From positions 9,052,001 to 9,116,000 of the forward strand of contig OZ024755.1 of NCBI GenBank assembly GCA_964016885.1: a stretch of 64,000 nt of DNA, in the 5' to 3' direction. This DNA comes from Eledone cirrhosa. Lineage: Eukaryota. The notes beneath the pieces are model-generated. The model searched no databases, was not told the DNA's origin, and saw nothing but the letters and a program-made list of their open reading frames with translations. The position numbers and the translations under genes are program-made. How positions within the stretch are numbered: the first letter of the stretch is position 1; every line of letters starts with the position of its first letter. Shown here one piece after another: positions 1 through 64,000 of this stretch.

Positions 1-63
<63 letters not shown>

Positions 64-436
64 TGGTAATGTCTTCTGAAAAAAAAGGGCGTTTATTTAT
101 CTGTTTGATGCAAGACGTCATTAAAGCACACTGCAAATGTTTTGCTAAAATATATTGCAACAGCTGCAATAGCAATGAGGATGATTGGGTGCATGACACA
201 GTTGTTTATATATATGCAACAGCATAATAATACTGACAGCTTCTACAGAAACCGCAATTATGTTATTAGTTAAACCGTTGAAACAATATATATGTACGTA
301 CCTGTTTCTAAGCACTTCTTTTACTATCTATCTATATATCCATTTGTCAATCTGATGTCTGTCTATATATCCATTTGTCAATCTGATGTCTGTCTATATA
401 TATCTGTATATATCTATATCTATCTATCTATCTATC

Positions 437-840
437 TCCGGACAACAACTTATCCCCTTCTTTAAGTACCACTTCAGAAGGAAGGTGAGAGTGGAGAGAG
501 AGAGGTGCTACACCCCAGTAAATTCGCTGAAAGGTGGGTGAATATGGCGAAAATGGCCCGAGTGGATGGGCCTTCTCTGTATATAAACCTGTAGGTTGAG
601 GAAGATAAACAGCGGGAAGACAGGAACACCTACAAAACGTGTTCCTGGTGGTGAGGGTTGTTCTATCCACGGGGTGTAAAACAAACCCGCAGTAACATTC
701 TCCCCTAATGGGGATTTCAATTGTTTTATTTTATATATAGTTTATTGTTATTTATCATTGTTAAGGATTTTATGTAAAACCACCGCCGTCACATCTTGCA
801 ATGTTCCATTTTTGTACGCCCCTGTGGCAAATAAAGAAAG
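437..840 (+). mobile_element. 5'-truncated L1/Tx1-clade LINE: ORF2 C-terminus plus 3' UTR, within (TATC)n
   Basis: 437-594 reads SGQQLIPFFKYHFRRKVRVERE-(2-nt slip in GA run)-VLHPSKFAERWVNMAKMARVDGPSLYINL*, resembling Tx1 ORF2 ends (F..RW). The UTR ends in AATAAA; (ATCT)n lies on both sides. Confidence 0.65.
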
Positions 841-1046
841 ATATCTATCTACCTGTCTATCTATCTACCTACCTATTCATCTGCCTGTCTGTCATTCTAT
901 CAATCTATCAAACTATCGGTCTATCTATCTGTCTGTTTATATATGTATTTATCTATCTGTCTCTCTTTCTGTCGGTTTCTCTTCTGTCTATCTGTCGTTG
1001 CTTCTTTGTGTGTGTGTGTGTATCTCTGTGTGTGTCTGTGTGTCTT

Positions 1047-1078
<32 letters not shown>

Positions 1079-1257
1079 CGAGTGTGTGTGTGTGCAACTA
1101 ACGGCAGTAAAGTTCAAAGTTCATAGGCTGACCAAGATACTCTCATGGAATGACCAAATGACGTTTATTTTTCCACAATGCATTTAATAAAATGCAGTTA
1201 TCAAGAAGGGTTGAAATTAATGCATGCAAGATTTCACAGCTTTAGCATCACCTGGGA

Positions 1258-1452
1258 CAGACCTGTTTGCTCTCCCCGTCTGACGGGGAGATCTCCCATC
1301 CACGTTGGGGTCGCTGAGAGATGTCTTCTCTTGTGAAAATCGATATAGCTGTCATTATGTAAAATCTCCCCATTTTGCCTCATTTCTCCCTGTTTTGGGA
1401 CACTGTTTTTCATGGTACTCCCCGTTTGGGTTTTTAAAGATTGGCAGGTCTG
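1258..1452 (+). mobile_element. MITE with CAGACCTG...CAGGTCTG terminal inverted repeats (hAT-like)
   Basis: TIRs seen directly; homologous copies at 42444-42635 and 42131-42231. Confidence 0.8.
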
Positions 1453-1533
1453 CCAGGAGGTGCATAATTATTGTTTGGGCTTTGGACCCCCTCTCTCTCT
1501 CTCTCTCTCTTAACTACCTATCTATCTACCTAC

Positions 1534-1564
<31 letters not shown>

Positions 1565-2202
1565 CCTACCTATCTATCTACTTATCTAGCTAGCTAGCCA
1601 CCTACTTATCCATGTATCTATAACTATATATCACTCTGTGATGATTATTATTTCACCAGCCTTGTATAGTATATACCTGTTTTTTCAATTATTATACCAC
1701 CGCTGTAGGTTTTCGACGAACTTAACACGTGAGCCTGTTTCAATTCTATTTGCACCTACCTCATATATATCTCTAATACCTTTTCATACGGAATGTTAAC
1801 TACAATTTCTCAACCATTTCTTCAAACATTAATGTTGGTATATATTCTATCATACCTCACATAATTTGATTTTTTTTTTTTTTTTTTTGCGCTCATATTC
1901 AACATTCAGTTCGGAAAACGTCTCTACTGAAGGTCTTATCTGTGTAGTTGACGCCCCACCCACAGAAGAATTATCACAAACATTCCTATATATCAGGCCC
2001 ATATATTTTAATGTTTGCTTCATATAGATAATATGTTACTAGTTAAGACTAATAAGAGCCTTATTCAACTTAGTACTCCATATTTAAGGATAATAAAGTG
2101 TAGTTATTAGAGGAGAGAATATTCTGTTTCCTTGTCGAAATAGGTAATTAATTTCCCATCTCGACATCAAAATGGTTTCAGCTTGTCTGTAGTGCATTCT
2201 AT

Positions 2203-2241
<39 letters not shown>

Positions 2242-2366
2242 TTTATTTATTTATTATTTTTTTTTATCTTTATTTTTTTTTTTTTTCATTCGCACCGTTT
2301 CCTTTCGCAATATGTCTCTCCACCACTCCCCTACACACCCTTTGAACTCTGTTCCCACACACTTCT

Positions 2367-2399
2367 CACCTGAGGAAGGGCTTATGCCCGAAACGTCGT
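2367..2399 (+). ncRNA. Minimal hammerhead ribozyme motif in a TA-flanked element (about 2238-2480)
   Basis: CTGAGGA-A-GGGC-ttat-GCCC-GAAA-C-GTC; stem I only 2 bp (AC/GT). Confidence 0.65.
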
Positions 2400-2479
2400 C
2401 CCCCACCAACACCCCACTCTCCAGAGCGTGAAATTAATTGTACTGCCTCTCTGTTTTGTTCCTGTTCAAATTTTTCCAT

Positions 2480-2524
<45 letters not shown>

Positions 2525-3016
2525 ATATACCAATCAATCAATTCAGGGCCTTCTCGCTCCCGTTGGAAGAAACCCCTCCCTGGTTGACCTCTGCCACCTT
2601 CTCTTTGGTCTGCTAAATAGATTAAATATACGATGTTTTCAAACATCAGTACTCAGAGACAGTACTAAGTTTACATATGGGCTCTGTGGGTAGGCCTGAC
2701 CCGTTTGAAATATATATTAAAATATAGCGATATAAAATGTAGCGATGAAACACGACATGTTTGACAAAGCTAAAAGCAGTGTAGTTATTAAATATATTTC
2801 ACTTTCTTTGGATGCCACCTTTGTCATAGAAATCGATCCATACATGTTGCTTGTGCAATTGCTATTGCTATTGGTGTTTGTGTTGCTGATGATGTTGGCG
2901 ATGCTAACGATGTGCTACTGTTGTTATTGTTGGGTTTAGTGTTGTTGTAGTTGGTGATGGTGTTGTCGTAGGTGTTAGTGTCGTTGTTGGTGGTGTTTCT
3001 AGTATTGTTATTGATA

Positions 3017-3240
3017 GGGCGGTGGATAGGCAGTACTGGTAGAGCGTCGGACAACATCCTTTGCAGCATAGAGTTATGGTCCTTTACACTCCGAGTTGAA
3101 ATCCCGCCGAGGTTAGTTTTGCCTTTCATCTTTACGGGGTTCATAAAATAAAGTACCAGTAATCCACTGAGGTCAATTTAATCGATTCCCCCCCCCCCCC
3201 AAAAAAAAAGATTGTTGGCCTTGTGCAAAAATCAGAAACC
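3017..3240 (+). mobile_element. tRNA-derived SINE, family 1 (long form)
   Basis: A/B-box-like head, central TTTGCCTTTCATC..GGGGT..ATAAAATAAAGTACCAG, tail TGGCCTTGTGC..AGAAAC; more than 12 copies in the window. Confidence 0.85.
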
Positions 3241-4735
3241 GTTATTATTGTTGTTGATGTTATTGTTGATGTTGATGTTGGTTGTATTGCTGTCGCTGTT
3301 GGTTTTAGTGTTGTTATTGTTAGTGATGGAGGTGAGATTATTGTTGTTAATGATGATGTTGGTGCTAATGTTGTTGATGATACCGATGATGATGATGATG
3401 TTGACGTTGATGTTGTTGTTGTTGTTAATATGGACGATGTTCTTTTGCTTTATTTCTGTGGAGTGTGGGGCTATTAGATGAGGGTTACGGCTTTGTAATC
3501 TTAGATCCCGCCATTCACTTAAAAAGACTAAAATTTGTCGACTTCCGCTGTTTAGTTTGGCTTTGTATGTCAACCTAGTGGCTTTCGATGATGCAATATG
3601 TTAAAAAGCTCGGGGGTCAGGTTGAAGAAAGTAGAGGGGATGATAGGGTGACTCGGTTTCTGGGGGGTTGAGTGGATGTGTTGCTGGATAGCTGTGTGGC
3701 TGGGTGGGTGGTTGTTGAGATTTTCTCACTACATTCCTCAGTTTTTTCTTATACTAATGTCGTGGTTTATGTGTGTGGTCTTTCTTGATTCTAGAGGTCT
3801 ATAGGAACATTTTTCATATTTTTAATTTTTTTTTAAATGTGTGTATATATATATACGTGTGTGTGTGTTTGTGTGTGTTTGTGGGTGTTTGTGTGGGTGT
3901 GTATTTTTTCGTGTTATTTTCCCTTCAAAACATTGTTGATAAGCAATAACAACAAACTAAATGTTAATTTAATTTATTGCAAAAGCCGGGGAGTGGTTCA
4001 CTAGGGCTATAAAAAGGGACCAACCCTTGTCCTTTTTCCATTGAGAGTTATAAACATACGTTCACTAGAGTATATAATACCAAATATTGTACTTGTTGTA
4101 TTACCTAACCTTTAACCCCATCACACACATACAGGAACAAACACGCACACACACATACACACACCCATGGAAACACGCACACATTCTCACACATACAATC
4201 ACTATCACACCCATCCACACTTTCACACATTCACATAAACCTATGTATAGGCACGCTCACATATATTTACACACATACACATATGATACATTCACAAGCA
4301 CTCATACACATATACATTCACACACACATTCACACGCACACACAGACATTCGCACACACACACAGACACATACACATACATATTTACAAATACATACACA
4401 GGTACCAGCACAATCAACCACATAAGTTGGTGCGTTTCATTTTTAAAACAAATCTGCTCCTAAACATAAGTCAGAGATAAAAAAAAATTTTGAAAAATGT
4501 GTGAGTATAGAAATGGTTGCACGAAACCTTTAGGTACGAGGTTAAATTCAGTTGATTTCAGTAATTATATGTATCTTTACGATAAAAGGAATAAAAACAA
4601 CAAACATGACTCTCTTTTTTTCTCTTTTAGTCTGTCTCTCACTTTCTTTATATGAATATATATGTATATTTGTTTGTATATATATATATATATATGTATT
4701 TATGTATATATATATATATATATATATATACATAC

Positions 4736-4772
4736 ATTATGATCCATCTGGTTCCTTACCACAACTCCTTCC
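4736..4772 (+). mobile_element. 3' tail fragment of TA-flanked family B
   Basis: ATGATCCATCTGGTTCCTTACCACAACTCC matches 31977-32008 and the reverse complement of 22045-22075. Confidence 0.7.
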
Positions 4773-4786
4773 TTACATACATACAT

Positions 4787-4852
<66 letters not shown>

Positions 4853-4949
4853 TTATGTGTATCTGTATATATACATATCTATATGTGTATGTATATCTGT
4901 ATATATATTAATATATATATATATGTGTGTGTGTGTGTTTGAATGTGTG

Positions 4950-4991
<42 letters not shown>

Positions 4992-5401
4992 TATATAAAG
5001 TAAGATGGAGAAACAAGATGAGGTAGGTCCTTTGAGTAAGTCTGTTATAGCGATCATACAACAATATTTGCATAAGCGTAGGAACATTTTTACTTAATTT
5101 TAGAGCCATTATTCTACCCACCGCACTCCAACCTTACAAACACACACGCAAATATACACACATAAATGCACAAACAAACAAACACATAAACACATAAACA
5201 TAGATATATACGTATGTATGCCTACCCATATATATATATTCATTTAAATATATATGAACATACCATCTTTTCTTTCACATTTCTTTACTGCGTCTGTCAC
5301 ACTTCATCATCATTATCATCACAATCTTTACCATTATTTCACGTCTGATTTCCCTGCTAGGAAATATTGGACTTCAATACAAATAAATAAATATTTAATA
5401 T

Positions 5402-5445
<44 letters not shown>

Positions 5446-5461
5446 ATTTATGTATGTATGT

Positions 5462-5662
5462 ATTGGGTAGTGTTTTCGATGCACAGAGAGTGGGATTGGT
5501 TGAGTGCAAGGCCTTTCCCCGCTTAAAAAAACATTCAAAGCACGGGCATTGCTTGTTCAGGCTATGTTACAGGTTTGAATGACTGGCCGTAGCCTAAAAT
5601 TGCACCAAACTCTATAATCCTCCAAGCAACTGCAGTACTCTTAGCAGAGTTTGCAGCCATCA
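5462..5662 (+). mobile_element. Short RTE-related non-autonomous retroelement with (ATGT)n tail
   Basis: Shares GAGAGTGGGA.TGG..GCAC.GGCATTGCTT and terminal GAGTT.GCAGCCA.CATGTATG with 39594-40205. Confidence 0.6.
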
Positions 5663-6346
5663 TGTATGTATGTATATGCATCTATCCTTTGTGATCCTAT
5701 CTCTATTTTTGTACTCCTGAAGAAGGGCTGAAACCCGACGACTCTAAACAACTTGAAATAAATTACTAGTGAAGGATTGATGCCGTTATAATTGACTTTG
5801 CTCTCCCCGAAAATTAATTTTCTGATACCTAAATTAGAAATCATATTTCTAAGGTAAGACACTACCTATGATTTTCAAATTAGTTGTAATCTAATCAAGA
5901 ACATGAAAGGATTTAGTAATATAACTAACTTTATCATTGAGCTGGTGGTTGGGCCCATGAAGAGATGAATCATTATAATATCATGATTTTTATAATGAAG
6001 TTTAATATATATAGAAAGAAATCACAGGTACATTTACATTTAGCCTTTTGAGGTTTTTTTTCTCTTTCTCTATGTTACAAATGAAATATCCCGTACCGGA
6101 TATATCCTTTTGATTATGCGCAATGAAATTATCTTCATTAAACAGGTTACCTTATCTAAATGCTTTCTGTTTCCTGCCATTAAAATTAAGGAATGTAAGG
6201 TAAGAAATAAAATTTCGGCCCTTATCAATTAAGATTTTCAGCTTTGGACAGATTACAGCGGGGTTTACTCCTCAGATATTTTGACAATCTGCTTTTTTCA
6301 TATGCTACTGTTTCAGCTTTGATATATTGTTCATAAATTATTTCAG

Positions 6347-6429
<83 letters not shown>

Positions 6430-6618
6430 TTTTGTTTAAATGTTATGCATATATATATATATATGTATGTATGTATGTATATTTGTGTGTGTGTGTTTAC
6501 GTGTATACAGCGTGGGTGGGTAAAATATGCATAGTATTTAAACATAAAACTTCGCATGAAAATTAAGCTCAATATAGCCACACGCACGCTCACATATATA
6601 TGTATATATGTATGTATG

Positions 6619-6651
<33 letters not shown>

Positions 6652-6927
6652 TTGTGTATGTGTTGTGTGTTGTGTGTTGTGTGTGTGTGTTTGTGTATGT
6701 ATGTGTGTGTGTGTGTGTGTTGTGCGTTGTGTGTGTGTGTGTGTATGTCTGTGTGTGTGTGTGTGTGCAGAGCGTATGAGTGATAGAGAATAATCACAGA
6801 AAGAAGATAAAGCATAAAATGTAACTAAATTGAGCGGAATACATCCCCACTCACACGCCCCCCCCCCCCCCCACACACACACACAGACATGAACACTTAC
6901 CTACATTTATACACACACACACACACA

Positions 6928-6985
<58 letters not shown>

Positions 6986-6991
<6 letters not shown>

Positions 6992-7190
6992 TAAAAAGGA
7001 AAAGAAAATGCTGGCAAATTTTTCCCAGTGAAAAATAGTTTAATTAGGAATAAGTATAAATTAGTAATACTTAATACTAATTTATACTTATTCCTAATTA
7101 AACTATTTTTCACTGGGAAAAATTTGTCAGCATTTTATTTTCCTTTTTACTAATAAATCACAACTCGTGTGTCACACCTCTATTTTTTTA
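6986..7190. repeat. TA-flanked long inverted repeat (arms about 81 bp, 8-nt spacer) plus short unique tail
   Basis: 6986-7066 is the reverse complement of 7075-7155 with 2 mismatches. Confidence 0.9.
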
Positions 7191-7791
7191 AATATATATA
7201 TATATATATATTTATTTATTTAGTTATGTAATAAAGAACATAAGATAATTATTTCATTATTTCCTGTACCTTTCTGACGGAAATACTTCATTTATATATA
7301 TATATTGAGATATAATTGTGTGTGTAAAGATCCTTGTATGATAGTTAGATATTCCCACACACACAACTATAAGCACTTTTCACGTTTCTGAGCACATATC
7401 GTGCATCCGTGGAGAAGGAAGAATCTTTACATCGGCATGTTAGTACCGTTTCCTCCTACTCCTTTTAATTCTTCCATATCTCGCAACAATCCCTATCAGA
7501 ATTATGCAAACTCAATTCTGAATATGGAGTGATAGTGTCAAAGAATTTATGGGTATGGCATCTAAAATTTGAAAAGAATCTTTTATTTTTATTTTCCTTT
7601 TTTTTTTAAAGATTTAAGTTCTATCCTGTAACCTCTCGGGGTTTTGGACCACACCGAAGAAATGGTCCCTATGCACTGATTCATGGAATAACATACTGTA
7701 TAGTTTTTCTCTTTCCTTTACCCGAGACATGACCCATGTGACAATATCACTGTTCATCCATAAGAGTTACCAAAATACTAGTTTATAAGTT

Positions 7792-7821
7792 ACTAGCTGA
7801 CGTACCCAGCTTCGCCCGGGT
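7792..7821 (-). mobile_element. Helitron-like 3' terminus (GC hairpin then CTAG-T)
   Basis: Minus strand ACCCGGGC-gaa-GCTGGGT followed by ACGTCAGCTAGT. Confidence 0.55.
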
Positions 7822-8269
7822 AAATATATGATAAGAGAAGATAGGTAGAAGAGAAAATGACTGTATTGGATGTGTTATCTGGTTTATAGTATAAGGCGAG
7901 ACCGTGGGATGTATGTGTGACAAAAAAACAGTAAAAGTTCTGCCAGATTCACCATATTCTTCGTTTTACCGTTAGTGCATTGTATATGAAGATTTCTAGA
8001 TGATCCCACTCGTGAACAACCTACATATAACCGTCCATGGGTAAAAAGCGATTATTTTGTTTTCAGTCCTACAACTTTGAAACTCAGAGCATGAGCTTTA
8101 TTTATGGTCATAACAAAATTGGCTCTAACAGGGAACTGAAGTATTTGAAAATCATAAGTAGTGTCTTTCATTAGATTTAAGGTAATAACCCAAGAACAAA
8201 AACTATTCTTTCGATATATTTCCACGTATTTTCTGTTTAACAACATTTCACTTCAATACTTTGGTCGAC

Positions 8270-8375
8270 CTTATATTATGTTAGAAGACACTTGCTCAAA
8301 ATACCGCCCATGAGATTAATCTAGAAAACAACGTATTTGAGGCGCAAAATGTTTAAGCACACAGCCATAGCAGCG
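8270..8375 (-). mobile_element. Degraded CORE-type tRNA SINE fragment
   Basis: AGAAGACACTTGCTCAA...CACACAGCCAT resembles the reverse complement of a tRNA head plus CORE segment. Confidence 0.45.
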
Positions 8376-9025
8376 CCAATGCTTTGTCGATTGCAAGAAA
8401 GAATGTGACATGACATTCTCTCACAATTTCAATGAAGTCGATACGAATAAGACACTCGGCCTTCATTTAATCCTTCTTTTCTAAGAAGCACAGCTTGTCA
8501 TGAACACGATAGTGAGATGGGTTTCATGACAGGCGCTTAAGGCGTATATTTGCCATCAACTGCCAAGATTATGTCGATAATGCAAAAGTGTACATACTGT
8601 CAGGATAAAGAAATCTCCACCTAAAATTCCACATATCATTACTGAGATAGTTAGGCTGCCAAATACGCCACCCGCACAGCAACATATACTCACATTGTAA
8701 ATCGTTCGACCATATAAATGTGAGGACAACAACGAATATGAGAATTTGTAGAACATAATAAAATACTGATAACTAGCATTCTTTAATTATGAAACGAAAT
8801 AAATGTACCACCAACGAATATTTTGGGATGCAATATTTCTTCTCCCACGGAGAATGAACTACTGGAGTTAAATAAAATATACAAGCAATATAGTTATTTT
8901 TTAACGTAGCCAGTATCTTCTCTGTATATGAGTGCCGGAATATCACAGATATATATATATCTGTGATATTCCGGAATATCACAGATATATATATAGAAGG
9001 GGTTACACAACAATTAGTTCACCAT

Positions 9026-9067
9026 ACCGAGAACAATTGTTTCACCTTAGCGGATCCTCAGCTCGGT
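9026..9067 (-). ncRNA. Complete type I hammerhead ribozyme in an inverted-repeat element (8994-9198)
   Basis: ACCGAG-CTGAGGA-T-CC-gctaa-GG-T-GAAA-C-aatt-GTT-CTCGGT: 6-bp stem I, palindromic stem III ACAATTGT, GUU site. Confidence 0.8.
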
Positions 9068-9241
9068 GGGGATCTGCTAAGGTGAAACAATTGTTCTCGG
9101 TATGGTGAACTAACTGTTGTGTAACCACTTCTACCTAACTCGTCTCATGGACTGAGTGCTCTACCACTACGGATATTACCTTCCAGTGTTCTAACACTAT
9201 ATATATATATATATGTGTATGTATATATTTAATATAGAAAG

Positions 9242-9290
9242 GCTTCTACAGGACTAGAACTGTTTCATTCGGGAGAAATCATCAGGAAGC
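9242..9290 (-). ncRNA. Complete hammerhead ribozyme, family A (element 9228-9425)
   Basis: GCTTC-CTGATGA-T-TTC-tccc-GAA-T-GAA-ACAG-ttctagtc-CTGT-A-GAAGC; GUA site. Confidence 0.8.
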
Positions 9291-9337
9291 TTACTGATGA
9301 TTTCTCCCGAATGAAACAGTTCTAGTCCTGTAGAAGC
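9289..9337 (+). ncRNA. Second, oppositely oriented family A hammerhead
   Basis: Inverted copy of 9242-9290 with one stem I mismatch next to the core. Confidence 0.7.
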
Positions 9338-9528
9338 CTTTCTATATTAAATATTTATACTCTGCTTTGTATTGAGTACCTTACTTACTGTGGTTTACCC
9401 CGATTGAACCCGAGATAAACTTATGTATATATATATATATACGAAATATAAACGGAAACGACAAAGCAAACAACACAATATAATGTACATATATATTAGT
9501 TTAATTCTTGATATAATAGGGAAAAAGA

Positions 9529-9562
9529 CTTTATGTTTCGGACACTAGTCCTACATCAGAAG
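9529..9562 (-). ncRNA. Degenerate hammerhead, same family as 39295-39330 (element about 9440-9620)
   Basis: CTT-CTGATGT-AGGAC-tagt-GTCC-GAAACATA-AAG; core A9 and stem III G are mutated. Confidence 0.6.
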
Positions 9563-9949
9563 ATAGAGTGAGAAATAGAGATGAAATAGAAAAAGTGTGT
9601 AAGAGGAGGAAAGAACGGTTGTTTTGAAATGAATTCTTCTAGAACAGTGTATATACTCAAGTAAACATCGAATATCTGAAGATTATGTTTTTAGATTAAA
9701 TCTATGGGGTTGACTATTATATGGATGCTAATTACAAGGGACTGAAGTTGATACTACATTCAAAATATCAAATCAATAAACAGAAGCTCAATTGGACTCT
9801 AAAGGAAGAAAACAAAAATCTACGTATTACAGAATTAATACGAATGTTTCTACGCATCAAAATACATTTCCAACTACCAAAACACAAATAAAACGGCGTA
9901 TATATTTCCTCTTGCAAATATCAGAACGTAATAACGCAGAAAAACTAAT

Positions 9950-10330
9950 ATCTTCTTTGAATACCATATGTCTAACACCTGTGGACATGCTTACAAGATC
10001 AGAAAACAGTACAGCGCCCATGACTTTCGGAAACATATTTTCATGCTCAGAGCTGCTGAAGCATGGAACTACCTGCATCAGTTGTCAGCTGTGGGGGCAC
10101 TGCATCCTTTAAAACTTCCATGCTTCCCGAAATTCCCCAACACAAACACCTGATATTACCCCTCCATACACACGCACGGCAGTGTGTGCGTGTCTGTATC
10201 TGTTTGTATATCATGACTCATACACTGTTCACTTTCCTGACATTTGTATATTATTCTATGTACCATACATGCACCTTTGATAAGTTATAGTGCACCTGAG
10301 CACTGTATACAATAATTTTCATTATTATTA
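9950..10330 (+). mobile_element. CR1-group LINE 3' end (ORF2 C-terminus, UTR, (ATT)n tail)
   Basis: SNTCGHAYKIRKQYSAHDFRKHIFMLRAAEAWNYL matches the CR1 pattern TRGH..K....RK.FF..R...WN.L. Confidence 0.8.
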
Positions 10331-11002
10331 TAACAGTTTACGTTCAGGATAATATCTTGATTAAAAAAATGTTGGACTTTTCTACTCTGGAGAGGTAGAG
10401 TCAATTTTTATATGAGAAACATTGGAAAATCGTAGGTTTTCAGCAAACATTGGAGTGGGGGTTGATTTTAAACGAGTACATATGATAGATATTTTATGAA
10501 TATATAGTTTTGTATGATCTTTTAGTATGTGGAATGATCAGTCATTTCAGACTAATTTTGCGAGCAGATAATTCCTGTGGCTGAATCAACAGCAACACTT
10601 GTCGTTGGAAATGAGGGCGGTGAATATATACACGTGTGTGCCTCTGTGTGTGTGAGTGAGTGTGTGTGAGTGTGTGTGCGCGTGTGTGTGTATATATATA
10701 TATATGTATATATATCTATATATATATATACATATATATCAAAGGTATATATTGAGTTAGAAACTCAAAATACTCTCTTACAATTAAGTAGCTCAAAGAA
10801 AGAGATTTTTCAGAGCAATATATTATAATTGAATATAAAAGAGAAATAAACACAGATATATAGACATATGTGTTCAAATCGTAAGGGAGCGGGTTCGCTT
10901 GGGTGAAAAAAATACTAACTATAACCAATAGGGTTTGCCAGACTCAATTTAAAAGAATAAATCAAGAAAATAAATACAAACCGATATAGGGTAACTACCA
11001 GA

Positions 11003-11035
11003 CCCTCAGACAGCTCTTGGTGGAACTGTTTCGCA
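11003..11035 (-). ncRNA. 3' half of a hammerhead at the truncated 5' end of a TA-flanked element (about 10885-11040)
   Basis: GAA-ACAGTTC-caccaa-GAGCTGT-C: 7-bp stem III and GUC; CUGANGA is absent. Confidence 0.55.
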
Positions 11036-11220
11036 ATGTATATACTTATATATATATGTATATTTATATACATATATGCATATAAATATACACATATATA
11101 TATATACAGAAACATATATATATATGTGGGGGGGGGGGGGTTGTATGTGTCTGTGTCCTCGAGAATTAGTTCCATTATATAACTGATGGCGGGAGTGTGT
11201 ATATATATCCATACATACAC

Positions 11221-11254
<34 letters not shown>

Positions 11255-11483
11255 TAGTGTATACATATATGAGTGATAGGTAGATAGAGATAGTGAGATA
11301 GATGGAGGGGTGATGTTAAGCAACATGGTTGATAGGAAAAGAATGGTTTTCATTTTAAATTAATTCTCCTGCCACTCACTCTTTCCCTACTTCTAGTTTG
11401 ATCATCTCCTACTGCGTTACACGAAATATATAAATACACGTCTAATATTACTATATGTGTATGTTAGTTTCTATATCTACCTA

Positions 11484-11556
<73 letters not shown>

Positions 11557-11889
11557 ATCTACTTCTCTCTCTCTCTCTCTCTCTCTCTCCCTCTCTCTCT
11601 CCCTCATTCTCTCCCTCTCTCTCTCTCTCTCTCTCTATTTATATCTATATATATATGTGCGTGTGTGTGAATGTATATGTGTATATATATATATATGCAC
11701 ACAGAGGGACATAGATTTATACTTGTGTATGATTGGCTGATCTAAATATACACATGCCATAGTTTAGTTCCTCTAATACGAACGTCACGGTCCAGTAAGT
11801 AAACAGGCAATAACTGACGTCTGATCACCAATTCCTGTCTCAAGATATTTGCTACGGATTTATCGTCAAGCAGACATTTTCTTGTTTGA

Positions 11890-12030
11890 GTTATTTGGGG
11901 GCGTCAGATAGAGTTCTTTGTGGAAATTTGGACATTATTCCGACTCTCTGCATTCTGTGTTCAATTTCTTCCGAGGTCAACTTCGTCTTTCAGGATCGAT
12001 GAATAAAGTACCAGAGGAGTACTAGAGGCG
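11890..12030 (+). mobile_element. Degraded SINE family 1
   Basis: GTTCAATTTC..CGAGGTCAACTT..GATCGATGAATAAAGTACCAG. Confidence 0.6.
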
Positions 12031-12134
12031 ATTCATCTTCTCTCTAGCTATCTTTATTTTTTTGTCAATTTGTCACCCACCCGTTCTCCGGTTATGTTCA
12101 AACCTGAAGATGGAGAGGGTACTGACAGGTCTCT

Positions 12135-12395
12135 TAACTTCGATTCCGATGCGTTGAGTTTGGGGCAAAATACTTTATTTCACATTGCTCCAATACACTT
12201 AGCAGAAAAAGAGAAAAAAAAGAATGTTGTATCTATAGTTCAAAGTACCAGCTTGTCGGACATTTCACGATGAATCTCCTTGAAAATTACATTAAATGTA
12301 CAAGTTTATGCCGTTTGTTCATGCACATTAAGTTTCACGTACAGGCTGTTACCATGATCAAATAATTGCAACACTCGACGTCGAAAACGACGGAT
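12135..12395 (+). mobile_element. CORE-type tRNA SINE, family 2 (degraded)
   Basis: GGGCAAAATACTTTATTTCACATTGCTCCA plus body shared with 34487-34785. Confidence 0.7.
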
Positions 12396-12831
12396 GCCCA
12401 GTCCACCTATCACCGATACGACCATTTCAATTGTTGCTATAGAGCTGCCTCAGACCGCAATGAAGTAGAGTCGTTCGTTAAAATGTCGGGGAAAATTATT
12501 TTCAGCATTTGTAGGGGTTCGATCTGAGATCAAAATACATGTTACCTATCATCCAGTCAAAATACATTTTACCTATCATCTCTTCTGTAAATGATTCTTC
12601 TTCTCGCTTTTTTTGTTTGTTTCACTCACTCTTCCCTCTCTATCTCATTCAGGCCCAGGGAAGGATAGGCTTCGACAGTTTTAAAATGTTCATGACGGTG
12701 CCATAAGGATCCCAGCTGGAGTTAAGGATCAATGGAGTTTACACACCTCTGTGTTAAGCTTTGAATATTAATATGTTAAATTGTATGTATACTAGTATAC
12801 TAAACACACAGACGTATCTATTATCTATCTA

Positions 12832-13029
<198 letters not shown>

Positions 13030-13103
13030 ATGTACTATATAAAACATGTTACTTGAGATATTCCGAAGCATTCTTTTTTGTTATGTTCCAAACACCAGTT
13101 TAA

Positions 13104-13159
13104 CCCTTTCGATATCAAACTACTTGAAACTACCCTGGTTCTATAATATAATGAAAGAG
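13104..13159. mobile_element. Internally deleted piggyBac-like MITE (TTAA target site)
   Basis: TTAA-CCCTTTC...GAAAGAG-TTAA; related to 61684-61914. Confidence 0.65.
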
Positions 13160-13185
13160 TTAAAACAACATTGTTTTAACCGTTT

Positions 13186-13368
13186 GGTGGATTGGCAGTA
13201 TCGGTAGAGGGTCGGACGCCATGCTTTCCAGCATAGTTACGTCCCTTTACGATCTGAGTTCAAATCCCGCCGAGGTTGACTTTGCCTTTCATCCTTACGG
13301 GGTCGATAAAATAAAGTACCAGTAATGCACTGGGTAATTGCTGGCCTTGTGCCAAAAGTAGAAACAAT
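13186..13368 (+). mobile_element. SINE family 1, young short subfamily
   Basis: Near-identical to 17314-17496 and to the reverse complement of 26817-26999. Confidence 0.9.
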
Positions 13369-13396
13369 TATATATATATATACATACACATAGATG

Positions 13397-13434
<38 letters not shown>

Positions 13435-13859
13435 ATGTGTTGGTGTATCATAACTAATATGTGTGTGAGTGTGGATATATATGTACGTACGTACGTATAT
13501 ATGTATATATATATATATATATATTTAGACATGCATGTAAGTATATATGTATGTATGATATTAGTTTGTAACCTACTAATCAGAAACATTTACGCCCTCA
13601 CCAATAAAAACATGGAGTGTGAGTGAACGAGAATGTGTGTGTGTCTGTGAGAGAGAGAGAGAGAGAGAGAGAGTGTGTGTGTGTGTGTGTAGGATAGAAA
13701 GAGAGATAGAGAGAGAGAGTGAGAGGTTATGTACTTCTCTAAAAATATATTATGCATATACTTATGATGGGGTATATGGCATTATATAAACAACACATAG
13801 ACGCATACATGTATATGCATGCACATACATATACTATATATATATATATATATATATAC

Positions 13860-13898
<39 letters not shown>

Positions 13899-13959
13899 TA
13901 TATATATATATAAACATGTGGGTGTGTGTGCATTATATATATATTTATAAATGCATGAG

Positions 13960-14007
<48 letters not shown>

Positions 14008-14572
14008 CATACATATTTATATATATACATATATATTTACTCAAACAATTTACTCTAGATCGCACCAGTGCGTGGGATAAATAAATATTTATACTTTATA
14101 TATATATATATATGCGTGTGTGTGTGTGCGTGTGAGTGTGTTTGTGCGTGTGTGTGTGTACATATATATGTGTGTGTGTGTGTGTGTGTACATATATATG
14201 TGTGTGTGTTTGAGTGTGTGTATAATAATACATATATTGAAAGGTGTTCGTAGACAAACAAGAAACAGAAATGAAGGAAAATGCGATAATAAATGTTCCT
14301 TATCATGGGACATGTAGAGAATGTCAATTCATAAGGTTTAAACTTTGCTGTGAACTTTTAATTCCATTAAAAATTGTTAATCTAAATGTTTCTTTTCCAA
14401 CTAAACTCTACAATGCTATCAAATATTTACATAATTGTAATAGTTAAAATGCTTTGTGATATCTTTTTCTGGCTCATTGCGTTCTTAGCTCAAATCCCAC
14501 CGAGGTCAGCTTTGCCTTCCATCATTGCCAGGTTGATAAATAAAGTAATAGTCCAACACTGGGGTCGATTCT

Positions 14573-14678
<106 letters not shown>

Positions 14679-15176
14679 GGGAGAGATCGGTTGTATGTCA
14701 CTACAGTGCCCATACGACTCCACCAAGAAAAGAGAATGGTTTAAGACAATGTGATGAATATGCAGAATCGCTAGAACGTCGGATAAACTATGAGGCAGAG
14801 ATTACACACAGCACCCCAGAAAATGCTGAAGTTAGCGAAAGTTTTTACTCGCACCTCCACTCCTTCGGAAATCCTGATTTGAGAGCCAGCAGGTCCATGG
14901 CAAAATGTGTCTAGCAATTAAAGAAGAAAAGAGTCCCACATGAGATTACTTGAAAGTTACTTGAAAACTCAAGTCCTTATATCAATGGTTCCAATAGGGC
15001 TCCCAAGAGAAAGTTAGCAAGGCGGTACAAGACTCCTTTGTGGCCTGAATCAAGTAAAGATTTTCTCAAAATGCATGTTGTATGGTTGCTGTGGAGCCTT
15101 CTTAGCTCTTAAGCCCTGGAACATAGTACAGGATGGACCCTGCTCTCAAAGGCTCTGGGTACCAAGACAGTGAAAA

Positions 15177-15665
15177 AACAATAATTATTTGAATTTAAAG
15201 AACGAAATTTTTAAAGTATGTCTACATCACAGAGGCGAACTCCTTGCTAAGTGGAAACACGCAGCGAATTCAACTGATTTTCAATCACATTAATATTGAT
15301 ATATATACTTTCTTAATAACTTTTCTTTTACCGCACTTACATATTATGTACACGTTCCATACTGCTCACCTCAGCAGCTTAATAACTATAACATATCTAC
15401 ATTGTATACCACCAGATAATACCATACATCTGCTAAATTACTCACATACAAATATACGTACACCATTTCAAATTTACATTTTTTAGTTATTTCCCGTTGT
15501 TACACTACGTTTAACATGGTATATTTTTAACATCTTCATAGCTCACCCAAGTGCCTAACGTCTAAGTTACAAATTTGATTGGTCTTACAATCTGGAGAGA
15601 TGGTCGAAATTGGGCCTTGAAACCTTAGGTAACGGTTTTGTTCCGTGTATGAACACTAATAGATT
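15177..15665 (+). mobile_element. Penelope-like element 3' end: ORF C-terminus, UTR, degenerate hammerhead (15587-15636), then (TA)n
   Basis: 15177-15293 reads NNNYLNLKNEIFKVCLHHRGELLAKW..*, like the LN.R.E+...C.H....LL end of PLE GIY-YIG domains. Downstream: CTGGAGA..GGTC..GGCC..GAAACCTTAGGTA. Confidence 0.6.
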
Positions 15666-15681
15666 ATATATATATATATAT

Positions 15682-15764
<83 letters not shown>

Positions 15765-15984
15765 AGATACATATATACATATGCATGAACACACATATAT
15801 GCTTACAAAACTATATATATTCATATGTACATACACACATATACACACATATACACACATACATATAACCATTCATACAAACATAAGTACATACATAAAG
15901 TCTAGCATATGTCTTTAATAATTATAAAACTCTACAAATAAACGAGAACCCCGTCTTGTAGATTCTCACCACTTTTGAAGACGA

Positions 15985-16400
15985 ACAACAACAACAACAA
16001 CAACAATAACAACAACGACAATAACAACAATAACTAGACAACAAACAACAACAACAACGACAACAACAAAAATAAGAAATACCACAGCAACGATGAAAAC
16101 AACAAGGATAACAACAACAATAACAACAATTACAACAACGACGACGACGACGGCAATAACAACAAAAATGAAAAATACAACAGCTACGACAACAACAACA
16201 ATGATAACAACAACAACGACAACAACAACAATAACAACAACAATTACAGCAACAACAACGACGATAACAATAACAACAAAAATGAAAAATACAACTGCAA
16301 CGACAACGACAACAACGACAACAACATCAACGACAACAACAACAACGACAACAACATCAACGACAACAACAACGACAACAACAACAACGACAACAACAAC
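15985..16400. repeat. (ACA/ACG)n low-complexity tract with internal duplications
   Basis: Direct observation. Confidence 0.95.
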
Positions 16401-16564
16401 ACAAACTTATAGCAATGTATGAAAATGCGATTGTAAACCAGAACCGTTCCCCCCACCATCACACTTCTGCTAGACAGACAGAAATAGTTCCATTGATGAT
16501 GATGTCTGCCACTCGTCTTTACCTCTTCTTTTTCTTTTTCTTCTTCGTCGCCGTCGTCGCTGTC

Positions 16565-16935
16565 TCTTCTTATTTTTCTTCTTATTTTTCTTTTTTCATT
16601 TTCATTTTCTTCTTTTTCTTTCTCTTTTTCTTTTTCTTTTTCTTTTTCTTTTTCTTTTTCTTTTTCTTTTTCTTTTTCTTTTTCTTTTTTTGTTTTCTTT
16701 TTCTTCTTTTTTTGTCTTCTTTTTCTTGTTTTTCTTTGTCTTCTTTTTCTTCTTTTTCTTCTTTTTCTTCTTTTTCTTCTTTTTCTTCTTTTTCTTTTTC
16801 TTCCTCTTTACCGTTGTCTTGTCTTTCTTCTTCTGCTCCTCTCAGTCTTCTTCTGCTCCTGCTCCTCTCAGTTTTCTTCTTCTTCTTCTTCTTCTTCTTC
16901 TTCTTCTTCTTCTTCTTCTTCTTCTTCTTCTTCCA
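16565..16935. repeat. Polypyrimidine tract (TTTTTC)n and (CTT)n
   Basis: Direct observation. Confidence 0.95.
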
Positions 16936-17204
16936 TGCATCTCAAAGATGTTCATACCAATGTCATCTTGCATACAAGACCTTATTTTTCAAGCACCCCA
17001 CCACCGCCATTTCAAATGTGTGGTTATACTACCTTATACTTCTTATTGTTGTTATTTTTACTGTTGTTGTTGATGTTGTTGTTGTTGTTGCTGATGTAGT
17101 TGTTGTTTGAGTTTGAGTTAATATCTCATCCCCTTATACCACAATTAAATTTGCCCCTCCCTAATTCAGAAATGCTTCCACCGCCCCTATATATATATAT
17201 ATAT

Positions 17205-17590
17205 AAGTGAAATAATAAAATCAAGTCATTAGAGATATACTTCACTGCTTTACGATCGTTTCTAGATGATGATAATACATTGTAGCTATACTCCGTTATT
17301 GATCTATGTAAGGGTGGTGGATTGGCAGTATCGGTAGAGAGTCGGACGCCATGCTTTCCAGCATAGTTACGTCCCTTTACGGTCTGAGTTCAAATCCTGC
17401 CGAGGTTAACTTTGCCTTTCATCCTTACGGGGTCGATAAAATAAAGTACCAGTAATGCACTGGGTAATTGCTGGCCTTGTGCCTAAAGTAGAAACAGTTA
17501 TTGATCTATGTAAGGTTAGTTACAAAATATCAGATAAAGAGAATATTTACTTACATGCATATCACCAGGTGTTTTCAAAAGCTAACTCTA
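17205..17590 (-). mobile_element. Old family D-related hammerhead element interrupted by a SINE
   Basis: Minus strand GCTT-TTGAAAA...CTAGAAACGATCGTA-AAGC resembles 51166-51310 with a decayed core. Confidence 0.55.
17314..17496 (+). mobile_element. Young SINE family 1 insertion with 19-bp target-site duplication
   Basis: GTTATTGATCTATGTAAGG at 17295-17313 and 17497-17515. Confidence 0.95.
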
Positions 17591-17667
17591 CGAATGCCGA
17601 ACTAATGGTCACAGACGAGCGAAACAAGAGATTCAACTGGATGAAGTACCGTGGAGGCTATCCAGAA

Positions 17668-17720
<53 letters not shown>

Positions 17721-18280
17721 GTTGCACCAATATAAGAAATAAATATATTATCAAGAATCTACTAAATATAAATAAGATCTTGTAATACATAAACTTTAGA
17801 AAAAAAGATTCAACAATAAAAACATTTAACTGCTTTTATAGTTGTGCTTCTTTTTTACATTCTCTCTCTTGCTTATGTTTTTTTATTTATGCGAAGCATT
17901 ATCTACCATTCTCAGTCTATCATAGCTTACCAGCTTTACACGGACGTTTAAATAGTTTAAATAAATATTTTACGTTTTCCCCGCCTTTGTAATATTGGAT
18001 GTGAAAGCGATAGAGTTTTCAAGGTCAGAAAAGTTGTTACAATTTTTTTTCATTTTTTCATTGAAATGGGACACAGTTTTACTGTTTTGGAGTAAATGTT
18101 GGTGTAAAATGTGTGTCGGGCATCCATCGGTTAGGACAGCCAAAATTTCAGTTGTTTGAAGAACGGCCATCCTTCTCATGAAATTAACGTGCAAGTGGCT
18201 GAGCATTCCACAGACATGTGCACCCATAACATAATACTCGAGCAGATTCAAGTGCGTTAAACGTTACATTAACGCATATA

Positions 18281-18427
18281 ATCATCAGGAATGATGATTT
18301 CATACGAATTAAATAGTTCTAGATCTGTAGAAGGTTCTGTATAAGGTTCTGCCTTCACTCTACACATGTATTGAATACCTTATTTACTGTGGTTAACCCC
18401 GACTCAATTTGGGATCGACTTATCCCT

Positions 18428-18430
<3 letters not shown>
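18281..18430 (+). mobile_element. Degenerate family A element
   Basis: ATCATCAGGAATGATGATTTCATACGAATTAAATAGTTCTAG..GTATTGAATACC..TGTGGTTAACCCCGA aligns to 9278-9425. Confidence 0.7.
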
Positions 18431-18474
<44 letters not shown>

Positions 18475-18477
<3 letters not shown>

Positions 18478-18850
18478 TGGCGGACTGGTCAGGTTGCCAG
18501 GTTGCCCAATGGCAAGTGAGTCCCAGGGGGCCAACGGTAGCATTACAAGAGCCCACAGTAGTATTTCAGGGCCCACTGTAGTATTTTAGGGGCCAATGCT
18601 TTGCTTTCAAAAAATACCTTTCAAAAAATACCTTTCAAAAAATATCTAAGAGAAAGAATAAAATATTTTTAAAAATAAATAAAACAATTAAGCAAAGAAT
18701 TTGGTCAAGCAATTCCCTAGGAAATTAATAGAAACCAAAATATACGATAGTGCAAATAGTTGGAATCAGTGGTTGTACATTCTACTAAATCTAAAGCTTA
18801 GTGTATTCATTTATGCATGCAAGCAGACATATATAGACACAAACACACAA

Positions 18851-18885
<35 letters not shown>

Positions 18886-19581
18886 TATATGAAAGCAGGG
18901 AGAAAGAGACGATTATTAGGAAGAAAAATATTTTTTTCCTTTATATATAACATTAAGAAAGACATGAACGACACCACAACACTTTGTCTTGAAAATTTTG
19001 AAAGTATGAATTTTCGTAAGATTTTCGTAGTTGTCTCTGGCCTAGCGGTAGGTACTAGAGACGGTGGGTTCAATCCTGGTCAAGAGTTACATGTAACCTT
19101 TTTCAGTTTTATTTTTTACAACCAATTGAAAAAAAACTGAAAGGGTTCACCGGGAATACTACTCCCGACCAGGATCGAACTTCAGACCAGAATCACCACC
19201 GTCCGTGATTCCTCCGACTAGGCCACCGAGACAACTACGAAAATATAATGAAAATTGATAATTATAAACCTACTTTCAAAATCAAAGTTAAAAAGATGTG
19301 GTGTGGTGCGGTTCATGATTTTCCTAGAGCTATTAGTAATATTTAGGGTCGACTTTTGGTCATTATTGAGAGTTTTTGGATTTGGCAAAATACATAATAT
19401 TTTTTATTGGAGAAGGTAAGATATTTTTCCGCAAAAATCTGATTGCACTGTTTTGTTTCCACTTATGTATCTTTTGAAAATGTTATTTATTCATTATAAA
19501 AATTAAATGATAGCATTCTATATGTAGGTGGGCCACCTTCATCTCCTGGCAACCAATATTTTCAGACCCATTCCGCCACTG
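18475..19581. mobile_element. Non-autonomous hAT-like DNA transposon, about 1.1 kb
   Basis: TIRs CAGTGGCGGA...TCCGCCACTG; flanks TATATACA / TATATATA fit an 8-bp TSD with 1 mismatch. Confidence 0.75.
18957..19323. mobile_element. Nested palindromic element with tRNA-like A/B boxes in both arms (possibly a Kolobok-type MITE)
   Basis: Long imperfect inverted arms; TTAA-GAAAGACATGAAC...GTTCATGATTTTTC-CTAG. Confidence 0.55.
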
Positions 19582-19773
19582 TATATATAGAGAGAGAAAG
19601 ATCCGCAGAAAACAGCTGATGAAGGGCTACTTTTCGTCTCTTCTTTGCGTCCCTATTACCATCTTACACTGCCTCTTTACTTATATTTGTGTATATATAT
19701 ATATGTGTGTGTGTAGATGTATATATGTGTGTGTGTGTGCATATGTATGTATATGCATATGTATATATATATT

Positions 19774-19809
<36 letters not shown>

Positions 19810-20255
19810 GTGTGATATCTGTGTGTTTGTCCTCGTAGTGCGTGTGAGTGCGCGAGTTTGTGTGTCTGTATGTATGTGTGTGTATGTGTAAATAAGTATT
19901 TTTATTATCAGGTATTATATGTGTTTGACGTTCGCTTCTGCGTGCTGAAGATATTATTTTTTATGAGACCCCAGTGACTTGAATGTGTGAACGTATTGAT
20001 CTAACACACAAACACACACAGATACGCACATGCATCAGCAATGTTAATATATAATATACAAGCACACACATCCTCATACAAACACACGCTTACTGATACA
20101 CAAACTCATATACACACGCGGTGAGAATATATAACACACATACTTGAAGTATAATAGACCTGCACACACACACTCACACACACTCACTCACACACACTCA
20201 CGCACACATACACACACATATATATATATGTGTGTGTGTGTGTGCGTGTGTGTGT

Positions 20256-20540
20256 GACTAATTGATAGACCGATGTGATAGAGCGTATGTGTATGTCTGT
20301 GTGTATGCGTATGTGTGAGCTAGACAGATTTGATTGTGTATGTGTGTGCCTGTGCGTGTGTAACTAAGTGATAGACAGATATGATAGTGTATGTGTGTGT
20401 GTGTGTATGTGTGCGTATGTGTGTGTATGTGTGTGTTTTATGTGAGTGTGACTAAGTGATAGACATTTGATAGTATGTGTGTGTGTATGTGTGTTGTGTG
20501 TGTGTGTGTGACTAAGTGATAGACATTTGATAGTGTGTGT
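20256..20540. repeat. Minisatellite: GACTAAGTGATAGACA..TGATAG core in (TG)n, about 5 units
   Basis: Core recurs near 20256, 20317, 20361, 20450 and 20510. Confidence 0.8.
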
Positions 20541-21111
20541 GTATATGTATGTGTATGTGTGTGTATGTGTGTGTGTTTTGTGTGTGTGTGTGCACGTCGC
20601 ACGTGTGATTTAGTGTGTGCATGTTTGCATATAATCATTCTTCTGCGGAGATGAAATTCAAAATATATTGCTAACCCCAGCTGTGCGTTGGCTCTATGGT
20701 GGAGTATCTAATCAGCTCTTGCTTAAACCGGTTAATCATGTTAAAAGTTTTCGTTTGATAAGGGAAAGCCTTCGATAAGCCGTGATAATCGGACAGACCA
20801 CGTTGAATTCATCTGCCAGAGATCGGGTGGCGATTTAACAAGAAATAAAGAGGAAGGGAGGAAAGAAAGAAGTGAGACGTATATGATGAGCAACACATTT
20901 ATACACACAAACACATGCATATATATATATATATATCTGCGTATTTGGGTGTATAGATTTATATACAAATATATATATATATATATATATACATACACGC
21001 ACACATATATATTGGTGTGTGTGTCTGTATATGAAATGTTCGCGGATTGGAGACTGGGAAGGCTACAGATCAGGGTGAGGGGCTGTTCAATGTATACTTC
21101 GGTGCAAAGTA

Positions 21112-21165
<54 letters not shown>

Positions 21166-21537
21166 ATAGAGAGAGATATATTCATAGAATGGGGCGCTCC
21201 GCCATAGCCGCATTTTAATGACTAAAATGTGCATACGTATTTTTCTTCATTTTCTCACCAATAGAGAGAAATCTGGTTTCTAACACAGAAACAAGATGCT
21301 TTCATTTGAATTTAGACATCAGCTAGATAACCATGTACGTCTATTCGTCTGCATGTGTGTGTGCGTGAGTGGGGAGTGTGTGTAGGAATGGATGGATATA
21401 AGAATGCACGCATGTAAGCATATTTGTATATATATTATAAAGGGCCGGGAATTGACGGATGAGCTCATGCCGTATTGAAACGTATCGTGTACTCTGTTGA
21501 GTAATGATCTAACCAGTTTCAAACTGTTTCCATCTGG

Positions 21538-21583
<46 letters not shown>

Positions 21584-21595
21584 TTATATATATAC

Positions 21596-21636
<41 letters not shown>

Positions 21637-21719
21637 CTATCGCCGTATTTTGACAAAAGAAATTATTTAGCCTGATAGTGGGGTTAAGAAAACTTGGAGA
21701 AATGGAAAAAGATGAACAT

Positions 21720-21791
21720 TGACGTACATAGAAGTCGAACCCACATCTTTGGTTATCCGGACCACTGTGCTACCATTTACACCAACACATC
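21720..21791 (-). pseudogene. tRNA-like cloverleaf (tRNA pseudogene or derivative) inside a TA-flanked element
   Basis: Acceptor GATGTGT/GTACGTC, D arm GTGT/GCAC, anticodon arm TGGT-ccggata-ACCA, T loop TTCGACT, T5 run downstream. Many G-U pairs and a non-canonical anticodon loop. Confidence 0.6.
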
Positions 21792-21948
21792 ACCCGTCTT
21801 TTTCCATTCAAATTAGAAGGAATAAACTTAGCGACTGTAATGGGATTATACTAAGGTATATCCTAATGTTTGTTGAGTGAGACGGAAGTCGGTCGGAGTA
21901 TTGCTTAAAGCTTTCTCTGTTAATGTATTAAATATATATAACTACTTC

Positions 21949-22039
<91 letters not shown>

Positions 22040-22041
<2 letters not shown>

Positions 22042-22232
22042 CGAAGTAGTTGTGGTAAGGAACCAGATGGACCATAACGCACCAGAGTACTCAATACTTA
22101 GGGTAGTAGAGTGGGTAATAGGAGAAAGTATGAACCCGACGGCAGAGCTCAAGCCGTTTCGACGGCTATTTCTGCTAGTCCAGAAATAGCCGTCGAAACG
22201 GCTTGAGCTCTGCCGTCGGGGTCATACTTTCT

Positions 22233-22237
<5 letters not shown>
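22040..22237 (-). mobile_element. Family B TA-flanked element with inverted 5' duplication and half hammerhead
   Basis: Arms 22118-22174 / 22181-22237; each holds GAA-ACGGC-ttgagctct-GCCGT-C. Confidence 0.85.
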
Positions 22238-22286
<49 letters not shown>

Positions 22287-23324
22287 CTGTTGGCTGTTTC
22301 TCTTATTCATGCCTTAGAATGTTATGCCAACTAGTTTTTATAAGCATACAAACATTTTGAGGTACAATTTTGCAACATAATGAAATAAGAACTAATATAA
22401 ACTTTGAAGAAAACAAAGAGAGAAATATTTTCATATATCTCTATGTGACTATGTCGACGTGGTTTCACATACACATTATGGTGCAACTATGAATATGCAT
22501 ATGCATAATTTATGTAGTCAGCAATTAGATATATATCATTTTCACTTTAGTCAACGTATTTAAAGATCTTTTCATTTAAGTAAATGTGTTAAAGAAGTGA
22601 TAAGACTAAACTTTGGCCCTCATCATTATTTTACTCAATCCATCTTATTTTCAGCACTCGTCAGATTGGAAGATTACAGAAGCAATCAAGAAACTATCGT
22701 GCAAACATATAAATCACATCATAATTAAATAATTGGGTCATTTGGTGAAATAAAAATATTTCACTTTCAAGAAATTTATTCAGAATCAACGGAGATTATC
22801 TGTCTGGGTACATGCGTACACATACACGCAGACAGACACATGCTTATATATAGACACGTGGATACACATACATATACTTAAACAAACGCGTGTGCGCATA
22901 CACAGTTGCATGTGGGCACGTGTAAGCATATACATACATAGATATATAATTTCACACACACATTTACAAATACAAACACATACTCATACATGTATAGATA
23001 CAGAAAAAAACGTACACAAACACAGAAACATACAGACATAGACACACACAGGCACGCACACATACATATATATTCTATTTTTTTATTTTTGTTCTAATAT
23101 TTTCAGTCATTAGACAGTGGCCATGCTGGGGCTCCACTTTCAAGAGATTTACTCTATTCAATTAGACTCTGCCAAATCCTAGCTTGTATATTTTGGTAAC
23201 AAAAAATAACCCTTTTCTGAGACATATTTTCCTATAAATGTATATACAAACACACACGTAGAGATGGTAAGAAGCTGATTCCTTGTTGTATGTCTTAGAA
23301 AAAGCATAAGGAGGTCAAGTGATG

Positions 23325-23715
23325 GATTAGCAGTATCGGTAGAGCGTCAGACGAAATGTTTTGCGATATTTAGTTACAACTTTCTATGTTCTGAGTTTAA
23401 ATATTGCCTTTCATCTTTTCCGGGTCAATAAAATGGTTTCTGATTTAGGCACAAGGCCAACTATTTTGAAAGGAGCGAGGAGCAAGTCGTTTAAATCGAC
23501 CCCAGTGTATTACTGGTTCTTTATTTTATCGACCTCGTAAGGATGAAAGGCAAAGTTAACCTTGGCAGGATTTGAACTCAGAATGAAAATAGCTGTAACT
23601 CTATGCCGAGAAGTATGGTGCCCGATGCTCTACCGATTCTGCCAATCCAAGTAATGAGGACGATATAATCAACTTTCCTTTTCCCTAAATTGCTGGCCTC
23701 GTACCAATGTTTGAA
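23325..23715. mobile_element. Family 1 SINE (+) split by an antisense family 1 SINE (23436-23649, -)
   Basis: Head and centre at 23325-23435, tail resumes about 23655-23715. Confidence 0.8.
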
Positions 23716-24402
23716 AGCATCATTTAAACCATCATTGTCACGAGTCAGTAAAATAGGTTTTTTTCTACGTCTATAAAATTCTAACTTGATATTTCCGAAG
23801 CCTCCGCCCAGTTTATAATTATTGAGCACTCAAGGTTAATGTGTGTAGCGAGTTCCAACGTATTTTTTCTGGTTGTTGATTGTGATCCCTCGACCCTTCC
23901 ATTTATATTTAGCCTATGTTTCAATAGCAAACATATTTACTTAAATAATATTACATTACATAACTTCTAACAAAGTTACGTGTGTCAGTGATGGTGTCAA
24001 GCGTAGAACATCAGTAGAAATCATTATGTTACATTATACTACTGTTTATTATCATGTTTAATTTAGTAATTTCATTTTTATTATATATTTGATATGGGAT
24101 TTACATGCCATGCCATGGCATGGCATGGGCCCTTAATTCCTGATGAAGTTGAAGGGGTGCTATAGTGATATACATCGTATCTTAAGCGTTTAAACTTGGT
24201 GGAGACCCTCCTTCTGCAAGGCTGAACATAGCCTATTTCTTCCTGAGAAAGAGAGTGTAAGCAAACTAGAGTGAAGAATAGATACAGAAGAATCACCAAG
24301 CTCAGTGATACTTTATTTATCGACCTTGAATGGATGAAAGGCAACGTTGGCCTCAGTGGGATTTGAATTCAGAGATCCGGGACTAATACCGCAGAAATCA
24401 GG

Positions 24403-24456
<54 letters not shown>

Positions 24457-25231
24457 TCTCTCGTTGCGAACGTGGAATGAGCTTTCAATTGTTCGATTAA
24501 ATGAACGATCTACTCATTAAATGAACCTCTGAAATGTTTAAGCATTCCACAGACACGTGTATTGTTAATATAGAATTAGCGTGACACAATGCGACAAGAC
24601 TGGATGTTCAAATTATAAAGGTGCATTCGATCTGGAGGCTTAACACATTTCTATCAACCAAGTTTCATTAACAAGGTTTTCTTAGTTACCCACGCTCTGG
24701 TAACAACTACATCTGGTTCTCCTAAGAGGGCCAAATCCTAGACTACATCAGTAATAAAGGATCCTCCCTAATACTAATTATTGTTTGTAAAGGTGGTATA
24801 TGTCTTATTATCAAGTGTGTATGTACCTAAAGTGTCAACTCTATCTCGAATAGATTTTTACTTCGGGGAGTATTTGTTTTTTGGTACAGTTTCTGTTCTC
24901 GACAGTTTTATACTCAAAAGTTGCAATGGCAGGCTACACGGGGATTATGTCCGTTCACACCGCCCGAAGAGACGTATAGTTCTCTAAACAGAACATTCTG
25001 TTGATGAAGTCAAGTTACGACGTCACGTTCGACATATCTCCCTTATATTGTGTATCAGATGCTAGATCGTTCTATCTTTCTCTCCATAAAACTTATGTCG
25101 CAGCCCCAAAAGATTCATAATTTTATGAATATTTCTTGAGCACTTTTGGTGAAAAATATTTCGCGAAGACTAATTATGGTGTACCCTGTGGAGTGCGTAT
25201 GTGTCTTCTTACAGAGTATATACATACACAC

Positions 25232-25333
<102 letters not shown>

Positions 25334-25492
25334 AGGCTTACAAATATATATAAATTCATATATATGCGTATATATGCATATGTCTGCTTGTGTGTGTATT
25401 TATGTATGTATATAAGCATATATGTGTGTATATATATATGTGTGTGTAAATATATATATATATAAATATATATATAAACATATATATATATG

Positions 25493-25555
<63 letters not shown>

Positions 25556-26158
25556 GCAAACATTCCAGGACAAGTTCAAATATGAGGCTTATGTAAGCAT
25601 TCACCGAAAAGATACCCCACCAACCAGAGAGAGAAAGAAGAAAGAAAGGGAGTAAGAGAGGGAGAGAGGGGAGAGAGAGAGAGGCTGAGACAGAGTGATA
25701 GAATAATTATATAAAGACAATAAGTATTTTTTGCAGTCCTCCACCTATTCTTTTACAAAAGACAAACAACAATCGCCATTACAATAACAAAAAAGATCTC
25801 TCATTCTCACCCCGTACTAGCACAAAAACAACAACAACAAAAACAAATAACACAACTGAAACAACTAAAACAACGATTGAAACAACGAAGAAAAACAATT
25901 GGACACCCCCTAACCACGATATGTCACTTCAGTTTATTGATATTGTATGTGTTTCTATTTATGCTTATGGGTATATCTCCTGAAACGACCAGGATTTCAT
26001 ATGCTATGTATGTCTCATGCTGGAGATGTGGGTTGGGGGCTACTGTTAGACATTTGCCAATTCAGCTCTTTGAGAAGAAGCCACTAAGTGTTCTTGCCGA
26101 TTATTTCTTAATAAAGTCAAGCTTCCACTTCTACAGTTTCATAAATATATATATATAA

Positions 26159-26203
<45 letters not shown>

Positions 26204-26248
26204 TGCGTGTGTGTGTGTGTGTGTGTGCGTGTGTGTGTGTTTTTCTGT

Positions 26249-26299
<51 letters not shown>

Positions 26300-26370
26300 C
26301 ATATGTATATATGTATATATATATATATATTCATATATATATACATATATATATATATATACATATATTT

Positions 26371-26402
<32 letters not shown>

Positions 26403-26449
26403 GTATATATTTATATATATGTATATTTATATATATGTATATGTATATA

Positions 26450-26491
<42 letters not shown>

Positions 26492-26503
26492 TATAAATAT
26501 ATG

Positions 26504-26538
<35 letters not shown>

Positions 26539-26540
26539 GA

Positions 26541-26632
<92 letters not shown>

Positions 26633-26661
26633 ATGTGTGTATGTGTGTGTGTGTGTAAGTA

Positions 26662-26737
26662 CAGGGTTTCCCCCAAAAATTACACACTTTGATTAGAATG
26701 CTGTTAAAGTGTGTAGATATTTTGGAGGAACAGCCTC
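26662..26737. mobile_element. Tiny Tc1/mariner-like palindromic MITE (TA target site)
   Basis: TA-CAGGGTTTCCCCCAAAAATTACACACTTT...AAAGTGTGTAGATATTTTGGAGGAACAGCCTC-TA. Confidence 0.6.
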
Positions 26738-26751
26738 TATCTATCTCTCTA

Positions 26752-26816
<65 letters not shown>

Positions 26817-26820
<4 letters not shown>

Positions 26821-26999
26821 GTTTCTATATTTGGCACAAGGCCAGCAATTACCCAGTACATTGCTGGTACTTTATTTTATTGACCCCGTAAGGATGAAAG
26901 GCAAAGTTAACCTCGGTGGGATTTGAACTCAGACCGTAAAGGGACATAACTATGCTGGAAAGCATGGTGTCCGACCCTCTACCAATACTGCCAATCCAC
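26817..26999 (-). mobile_element. SINE family 1, young short subfamily
   Basis: Reverse complement of 13186-13368 with few changes. Confidence 0.9.
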
Positions 27000-27275
27000 A
27001 TATATATATAATGTTCATTACGTTTGCGTAACCTGAATATGTGTGGAAATATAGTTTCCACCAAACTCTGTTCACAGTGAAAGTTTGTGGTAATATGAAC
27101 GCGTCAACACATTATCGAATGATTCGACATGCCAGAAATAACAACTCAATCTCCCTCAAGTGAAAACCCCATTGTCTTAAAATTGTCACATTAGGTAATG
27201 TACTCATAGACTGGAATGTCAACCACAATATTGCGCCATGTGTGTTTATATATACACATATATATACACACACAC

Positions 27276-27445
<170 letters not shown>

Positions 27446-27460
27446 TATATAATATATATA

Positions 27461-27521
<61 letters not shown>

Positions 27522-27591
27522 ACTCACACCAGAAAATGCACACAGAAAAACAGTTGCTTAAAACAAACAGACAACTGCATCTCTACCTCGT

Positions 27592-27607
27592 CAGCCACCT
27601 GCTGGCG
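27592..27607 (-). promoter_or_regulatory. Candidate CTCF site in a unique, GC-richer block
   Basis: Minus strand CGCCAGCAGGTGGCTG matches the CCASYAGRKGGC core. Confidence 0.45.
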
Positions 27608-27733
27608 TGCAATTTCACGCATTACGGTGAGATTGCACTTATTAATGCCAGATTACGCAACAGATTGGAAAACCGCATGTGAGACAATATCAAAACATAG
27701 AATGGACAGGAAAATTTATGGGTGTCTTTCAAC

Positions 27734-27813
27734 ACAAACAGATAAATACATAAAAGAGCTATGACTGAATTAGTACAAAAGACATTGTAGAATGTGCAAT
27801 ATATATATATCTA

Positions 27814-27896
<83 letters not shown>

Positions 27897-27977
27897 GCAT
27901 AGATATATATATTGCACATTCTACAATGTCTTTTGTACTAATTCAGTCATAGCTCTTTTATGTATTTATCTGTTTGT
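27734..27977. repeat. Inverted duplication centred on a (TA)n array
   Basis: About 85-bp arms 27734-27820 and 27892-27977. Confidence 0.9.
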
Positions 27978-28013
27978 ATTTATATATACACATATATATA
28001 TATACACACACAC

Positions 28014-28045
<32 letters not shown>

Positions 28046-28113
28046 GCATATATATATATGTATTTATCTGTTTGTATTTATATATATGTGTATATATAAA
28101 TACAAACAGATAA

Positions 28114-28174
<61 letters not shown>

Positions 28175-28811
28175 TATATATATTTATATATAATGTATAT
28201 ATGTATGTATAACATGTGTGTGTTTGAGTGTACTCTTTCAATCTACACTCACACATATGCATACACGTACACATTTACACACATACACACAATGTATTTC
28301 CTATCTCATTCGCGTTTCTAGAATAAGTAGTTTGCTTTCCAATCACAAGGCCCTGGGTTCTAACCCTAAATTTGTCTCTGTACATTCCTAAATTGTACAT
28401 ATATGCTGAATTTTTATGTAATTATAGCCTAGAAATAAATTATCAATATACCTTTTTATTTCTGATCATTTTCATCAGCATAAACTGTAGGGTTTCTCAT
28501 ATGTAAACCATTATTTCATCACAATGAGAATTTCCCAGTTTTATGATTTTTCGTATATCCTTGTATATATGGAATACCAGTTATAGCCGAGGAATTAGGG
28601 GAGGAATTTAAACTGGAAAGTAAGAACGTACTTCTTGTATAAATCAAATGAAATATTAATATATCCAACGATAATATATCCAACAGTTCACAAAATACCG
28701 TTGCTTTATATTTAATTCTATTTGGAAGTATACAATTTTTGAGATTTAAAAACCTTCCTCGTGTTAATATGGTTCGCTGGAGAAAAATTACTAGATAACA
28801 ATTCAAAATGT

Positions 28812-28995
28812 GAAGGAGAGCCTAAAGAATTGAGGAAACCTTGGATTGTAAGTGGAGGTCCTGAAGAATTTAGGAATCCTAGAATTGCAAAAGAAAGGGG
28901 GGTATGAGGAATTAAGTATCCCTGAGATTGCAAGGGGTTGGCCTGGGGAATTGAGGAAACCTTGTATTGCAAAAGAAAGACCTGAATCGCTGAGA
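28812..28995. repeat. Degenerate minisatellite, about 39-bp unit, about 5 copies
   Basis: CCTGAAGAATT.AGGAA.CCT.G.ATTGCAA recurs. Confidence 0.75.
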
Positions 28996-29824
28996 ATCAT
29001 TGCTCTATAGAGACAAAATGAAGGCGATGTCTTCATACGGAATCTTCACTACAACGCAGTCTTGTTAAGGTTTCTCATTACCCTCTTTCAGAATCAATTC
29101 AGTCGTTATAATTGATTTGCCAGACGGATTAAGATTCGTTGCGTTACTTAATACTATAAGAGATGTATAGTTATCTATAAAAAAATGTTGATATATCTAA
29201 AAATAGTTTTTCTACAGACGTAATAGAAATTTTACTTTGAAATAAATATATTAGCATTAGCAGCGAAGATAATCGTATGACATCGGGTTCACCTTTAATC
29301 TACAAGGAATTTGTATGAAAGAGAACACTCTTCCTTTACTGATTCTCTTTATATCTGCCTGCTTTCTCTTTAATTTCATTTCTATGAATGGAAGGATATT
29401 TTGATTAATTCTTGTTATTTTGGTTTGAAAATAATAAAATTTGTCGACATGTGTTTTGTCGTTTTCTATGTTTTTATTTTTTTTTATTCCAATTTGAAGG
29501 AGCAAAGCTAGACTTAGACAGTAAGATACAAACATCCAGAATCAAAATTTAATCTGTAATTTTAAATAACTGAGATAAAATTTGAACGTTGTCTGCATAG
29601 ATCATCTTACTTTCACTCAAATATAGATGCTTGACCAATAAATCCTTTTATAAGATAAGAGAAATCATGACAGGACTTTGACGTCATATCTAATCCCTTG
29701 TTTTTCGTAGGGATTAAGAATGAGCAACTGAAGATGTTGTCAACCTCTGCAAATATAGGTGCATTCATGCGAATATACGTTCATGTACAGACATATGCAG
29801 ACATACATACATGTATATATGTGA

Positions 29825-29891
<67 letters not shown>

Positions 29892-30539
29892 TGTATTTAT
29901 GTATGTATCTAGACATACATATATATATGTTTATGCACATAAACACACACACACATATATACATATTTGAAAGGGCCAACCATGTTAAACATAGTATCAT
30001 GCAGAATGTTCCTGAGAAAAGCGTTGAAGATACGTGTGTCTTTGATCTTTGAAATGCTCAGCTGCTTGCACGTTAATTCCATGGGCAGGCTGTTTCGTTG
30101 ATCAAACAACGGGAACGCCCGTCGTCGGGACTGATGGAGGCCCAAAAACGTTCCGGCCCTAATACAGTAGTGTTATTATATTTCCAAACGTAGAACGCCA
30201 TCTGATTATATTAAAGTATTTTTTGTTTTCTGTTTGGAGAGTCTGGTCTTCTACACAAATTTACTAACTCGTTGGTGGGAAGGGAAAATTGGTGAACATA
30301 AACACATTTGGTTATTGAAATAAGCACGTGGAGAGGATGAAATATGGAGTGGGAGAAGGGAAAACAGAAATAGAAAGTCAAAAGGCACTTAACTCCTGAT
30401 AGATTCGTAGGGGCTCTGTCATGACACACAGCGTGTTTGGGTCATCTTAAACCTGGCTGAGTTCCTTACTCTCCAGGTCTGAACATAGCTTAGTTCAAAG
30501 AAAGAACGAAAAAGTGAGATAGAAGAAAGATCAACCCTA

Positions 30540-30693
30540 TTACTGAACTGGTAGTTTATTTATCGTCCCCGAAAAGATGAAAGGCAAAGTTGAAGTCAAT
30601 GGGATACGTGAGATTTGAACTCAGGGCGCTGTGAGCCGGAACAAAATATCGACATATGTAACCCGACACTCTAACAGCTCTGCCCATTCACCA
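30540..30693 (-). mobile_element. Degraded SINE family 1
   Basis: CTGGTAGTTTATTTATCGTCCCCGAAAAGATGAAAGGCAAAGTTGA..ATTTGAACTCAG. Confidence 0.75.
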
Positions 30694-31132
30694 ATACAGA
30701 AAGAAAAGTAGAAAGAAAGTAATTTAAGGTGAAGTAGGCAGAGGGGTGGTAAAATAAGGAGTAATTTTATGTGCTACTCTGTATGTTTTTCATGTCTGTG
30801 ATAGAGATAACATTAATTTGGTTCATTCTATATGTCATTTTTATGCGACTATGACAATGATTTGTAGGTTGGTTTCAGATGTGAGGATAAGAAACTAATG
30901 AAACAACAAAAAATAATAATAATAAAGGGGGAAAATGAAAAGGAAATAAAGAAATAGAGAAAAGAAGAGCTCATCACAATCTTTCGGAACCCTATCGAGT
31001 AATATTTAGTTGGTTTAAAGGGCTTCAAATATCCTTCTTTTTCTTTTGCTTCCTATCGGTACTAAATGATAAACCGAGTATTTATGAATATTTAGCGTAC
31101 ACGTGCGTGTATATATGTGCATATTATACATG

Positions 31133-31351
<219 letters not shown>

Positions 31352-31542
31352 TTATATATATATATATAGTTTTAGCTTCCCGTCCCCACGTAAAATTTAT
31401 AAATCAGTGGCTAGTTGAGAGATAGAGTCCTATCGGGTGCCAGTTGCTAATAGCTTTACCGTGTCAGTCGTCACAAACAGTCATGGCCGGCATAGACTGG
31501 TCTTAGGATTCTCTCGATCGATTGGTTATTGATTAGGCGATA

Positions 31543-31652
31543 CCCGCTGATGAAGCCGCATAAGCCGATTGTGCATTGTTGCATAATATATGCAGACAGA
31601 TGGTGCAGTGCACCTTATTGCTGCATTAGTGCGGCAGAAACTCGAGTCCGGG
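31543..31652 (+). ncRNA. Complete hammerhead with about 80-nt structured stem II (family C, element about 31370-31790)
   Basis: CCCG-CTGATGA-A-GCCGCA...TGCGGC-A-GAAA-C-tcga-GTC-CGGG; inner helices GTGCATTGT/GCAGTGCAC and TGCATA/TATGCA. Confidence 0.85.
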
Positions 31653-31797
31653 AACCTTATAGGCACCCGTTTTACGTGTGTTGTGTTGAAGCAAATAACT
31701 TTGTGTATACTCTGGGAATGTATCTTACATTGCCCATGGAGTGGAGTGCGCTGAGATACAACCGGTCCTGGCATTGATAAATAATTATTATATATAT

Positions 31798-31830
<33 letters not shown>

Positions 31831-31841
31831 AATATATATAT

Positions 31842-32011
31842 ATAGGAAACAGTATGACCCCGACGGCAGAGCTCAAGCCGTTTCGACGGCTATTTCTGGG
31901 TCATACTGCCGTCGGGGGTCATACTTTTTCCTATTTCCCACTCTACTACCCTAAGTATTGAGTACTCTGGCGTGTTATGGTCCATCTGGTTCCTTACCAC
32001 AATTCCTTTGT

Positions 32012-32012
<1 letters not shown>
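31842..32012 (+). mobile_element. Family B element with inverted 5' part
   Basis: Homologous to 22040-22237 with a different inversion junction. Confidence 0.85.
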
Positions 32013-32044
<32 letters not shown>

Positions 32045-32067
32045 TGTATATATATAATACATATATA

Positions 32068-32138
<71 letters not shown>

Positions 32139-32145
32139 TAATATA

Positions 32146-32290
32146 TATTAAAATAACAGATTAAAGCAGCGATTCTTTGCTTAATCTGTTATTTTAATAA
32201 ATATTTGCTCTACGGTTCTTATATATTTGATATATATTTATCCTTATCGAGCCCTCTTTGGATTTTAGTCTTCAAATTTATTATTATTAC
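32146..32290 (+). mobile_element. TA-flanked element with short inverted 5' duplication
   Basis: TATTAAAATAACAGATTAA...TTAATCTGTTATTTTAATA (32146-32199), then a unique tail. Confidence 0.55.
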
Positions 32291-32294
32291 TATA

Positions 32295-32330
<36 letters not shown>

Positions 32331-32842
32331 TGTGTCAGTGTGTATTTATGTATGCATGTATGTTTATATGTATATATATATGTGTAAATTATTATCTCTG
32401 TGTGCGTCTAGGCACGCGTGTGTGTATATTATCTGTGTGTGTGTGTGTGTGCGTGTGTACGCGGGCGCCTGCACGCTCTGAAACCTGACAGAGCTTAAAT
32501 AGGGCGTTCACCCTACCAGATGTTAGAGATGTGTTTGATAAAAGGAAATAAAATTATGCTAATATAACAATACAGTGTAATTGTGTCTGAAGATATGAGT
32601 GAGAAAACCATATTATCAGTTGGACTGCTTTAATAATTCTTAAGTCGTCGACATAATATGATATAATTAGAAGAAAAAACATAGAACGTAATTAATTTAA
32701 TTAAAAGTCCATCCAGATTTTAGTCTCATGCAAGGAAATATTTTCACTAAAGCATTACAAGTCGATATAAAACCTCCCTGAATTATACCTTGCCCTGAAT
32801 GTAAAAGTGTTGAGTTGTAAGATCTTATGCTATACATTATAG

Positions 32843-33000
32843 GCGAATTGTCAAAGTCGTTAGAACGTCGGATAGAATTCTTTATAGTATTTGTTCCAGC
32901 TCTCTGCTGTCTGAGTTCAAATCCCACCGAAGTCAACTTTGCCTTTCATCCTTTTGTGATCGATTCAAAATGTACCCCGTCCAGCACTAAGGTCGATATA
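32843..33000 (+). mobile_element. SINE family 1
   Basis: GAGTTCAAATCCCACCGAAGTCAACTTTGCCTTTCATCC. Confidence 0.8.
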
Positions 33001-33029
33001 CAAATATTTATTTATTTATTTATTTATAC

Positions 33030-33071
<42 letters not shown>

Positions 33072-33144
33072 ATGGGTGTATACACAATTAAATGTACATG
33101 CTATAAATAAATGTGACTTTAACATTTCCCCACTGCTCTTCCTA

Positions 33145-33180
<36 letters not shown>

Positions 33181-33541
33181 ATACACACACACACACACAC
33201 CCATATATATGTATATATATATATATACATATATATATATGTCACTGTGTGTGTGTGCTTCAGCTTGTGTTTGTGTATGTATTATATAAGTTGATAACAT
33301 ATCTTTTGGATAATAGTTGTACTAATTACATATTTCCTTGGCGTAATTACTTCAGCGTCTGCTAGCACATTATTTGAATTAATTAGTAACTAGATGAGAT
33401 AGTGTCCATGAGCTTTGCACGTATCTTCCCCTAATGGTGGAACTGGTATGATTGGAGCAGTTGATGTTCAAGTGAACGGGGCTAAATTTGGACATCCCGC
33501 CGGTTGATGTTTCTGAAAAGAAGGAATGGGTGAATTATTTG

Positions 33542-33578
<37 letters not shown>

Positions 33579-33650
33579 GTTTATATATGTATATATATAT
33601 ATATATGTTTATACATATTTATATGTATATATATATATATATATATACAC

Positions 33651-33714
<64 letters not shown>

Positions 33715-33745
33715 GTTAATATATGTATATATATATGTTTATACA

Positions 33746-33848
<103 letters not shown>

Positions 33849-33898
33849 CAATCCGACGGTTGATGTTTCTGAACAGAAGGAATGGGGTGAATTATTTG

Positions 33899-33936
<38 letters not shown>

Positions 33937-33979
33937 TGTTTATATATGTATATATATATATATATATGTTTATACATAT

Positions 33980-34025
<46 letters not shown>

Positions 34026-34411
34026 GTTTATATGTATATATATACATACATAGATGTATATATGTGTATACACACACAAAAACATATGTGCGTGCGTGTG
34101 TCCGCGCGCACATGTGTATTTATGTGTGTGAGCTGATGTGAATTTGGGTTTTTGCATACAACGTCGGAGTAAGACGGAGAGAGTCGGTATTTGGAATATC
34201 AAAGGTGGAATCACAGACGTGTTAGTCGCTACAATGTAAATATATGACCATATCTCCCTTGAAAAAGTTGACCGTGGGAATGTAAATAACGAACACATTG
34301 ATCGATATATCGATCTGGTATTCCGCTTTGTACTGCAACCCAGACTGTCAACTTCCATATAATTTTCACTCTTCTGGCCCGGATGTCGAGTTGGTGAAGT
34401 AAAGAGTTGAC

Positions 34412-34486
<75 letters not shown>

Positions 34487-34488
<2 letters not shown>

Positions 34489-34785
34489 GGTTCCGGCAAT
34501 AAGTGTCCAGTTGTTCAATCTACAGGAAAGCCTGTTCATGAATTTAAGTGTCTGGGCATTCCCTAGACGTGTGTAACCTAAACGTACTTCTCATGGAGAT
34601 TCACCATAACACACATTGTGAAAAAGTCGGATTCTTGAAGTATAACTCACTTCTTCCAGCTGAGTCGATGAAGCATCGGGAAATAAAGCGCCTTGTTCGG
34701 GAATACCTCGCACCGTTGGAAATTGAACTCAAGACCTTACGATCGTGAGCCGAACTCCCTAAACATTAAGCTACGTGTCTTTACA
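34487..34785 (-). mobile_element. CORE-type tRNA SINE family 2, near full length
   Basis: tRNA-like head, CORE-like CAAGG.CTTTATTTC..GCT.CA..CTCAGCTGG and the shared body. Confidence 0.8.
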
Positions 34786-35204
34786 TTGCACGCAGAAAGA
34801 AAGAGGTAATAAACAGAGTTAATCAACTGTTGTCCCTTTTGGAGACATATTTAGAAGTAAAGCAAGATTTATTAGTTTAGTAAGTGATCAGTGATCGGTA
34901 ACAAAAGAAAAAAAAACATTTTACAAACCATGAGCTAATTACATAAGGTTAAAATAAGACAAAACAAAATAGAAAAAAATGAATACCAACAGCATGGTTT
35001 CGACAGGAAGATGGAAAGAAATACCTCTACATAACCAATATCCTGCGCAAGTCAACAAAGAGGAAATGAAAGCTAACTATAGATCAAAGTCTTTGAACTG
35101 AAGGCAGAAATAGAAGTTCTGATTTTAGCTGAACAAAATCATATAACAGTAGAATTAATAAAACACGTAGCTAACATCAGCTGCAAGCTAATACAATCTC
35201 TGTA

Positions 35205-35685
35205 AAAGTTTTGGATAGTGGTTAGTGGTATTGCATTCACAATCGTAAGGTCGTAGGTTTGATTCCTGTACCAGGGGGAGCGGGACGGGATTTTAAGTCA
35301 CTGAACAAGAGACTTCATTTCACGCTGCTCTAGTTATACCAGTAATACAAAGACCCAACGTAGTTATACACTCTGTGACGCTGAATCTTCCTTGGAATAA
35401 AGTTAAATTGTATACGTGCCTGTTGATTCCGATGGTCTAAACAACTGGAACACTTTACTCGTGCAATTAACGTGCAAATGGTTGAGCATTCCACTGGCAC
35501 CTGTACCACAGCTGTCAGAGGAGCCCGCGTAGCACTCTATGTGAAAGGCTAGCCTTTCAAATTAGAGGTTCAACACAATTTCCCCCAACTGAGTGGACTG
35601 GAGCAACGTGAAATAAAGTGTCTTGCTCAAAGACAGATCATGCCGCCGGGATTCAAACCTAGGACTTTAAGATTGTGAGTCGAAC
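35205..35685. mobile_element. Tail-to-tail pair of family 2 SINEs (+ 35205-35460, - 35455-35685)
   Basis: tRNA heads at both outer ends; CORE segments near 35300 (+) and 35590-35632 (-). Confidence 0.75.
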
Positions 35686-35869
35686 AATACGATATAACTA
35701 ATATTGGCAACAATTTACTACTTAAGTCTTTTAGTTTAACTCATTAAGAATATTATTGGCAGCTTATTTCATTTGTGTTGTAAAAACCTAAGATGTTATT
35801 GGTTGTGATATCATAGAAAGCACGCAGGGAAAAGGAGTTTGTTTTCATTAAAGTGTTGAAGTGATGATA

Positions 35870-36200
35870 ATTGTGGTGGTGGTGGTGGTGGTGGTGGTGG
35901 TGGTGATATTGGTGGTGGTGCTTTGAGGGTGGTTGTGGTTATGTTAGTTGTTGTTGGTGGTGGTGATGCTTTGAGGGTGGCTCTTACGATGTTAGTTGGT
36001 GGTGGTAATGGTAATTGTGGTGGTGGTCCTTTGAGGTTGGTGATGCTGCTGGTGCTGATGATGGTAATTGTGGTGGTGGTGGTGGTGGTGGTGGTGGTGG
36101 TGGTGGTGGTGGTGGTGGTGGTGGTGGTGCTTTGAGGGTGGCTGTGGTGATGCTGGTTGTGGTGGTGATGGTAGTGATGGCGGTTACTGGTACTGATGGT
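35870..36200. repeat. (GGT)n tract with recurring CTTTGAGGGTGG interruption
   Basis: Direct observation. Confidence 0.9.
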
Positions 36201-36621
36201 TGTGTTGGAGTTGGGTAATAGTGGAAGATGGGTGGCGTTGGAGATTGGTGGGGCGTGGATGTTGATGGATGATGGATGGTGGTGTTAGATGATAATGGTT
36301 AGTGTTTGTGTTGGAAGTGATGGTGGATAGCTGTAAGTAGTGATGATGGTTTCGATGTTTTCGTAGTATAATAGGTAATGGTGATAAGTGTTGGTTGAAA
36401 GATGGTGGAGGGTGCCACCTGGTGGTGAAATACGGGCTGGGTTGCTGAGTTAGGATTATAAAACATCAAAATAATACGAATAAATATAAAAAATAGACAG
36501 AAATAATAAAGTAAATAAAACCTGCAACACTTGGTATGGGTTTTACTTGGACGTGAAACTGTTCTTATCATGTTCTTATGTTTCACTCATCATTGGATGT
36601 TGGATGAGTATGTGTGTCCTG

Positions 36622-36688
<67 letters not shown>

Positions 36689-36691
36689 GCA

Positions 36692-36727
<36 letters not shown>

Positions 36728-36812
36728 AATGAGATGAGCGGAACAAGCAAAATTTAAACAATCTTTCAAAATAAATTCAAAATACAATTTAAATATTTAG
36801 CCATCCATATTG

Positions 36813-36890
36813 CTTTTACCGACGGTTTCGCCTCACAAAAGATTGGAAATCCAAGGGACTTCCAATGGAAAGATCGTACTCTTCAGAAAG
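36813..36890 (-). ncRNA. Hammerhead with about 50-nt stem II region
   Basis: CTTT-CTGAAGA-GT...TTGGAAGTCC-ctt-GGATTTCCAA...GC-GAA-ACCG-t-CGGT-A-AAAG. Confidence 0.7.
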
Positions 36891-36918
36891 TATTTTCCCT
36901 TATATAGAACATATAGTT

Positions 36919-36952
<34 letters not shown>

Positions 36953-37119
36953 AAAATAATTGAAGTCATATTTGCAGCTTGTGTAGAAACTTTATTTGCA
37001 ACTTACAATTGATTCACTATCGATCAGATCGGGTGTGATCAAGGCGATCGAACCCCGAGTCTTCTTCGACATCTCCTCAGATATGAGTGTTCATGCATGA
37101 TCCATATCTGAATTATATA

Positions 37120-37170
<51 letters not shown>

Positions 37171-37303
37171 GATAACAAGTTATCGTTTTAGGTAATCCAG
37201 TTAGAGGTTGTGAGTACTCTATATTATGGATAGTCTTAACGTACGGCGTTGTTTGATAAAACCCTTTTCGTACAGCCGACCATGTTATTCTTCACTCTTT
37301 CAC

Positions 37304-37415
<112 letters not shown>

Positions 37416-38549
37416 TATTATTTATATGGTTTCTTAGAACTTAGTAATGATGTTTAAACAAAAGACTTTAGATGAATATAAATGATAATAAAAATAACCT
37501 CTATCATAGAACCAAGGATGTTTTGAGGTGATTCAGCATTAAAGTGTTTAATAGCTGAATAGAGAATTATTGGAGAGTTCACCGTTATTATAGCTCTAGT
37601 ATTGTTATTTTAAAATATTTATCGGTTTACGATATTCAATGTGGTGAATTGGCAGAATCGCTAGAGCTTTGGATTAAATAAATCTTTGCATTCTGATTTC
37701 AAATCCCGCCTCCCATTTCTAGTATTTGTGACTGGCAATTGGTATCAGCAATGGAAACATAGTTTCCTTAGTCCGATCTGACGGTCGGCTCCATTTTTTT
37801 TTTTAATACGTTGTCTGGAATGGGAACAAAGTCCATAAACGTTTTCGGTTCACCAAGACTGTTGGAGTCAATGTAGTTATGTTTAGCTCGACCTCCCGTA
37901 GGTTTTGAGCGAAATAGGGATTTTGGAGGAACTTCAGAAGTTTAAATTTCTAGGAATGACGCATAGTTTGGATGGGTGGGTCGCAGGAGTGTTGACGAGG
38001 AGAGGAAAGACGCGTGAATTGGGTGTTGCATTATAATATACAGAACACCCACAGACTCAGATAAACGCACACATATATATGTGTATATCTGGGATATATG
38101 CTTATATGTGTATGTGTGTGGTGTGCGCGTGTGTGCGTGTATCTTCGTATGTGTGTGTATGTGTGTGTGTATGTGTGTGTGTATGTTTGTGTGTGTGTGT
38201 GTGTCAAATCTAATCCACTCTCGCTAAAGCCCCAGTTGGCGTGTAAAATTTAACAGGCCATGTCAGAACACAATCCCGTATCTGTCATACCTACTCTGCT
38301 ATCAGACAAGACTTCAAGTGTTTTGCCTGTTGCTTGTTCTTCGTTTTGTTCTTGACACAACCACGTAAGAAAAAAACATGTCGGTTCCACTTTTCGTTAA
38401 AGCCAGTGTACAGCCTACTGTAAACATCTATTTATATGATAGCTCGGATTCATAGCAGATAATTAGTAGAAATGTGGAGTGGAAAAGCTATAGTCCCATC
38501 CTTAAAGAGATTGGGAGCAAATACTGAGATACAACTCAAATACAGACAC

Positions 38550-38580
<31 letters not shown>

Positions 38581-39106
38581 AAGGGCGGTGCCGTAGCATG
38601 GCCTCAACCAGATGGCTGGAACAGGTAAAAGAATAGTAAAAGAATATATATATATATATATATACATACGTGTTTATGTTCGGATACGCATGCAGGCACA
38701 CAAGCACACACATACACACATACACACACAAACACATACACTCAAACGCACACACGCACGCTCACATACACATACACACACATATACTGACAAATACTGA
38801 CATATATCTCAAATACAGACATATATGCATACGTGTGCATGCTTGTATATACATGCAGACACACAAACACACACACATATACACACACGCATACACACGC
38901 ACACACACGCGCGCACACACACGCGCGCACACAAACACACATACAAGTAGGTTACATCATACACACAGAAACATTACAAAGCACACACATACAAAGAATC
39001 GTTACAACACAAATACACACAGTAATGTTACAACACACACATACATACAGAGACTGCACAACATAGATATACACAGACCGTTGCGACACACACAAACTTA
39101 AACGTT

Positions 39107-39179
<73 letters not shown>

Positions 39180-39294
39180 ACACTAAGGAAAGAGTTACAA
39201 CGTGTGTCTTTCTTCTCCCCATTTTTTTCTCATTTTCCTCATTCCTTCCCCTCATCACTCTTTACTTTCTATTTATTTTCTATTTCAGACTCTA

Positions 39295-39330
39295 TCTTCT
39301 GATGAAGGACTAGTGTCCGAAACGTTAAGA
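39295..39330 (+). ncRNA. Complete minimal hammerhead (element about 39185-39420)
   Basis: TCTT-CTGATGA-A-GGAC-tagt-GTCC-GAAA-C-GTT-AAGA; loopless palindromic stem III ACGT. Confidence 0.8.
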
Positions 39331-39433
39331 CTCTCTTCCTACTATTTCAAGCGTTAAACTAATACATTTCTTCATGCACTGTGCCGTTTCTTTTTTTCTT
39401 TTTGTTATTTTGTGTGTAATTATGTATGTATGC

Positions 39434-39519
<86 letters not shown>

Positions 39520-39593
39520 ATTTGTATTTATGTATGTATACGTATGTATCTATATGTAGGCATGCGTACATGTATGTATGTATGTATGTATGT

Positions 39594-40205
39594 CAGGTCA
39601 CCAGTTGGTGCTACTGGTAACATGTATCCCAGTACAACCTGTCCCATGGTCGGGTCGTTGGCGACTAAACTGGCAACCCCACCAAGGTTTCTTGGTGAGG
39701 AGGGTGACTTTGGACATCCTGCAGGACTAAAAACAAAACCTGTCAAAGGGCAAAGGAGCTCTTAAGAGTCAATGGCCATCCAAAATCACCGGGAGAGATG
39801 ACCCCTTAGCCTTTGTCAAGGCAGAATTCTAGGAGAAGGAAAACTCTGATATAACACCTGCAACCCTGATGGTATCCAATGATGTTGACTTGTTCTTCTT
39901 TTTGGTAAATATCATCTTGGTTAAGAGAGTGGGACTGGCTTTGTGCAGTGCCTTTGCTCACTATAAAAGCTTCACGGCACAGGCATTGCTTTATATCTGG
40001 AGATCTCTCTGCACTTGTCGTCACATGGTACCATGGGCCCAGCACTATGTGTCAGTAATTGTCACAAGTGTAGTGTTTGTACCAGAGTTTTCAAGTCGCT
40101 GGCTGGACTAAAAAGTCACACTCGTTCAGCGCATCGGTAGGGGTTCTCCTACATGGATATAAAGTAGTGGCCGTACTCGAAAACGAGTTGGCAGCCACCA
40201 TGTAT
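39594..40205 (+). mobile_element. Non-autonomous RTE-derived element retaining the terminal C2H2 zinc-finger codons
   Basis: 40063-40140 reads HKCSVCTRVFKSLAGLKSHTRSAHR*, like RTE ORF C-termini; (ATGT)n on both sides. Confidence 0.7.
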
Positions 40206-40356
40206 GTATGGGGTATGGAGAAATGTGTTGATAGAGGTTCCTACGCTGAATGGCAACCTCTCTGAAGGGGAAGACGCGTGCGTAAACCCTCAACCAACCC
40301 CACGGTTATCACATCTCTAAATACATTATGCACGCGCATGTTTACGTTGAGAGTAT

Positions 40357-40426
<70 letters not shown>

Positions 40427-40469
40427 ATATATATATATACAAATATATATATATATATATACATATATG

Positions 40470-40552
<83 letters not shown>

Positions 40553-40635
40553 CTATTTAAACACATGCACTCAACCTTCCACACACTCATACATTAACAC
40601 ACACACACAAGTGAATATCTACATAGAAGTACAAG

Positions 40636-40668
<33 letters not shown>

Positions 40669-41029
40669 ATATACATACACATACATATATATATATATAT
40701 ATATGTGTGTATGTGTGTGTGTGTATATTACTTTTCTACATTCGATATATATATATATATTTGCTTTCAGCTGTATCATACATATTTATATATGTGTATG
40801 TGTGTTTGTTTCTGTGTTTCTACAAGAGTAAGTATGTATAATTGTATATATTTCATGTCATAACAAAGAGCTTCCTAGGGATTCTGTGTGGTATTAACCT
40901 CGATCCTATTACGACAGCTCTTCACTTCATCTACCACTCACCCATACCTCTCCTGTATCACCAACATTTCCTTCACTCTTCACAATATCAAACCAATCCC
41001 ACCCCTTAGTTTTCCTTGTATTATGCAAA

Positions 41030-41300
41030 CCATGAAGACATGTAGGATCATGAGTTCAATTTTCGGCTGTACGTTGTGTCCTTCAGCAAGATACTTTGTT
41101 TCACATCGCTCCAGTTCATTCAGCTGGTAAAAATATGTTGTACTTCTCAATGAAAGGGCCAGTCTTATACTCTATGTCATGTTGAAATTCCTTGAGAAAT
41201 AGGATAAACATGCACGTCTTCATGGAGTGCTCAGCCACTTGCACATTAATTACGAGAGCAGGCTCTTCCGTTTATTGATTAACTGGAACCAACAGCAGCG
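41030..41300 (+). mobile_element. CORE-type SINE family 2
   Basis: TGTGTCCTTCAGCAAGATACTTTGTTTCACATCGCTCCAGTTCATTCAGCTGG plus body. Confidence 0.8.
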
Positions 41301-41305
41301 TAGTC

Positions 41306-41400
<95 letters not shown>

Positions 41401-42130
41401 ATCCTCTAGTTTTACGTCATACTGTATTTTTATTTTTATGCTTTAGTCAGGCAGTGTCCATGACCCTTATCGAAAGCCCTAATAATTGTTTGATGGAAGG
41501 AGGAGAGGAAGAGGGGAAGGTACCTCCAAACCATCAAACCTAATCTTAACACTTCTTTCTCTTTGTACTGTGCAAACCTTAACATTTTAATGAGTATCAT
41601 TGCTCCAATGGTTGGACTGCAATGCAGGATTAACAACATTCCACATCAACCCTCTGAAAAAATATTTTGGGTAGCGTGACGTCAATTTGATAGGAGAACG
41701 AGTCATGAAAATTATCTTTATAGCTATTTCGTTATATTCTCACACACCTTCTAGTAATCGCTATAAAGATATTACTGAGGTTTATCAGGTAAGTCACCGA
41801 TACACCTGTAAATATGGTTGAGTCATCTTAATACTTAATTTAAGAGATTATAGAAATTTGCCTCTAAGCTCTAAGCATATTCAGAGACAAACTATTACAT
41901 CATCAGATCACATCATCAGATCTTAATATATATTCTGAATAATGCTGGAAACATCTGGCGTCCTGAGTCCCCGAACCACCTCCTTACACGTACGGCGTTC
42001 TAACGAATCGGACAATTCATCAAAACTATGGTATGATTCATTAAAACTTGATTAAAACAACGGACTGTACTCGCAATCATACATACCCTGCGTCAAATGT
42101 CATTTTACCATAGCCTCGAGTCGACTGAAA

Positions 42131-42231
42131 CAGACCTGCCAACCTCTAAAAACCCAAACAGGGAATACCATGAAAAGAAGTGCCCCAAAATGGAAAGAAA
42201 TGAGGCAAAATGGGGAGATTTGACAGGTCTG
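42131..42231 (-). mobile_element. Internally deleted CAGACCTG MITE
   Basis: CAGACCTGCCAA...TTGACAGGTCTG; flanks CTGAAA / CTGAAG. Confidence 0.8.
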
Positions 42232-42443
42232 CTGAAGTATTATGAGTGAAATTGGTTACGAAGCCTATCGTAATTGGTGGGAAGCCCATCGTATGGACTT
42301 TAAATGTAATTCAAAGGTCCAGCTTGGTTGAACACTGGGATACGCTGAATTTTATTGGGGTAGATTTACGTTTTGTGTACATGTATGACAAAACCTGCCA
42401 TTTAAATTACACGTTTATCCAAGCTGAGTGGACAGGAGCAAAG

Positions 42444-42635
42444 CAGACCTGTCAACTCTCCTCGTCCGACGGGGAGATCTCCCACCCACTTTGGGGTGGA
42501 TGAGAGATGTCGTCTCTTGTGAAAATAGGTATTATCTATGTAAAATCTCCCCATTTTGCCTCATTTCTTCCCGCTTTTTATCACTTTTTTTTTAATGGTA
42601 CTCCCCATTTGGGTTTTTAGATGTTAGCACATCTG
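42444..42635 (+). mobile_element. CAGACCTG MITE, full length, adjoining a family 2 SINE fragment
   Basis: Aligns to 1258-1452. Confidence 0.8.
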
Positions 42636-42679
42636 ATTTTAATTCAATTAATCTTTAACTTTGAAACCTGTTTGGCCTC

Positions 42680-42868
42680 ACAATCATCACCACCACCATC
42701 ACCACCACCATCACTCCACCATCACCACCACCATCACTCCACCATCACACCATCACCACCACCATCACCACCGCCATCATCACCACCATCACCACCACCA
42801 TCACTCCACCATCACTCCACCATCACCACCACCATCACCACCGCCATCACCACCACCATCACTCCACG
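42680..42868. repeat. (CAC/CAT)n microsatellite
   Basis: Direct observation. Confidence 0.95.
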
Positions 42869-43192
42869 CTATAGAAAAGCATATAAACTCCCGTCTAACT
42901 GATTCACAAAATAGAAATAATAAAACAGTGACAGACAAGTGATTAGTTAGAGGGATAGATATAGATAAAGAGTGAAAGAGTGAGAGAGAGAAAAGAAACG
43001 AAGCCATGCATATTAAACAATGTTTAGTTTTACTTATTTTCAGATGTCTAGAGTAACCTTGGCATTTTATTACAGCATAAAACTGGGACGTAGATAAAAG
43101 GAATAAAATTATCTAGCCATTATCCTTAAAAAGGAATATAGTATTCCACTAATAAGATCGACTTTTGGATTTCTACGGACGCCACTGTCTGC

Positions 43193-43272
<80 letters not shown>

Positions 43273-43594
43273 GTGTATGTGTGTGTGTTTGTTTGTATGC
43301 ATATATATATATACATATGTATTTCATGTATGTATGCACACATACACACAGACACACACGAACTCACACACATATATATATATATATAACACGCTGTTAA
43401 CTGCTGTTTGGGTCACCAATTATATGTAAAACATTATATTTGAGAGGAATCTGCAGAACTGTGAGCCAACATTTGTAATAAATAAATTGACAAAATATCG
43501 TCCATCTATACTTGAATTCGCACACAGATGCATGTTCTTTGATTCTTTTACATGTTTCAGTCATCAGACTGTGGCCAGTATTTAGTTGATTAAG

Positions 43595-43750
43595 GGCGGT
43601 GGATTTGCAGTATCGGTACAGCCTGCTTTGCGGCATGTAGTTACGGCCGTTTACGTTCTGTGTTCAAATCCTGTTGAGGTTAGCTTTGCCTTTCATCCTT
43701 ACCGGGTGGGTAAAATAGAAATTCTAGTAACACTGAGGTCGATTTAATTG
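43595..43750 (+). mobile_element. SINE family 1
   Basis: Head and central motif present. Confidence 0.8.
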
Positions 43751-45929
43751 TGATTAAATCACGAACCATTATTTGGTCGATCATATTGAGCCCACTACTT
43801 ATTTCAAATCAAGTATTTATTTTGTTGAACCGCTACATAAACATAAACAGACACATACACACACACACTCCCCCCATATATACATATATTCATACACATA
43901 TATATATCATCATCGTCGTTTTACGTCCGCTTTTCCACGTAGAAGCTAAAGAGTGGATTTAAGTTGTTAACCTTGTTTTTTCTGCATTTTAAATGTATGT
44001 ATATATGTATGTACATTGTAGGTAGGTAGAGGCGTATACGTTTTTCGTACATCTATTAATTCGGTCATTAATAAAGCTTCCCTCTTGCCGTCAGAGTGAC
44101 ATTAACCCGGATATTTCTATCACATCATTTCTAACGAATATTTACTACCATCATCACCATGATCTCCACAATCACAATGATTACCATCGGAGACAATGAC
44201 TGCATTAACTATTGCTACCATCCCTACAGACCACTACTACCATACTTAACCACTTCGACAACATCCACCCAGCTTGCCAAATTTTCATTTCCTCTATAAA
44301 AAAAAACAGAAACAAACAACTTTTGCATTTTCACATTCATTCCTGACATAACATTTCATAAAAGTAATTTACTGTCCAAATTATTCATTTGTTGTCTTCG
44401 TCCATGAACTAGCGAAGAGCTGTCGGTGCTTAATGTTTAACTGAACAAATAGCAATTATTATTAAAATGTCACTTATTATTTTATTTATATATACATTTG
44501 AAATTAATTTTTAGAACAATGTGTGGCATTCTGAACAATAAAAAAGCTTGTACAACTTTGGATTAAGTATTAAGTAAGGGAGAATCAAAATCCCTTCTTA
44601 GATACAATATCACACACACGTGGTATTCCGAGATGATGTGGCCTCTTAAATTTAGCGTTCTCATTGACATTTTATGTGTGTGTGTATGCTTATGCGTTTG
44701 TTTTGGACTTCTGTCGGTTCCAACGATGAGAGTTCCAGTTGTTAAAATAACGAAATGACCAGCTTATGAAATTAACGTACATGTGGCTGGATATAACAGG
44801 ATGTGACATGGCTGAACCAGTGAATTACAGCTATAACTCTATTTTTGCCATCTGAATAAACTGAAGCAATGGGAATGTATGTGAGCCGATTTGATTCAAG
44901 CCTTTAAACGTTTTGTAGTAATGTATGGATGTAACATAATCTATTATCTACATCTTCGGTAGATCTGAAGTTACCTTACGTCTGTGTAAGGAAACAATAC
45001 TTAGTGGGGATCTTGGAAACATAATATTAAAAAGTTTATATTAACATACAAGAGCACCGACTGCCCTCTCTTCGATCATGTTTGTCTCACAACTACTGAC
45101 CTTCACTAATTCACCCCGTCTATTCTATTCTACTTTGATGATGTGATTCTAAATATTACGGGCGTTGTCTAATCGCTTAGAGGGAATGCACAAACATAGA
45201 CGAAGCAAACCAAATCCCTAATATTGACAAAACGTAACATAACACCACATATAAATGTTGAGCGTGAAATGACCTCAGATGTAAGGCTGGAGGAACTGTT
45301 TACATTGTGTTAGGTACCAGCAACCACAAAAGTCTGGACAAATTTATATACGGTTTAAACTTCACCAACACGTCACGCTAAGGACATTCTGCTATGAAGA
45401 TTGATTAGCACAGATTACATTGTTCTTTTCTTTTTCTCTGGTTTTCTTTTTCTTTGGTTTTCTTTTTCTCTGGTTTTCTTTTTCTCTGGTTTTCTTTTTT
45501 TTTTTCTGGTTTTCTTTTTCTTCGGTTTTCTTTTTTGTCTTTTTTAAGCGGGACTGAGAAACTTTAAAATCAATATTTCTGAACTTCAACATACTTTATA
45601 ACCAATTCTTCATTAGACAAATACTGTAAAAGTTAAGGAGACGATCTTCCACCTCATGCCGTCCACTAATTTGTGATTTTTTTTTAAACATAATATTAGG
45701 ACATTAAGGGTTTCAAATTTGGACAAAAAAAACAGTAATTGGTTGAGGTTTTGGGGTGATCAGGTGAGTTCATAATATCACCCAGGTACATGACTGGCAC
45801 TTTATTTTATCTATCTCCTAAGGATAGATAAAATATGCAGGATATGATCCGATTCTGTGCGTTCTGAACTCAATCCCTGCCTTCTCCTAAGTTGCAAATA
45901 GCAGATATTATGAACAATACTGTATATTT

Positions 45930-46105
45930 AGCATGATATAGTGAGTGACAAGGCTGGCTTTTGATTTATAGGTACAACGCATTTTTACCAGATGAGTAGA
46001 ATGGAGCAATGTGAAATAAGTGTCTTGCTCAAGGATAAACTGTACCACCGGGAATCGAACAGATGACTTAATGATCATGAACCGAATACCCGTAACTACT
46101 AAATC
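45930..46105 (-). mobile_element. SINE family 2 fragment
   Basis: GGAGCAATGTGAAATAAGTGTCTTGCTCAAGGA..GGGAATCGAAC. Confidence 0.75.
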
Positions 46106-47249
46106 CCGTTTTTGCCCTCTTTACAATGCAATCTTCATGGCGCCTTACAATCAAAATTTCCCGCATTGATACGCCTAATTATTAACATTTCACGCATTGA
46201 TAAAGCTGAAACATCGTGGACTGAAGAATAGACTTCAAATCTTACAACTAAATAATTTGAACATAATACCGTAGAAAACTTAATGATGACGTGTTCTTCA
46301 CCGTATTAATAACTTATATTGAATGCTGAGATTAATAAGCAGTGTCTTATTTCAATAAATACATGAACTGGTCTTCATATTTTCATATGGATGTATGTAC
46401 ATTTTATTAAGGCTAAATAGTGAGTCTTGTTACACAGGAGTTGCGCCTGTGTATTACAGGGTCATCAGACAAGAACACATACATACATATGTTCGTACAT
46501 ACATACATACATACATACATACATACATACATACATACATACATACATACATACATAATTCCAATGAGAGAGTCTTGCATCTATGTTAGAAACCGACTCT
46601 CTCTCTCTCTATTGGCAAACATTTATGAAATTGTAAAACCAGATGAACATACATACATGCATACAAATACGTGTCTAACAATATTACACTGTCATCTGTC
46701 TATAAATATAATAACCATGGATATATTTTCAGCTATTTAATCGATCAAGTTACACCTCGTGTAACTCTCGCCTTCCGGTGAGCTTTACCTAGAACAAACA
46801 ATCTGTCGACATTTTGTGTGTTTGGAGATTAACAATAATACAGTAATTCATAGGTACACATTCACACACGCATACTAAATATAACGAAGAGCTTGGGAAA
46901 AGGAAATTGCGCCACACACATATTTAGTTTGTGTGAGGACAAAATGTGTGCGTGTAATATGTGTGTGTGCATGTATGTGCACATATATATACATATATAT
47001 GTGTGTGTGTGTATATGCATGTGTGCGTGTATATGTATATATATGTGTGTGTGCGTGTGCGTGTGCGTGTATGTGCATGTGTGCGTGTATATGTATATAT
47101 GTATATATGTGTGTGTGTGTGTGTTAGACGTTGATCAGCTTCGTCGACGAGTGTTCCAGTTGTCACATATTATGTTCACTTGTTCTGCCTCTATGAAATC
47201 CAAACCTCCAAGGTGATGCTGCCTCGTTTTACCTGCGGATAGAATTATC

Positions 47250-47596
47250 TCAGGTAGGAGTCGATTTAATCGACTCCCTTACATTATATCATCGATCATG
47301 CAAGGATGAAAGGCACAGTTGATCTAAGTGGGATTTGAACTCTGACCGTAAAGAGCCGAAACAAAAACCGCTAGAAATTTGCCTGACTCACAGACAATTC
47401 TGCTAATCCACTATACTTAATTTCACTTCTATCACAATTGTTTCTACTTTTGGCACAAGACCAGCAATTATCCAAGTGTATTACTGGTACTTTATTTTAT
47501 CTACCCCGTAAGGATGAAAGGCAAAGTTAACCTCGGCGGGATTTGAACTCAGACCATAAAGGGCCGTAACTCTTTGCTGCAAAGCATGCCAATCCA
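47250..47596 (-). mobile_element. Two tandem family 1 SINEs (old 47250-47412, young 47436-47596)
   Basis: The young copy is flanked by TCTATCA repeats (47428 and 47597). Confidence 0.8.
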
Positions 47597-49336
47597 TCTA
47601 TCATAATATTAACAGAATATCTATATTAAAATAACTACAAGTAGAAACCTATGCCGTACAATGACTCCTGCACTCTCCAGTGCCTAATCAATACTCTAAG
47701 CTACTCCTAACTCCCATACATTATCTCCGTATATTGCCCCAGCAGCCTATATGTAAGGAAATTTCTCGATCTTATCCTGTAAAAAAAAAGAATCCTGCCA
47801 TACTTCTGACTGATTACGCTACGCCGAACGGCCAAGTTTTCATTTGTTTTTCGTTTTTCTAGTGATGATGTGAAATAACTGATAAGAAATTGAATTGCCC
47901 TCTTATGATATATATAAGAGGAAGGTTGTGTCATAAACGTTTCTCTATTTTTGTTTTTCATTTTTGATTTTAAGTATCCTTCCAGGTAGGATACTTAAGA
48001 TTTTCATTGCCTCAGTTCATTTCGTTTTGAAGATAAGTAAATGTCAAAGTTACCTGAGATAACTTAACTCTATAGAAACTGAGGTTAAGTATTTGCCATA
48101 TGAATTTTTCTAGTGTGTTCAAAAAAATGTTTTCTTCTTTTTTAAACGTGTTTCATTAATTTCTCTGCTCTCTAGTTACTAGTATTTTATCTCATGTGAC
48201 CATCTCATCTTGGAAAAAGAATTACACACGGAGTTTTGACATACCATCTACTCTTAATATATCACTTTCCATAGACTTCGCACTAAACAGCATTTACAAT
48301 CGCCCATTCAGTTACATTGCTTCTTATTCGATCATCTGTATATCACTATATATGTTTCATCAGTTTCCAGCTATTTTACAGGAATTTCAATATATCATTA
48401 AAAAAACAGCACAAAGCTAACGAGAAATATATCATCACCAACACGTTTTCTTACGCGAGAAATTCTTTCTTTTAAGAATGTCTCAAAGATATATAGTTTG
48501 TAAAGAAACTAACGAACATACACAAATATTCTTACATTCCCATACACACAACAAAACATATGCTCGAAATAAATAATAAAATGAGCTAAGGGAATTAACT
48601 CAAGTGAGCCAATGGTGCTAATTGCGATAAATAATAGATGGTGTACTGAATAACGAAAGGCAAGAAGTATCAATGATTTGGAATTTCTCTCTTAGTGAAA
48701 CTAAACAAACTAAACTGGTAGTAATTGAGAGCGTCTTTGAATAAGGGAAGGTGGGTTCGAACAATTAAGAATTAATTACAAAGGGCATACTGATTGTGAA
48801 GCGAACTCCTAAACCATTCTATCGTATCAACACCAGACGTATTAATTGCAAAAAATCAAATAACTAGCGGGAATTAAGCATAGATTCTATATAGATGTAA
48901 CTTAATACTGCATGGCAATTACTTAAGCGCCGGTTCTGCCGTTTTTTTTTTGTTTTGTTTTTTGTAAATCCACTGTCTTAGCAACCTATGAGCTTTGAGA
49001 GAGGAATAGACAGAGTGTGTGTGTGAGAGAGGGGGAGAAATGAAGTACTCTATAAGAGAAGCAGCTAAAAACAGAAGCTCAAACAACATAATAAACACAC
49101 ATATAATATATTACAGTCGGCAAACAGAAAATCAAGATGCAAAATAGGATACTGAAAAATAAATAATATATACATTATATAGATATACGTACGCATAGGT
49201 CTGTGTATCTGTGTGTATTTATGTGTACGTACATATATAGATGCATATATATATATAAATATATATATATAGAGAGAGATATTTATGTATACATAAATAT
49301 ATATATATACATATATATATATACATACATACATAC

Positions 49337-49457
<121 letters not shown>

Positions 49458-49887
49458 AGGCGGTGTGGCATTGAGATGTGCCAGCTTGTATTCTTTTAGT
49501 GTAAACTATTGCTGGGATTTCTCGGGGAGAGCACCAAATACCTCTCTACTATGTACGTTTAGTAAAGTGTTATTTGTGTGCCTTCGCTCTTGTAACACGA
49601 CAGGGGCCTCTTCGGTTGTTCTCGGCCTATTTGTAGAAGCCGAGAGAGATGAGGGTGACGAGTTAGCAGGAGCCAGTTCGTATTTCTGTGGGAATCACCT
49701 TATGGCGTATGTGTGTAAAAAAATAGACGACCTCACATTCATTTACATCATATACTGCAGTGCAGCGATACGCACATACGTATGAACACACAGATACATA
49801 CATACACACACACACGCGCACACACAAACACAGAAACAGATACACAGACACAGACACACACACACATATATATATGTATATATATAT

Positions 49888-50055
49888 AAGTTATTCCGGG
49901 TTGAATCGGAGGTAACCACAGTAAGTAAGGTACTCAATACATAGCAGAGCATAAACGTTTTAATATAGAAGAGCTTCTACATGACTAGAACTGTTTCATT
50001 CGTGAGAATTCATCCACGAATGAAACAGTTCTAGTCCTGTATAAGCTCTTCTATA
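49888..50055 (-). mobile_element. Family A element with inversion junction inside the hammerhead core
   Basis: Minus strand GATGA-ATTC-tcac-GAAT-GAAACAG..; inverted partial copy at 50015-50055. Confidence 0.85.
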
Positions 50056-50096
50056 TATGTATATATATATATATATATATATAAAGAATATTTTCG

Positions 50097-50132
<36 letters not shown>

Positions 50133-50146
50133 CGAAAATATTCTTA

Positions 50147-50184
<38 letters not shown>

Positions 50185-50345
50185 ATACATATATTTAAAT
50201 ATGATTAAAAGTTTAACAAGGTTCAATGAATTAATCAATGAATAAAGTTTCACAATAGATTAAAAGCACTCTACAAAGAGGTTTTCTGCAGTTATTAATA
50301 TTACTTCAAAATATTAATAAATATAGACATTGATGTGATCAAATA

Positions 50346-50411
50346 TATTTTATTATACATATTTCAGAGGTACTGAGATATTTCAACAGTACGTCCTCAT
50401 CAGATAAAATA
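50346..50411 (-). ncRNA. Complete hammerhead (element about 50198-50475)
   Basis: TATTTTAT-CTGATGA-GGACGTACTG-11 nt-CAGTACCTCT-GAA-ATA-tg-TAT-A-ATAAAATA: 8-bp stem I, AUA site. Confidence 0.8.
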
Positions 50412-50476
50412 AGTTGATGCCAGACATACCTTGACTATGTTGATGGTTATAATTCAGTCATGGCAGTCATTTTCAA

Positions 50477-50520
<44 letters not shown>

Positions 50521-50570
50521 ATATATATGTATATATATATATTCAAATATATATATATATAAATAAATAA

Positions 50571-50603
<33 letters not shown>

Positions 50604-50833
50604 TGATGATGATGTTGTTGTTATTATTAATTTGTTCATAATTTCTAACTATAGCGTAAGGCCAAACATATTCATATATAGGCATGCATGTATCATATTA
50701 TAGATAAATCATTAATTATTAATCATAAATATATATGTAAATTCTGTCCGAAAATAAATAGTCTTTGAGCGGTACCTACTTGCAAACCAACCAATCAACG
50801 AAGAAACAAACAAATATGCACTGATAAGTTTAA

Positions 50834-50928
<95 letters not shown>

Positions 50929-50978
50929 TAAACAAATAATGAACAAACAATTCCTTATATTAAACAAAAAAAGTTCAC

Positions 50979-51123
50979 TATTTAACGATCGTTTCTAGGG
51001 CATATATGTGCTATAATTGGTATGCATATTTAACAGATCTATGTACAAAATTATACAAAATTATACAAATTATCAAGATTAAATATACATACCTAACTCA
51101 TATATACGCCGTCTTCAGAAATA
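50979..51123 (-). ncRNA. Family D hammerhead, inverted copy
   Basis: Reverse complement of 51166-51310. Confidence 0.75.
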
Positions 51124-51165
51124 ATCAGAAATAATTATTTCAGAAATAATTATTTCTGAAATAAT

Positions 51166-51310
51166 TATTTCTGAAGACGGCGTATATATGAGTTAGGTAT
51201 GTATATTTAATCTTGATAATTTGTATAATTTTGTATAATTTTGTACATAGATCTGTTAAATATGCATACCAATTATAGCACATATATGCCCTAGAAACGA
51301 TCGTTAAATA
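51166..51310 (+). ncRNA. Family D hammerhead with about 115-nt stem II region
   Basis: TATTT-CTGAAGA-C-GGCGTATATATG...CACATATATGCC-cta-GAAA-C-gatc-GTT-AAATA. Confidence 0.75.
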
Positions 51311-51500
51311 GTGAACTTTTTTTGTTTAATATAAGGAATTGTTTGTTCATTATTTGTTTAATATTTTATCTTGACTCTGTATACCGTTTATCTTTCACCG
51401 AAATTGGATTTTCATTACATCTCTTCTTTCCATGATATCCGGAATACATTGAGTTCTTCATACGGATTGGACACTACCGTAAACTCTTGGTAGATTTATC

Positions 51501-51540
<40 letters not shown>

Positions 51541-51627
51541 TTAAATATACATACCTAACTCATATATACGCCGTCTTCAGAAATAATCAGAAATAATTAT
51601 TTCAGAAATAATTATTTCAGAAATAAT

Positions 51628-51772
51628 TATTTCTGAAGACGGCGTATATATGAGTTAGGTATGTATATTTAATCTTGATAATTTGTATAATTTTGTATAA
51701 TTTTGTACATAGATCTGTTAAATATGCATACCAATTATAGCACATATATGCCCTAGAAACGATCGTTAAATA
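51628..51772 (+). ncRNA. Family D hammerhead, tandem copy
   Basis: Same sequence as 51166-51310. Confidence 0.75.
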
Positions 51773-51962
51773 GTGAACTTTTTTTGTTTAATATAAGGAA
51801 TTGTTTGTTCATTATTTGTTTAATATTTTATCTTGACTCTGTATACCGTTTATCTTTCACCGAAATTGGATTTTCATTACATCTCTTCTTTCCATGATAT
51901 CCGGAATACATTGAGTTCTTCATACGGATTGGACACTACCGTAAACTCTTGGTAGATTTATC

Positions 51963-52042
<80 letters not shown>

Positions 52043-52342
52043 TATATATATTTATATATATATATTTCGTTTCTGAATTGGCAACATGACCCTCCCAAAG
52101 TATAACAATATATATATATATTTATATATATATATTTATATATATATTTATATATATATTCATATATATATATATTTATATATATATTCATATATATATT
52201 TATATAAATATATATATATTTATATAAATATATATATATTTATATAAATATATATATTTATATATATATATATTATATATATATGAATATTTGTATATAT
52301 GAATATTTATATATATGAATATCCATATATATATATATATAT

Positions 52343-52391
<49 letters not shown>

Positions 52392-52826
52392 TATCATCGA
52401 GCTCTCATGACATCATTGCTTGACTCTCATCTCAATCAGCAATCAGATTTATTGGCAAATCTCCATCATTTGCAAACATATGTCAGTCGATATGACTCAA
52501 GTATATTTACAGGTGTATCTATGTTCACGATGTGTTCATTATGTGACTCACCTGATAAACTACACTAATATATCTCTGACACCGATTAATTTCATTGAAG
52601 GTCAATATTAGAAGAAAAAACAAGTCGAGTGTTTATCTTACACTCTACATATGCTGAGAATTAGGAAGTTACCAAAACATATATCACGCCATGTTTCAAT
52701 GTTATACATATATTACATATATAAATGCCAGCACGCATAGACTAAAAAACATATATTATTAGTCTTTCGCTCTCTCCCTGTCTCTCTCTTTCTAACACAC
52801 ACATACACAAACACGCACACACACAG

Positions 52827-53084
<258 letters not shown>

Positions 53085-54395
53085 CCACCTTTCTATCTAT
53101 CTTTCTATATATATATATATATTATTTTGCTTATATAAACGTCAATATTTACTATGTCTAACATCACAATGTAGAAGAAAGCTTTTAATTTTCGATTGGT
53201 TATTTTATTGCATTGAAATAACTAAGTTCCCAGTAACATCTCTAAAACACAGTATGTATGATTTCCTTCTCAAGAGTAAAGTTTTGACTCGGAGTTAGGG
53301 CTAAATGAAGTATAGTGTTATGGGTTGTATTGTATAAGATGATATTTGTGAATTGATAGAACTGTATATCTTACAATCACGGCAGTGATGCTTCCTCGCC
53401 AAGCTCGGTCTTTAATCTGATGGACTACTACAACCCCCTATGGTTATGATTAAATAAATGCTCTTGGTGTCTAGTAGAAACTTGAGATTCTGTCACGGCC
53501 TTTTGAAATTTCTAACAAAATTTATTGAAAAATATCTACATCTCTTCTCAATCGATCTTCTTATCGAACCAAGGAAACATTCTCATGCTAGATGTCTTAA
53601 CTATTCATATTTCCGATCAGTCCATTTTCCGATCGTACCAGAGAACCGTATTCCTCGTAAATGCCTCGCTCCAGCCTAACTATCCATATTTTTTATACAG
53701 TATTCAGTCCAATGTCTTTTTGAAGTATGTCAATAAATTTAGTTGTTTGTCTTCCACGGTTAATGCACACAGACTACCAGGGTACTAGATTGGGGGCTAT
53801 TTCTTTAAGATATCTCATACAGTGACCTGCCATTGGCAAACTACGCTGAGTTTTATTTTCAGTTAGTTTAGGCAGACCATCATAAAGATCAAAATAGTTA
53901 ATTTCCCATATAATGGATTTGCCATACCGTGAAATATGATCACAGATACTCGAAAAAGAAAAACTTCAGTATATCAACAACACTAAAACTACATTAACAA
54001 TAGACATCTTCCCAAGTTTCGTGCTTTTTCTACAAATAATACTAAAACATAGAAATATCACGTGTTTTTGCATGTGAATAGACGAATATATCACATATTC
54101 TGCGTATAACAATCGAATGGATGTGTGACGTATTTTCTAATGTTTGTTTTCTATTTTTTTTTATGTTTTGTTTTTTTGTTTTTATTTTTTTTTGGCAACC
54201 AATCAAATCTCGATAACTACTCATATTTATGTGTGTTTACAAATATTTTTGTTTATGTATTAGTACGTTGCTTCCTTTCACCCATCTTTTAAATAATGGA
54301 CAACGTAAAACTCAGATAAATATATATATATATATGTATTACATAAGAAACGGAGAATCAGTGTTACGACGAATAAAATTTATTAGACATATTAC

Positions 54396-54463
<68 letters not shown>

Positions 54464-54592
54464 AGTTGATTGAACTAGCAGCACCGGTTGCATCTCAGCG
54501 TACTCAATAGGTAATGTTATGTAAGCTCCCAGAGTAGACACATAGTTATTCGCTTCAATACAACATACGTAAATGTGAACCTTCAATCTATA

Positions 54593-54703
54593 CCTGTACT
54601 CGAGTTTCGGCGACACTTAATGCAGCAATAGAGTGCATAGCATCTACTGTCTGCATTGATTATGCAACAATGCACAATAGGCGCATGTGGCTTCATCAGC
54701 GGG
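54593..54703 (-). ncRNA. Family C hammerhead, diverged copy (element about 54462-54725)
   Basis: CCCG-CTGATGA-A-GCCACA...TGTCGC-C-GAAA-C-tcga-GTA-CAGG. Confidence 0.75.
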
Positions 54704-54723
54704 TTTCACCTAATCAATAACCA

Positions 54724-54807
<84 letters not shown>

Positions 54808-57054
54808 ATATGTATATATATATATAAAGTTTGATACGACGAAGTTTCACTTTAAAATGTTTTTATTGAATATCGATAGTACATATGTTTCCCAGATCAT
54901 TGACTCGAGTTCAATGTCCATGTGATAACCCAGCCTCTAGCATTGATCTGTTTGTCAGATAAGTGGATTTGATTAATGGATGATCAGGGTAATCTGAACT
55001 CGACAAAGTAGATGTTAATTCATTTTATTTTCTATATGTGCCACTACAAAATGAAAATTTACAAATAATTATAAACAGTTTAGAGCTGCAATAAAAAAAC
55101 TGAAATGAAGAAATCATATTGAATGAAATATACGCCAGCGGTGCCCCAGTATGGTCTCAGCCCCTCAGCTGGAATGCAAATAAATGAATATACCATAGTG
55201 GACAAGGGAGGGCAGAGTATGAAAGAATGATGCTAGGGCTGTGAAATATTGTATGCATCATTAATTTCAACCCTTCTTATTAATATCTGCATCGTTTTTT
55301 GCAGTAACTATGTTGAAAAATAATCCTCATTTGGTCATTCCATGAGAGTAACTTGGTCAGCCTATGAACTTTCCAGCCGAACCTCGTATAAAATATGAAT
55401 TTACTGCCTCATAAATATCTCTACTCATTGTGTATTTCTCATAATGCGTCAAATTGGTAAACTAGTTGGGACATTGGATAGAATGGTTTGCGCAATTTGC
55501 TTAGTTCTGAATCCAAATTATGCCGATGTCAATTTTATCTTCCCCTTTCTCTCTCTATTTATTTATATAGTTTTTCTATTCATCCATATATTTTTCTATT
55601 TATCTGCAAATCTATTCATCTATCTATCTCTGACTTTCATCGTTTCGATATCAATAAATAAAGTACCATTCTAGAACATTGGTCGATTTTTCCTTTATAT
55701 TTCTTATCACTTCCGAACGTTGAGTCTCTCTCTATTTAACTGGAAGAAATTGGTTGTGTTGAGACATAGAGAGAGATGGGTTCTGCTAGGTTTAAGTGCC
55801 GAGGAGGGTGCCCCTAAAATTCCATGTGTTAAGGGTCAGAGAGGACGAAAAAAGAACATTTCATTTTCTTGTTGGATATGACCAATTACCTAAGTTATTT
55901 GTCATTTGGTGTTTGTTGTAAAATCACCAGAAACGAGCAAATTTGGGAATTAGATATTCATCATACTTCATCAGAGATCTCAAATGCAACTGGTGAATCC
56001 ATACGTACATATATATATGTCTGCATGTATGTATATATATATATACATACTACTGTACGTCTGTATACATATATGTATGTACGTGTACATACTTATATTT
56101 AAGTAAGAGCCGTACTAAGAGTGGGAAATGAAATTTCGTTTCATTTTTTCCGTTTATATATATATATATGTGTGTGTGTGTGAACTTGTGACTATGTATG
56201 CTTGTATGCATATATTATGTGTGTGTGTATATATATATATATATGTGTGTGTGTATGTGTGCGTGTGAGTGTATGTATATATCATATCATCATCATAATT
56301 TCAAACAGCTGTATTAGAATTTCCGTGATAATCATAGCCATTAAGATAATGATCTTAGCGATGGTTGTCGTGGTGGTGTTGGCGGCGGTAGCTTCAGTAC
56401 TGCCGGTGGTGGTGTTGGCGGGGTGGATACTGGGTGTATTGTTGTCAGGGGGAGGTAGTTCTGTGCCGGTTGTGGTAGCGTGACGATCATGTTATTTTGT
56501 ATTCAGGTGCCGATGTATCTAGTAATATAGTTATTTTTTTACTCCAGTATGACCATAGTCAAATAAATGAATAATCCTTACATATATTGAGTACTACAGT
56601 AGCGGTTGTTATAGCAACAACTAGAGTAGCAATAGTATTGGTAACAACTACAGTAGACACTGCCTCCATCTCTCGCTCTCCCCATCTCTCACTAAGAAGT
56701 CTTGTACCCTCAGTTGCTTCATGCCACTGAAACTGGAAGAAGCACTGGTCTGATGAGCCTCCAAGCTCGAGACAAACATATTAGACGCCACAAATTGCAT
56801 GCCTTGTGTCTTGATTAGAAACTATTATTAAACTCATCTGCATTATCACACCCTATAATTAACATTGGCGACGAATTGGCTGGGTTGTTAGGGCGTGAGA
56901 TTATATGCCAAGGTATTTCAATTCCAATTTCTTGCGCCAAGCTAACTTTGATATATAAAATTAGCGGTTTTGCTGAGTATTCTATTTTCTTGTCTATGGG
57001 CCCCTCCCCCCAAACCTGAAGTACCCTGGGCCCTCCAGGGTCTAAATCCAGCCC

Positions 57055-57205
57055 TGGGTACCATTTATACTTCCAGCTGAGTGTCCTGGAGCAACGTGAA
57101 AAAAGGGTCTTGCTCAAGGACACAACACACCGCGAAGGTTCGAACTAATAATTTTACGATCGCGAACCGAAAACCCTAACAATTAAGCCATGTGTCTTCA
57201 CACAT
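57055..57205 (-). mobile_element. SINE family 2 head and CORE
   Basis: CAGCTGAGTGTCCTGGAGCAACGTGAAAAAAGGGTCTTGCTCAAGGACAC..TTCGAAC. Confidence 0.8.
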
Positions 57206-57269
57206 CATATAGTATTAATTTCATCATAACCACAATTTACATCACTACTAGCTCCATTGTGGAGTCTGT

Positions 57270-57710
57270 ACGTGGACATACTACCTGCTAGAAATACAGC
57301 CAAATCACCCTCAAATCATACTTTCATTTACATCACCGCTACCAATTCCACCAGTCATATCATGGAAGGGGCTCTTTCATGAATACTCTAGCTGCTAGAA
57401 ATAGCAGTCAAATCACCCTCAAATCCCACCTTCCTTTACACCAATGCCAGTGCCAGCAACACCTGTTCCACCAGCAATAATAGACAGGGCCTCTGCATGG
57501 AAAATCTACCTCCTAGAAATAACAGCCAAAGCCCTCAGAAATAGCACTCTACCTTTTTTCTTTTTTAAAAAAGGAACCGTTGATAATGAGTCTGGACCTG
57601 GCTTAGTTGCATATAGAGAAAAACGATGGGGTTGTCACGGTTGGAATGACTTTTATCATATAACTAGTTTATGAGGGTTTACCTGAGTCTAAACAACACC
57701 AACAACAGCA
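57270..57710 (+). repeat. Three tandem copies of a retroposon-tail-like unit, then a (CAA)n-tailed end
   Basis: CTGCTAGAAATA.CAGCCAAATCACCCTCA recurs near 57282, 57388 and 57506. Confidence 0.6.
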
Positions 57711-57929
57711 AACAGCATTATCTAGAACAATAGCAACAATAACAACAATATCAACAACAAACATTTTATACAGAAGCAATAACAACAACAACACAAAAAG
57801 CAAACCACATTATATAAAACAAAACAGCATTAACAACAACAACAACAATACAAAAGCCACTGTAACTAACACTAACATCGAAATATATCGCACCCTTTTC
57901 TTATACACTTCTTCACCGCCAAAAATTGT

Positions 57930-57950
57930 CGCAGCAGCAGTAGTAGCAGA

Positions 57951-58008
<58 letters not shown>

Positions 58009-58009
58009 A

Positions 58010-58064
<55 letters not shown>

Positions 58065-58110
58065 CCCAACAGCAGCAGCACCACCACCACTACCACCACC
58101 ACCACCACTA
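57930..58110. repeat. (AGC)n/(AGT)n/(ACC)n compound microsatellite
   Basis: Direct observation. Confidence 0.95.
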
Positions 58111-58463
58111 GTGTTGCCGCTTCATCCCCCAAGATGCCATTCCAGCTGTTACCATCTCTGTTAGAAGACCTGCCGATACCAACTTCACGCGCTGACAGCA
58201 GCAGCCACCACCACCGCCGCCGCCAAACCAAATCAGAGCTAGAACAGGAGATGATAGGACAAAAACCCAAACACATAATACCAAACAAAAACAAAAACAA
58301 ATGACAAACACAAACAATTAAGCAAATAAAAATCCACAGGAAAATGAATAAATATAAAATTTAAAACGAATCATATATGTATATATAGTTATATATATAT
58401 AGTAATATATACATAGTTATATATACATATATATATATTGTTATATATGCATATATACAACTG

Positions 58464-58624
58464 GACATTTCTGATTATTTCATGCGAATGAAACAGTTCT
58501 AGTCCTGTAGAAGTCATTTATATATATATATAATAAAGATGCCTACACTCTACCAATGTATTGAGTACCTTTTTTAACGGTGGTTACCTCCACGCCACAA
58601 CTCGGAAATTTACACATTACAACC

Positions 58625-58627
<3 letters not shown>
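58464..58627 (+). mobile_element. Family A element with core-mutated hammerhead (58464-58515)
   Basis: GACATTT-CTGATTA-TTTCATGCGAAT-GAAACAGTTCTAGTCCTGTA-GAAGTC, then TATTGAGTACC tail. Confidence 0.75.
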
Positions 58628-58663
<36 letters not shown>

Positions 58664-58825
58664 ACTGCATATATATATTTATATATACAACTGTATTTAT
58701 ATTTATATATATATATATGTGTGTGTGTGTATGTATTCAGAAAAATCATAATTTGAGTAACAACAGAATAGAAAACTCGCAATATAAATTTTGTGAAAAT
58801 GCATTTTGTTACAGCGTCCCGAGGC

Positions 58826-59140
58826 CCACCGTTACTATACCAACAACACCTGGAGCTACCGCCGTTACTATAGGAACAGCACCTGGAGCTAAGCTACTGT
58901 CGTTACTGTAATACCAACACCTGGAACCAACGTCGTTACTATAGAAAAAACAGCTGGAACTACCGCCGTCAGCTAAGCTATAGTCCTTATTATAGGAACT
59001 AAGTCTGGATGTACCGCTGTTACTATAGGAACAAACACCTGGAGCTAAACTACCGATGTTACTATAGGGACAACACTTGGAAATAGTGCCGTTACTATAG
59101 GAACAACTGGAACTACCGCTGTTACTATAGCAATAACGAC
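58826..59140. repeat. Degenerate minisatellite, about 33-bp unit GTTACTATAGGAACAACACCTGGAACTACCGCC, about 8 copies
   Basis: Direct observation; indels break the frame. Confidence 0.85.
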
Positions 59141-59557
59141 TGAAACTATAGCAACGACTGGAAATACAGCGATAACGACCGGCGTTGGTATAGCAACAGC
59201 AACTGGTTAAACTGCAGCAGTAACTATAGCAACAAGTATACCGACCACATGAATAACTGGAGATATTTCTTTAGGATTTTTCTACCACATTTTGGAGGTA
59301 TAAGCACGGATCTACCACTGTAACTGTAGCAACTGGAGCTGGATCTACCAGTGTATCTATAGCAACCGCTACCGAAGCTGGATCTACCATTGTAACTATA
59401 TCAACCGTTGGATCTACTGTGTAAACTATAAGGAGCTGCAGTAACAAGTGGTTACTACAACCACCGGTATTGCATACACCATACAACCATTCAGCATCAC
59501 AACACAGCTATCAACACATCAACAAAATTCCCTGCTTTATCATCTTCATCGTTATCA

Positions 59558-59600
<43 letters not shown>

Positions 59601-60717
59601 GTAAATAATATTAATAATAATAACAACAATAATAATATTAGTGGTGTTGTGGTGCATGCGGGTTAATGTGAGATAAAAACGCGGCAATCCAATCTCACTC
59701 CACGTACGTCGCTAATGCCAACTAGAGAGGAATGAACGCCACATAATCTCATTCATTTTTTCTCTCGCAAATTTTTACTATACTGTGCTTTAGTCAGAAA
59801 CTAAATAATTGTTATGTTTGATATCATTTACATTATTATTAGTATTACTAGAAAACTTACCGAACTAACCCAACTTTAAATTTGACAACAACAACAACAA
59901 TAGCAACAAATATATCAAATTAAAAGCGGGAAAATGAAATGTTTGTAGTTTAATTGTCGGCATTATTATTTTTTTTTCTTTTTTTGCGAGCATAATTATC
60001 TTTATTTTTTTTTTTTTAAGTTTATATGAAAAAATGAGAAATATATTAGATTTGGTTTGGGAAATCCAGTAAAAACAAGAAAAAACAATTTAAACTTTTA
60101 CCTTATATATTTCATAATATTTCAGGGATATACCCCCCACCCCTCCTCACCTAAACCTTTTGTTTCCTTGTTCGTTTGTTGTTGTTGCTTTTTATTTTCG
60201 TTTAACAATCTATTTGACAATTCGTTATCAACTACATTGATAATTAATAAAAGGGGGTAAAAAATAAAACAAGGATTTATTTTTGACGGCGTTACAAAGA
60301 TTTAGGCAGATAATATTAAGTGCTTCACTGATAGATAACACCTGCATCAAACATTTACATCTGCTCCTCGGTCAGTGGGAAGACAACAAAAAGTTATAAC
60401 ACACACTGACACACGCACTCACTCACATAGAGAGAGAGGGAGAGAGAGAGAGAGAGAGATATGAAAAGGGGATTATAAAGTATTTTGAATATCGATAAAT
60501 AAGCATAAGCACTAGCAAGCCGGTTTCGAATCCTAGAAGAGTTATTATTTGTACTGAACCTATCAACGTTATTATTCATAAATAAATCTATCATTTTGTG
60601 TTCGGACCCGGTGTGTATATATATATATATATATATACAATCGGGTAGTGCAGATTACTACCCTTTCATATTTATAATTATATATAACTCATATATAAAT
60701 ATAAATAATATTATTAG

Positions 60718-60749
<32 letters not shown>

Positions 60750-61683
60750 ACTCCACATCTGTAAGTAATGTGTAGTAAAAGAAACTTATCTTTGAGTAAA
60801 AATTTAATTATAAAAGGTATTTAATTAAAACAACGAAATAACACATTAAAGATTAAGATTAAATAGATGGCTTATCAGCTGGCATAAAGATAACAATTCA
60901 GCTATAGAATAGTTTCACCTGTTGTGCTGTTTTCTGTTTGACTGATAAGTGAAACTACGATGACAGGATAGCTGACCAATCAAATAGACAGGCTGGTGAA
61001 GCAGATTAATCTTGATGTATTAAACTTGATTGATCACTCGGAAGCAAAGGAACTGACTTGATAATTTCATTGCGGAACAAACATATAGTTGGGCATTTTA
61101 TTTGATTGTCAGAGATAACAAAGAGTTTACAATATTGTCGAATATAAAATACTAATTTGATTGCTATTGCTGAAATATTAGGGGCTCCTAACTAAGGCTC
61201 CTCAGACTGTCAAGGCCCCTAAAGGTAAAACAGTGTCTGTGAGCTAAATTCAAATTTTCAAGTATCCTGTTAAAAACATAATATATACACAATACCAGGA
61301 TATCTATTCTTCTCTAAGTATATGATTTCTCTCTTCTGATTATTATTCTTTAAATATGATAATCGGAGAGGGGAAGTAATTGTAACGGGGTGTCCATGGG
61401 GACAACGAGTATAATAAAAAGGGTCTTTGGTAGAGAATAGCTTGAAAACCAGTGAAATCAATGTATTTAGTCCTGATATCAGGTAAATGAAAAAGTTGGG
61501 ATAGTTGAATGAAATTAGACAACCTGGCAGGGAGATCAATTTCCAACTGAGATTTTACAAATTAAATGTCAGTGGTCATTAAAGTATTTGCAACACCTGG
61601 TAAGGAAGGGCAGAAAATACTAATTACACATTTACTAAGAAAGAACAGAGAACACTAACCACATATTAATGAGAAAATATTAA

Positions 61684-61914
61684 CCCTTTCATTACCACAT
61701 TTTTAATGAAAGACATTGCTAGTGATTTTCAAATAACGTTGACAATACTCAAGAATGTAGAGGGGGTTGGTAAAAGTTGCTGTTTGGAACATAACTTAAC
61801 AAAGTTCTTACATAAAATCATATAGGACATTTTCACATAAATATAAACATATAAAATAAACGGTTTTGTATCATAGGACCAGGGAAAGTTCCAGGCGTTT
61901 AGGTATCAAAAGTG
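61684..61914. mobile_element. piggyBac-like MITE
   Basis: TTAA-CCCTTTCATTACC...GGTATCAAAAGTG-(T)TTAA; its right end matches the left end of 13104-13159. Confidence 0.65.
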
Positions 61915-62251
61915 TTTAAGTGTGTGAGCTTTAAACGGAAAGATTCAGTGATAAAAGAAAGTTAAAGACAAAGTTAGATAGACAGGTAGGTAGAAAGATA
62001 GATAGATAGAGTAGATACGCAAATAACATATAAGAACACAGTTAAATATATAGTTATTAGTTAAGTACGTAGTAGGTAGATAGATCGATAGGTGTGTGTA
62101 TGTGTGTGAGAAAGTTCATATATAGAGAGAGATAGATATATAGATATTTACAATTTACAAGGTGTATAAATATATTCATAGAAAGACACGGAATAATATA
62201 CACAAACATCAATTATACAGGTAGACGGAAACATATATATATATTATATAT

Positions 62252-62305
62252 ATAGGAAAAGAGTCAGGACCCCGTCGGCTGAGCTCCGGCCGTTTCGACA
62301 GCTAG
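62252..62305 (-). mobile_element. Diverged family B fragment (half hammerhead) between TA arrays
   Basis: Minus strand GTCGAAACGGC-cggagctca-GCCGACGGGGTC. Confidence 0.65.
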
Positions 62306-62485
<180 letters not shown>

Positions 62486-63292
62486 GATGATTAAATAGAT
62501 AGATGTCTATATATTCCATTAGGGTTTTGGTGAAGGGTTTAAAATGAGGATATATAACAGAAATCCTTTTTGGTAAAAGGGCTCTTCAATCAACACTGAC
62601 GATTTTTTTTTTTTTCTAGGCGACTTGCTGAGGGTCGGTAAACTTAGTTGGTCCGTTAGGGAACTCGCGTGCAAACGCGCACGCAAGTCAGTGCGCGTGC
62701 GTGTGGGTGTCAGTGCGTACATCTGTGTGTCCGTATGTGTATCCGTGTATGCACACGCTTGTGTAAATGTGAGAGTGTAAATGTGTCCGTATGTGTGTGT
62801 CTGTGAGAGAGAGCGTGTGTGTGTGTGTGCGTGTGTGAGACCGTGAGAATATAATTGTGTAATTGTGTATGACAGCGAGAAGTGTCTTAATATTACAGCG
62901 TATACTATAGTATTGTATAGTATATCAAGGTGTAGTACAGTACAGTATAGTATAATATAATATAGTATAGTGTGTGTTAGTCTTTCTATGTAAGAGTTTA
63001 CGTTAAAGTTGAATTGAAACTCTACACATCGATCTGAATATAATATAATATACATACATGCACACACACATATATATATAGATATATACATATCTATATA
63101 TATACATATACATATATACACATATACATATATATACATATATATACATATATATACACATATACATATATATATATACATATATATATATACATATATA
63201 CATATACATACATATATATACATATACATATATATATATACATATACATATATATATATATACATATACATAATATATACATATATATATAT

Positions 63293-63324
<32 letters not shown>

Positions 63325-63342
63325 GTATATATATACACACAC

Positions 63343-63398
<56 letters not shown>

Positions 63399-63615
63399 AC
63401 ACATGAGTTCATGAGCATGTAATTGTAAATGCATATGTGTGTGTGTTCTGAGTGGTGTAGTGTAGAGTGGTGTAGTGTGGTGCGGTGTGGTGGTGCGCGC
63501 GTACGTGTTGGTGTGTGTAAGCCTTCCCGTAGTTAAGTGCTTGTCTTTGGTTTTGACTCGCGACTACGTTATTATCACACACGTCTGTCAGTAGGGCTGT
63601 CAGAGCCGAACAACT

Positions 63616-63649
<34 letters not shown>

Positions 63650-63739
63650 CCCTCTATCACATACACACTCTCTCTCAAACATACACACTCTCTATATATC
63701 TATCTATCAACCTCTATCCCGCGCTCTCCCTTTCGCTGT

Positions 63740-63771
<32 letters not shown>

Positions 63772-63775
63772 CTAA

Positions 63776-63809
<34 letters not shown>

Positions 63810-64000
63810 CTATGTAGCTATCTATCTCTCTTTAACTCTCTCTCTCTCTCTATCTATCTATCTATGTAGCTATCTATCTCTCTTTAACTCTCTCTATCTA
63901 TCTATCTATCTATCTATGTAGCTATCTATCTCTCTTTAACTCTCTCTCTCGGATTTTCATTTTTTTTCGTCTTTTTTTTCTTTTCCCAGTTGTTTTTGTC

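Follow-up and report, generated by a model that had tools for sequence, protein, structure and literature searches.

A type I hammerhead with a large stem II domain, predicted to be branched, in a repeat of Eledone cirrhosa that is likely a non-autonomous Penelope-like element

The window analysed here is a stretch of 64,000 nucleotides of the Eledone cirrhosa genome (contig OZ024755.1, positions 9,052,001 to 9,116,000), and carries a type I hammerhead on its forward strand at 31543-31652. A first-pass annotation of the window had described an intact core, a 4-bp GC stem I, a palindromic stem III and a GUC site, and each of these parts is found exactly where it had been placed (Table 1). The motif has the CUGANGA and GAAA boxes, the NUH site and the A15.1-U16.1 pair of type I hammerheads, and the predicted cut follows the last base of the GUC, at 31648. 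CUGAUGA and GAAA are separated by a spacer of 83 nt. The basal helix of stem II has 7 bp when its terminal U·G is included, and is flanked at its foot by one unpaired base on either side (A31554 and A31636). In the predicted folds three helices surround the core, with stem I open, and stem III is stable solely as an intermolecular duplex.

Table 1. Position of the hammerhead, its stem II domain and the surrounding repeat unit in the window.
Feature	Position	Strand	Remarks
5'-truncated subfamily A copy of the ~840-nt unit	31370-31783	+	between (TA)n tracts; 94.9% identity over 414 nt to the A majority
P0, predicted hairpin just 5' of stem I	31512-31539	+	34/36 columns identical in the four subfamilies
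Stem I	CCCG 31543-31546 / CGGG 31649-31652	+	4 G-C pairs
Catalytic box CUGAUGA (31547-31553) and unpaired A31554	31547-31554	+	
Stem II basal helix, 5' strand	31555-31561	+	pairs with 31629-31635; carries both compensatory changes
Junction strand, 6 nt	31562-31567	+	unpaired in the folds of all four subfamilies
P2a, insert arm 1	31568-31587	+	8-bp hairpin with 4-nt loop; 19/20 columns invariant
P2b/P2c, insert arm 2	31590-31626	+	6-bp helix, bulged A, 3 bp, internal loop, 5-bp variable tip hairpin
Stem II basal helix, 3' strand, and unpaired A31636	31629-31636	+	
GAA (31637-31639), palindromic stem III ACUCGAGU (31640-31647), predicted cleavage base C17 (31648)	31637-31648	+	
Stem I 3' strand and downstream hairpin (predicted anti-stem I)	31649-31669	+	in the folds of all four subfamilies
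3' part of the unit	31670-31783	+	long predicted hairpin and start of the terminal hairpin that precedes the usual fixed end
Second copy, subfamily B (95%)	54480-54726	-	hammerhead 54703-54593, GUA site

That standard models would miss this form had been predicted, and is the case for Rfam: Hammerhead_1 (RF00163) aligns to the core with 13.9 bits (E 3.2) and misses its gathering score of 34. Core, stem I and stem III match the model position by position, and the score falls under the cut-off because of the 83-nt insertion, which is a limit of the model. When the whole window is scanned with Rfam, no hammerhead is among the 150 matches listed out of 307. We put down to chance a match of the motif to mir-33 (17.6 bits; cut-off 50). 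Subfamily A of the repeat (see below) has what we take to be an A-box-like stretch, and a B-box-like stretch presumably lies over stem III; a Pol III promoter was rejected as an explanation, the A-box-like stretch not being retained in subfamilies B and D.

The insert in stem II had been described as multi-helical, and folding bears this out. Its 83 nt fold at -35.3 kcal/mol (z -3.52), a stability equalled by none of 200 shuffles, and stem II is predicted to close a three-way junction with an 8-bp hairpin (31568-31587) and a long arm (31590-31626). The same junction is predicted for the majority inserts of all four subfamilies of the repeat (z -2.8 to -5.2), in which the stability of the stem II domain ranges from -32 to -41 kcal/mol. 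Two candidate pseudoknots starting from the junction strand were picked out by eye, one to an upstream GGCG and the other to the loop of P0, and neither shows covariation. P0, whose loop might pair in this way, is the most conserved part of the unit.

The repeat copy that contains the hammerhead stops some 20 nt short of the usual 3' end, and is 78% identical over 254 nt to the second copy in the window. The second copy has private mismatches in stem II (C·C) and stem I (C·A), which together with its GUA site indicate that it is decayed; its free fold is not a hammerhead (z -1.76). In this window, stem II domains of 11, 31, 50, 83 and 116 nt are found. The longest belongs to another type I hammerhead, present as three copies, tandem and inverted (51164-51312 and 51626-51774 on the plus strand, 50977-51125 on the minus strand), with an unbranched 116-nt stem II domain, a 7-bp stem I, a different palindrome and relatives at loci L161-L165. 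A minimal type I hammerhead at 9026-9067 (minus strand), whose stem II domain of 11 nt contains a C·C mismatch, lies in a short fold-back and is accompanied by an inverted half-copy reaching about 9110. Two more, at 50346-50411 and about 36820-36890 (both minus strand), have stem II domains of 31 and 50 nt, and the first of them matches the hammerheads that adjoin Hydra-type ORFs in loci L328-L330.

The window also contains other repeats. At 31845-32011 (plus strand) and 22041-22237 there is a short repeat, likewise inserted in (TA)n, that ends in a long fold-back and is of a type that often adjoins copies of the hammerhead unit (L009, L010, L021 and L024). A dispersed repeat of ~180 nt at 13185-13366 recurs in about eleven places (3001, 14445, 17309, 23491, 24306, 26818, 30530, 32873, 43577, 47280 and 47437); it contains what we take to be a tRNA B-box-like stretch and is probably a SINE. 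A tRNA-like sequence at 21720-21791 (minus strand) scores 33.2 bits in Rfam against a cut-off of 29, and a near-perfect inverted repeat of 112 nt at 9234-9345 has relatives at 18280, 49886 and 58468.

The hammerhead repeat is spread through the 3.0 Gb assembly that we searched, which is rich in (TA)n. The exact core pattern has 843 matches in the genome against none with the reversed control, i.e. at least 843 copies, and a DNA search yielded 3219 candidates, 40 of which were scored; the copy number of the repeat is in the hundreds to thousands. Measured from cut to cut, the unit is 839 nt long in L084 and 859 nt in L055. Its longest open frame is 114 codons (L084), and a tblastn search with Hydra protein against L084 gave no match. 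Copy ends were read from 90 loci, taken from the first 100 core-pattern matches listed on contig C1 after merging two close pairs and omitting seven matches already sampled and the last of the 100. The 3' end lies at +141 to +152 past the predicted cut in 79 of the 90 and is directly followed by (TA)4 in 75, and the 5' ends are ragged, extending from -103 to -833. Loci L076, L084 and L055 each carry two complete hammerheads one unit apart, the hammerhead sitting within the repeated end of the unit. The unit thus has the PLE hallmarks of a fixed 3' end, 5' truncation and partial tandem (pLTR) structure, and it is likely a non-autonomous Penelope-like element (retrozyme).

The unit has other features. 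A hairpin ~10 nt before the fixed end has tandem wobble pairs in 67 copies, Watson-Crick pairs in 17 and intermediates in 4, and by its position this hairpin would be a better candidate for enzyme recognition than the insert. About 180-275 nt past the cut, L084 and L055 contain an intron-like stretch that is absent from the copies in the window; it has GTAAGT in 42 of 45 copies and an AG end in 35 of 37, ~90-100 nt apart, with a variable interior. This putative intron signal recalls PLEs. Short-period tandem hammerheads 147 nt apart (L046:1363-1645) and a series of three hammerhead 3' halves (L089) suggest template jumps.

Hydra-clade PLEs, as described in PMC8557442, insert into (TA)n and carry hammerheads near the 3' end, many of them with one unpaired base on each side of stem II. 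The (TA)n preference of the unit fits this clade, though it is common to Naiads and hence not unique. Being non-coding and without its own RT, the unit is not itself a Hydra element. The RWK, DKT and CxCx5C motifs are found in a separate coding element, a young and abundant Hydra-type PLE of ~3.1 kb (L152:1087-4370 and L151) that has a hammerhead with an unbranched 90-nt stem II at both ends, and an inverted 5' copy. Hydra-type coding elements are abundant in the genome, and among 56 Hydra-type loci, in a genome that holds many more families, no autonomous partner shares sequence with the unit other than by nested insertion (L332 and L045). Since no coding element in the 56 loci shares its sequence, we infer a helper, and by analogy the unit is probably mobilised by a Hydra-clade enzyme.

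A set of 237 distinct copies falls into four subfamilies, A (110 copies), C (53), B (39) and D (35), with mean divergences in the pattern-drawn sample of 4.3%, 6.1%, 8.8% and 8.3%, respectively. In the rest of the unit, beyond the hammerhead, the four subfamilies agree at 440 of 737 columns, which sets a background of ~60%. They do not differ in stem I or in either core box, and at the subfamily level the cleavage base is C or A; as to a tertiary contact between stem I and stem II, the subfamily comparison shows no conserved extension of stem I. Within the insert, 31 of the 32 columns of P2a (19/20) and P2b (12/12) are invariant, against 15 of 25 in the distal arm, the tip of which is as variable as the background. 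The unpaired bases of the proximal insert are conserved in 12 of 16 columns, not clearly above the 60% background. When the real substitutions are moved to random positions, an equally stable fold arises in 0-0.6% of trials in four of seven comparisons, and the result is not significant in the other three (0.08, 0.08 and 0.27), the comparisons being non-independent. Selection is probably strong for the basal helix and P2a, moderate for P2b and loose for the tip.

For the base pair of stem II that is swapped between the two copies in the window, both covariation and CpG decay had been suggested, and the wider sample decides in favour of covariation. This pair (pair 4) is A-U in 116 and G-C in 104 of 233 copies. 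Subfamilies B, C and D have A-U, and subfamily A, which has G-C, is nested within C in a tree of 52 copies rooted at its midpoint. The change therefore created a CpG, going from an ancestral A-U to G-C, and CpG decay is rejected as its cause. At pair 3 there is a series from C-G over C·U to A-U, i.e. a break that was then repaired within subfamily A. The right-hand base is U in 23 of the 110 subfamily A copies, opposite C in 15, A in 7 and U in 1, and the right-hand base is U in all seven that have A on the left. The four A-U copies in the tree cluster with C·U copies (support 0.95), and the lineage with the C·U mismatch was itself productive (15 copies).

Both of these clean compensatory events are in the basal helix, which any hammerhead requires. 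Inside the insert, lineage changes are mostly one-sided and keep the pair (G·U to A-U or G-C), and in addition there is one series G-C, G·U and A-U at the top of the 3-bp step (18, 18 and 7 of 48). Among 48 distinct copies, 92.7% of cells pair, and 97.7% do so in P2a. Cells with a two-sided change are more numerous than in all 500 shuffles, a figure inflated by relatedness, and the number of pairs with a two-sided change, five, is not above the shuffles (257/500). RNAalifold, applied to 49 decayed copies, recovered just P2a and a small rival hairpin. The first-pass annotation had proposed looking for covariation across genome-wide copies, and this is found as compensatory change in the basal helix, but covariation inside the insert is thin. 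As the evidence comes from four related subfamilies, independent events are few. The structure of the insert is probably real and selected.

Folding also bears on how the hammerhead might act. In the monomer stem III contributes nothing (-36.2 against -36.5 kcal/mol), and the self-duplex of the palindrome has -10.7 kcal/mol. A two-copy co-fold places both cores in the active secondary structure, in agreement with the dimer model for PLE hammerheads set out in PMC4209133. Adding 30 nt of 3' flank places the active fold 5-10 kcal/mol above the MFE. In all four subfamilies a hairpin downstream of the cut (31649-31669) could take up the 3' strand of stem I, and is a possible on/off switch.

The ends of copies give no sign that the ribozyme cuts. 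A first set consists of 15 loci, i.e. the 16 loci represented by 100 listed matches, less one internal duplication; none of the 15 starts on the cut base, so that there is no pile-up of 5' ends at the cut. Two of them start upstream and thirteen downstream, eight of these at a TATA microhomology 10-12 nt from the cut and five elsewhere, and the set is uninformative on cleavage. For a test at the upstream cut site, 30 long copies were fetched by the 5' part of the unit; nine cross the site, another two end 4-9 nt beyond it, and not one begins at the site itself. Copies that cross the cut site make it likely that the copied RNA was uncut or circular. PAc is described as inserting from unprocessed RNA in vitro (PMC11167929), and circles are proposed for PLEs (PMC4209133).

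We propose a model in which tandem or read-through transcripts would bear two hammerheads, joined as a double hammerhead by pairing of their palindromic stems III. The stem II domain, which is very stable, would fold first and out of the way, keeping the core boxes together, and the weak stem I of 4-5 bp would compete with the downstream hairpin, making cutting slow or protein-assisted. A Hydra-clade RT/endonuclease would nick (TA)n, and copying would start ~150 nt past the cut beside the conserved hairpin. Uncut or circularised RNA would then be copied through one, and sometimes two, cut sites. In this model we consider it fairly probable that the motif is a type I hammerhead in a non-autonomous PLE unit and that its stem II domain serves as a structural scaffold, not as cargo. 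The scaffold role was arrived at by elimination among the roles that the insert might have, and is more likely than a cargo because the genome contains many long stem II domains (11-116 nt). The suggestion that the insert is a protein-binding or packaging cargo finds no support in that form, given that its unpaired bases are conserved in 12 of 16 columns against a background of 60% and that oversized domains of this kind are seen across many unrelated families of the genome, and we keep it as a minority reading.

Among the alternatives, it is rather unlikely, in our estimate, that the insert is a handle for the borrowed Penelope protein or for a host factor and links the assembly of the RNP with folding or circularisation of the ribozyme. 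P2a and P2b are near-invariant in sequence and do not covary, no lineage with a short insert was amplified, the coding Hydra elements of the genome have long stem II domains too, and the hammerhead of PAc requires its own protein to cut (PMC11167929). However, the conservation of the unpaired bases does not rise clearly above the background, the inserts of other long-stem families have no BLAST similarity to the unit, PAc templates that are 5'-truncated to +20 of the ORF, which starts at stem II, still insert, and the conserved hairpin beside the RT start would make a better handle. A regulatory form of the idea, which we hold to be improbable, makes stem II an allosteric module that would dock on the upstream hairpin or bind the Hydra reverse transcriptase and so switch between stem I and anti-stem I, allowing the helper to gate cutting and circularisation. 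If true, the long stem II domains of the Penelope elements of this genome would make up a whole class of regulated hammerheads overlooked by present models.

The insert might also be the tolerated growth of a permissive helix by local duplication, held by selection only to folding off the core and without a job of its own. Its composition and tip would suit such an origin, the palindrome TGCA occurring six times in the 83-nt insert against once in the remaining 698 nt and the tip varying as much as the background, as would the continuum of stem II domains in the genome, from 11 to 116 nt. Deletions speak against it. Spacers of 70 nt or less are found in 30 copies genome-wide, all of them internal deletions of the full insert, some of which recur between short repeats, and none of these 30 has founded a subfamily or an amplified short-insert lineage. 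Elsewhere in the unit, by contrast, the subfamilies differ by several indels of 5-21 nt. This argument is only moderate because source elements are few, and we regard growth without function as doubtful. A further reading takes the motif for a hammerhead look-alike that is dead or was never active and has been kept for some other role of the DNA or RNA, such as promoter or endonuclease recognition. It would agree with copy ends that bear no trace of cutting, with an active fold that is not the MFE in context and with the poor cutting of PLE hammerheads in vitro (PMC4209133), but is very improbable in view of the identical stem I and core boxes of the four subfamilies, the restriction of the cleavage base to C or A and the compensatory repair in stem II.

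Elsewhere in the genome, a long-spacer pattern that excludes this repeat family has 2343 matches against 12 in the control. Most of the 2343 are probably the L152-type element, and at other loci the stem II domain measures 12-60 nt or 75-99 nt. The other folded domains are mostly single irregular stems, and it is the stable branch that distinguishes this repeat family. Hammerheads in PLEs and retrozymes were already known, with their role open, and the published animal examples have a short stem II as far as the accessible literature goes. Large branched stem II domains now appear to exist as well, seemingly kept by selection in a mobile lineage and scoring below library cut-offs; as large stem II domains fall under these cut-offs, hammerhead counts in such genomes are too low. 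The repeat provides a natural test system, with four subfamilies, a pair that was broken and then repaired, 30 deletion variants and copy ends that point to uncut or circular RNA.

In the literature searched, which was mainly open, a branched stem II of this size did not turn up in any natural hammerhead, and longer examples may be present in the supplementary alignments of PMC4209133 and of the 2026 preprint. The hammerheads of Hydra PLEs (PMC8557442) resemble the one described here in being type I, in lying near the 3' end, in their short near-palindromic stem III and in their association with (TA)n. By a hand count the stem II domains in the Hydra rows of File S2 (n=26) are of ~12-26 nt, whereas the present one has 83 nt, is branched and is found in a unit without an ORF. 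The largest stem II in that file, at ~54 nt, is flagged as non-canonical and belongs to PLE-X1_sMoe, a plant EN-minus element that differs from the unit in having a smaller stem II and no junction in its description.

Animal non-LTR retrozymes (PMC7229834; 10.64898/2026.07.22.740005) are non-coding like the unit, with one type I hammerhead per unit and head-to-tail repeats, and they have been proposed to be non-autonomous derivatives of PLEs, as we propose for the unit here. The length of the unit falls within the 51-972 bp reported for them, although it exceeds the typical ~300 nt and its copies are mostly dispersed and 5'-truncated. It also differs from them in that stem I is not seen to extend and make the usual contact with a loop. 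PAc, a Poseidon element of Anolis (PMC11167929), shares with it an AT-rich target, an internal RT start downstream of the hammerhead and uncut RNA, but is coding, belongs to another clade and has a short stem II, and its activity was observed in vitro, that of the unit being a matter of deduction. The minimal hammerheads of PLEs (PMC4209133) likewise have a helix I of 4-5 bp, a helix II of 7-8 bp, the G10.1-C11.1 pair, an unpaired base at the 5' end of stem II and a palindromic stem III for which a dimer model was put forward. Their helix II ends in a loop, whereas here it is predicted to close a three-way junction, and the hammerhead is, in our model, a new structural variant of the PLE or retrozyme hammerhead.

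What the first reader, a model, noticed from the sequence alone, without database searches (positions are those of the whole stretch)
50921..51965. Triple-hammerhead locus: inverted plus tandem copies with about 115-nt stem II (family D)
Seen: two near-perfect arms of about 200 bp, each holding a full HHR on opposite strands, then a third HHR about 460 bp downstream in the same orientation as the second. Established: tandem HHRs release monomers that can circularise, and palindromic stem III (ACGATCGT) permits dimeric cleavage. Inference: a + strand transcript could release an RNA of about 460 nt between 51305 and 51767, while the inverted arms would give long dsRNA. The two tandem copies differ at one base in the centre repeat.
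Basis: partly seen in the sequence, partly recalled or inferred. Interest (0 to 1): 0.8.

Follow-up and report, generated by a model that had tools for sequence, protein, structure and literature searches.

The report
Penelope-type fold-back insertion, self-blocked hammerheads
Three copies of a self-cutting RNA motif sit in a mirror-image-plus-tandem arrangement that is likely the stump of a common Penelope-type jumping gene; the mirror arms are predicted to block the cutting, so a small RNA circle is unlikely, though related copies show possible RNA editing inside the motif's core.

Summary
There are three type I hammerhead motifs (51118 −, 51171 +, 51633 +), exact 206-nt inverted arms, and a 462-bp duplicate differing at one base, all in (TA)n.

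The circle reading is not supported.

Reads show a very high-copy family. Most copies continue upstream, other loci turn at the same base (51164), and (TA)-joined ends occur at 51369 and about 51502. One inverted plus two direct repeats, a junction palindrome, a one-sided tail and a microsatellite target are the published layout of Penelope-like element (PLE) insertions. No RT/GIY-YIG ORF was found, so membership is inferred.

Two points depart from the papers I read. Stem II is 116 nt with C·A at its base instead of G10.1–C11.1. One run of unrecorded type shows 22–36% A>G at four stem sites, including A11.1 and A15.1, almost absent from two comparison runs; this looks like ADAR editing but is unproven.

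Whether the tandem copy is real was not testable. Interest 0.3.

The parts
50837..50922 (.). (TA)n run, 86 nt; left part of the likely target microsatellite
50920..51125 (-). Inverted arm, exact reverse complement of 51164-51369; holds a full hammerhead motif on the minus strand (50977-51125, core at 51118-51112); lacks the 135-nt tail
51126..51163 (.). Head-to-head junction: 38 nt built of 10-18-nt pieces of the arm end, including an 18-bp palindrome at 51141-51158
   Evidence: one X1 contig matches 51100-51164 exactly at depth 12.3 (X1 may be the source sample, and the record has under 31 letters on the outer sides)
51164..51312 (+). Type I hammerhead motif, copy 1: stem I 51164-51170/51306-51312, core 51171-51177, 116-nt AU-rich stem II 51178-51293 with C.A at its base, GAAA 51294-51297, stem III 51297-51304, GUU cut site after 51305
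51306..51355 (+). Predicted 11-bp hairpin whose 3' strand repeats the stem I 5' strand and competes for stem I (raises the cost of the hammerhead fold from 4.1 to 8.5-10.1 kcal/mol)
51370..51504 (+). 135-nt extension ('tail') present on the direct copies only
   Evidence: (TA)-joined ends at 51369 (one low-depth X5 contig) and 51502 (one X4 contig)
51504..51537 (.). (TA)17 spacer between the two units
51538..51587 (-). Short 50-nt inverted arm of unit 2; antisense to stem I, core and first part of stem II of hammerhead copy 2
51588..51625 (.). Second junction; differs from the first at one base (A51619 vs T51157)
51626..51774 (+). Hammerhead motif, copy 2, identical to copy 1; cut site after 51767; predicted to be blocked by the short arm
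51832..51966 (+). Second copy of the 135-nt tail, identical to the first
51966..52039 (.). (TA)n run, 74 nt; right part of the likely target microsatellite

Best explanation
This is likely a non-coding, 5'-truncated insertion of the hammerhead-bearing terminal repeat (pLTR) of a high-copy Penelope-like retroelement family, laid down as one inverted plus two direct copies in a (TA)n run, and its hammerheads are predicted to be blocked by their own inverted arms. Inferred mechanism: (1) a PLE RT/GIY-YIG protein supplied in trans nicked the (TA)n run and reverse-transcribed an uncut family RNA from about 51504 back through the hammerhead to 51164; (2) the cDNA end turned back on itself through the AT-rich self-complementary end, stuttering several times (the 38-nt junction), and copied itself out to 51369, where it was joined to the target, giving an exact mirror arm without the tail; (3) a later local event (DNA template switch at the palindrome/TA run, or re-insertion of a transcript of this locus) duplicated 51076-51537. 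Shown: the anatomy, the high copy number, the recurrence of the turning point and of (TA)-joined ends. Predicted: the block of self-cleavage. Inferred: PLE parentage and each step of the insertion.
For: Anatomy. Family: 1134 contigs of X1 and 4455 reads of X17 lay on 51100-51505; summed X1 depth is about 1e5-7e5 on the arm and tail, against 3-12 for single junction contigs (the tool warns that depth is no copy number, so this is an order-of-magnitude reading). Truncation: 440 X17 reads continue upstream of 51164 with other, mutually similar sequence (agreement 0.78, against 0.34 at two random-flank positions). Turning point: 5 of 9 listed joints have an arm ending within 2 nt of 51164, with different spacers. 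Both arms and both direct copies are identical although this locus carries minority alleles (e.g. G51278, G51288, C51289, G51311 are replaced in about 85-98% of X17 reads), so the arms were copied from one template. Structure kept across the family: of 16 DNA variants examined in the hammerhead span, 5 are at unpaired sites and 8 of the 11 at paired sites keep the pair, including G51182-C51289 to A-U (variants unphased, no shuffle control). [quoted passage not shown] Unrelated fold-back inserts in (TA)n with a hammerhead core at the axis occur at 8990-9137 and 9217-9362.
Against: No RT or GIY-YIG match in 19 long ORFs or in 150 of 156 complex stop-to-stop frames scanned against Pfam, and no genome is held, so no autonomous partner was seen. 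The tail is 135 nt, against 30-40 bp in print. The G10.1-C11.1 pair called highly conserved in PLE hammerheads is not met. 3 of 11 paired-site variants break the minimum-energy pair (one of them, 51179, improves a pair in the in-line register). Joints at 51164 are easier to see because 26 nt of the left arm were in the reference, and one inversion joint lies elsewhere (51243/51371). No target-site duplication can be read inside (TA)n. X1 may be the assembly's source sample.
Confidence: 0.8

Rival explanations
1. Active non-LTR retrozyme dimer: a + strand transcript is cut after 51305 and 51767, releasing a 462-nt RNA that circularises.
For: Two identical hammerheads 462 nt apart meet the operational definition of a retrozyme (two consecutive units each with a type I hammerhead; bioRxiv 10.64898/2026.07.22.740005, parts 1-3 of 5). 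The palindromic stem III can support a dimer. Co-transcriptional folding or protein help could differ from equilibrium predictions (PMC11167929).
Against: The unit contains locus-specific junk ((TA)17, a 50-nt antisense arm, a stutter centre) instead of a clean family monomer. The antisense arm is transcribed before the core it blocks, so co-transcriptional folding would not rescue it. The costs are +55, +70 and +229 kcal/mol, and +26 even with the arm forbidden to pair. In the preprint, 8 of 9 predicted dimers tested did not cleave.
Confidence: 0.06
2. The 462-bp second unit is an assembly artefact (collapsed or duplicated read path at a palindrome flanked by TA runs); only the fold-back insert is real. 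This is compatible with the best explanation for unit 1.
For: 461 of 462 bases are identical. Such structures trouble assemblies (PMC8557442). No T>A row at 51157 is among the 40 variant rows shown (19 more were not shown, and contigs drop rare variants).
Against: The two centres differ at one base and the TA runs differ in length (34 vs 74 nt). Tandem insertion next to existing copies is described for PLEs (PMC6765202, passages). The tandem junction was not in the stretch laid, so it is untested.
Confidence: 0.25
3. Two cDNAs primed on opposite strands of the target, one from each RT start site (51369 and about 51504), met head to head at 51164, instead of one cDNA folding back.
For: The anole PLE protein nicks and extends both strands, uses two start sites and is predicted to be a dimer (PMC11167929). 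The palindromic stem III could hold two RNAs together. One X1 joint links an arm ending near 51162 to a copy starting at 51445, which fits two separately truncated cDNAs.
Against: It needs two identical minority-allele templates both ending at 51164. The junction is made of self-copied pieces of the arm end, which snap-back explains directly.
Confidence: 0.2
4. A MITE or a DNA-repair hairpin unrelated to retrotransposition, with the hammerhead as a passenger or a chance motif.
For: Long perfect inverted repeats in a TA context, with no coding sequence.
Against: The arms are unequal, most family reads continue upstream instead of folding back, spacers vary between loci, and variants mostly keep the hammerhead stems. 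The motif does not arise in shuffles.
Confidence: 0.06

Closest known systems
EN+ Penelope-like element insertions with one inverted and two direct pLTRs (Arkhipova et al. 2013, PMC3846280; Craig et al. 2021, PMC8557442; passages read)
   Same: Head-to-head inverted copy, 18-bp palindrome at the junction, tail on one arm only, direct repeat downstream, (TA)n target, hammerhead within the repeat.
   Different: No ORF between the direct copies; the tail is 135 nt instead of 30-40; the downstream copy includes part of the inverted arm and the junction, so it was copied from this locus.
PLE hammerheads (Cervera and de la Pena 2014, PMC4209133; sections 5 and 9 and passages read)
   Same: Type I, short palindromic stem III suited to dimers, an extra nucleotide after A9, opposite-strand pairs within 100-700 bp.
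   Different: Stem II spans 116 nt (7-8 bp in the S. mansoni families described there); G10.1-C11.1 does not abut G12 (C.A in line, or a UA bulge). The paper's supplementary alignments were not seen and may hold similar variants.
Metazoan non-LTR retrozymes (Cervera and de la Pena 2020, PMC7229834, passages; Li et al. 2026 bioRxiv 10.64898/2026.07.22.740005, parts 1-3 of 5)
   Same: Non-coding, type I hammerhead in each of two direct units 462 bp apart; proposed PLE origin; a weak base of helix II is also known (U.U in axolotl HHR_Amex2).
   Different: The unit is not a clean family monomer and carries its own antisense blocker; no circle is predicted.
ADAR hyper-editing of repeats, including lizard Penelope and palindromic frog Harbinger (Porath et al. 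2017, PMC5625713, passages read)
   Same: A>G changes in a self-folding repeat, with no G 5' of any of the four sites.
   Different: Two candidate sites are hammerhead core positions (11.1 and 15.1). Two searches (listings only) returned no paper whose title or abstract start reports natural editing of a hammerhead core.

Membership tests
Type I hammerhead ribozyme | Core C3-U4-G5-A6-N7-G8-A9, G12-A13-A14, A15.1-U16.1, H17 | tested here: met
   All three copies. None of the 40 variant rows shown reaches 5% at these positions in X1 or X17; 19 rows were not shown.
Type I hammerhead ribozyme | Stems I, II and III can form around the core | tested here: met
   7-bp stem I, long stem II, 2-bp stem III; 4.1 kcal/mol above the minimum-energy fold for the isolated motif, within the 2.2-8.6 range of four other motifs in the window.
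Type I hammerhead ribozyme | G10.1-C11.1 pair at the base of stem II | tested here: not met
   C51178 faces A51293 in line; A51293 is kept in 1903 of 1906 X17 reads, so this is family-wide and not decay of this copy.
Type I hammerhead ribozyme | Match to an Rfam hammerhead model | tested here: not met
   No hit at gathering or at E up to 10; the 116-nt stem II probably defeats the models (inference).
Type I hammerhead ribozyme | Self-cleavage after H17 | not testable with these tools
   Needs an in vitro assay or RNA end mapping.
Penelope-like element (EN+) pLTR insertion | Direct and inverted pLTRs, head-to-head junction with a palindrome | tested here: met
   compare PMC3846280.
Penelope-like element (EN+) pLTR insertion | Optional 3' tail, two alternative 3' ends | tested here: inconclusive
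   Ends at 51369 and 51504 in this locus; each recurs joined to (TA)n in one contig of another run (X5, X4). The length, 135 nt, is longer than published.
Penelope-like element (EN+) pLTR insertion | Dispersed high-copy, 5'-truncated family in AT-rich or microsatellite targets | tested here: met
   depth, loose ends; TA flanks.
Penelope-like element (EN+) pLTR insertion | Telomerase-like RT plus GIY-YIG ORF linked to the repeat | not testable with these tools
   Absent from this locus and from the window frames scanned; no genome held. Linkage elsewhere is unknown, so it is filed as 'likely PLE-derived'.
Non-LTR retrozyme | Two or more consecutive units each with a type I hammerhead | tested here: met
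   Period 462, if the duplicate is real.
Non-LTR retrozyme | Both hammerheads able to fold and release a monomer | tested here: not met
   By prediction only: +70 to +229 kcal/mol.
Non-LTR retrozyme | Abundant monomeric circular RNA | not testable with these tools
   Needs RNase R and divergent RT-PCR.

The most novel reading that the evidence does not exclude
The family's hammerhead is an ADAR-gated ribozyme. Its 116-nt AU-rich stem II is a built-in ADAR landing helix; editing A51293 (UAG context, opposite C51178) would create the missing pair at the base of stem II and favour the active fold, while editing A51297 (A15.1) would switch it off, so host editing would set the cleavage of a very abundant retroelement RNA. 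Basis: 36% and 35% A>G at these two sites in run X4 (26 and 20 contigs) against 0 in X1 and 3 of 1906 and 2 of 1915 reads in X17; a G-for-inosine fold moves the motif only about 1 kcal/mol toward the active state. I put the chance that the A>G signal is real editing at about 0.65; the probability given is for functional gating.
Probability: 0.08. Interest if true: 0.75.

Novelty: new member of a known kind. Interest (0 to 1): 0.3.

Why it matters
The locus itself is an ordinary fossil of Penelope-type insertion. It is still a clean record of the unresolved PLE fold-back step: the turning point recurs at the 5' edge of hammerhead stem I with different spacers, which makes snap-back versus two-primer models testable in a genome with very many copies. 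The family adds a hammerhead form with a very long stem II and a non-canonical base pair that Rfam misses. If the A>G signal proves to be editing that changes cleavage, it would link ADAR to control of a natural ribozyme, which I did not find in two literature searches.

Tried and rejected
No genome is held for this window, so no copy census, no ORF linkage and no flank comparison were possible.

An exact 21-base motif scan found 0 loci in metagenome contigs and 0 in viral contigs. Self-BLAST found no other copy of this family in the window.

Pfam on 19 long ORFs gave no hit. Pfam on 150 of 156 complex frames gave no hit above a curated cut-off and nothing RT- or GIY-YIG-like; the 6 frames beyond 61000 were left out, one of them already covered.

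Run search: no RNA holder listed. X5 (organism B) gave only 3 contigs; the two covering the hammerhead's 3' half have depth about 3 and are nearly identical to this locus, so carry-over cannot be excluded and cross-species presence is not claimed.

A test of kinds of change (A>G 10 of 34 places in X4 vs 5 of 34 in X1) was not significant, p = 0.24. The editing lead rests on the 4 of 40 shown rows that are specific to X4, all A>G.

Rfam miRNA hits are far below gathering and reflect hairpins. The sigma-70 scan is irrelevant to a eukaryote.

Lünse et al. 2017 (PMC5785218) is not held; its dimer result is taken from a review passage. Searches for 'long stem II' and 'fold-back' returned 0 papers, which is weak because matching is literal. 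No supplements were read; those of PMC4209133 and PMC8557442 may hold similar hammerheads.

Earlier-findings look-ups by sequence and by place were empty. The host was not identified.

Full report
OBSERVATION. The window is AT-rich non-coding DNA with many (TA)n runs; the host was not identified and no genome is held. Between TA runs at 50837-50922 and 51966-52039 lie a left arm 50920-51125, which is the exact reverse complement of 51164-51369; a 38-nt junction; a right arm running on to 51504; (TA)17; and a duplicate of 51076-51537 at 51538-51999 with one difference, T51157/A51619. Three identical type I hammerhead motifs follow from this, at 51118(-), 51171(+) and 51633(+). Each has a 7-bp stem I, 116 nt of stem II, a palindromic stem III ACGAUCGU and a GUU triplet; the + strand cuts would fall after 51305 and 51767. 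No such motif arose in 60 local shuffles, and the region folds at z = -4.6. Rfam does not detect it.

The duplicate begins inside the left arm, so unit 2 carries a 50-nt antisense arm (51538-51587) just upstream of its own hammerhead. That arm pairs with stem I, the core and the start of stem II at predicted probability about 1.0; forming the hammerhead costs +55 kcal/mol, and +177 for copy 1 within both long arms. Both + strand hammerheads in one transcript cost +70 kcal/mol (start at 51164) or +229 (read-through). A downstream 11-bp hairpin (51306-51355) also competes for stem I. The isolated motif is only 4.1 kcal/mol from its hammerhead fold, like four other motifs in the window (2.2-8.6), and its dimeric form is favourable against two monomers but not against the best non-hammerhead dimer. 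So the motif is plausible as a dimer-type hammerhead in other copies, but a 462-nt circle from this locus is unlikely. These are equilibrium predictions.

THE FAMILY. Four of 19 listed runs were laid on 51100-51505. X1 (organism A, possibly the assembly's source) gave 1134 contigs with summed depth of about 1e5-7e5 on arm and tail, against 3-12 for single junction contigs; X17 (same species label, RAD-seq raw reads, another study) gave 4455 reads. This indicates a very high-copy family, with the tool's caveat that depth is no copy number. In X17, 440 reads run on upstream of 51164 into other shared sequence, so this locus is 5'-truncated at the first base of stem I. Five of nine listed joints have an arm ending within 2 nt of 51164, with different spacers; one inversion lies elsewhere (51243/51371) and three are internal skips. 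The reference included 26 nt of the left arm, which favours detection at this axis. (TA)-joined ends appear at 51502 (one X4 contig) and 51369 (one low-depth X5 contig). This locus carries minority alleles shared by all three copies, so they derive from one template. Of 16 DNA variants examined in the hammerhead span, 5 are unpaired, 8 keep their pair (one G-C to A-U double change, several G.U to A-U) and 3 break the minimum-energy pair (unphased, no control). A51293 is fixed in DNA (1903 of 1906 reads), so the C.A at the base of stem II is a family trait.

MECHANISM. Shown: anatomy, family size, recurrent turning point. Inferred: target-primed reverse transcription by a PLE protein in trans at (TA)n, from about 51504 through an uncut hammerhead to 51164; snap-back of the cDNA with several stutters, leaving a junction made of pieces of the arm end including an 18-bp palindrome; copying out to 51369; and a later local duplication of 462 bp. 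A two-primer route is the main mechanistic rival (0.2). The duplicate could be an assembly artefact (0.25); its junction was not in the stretch laid.

COMPARISON. Two direct plus one inverted pLTR, a tail on one arm and an 18-bp junction palindrome read as self-priming are described for rotifer Penelope (PMC3846280, passages). Inverted 5'-truncated copies, tails and (TA)n targets are general to EN+ PLEs (PMC8557442, passages). Opposite-strand hammerhead pairs, palindromic stem III and an extra base after A9 are known PLE-hammerhead traits, but so is a conserved G10.1-C11.1, which is not met here (PMC4209133, sections 5 and 9 and passages). The anole PLE uses two RT start sites and mainly uncut RNA (PMC11167929, parts 1-2 of 4). 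Animal retrozymes are proposed to be pLTR derivatives, and 8 of 9 predicted dimers tested did not cleave (bioRxiv 10.64898/2026.07.22.740005, parts 1-3 of 5). No RT or GIY-YIG fragment was found in the frames scanned, so PLE membership is likely but not shown. Other, unrelated fold-back inserts with a hammerhead core at the axis lie at 8990-9137 and 9217-9362, so the pattern is common in this genome.

EDITING LEAD. Run X4 (organism A, another sample, kind not on record, 88 million letters of contigs) shows A>G at 51210 (35%), 51286 (22%), 51293 (36%) and 51297 (35%). X1 shows 0-0.04% and X17 0-0.6% at the same sites. These are the only X4-specific rows among the 40 shown (19 hidden), all four are A>G on the hammerhead-sense strand, none has a 5' G, and all four are paired in the minimum-energy fold, in which the core mispairs as an extension of stem II. 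This fits ADAR editing of family transcripts. Against it: X4 is not recorded as RNA, there is no DNA run of the same individual, and the test on kinds of change is not significant (p = 0.24). X4 has no depth on the junction, so the signal concerns the family and not this locus. Editing of Penelope and of palindromic repeats is known (PMC5625713, passages). Two searches showed no report of editing in a natural hammerhead core (listings only). Modelling inosine as G at 51293 shifts the fold only about 1 kcal/mol toward the active state, and a change at A15.1 is expected to harm catalysis (recalled, not from a call), so bystander editing is more likely than gating.

VERDICT. The feature is real and most likely an ordinary Penelope-type pLTR insertion with a local duplicate; the circle hypothesis is not supported. 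New member of a known kind, interest 0.3. The long-stem hammerhead form and the possible core editing are the only points worth follow-up.

Noticed in passing
window 8990-9137: Fold-back insert of another family with a hammerhead-like motif (core at 9061, minus strand, palindromic stem III) starting at the axis, in TA flanks.
   Followed up: partly
window 9217-9424 and 49886-50056: Two related fold-back inserts (about 78% alike) of a third family; the first has CUGAUGA on both strands at the axis and a minimal stem III; both have a one-sided tail.
   Followed up: partly
window 22041-22237 and 31845-32011: Two related palindromic inserts with a one-sided tail in TA runs, GC-richer, with a GAAA-stem III-like half but no core at the axis.
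   Followed up: no
window 31520-31790 (+) and 54479-54726 (-): Two copies (78% alike) of another type I hammerhead family with an 83-nt branched stem II, an extra A on each side of its base and palindromic loop III, ending at (TA)n: long stem II and an odd stem base recur across families here.
   Followed up: partly
window 50340-50412 (-) and 36805-36895 (-): Further single hammerhead-like motifs (31-nt and 50-nt stem II); the first lies about 500 bp left of the finding.
   Followed up: partly
window 21720-21791 (-): Weak tRNA match (33 bits); possibly a tRNA-derived SINE head.
   Followed up: no
window 13185-13368, 17315-17512, 26804-26999, 47436-47588 and others: A dispersed 150-200-bp repeat family with many copies at 80-97% identity.
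   Followed up: no
window 36302-36586 (-) and 39967-40137 (+): Sub-threshold Pfam matches to Na/K-ATPase beta chain (E 1.3e-4) and a C2H2 zinc finger (E 6e-5); possible exons or gene remnants.
   Followed up: no
joints 51190 to 51279/51280 in X17: Reads skip about 88 nt of stem II (letters between not known), which suggests subfamilies with a different or shorter stem II interior.
   Followed up: no
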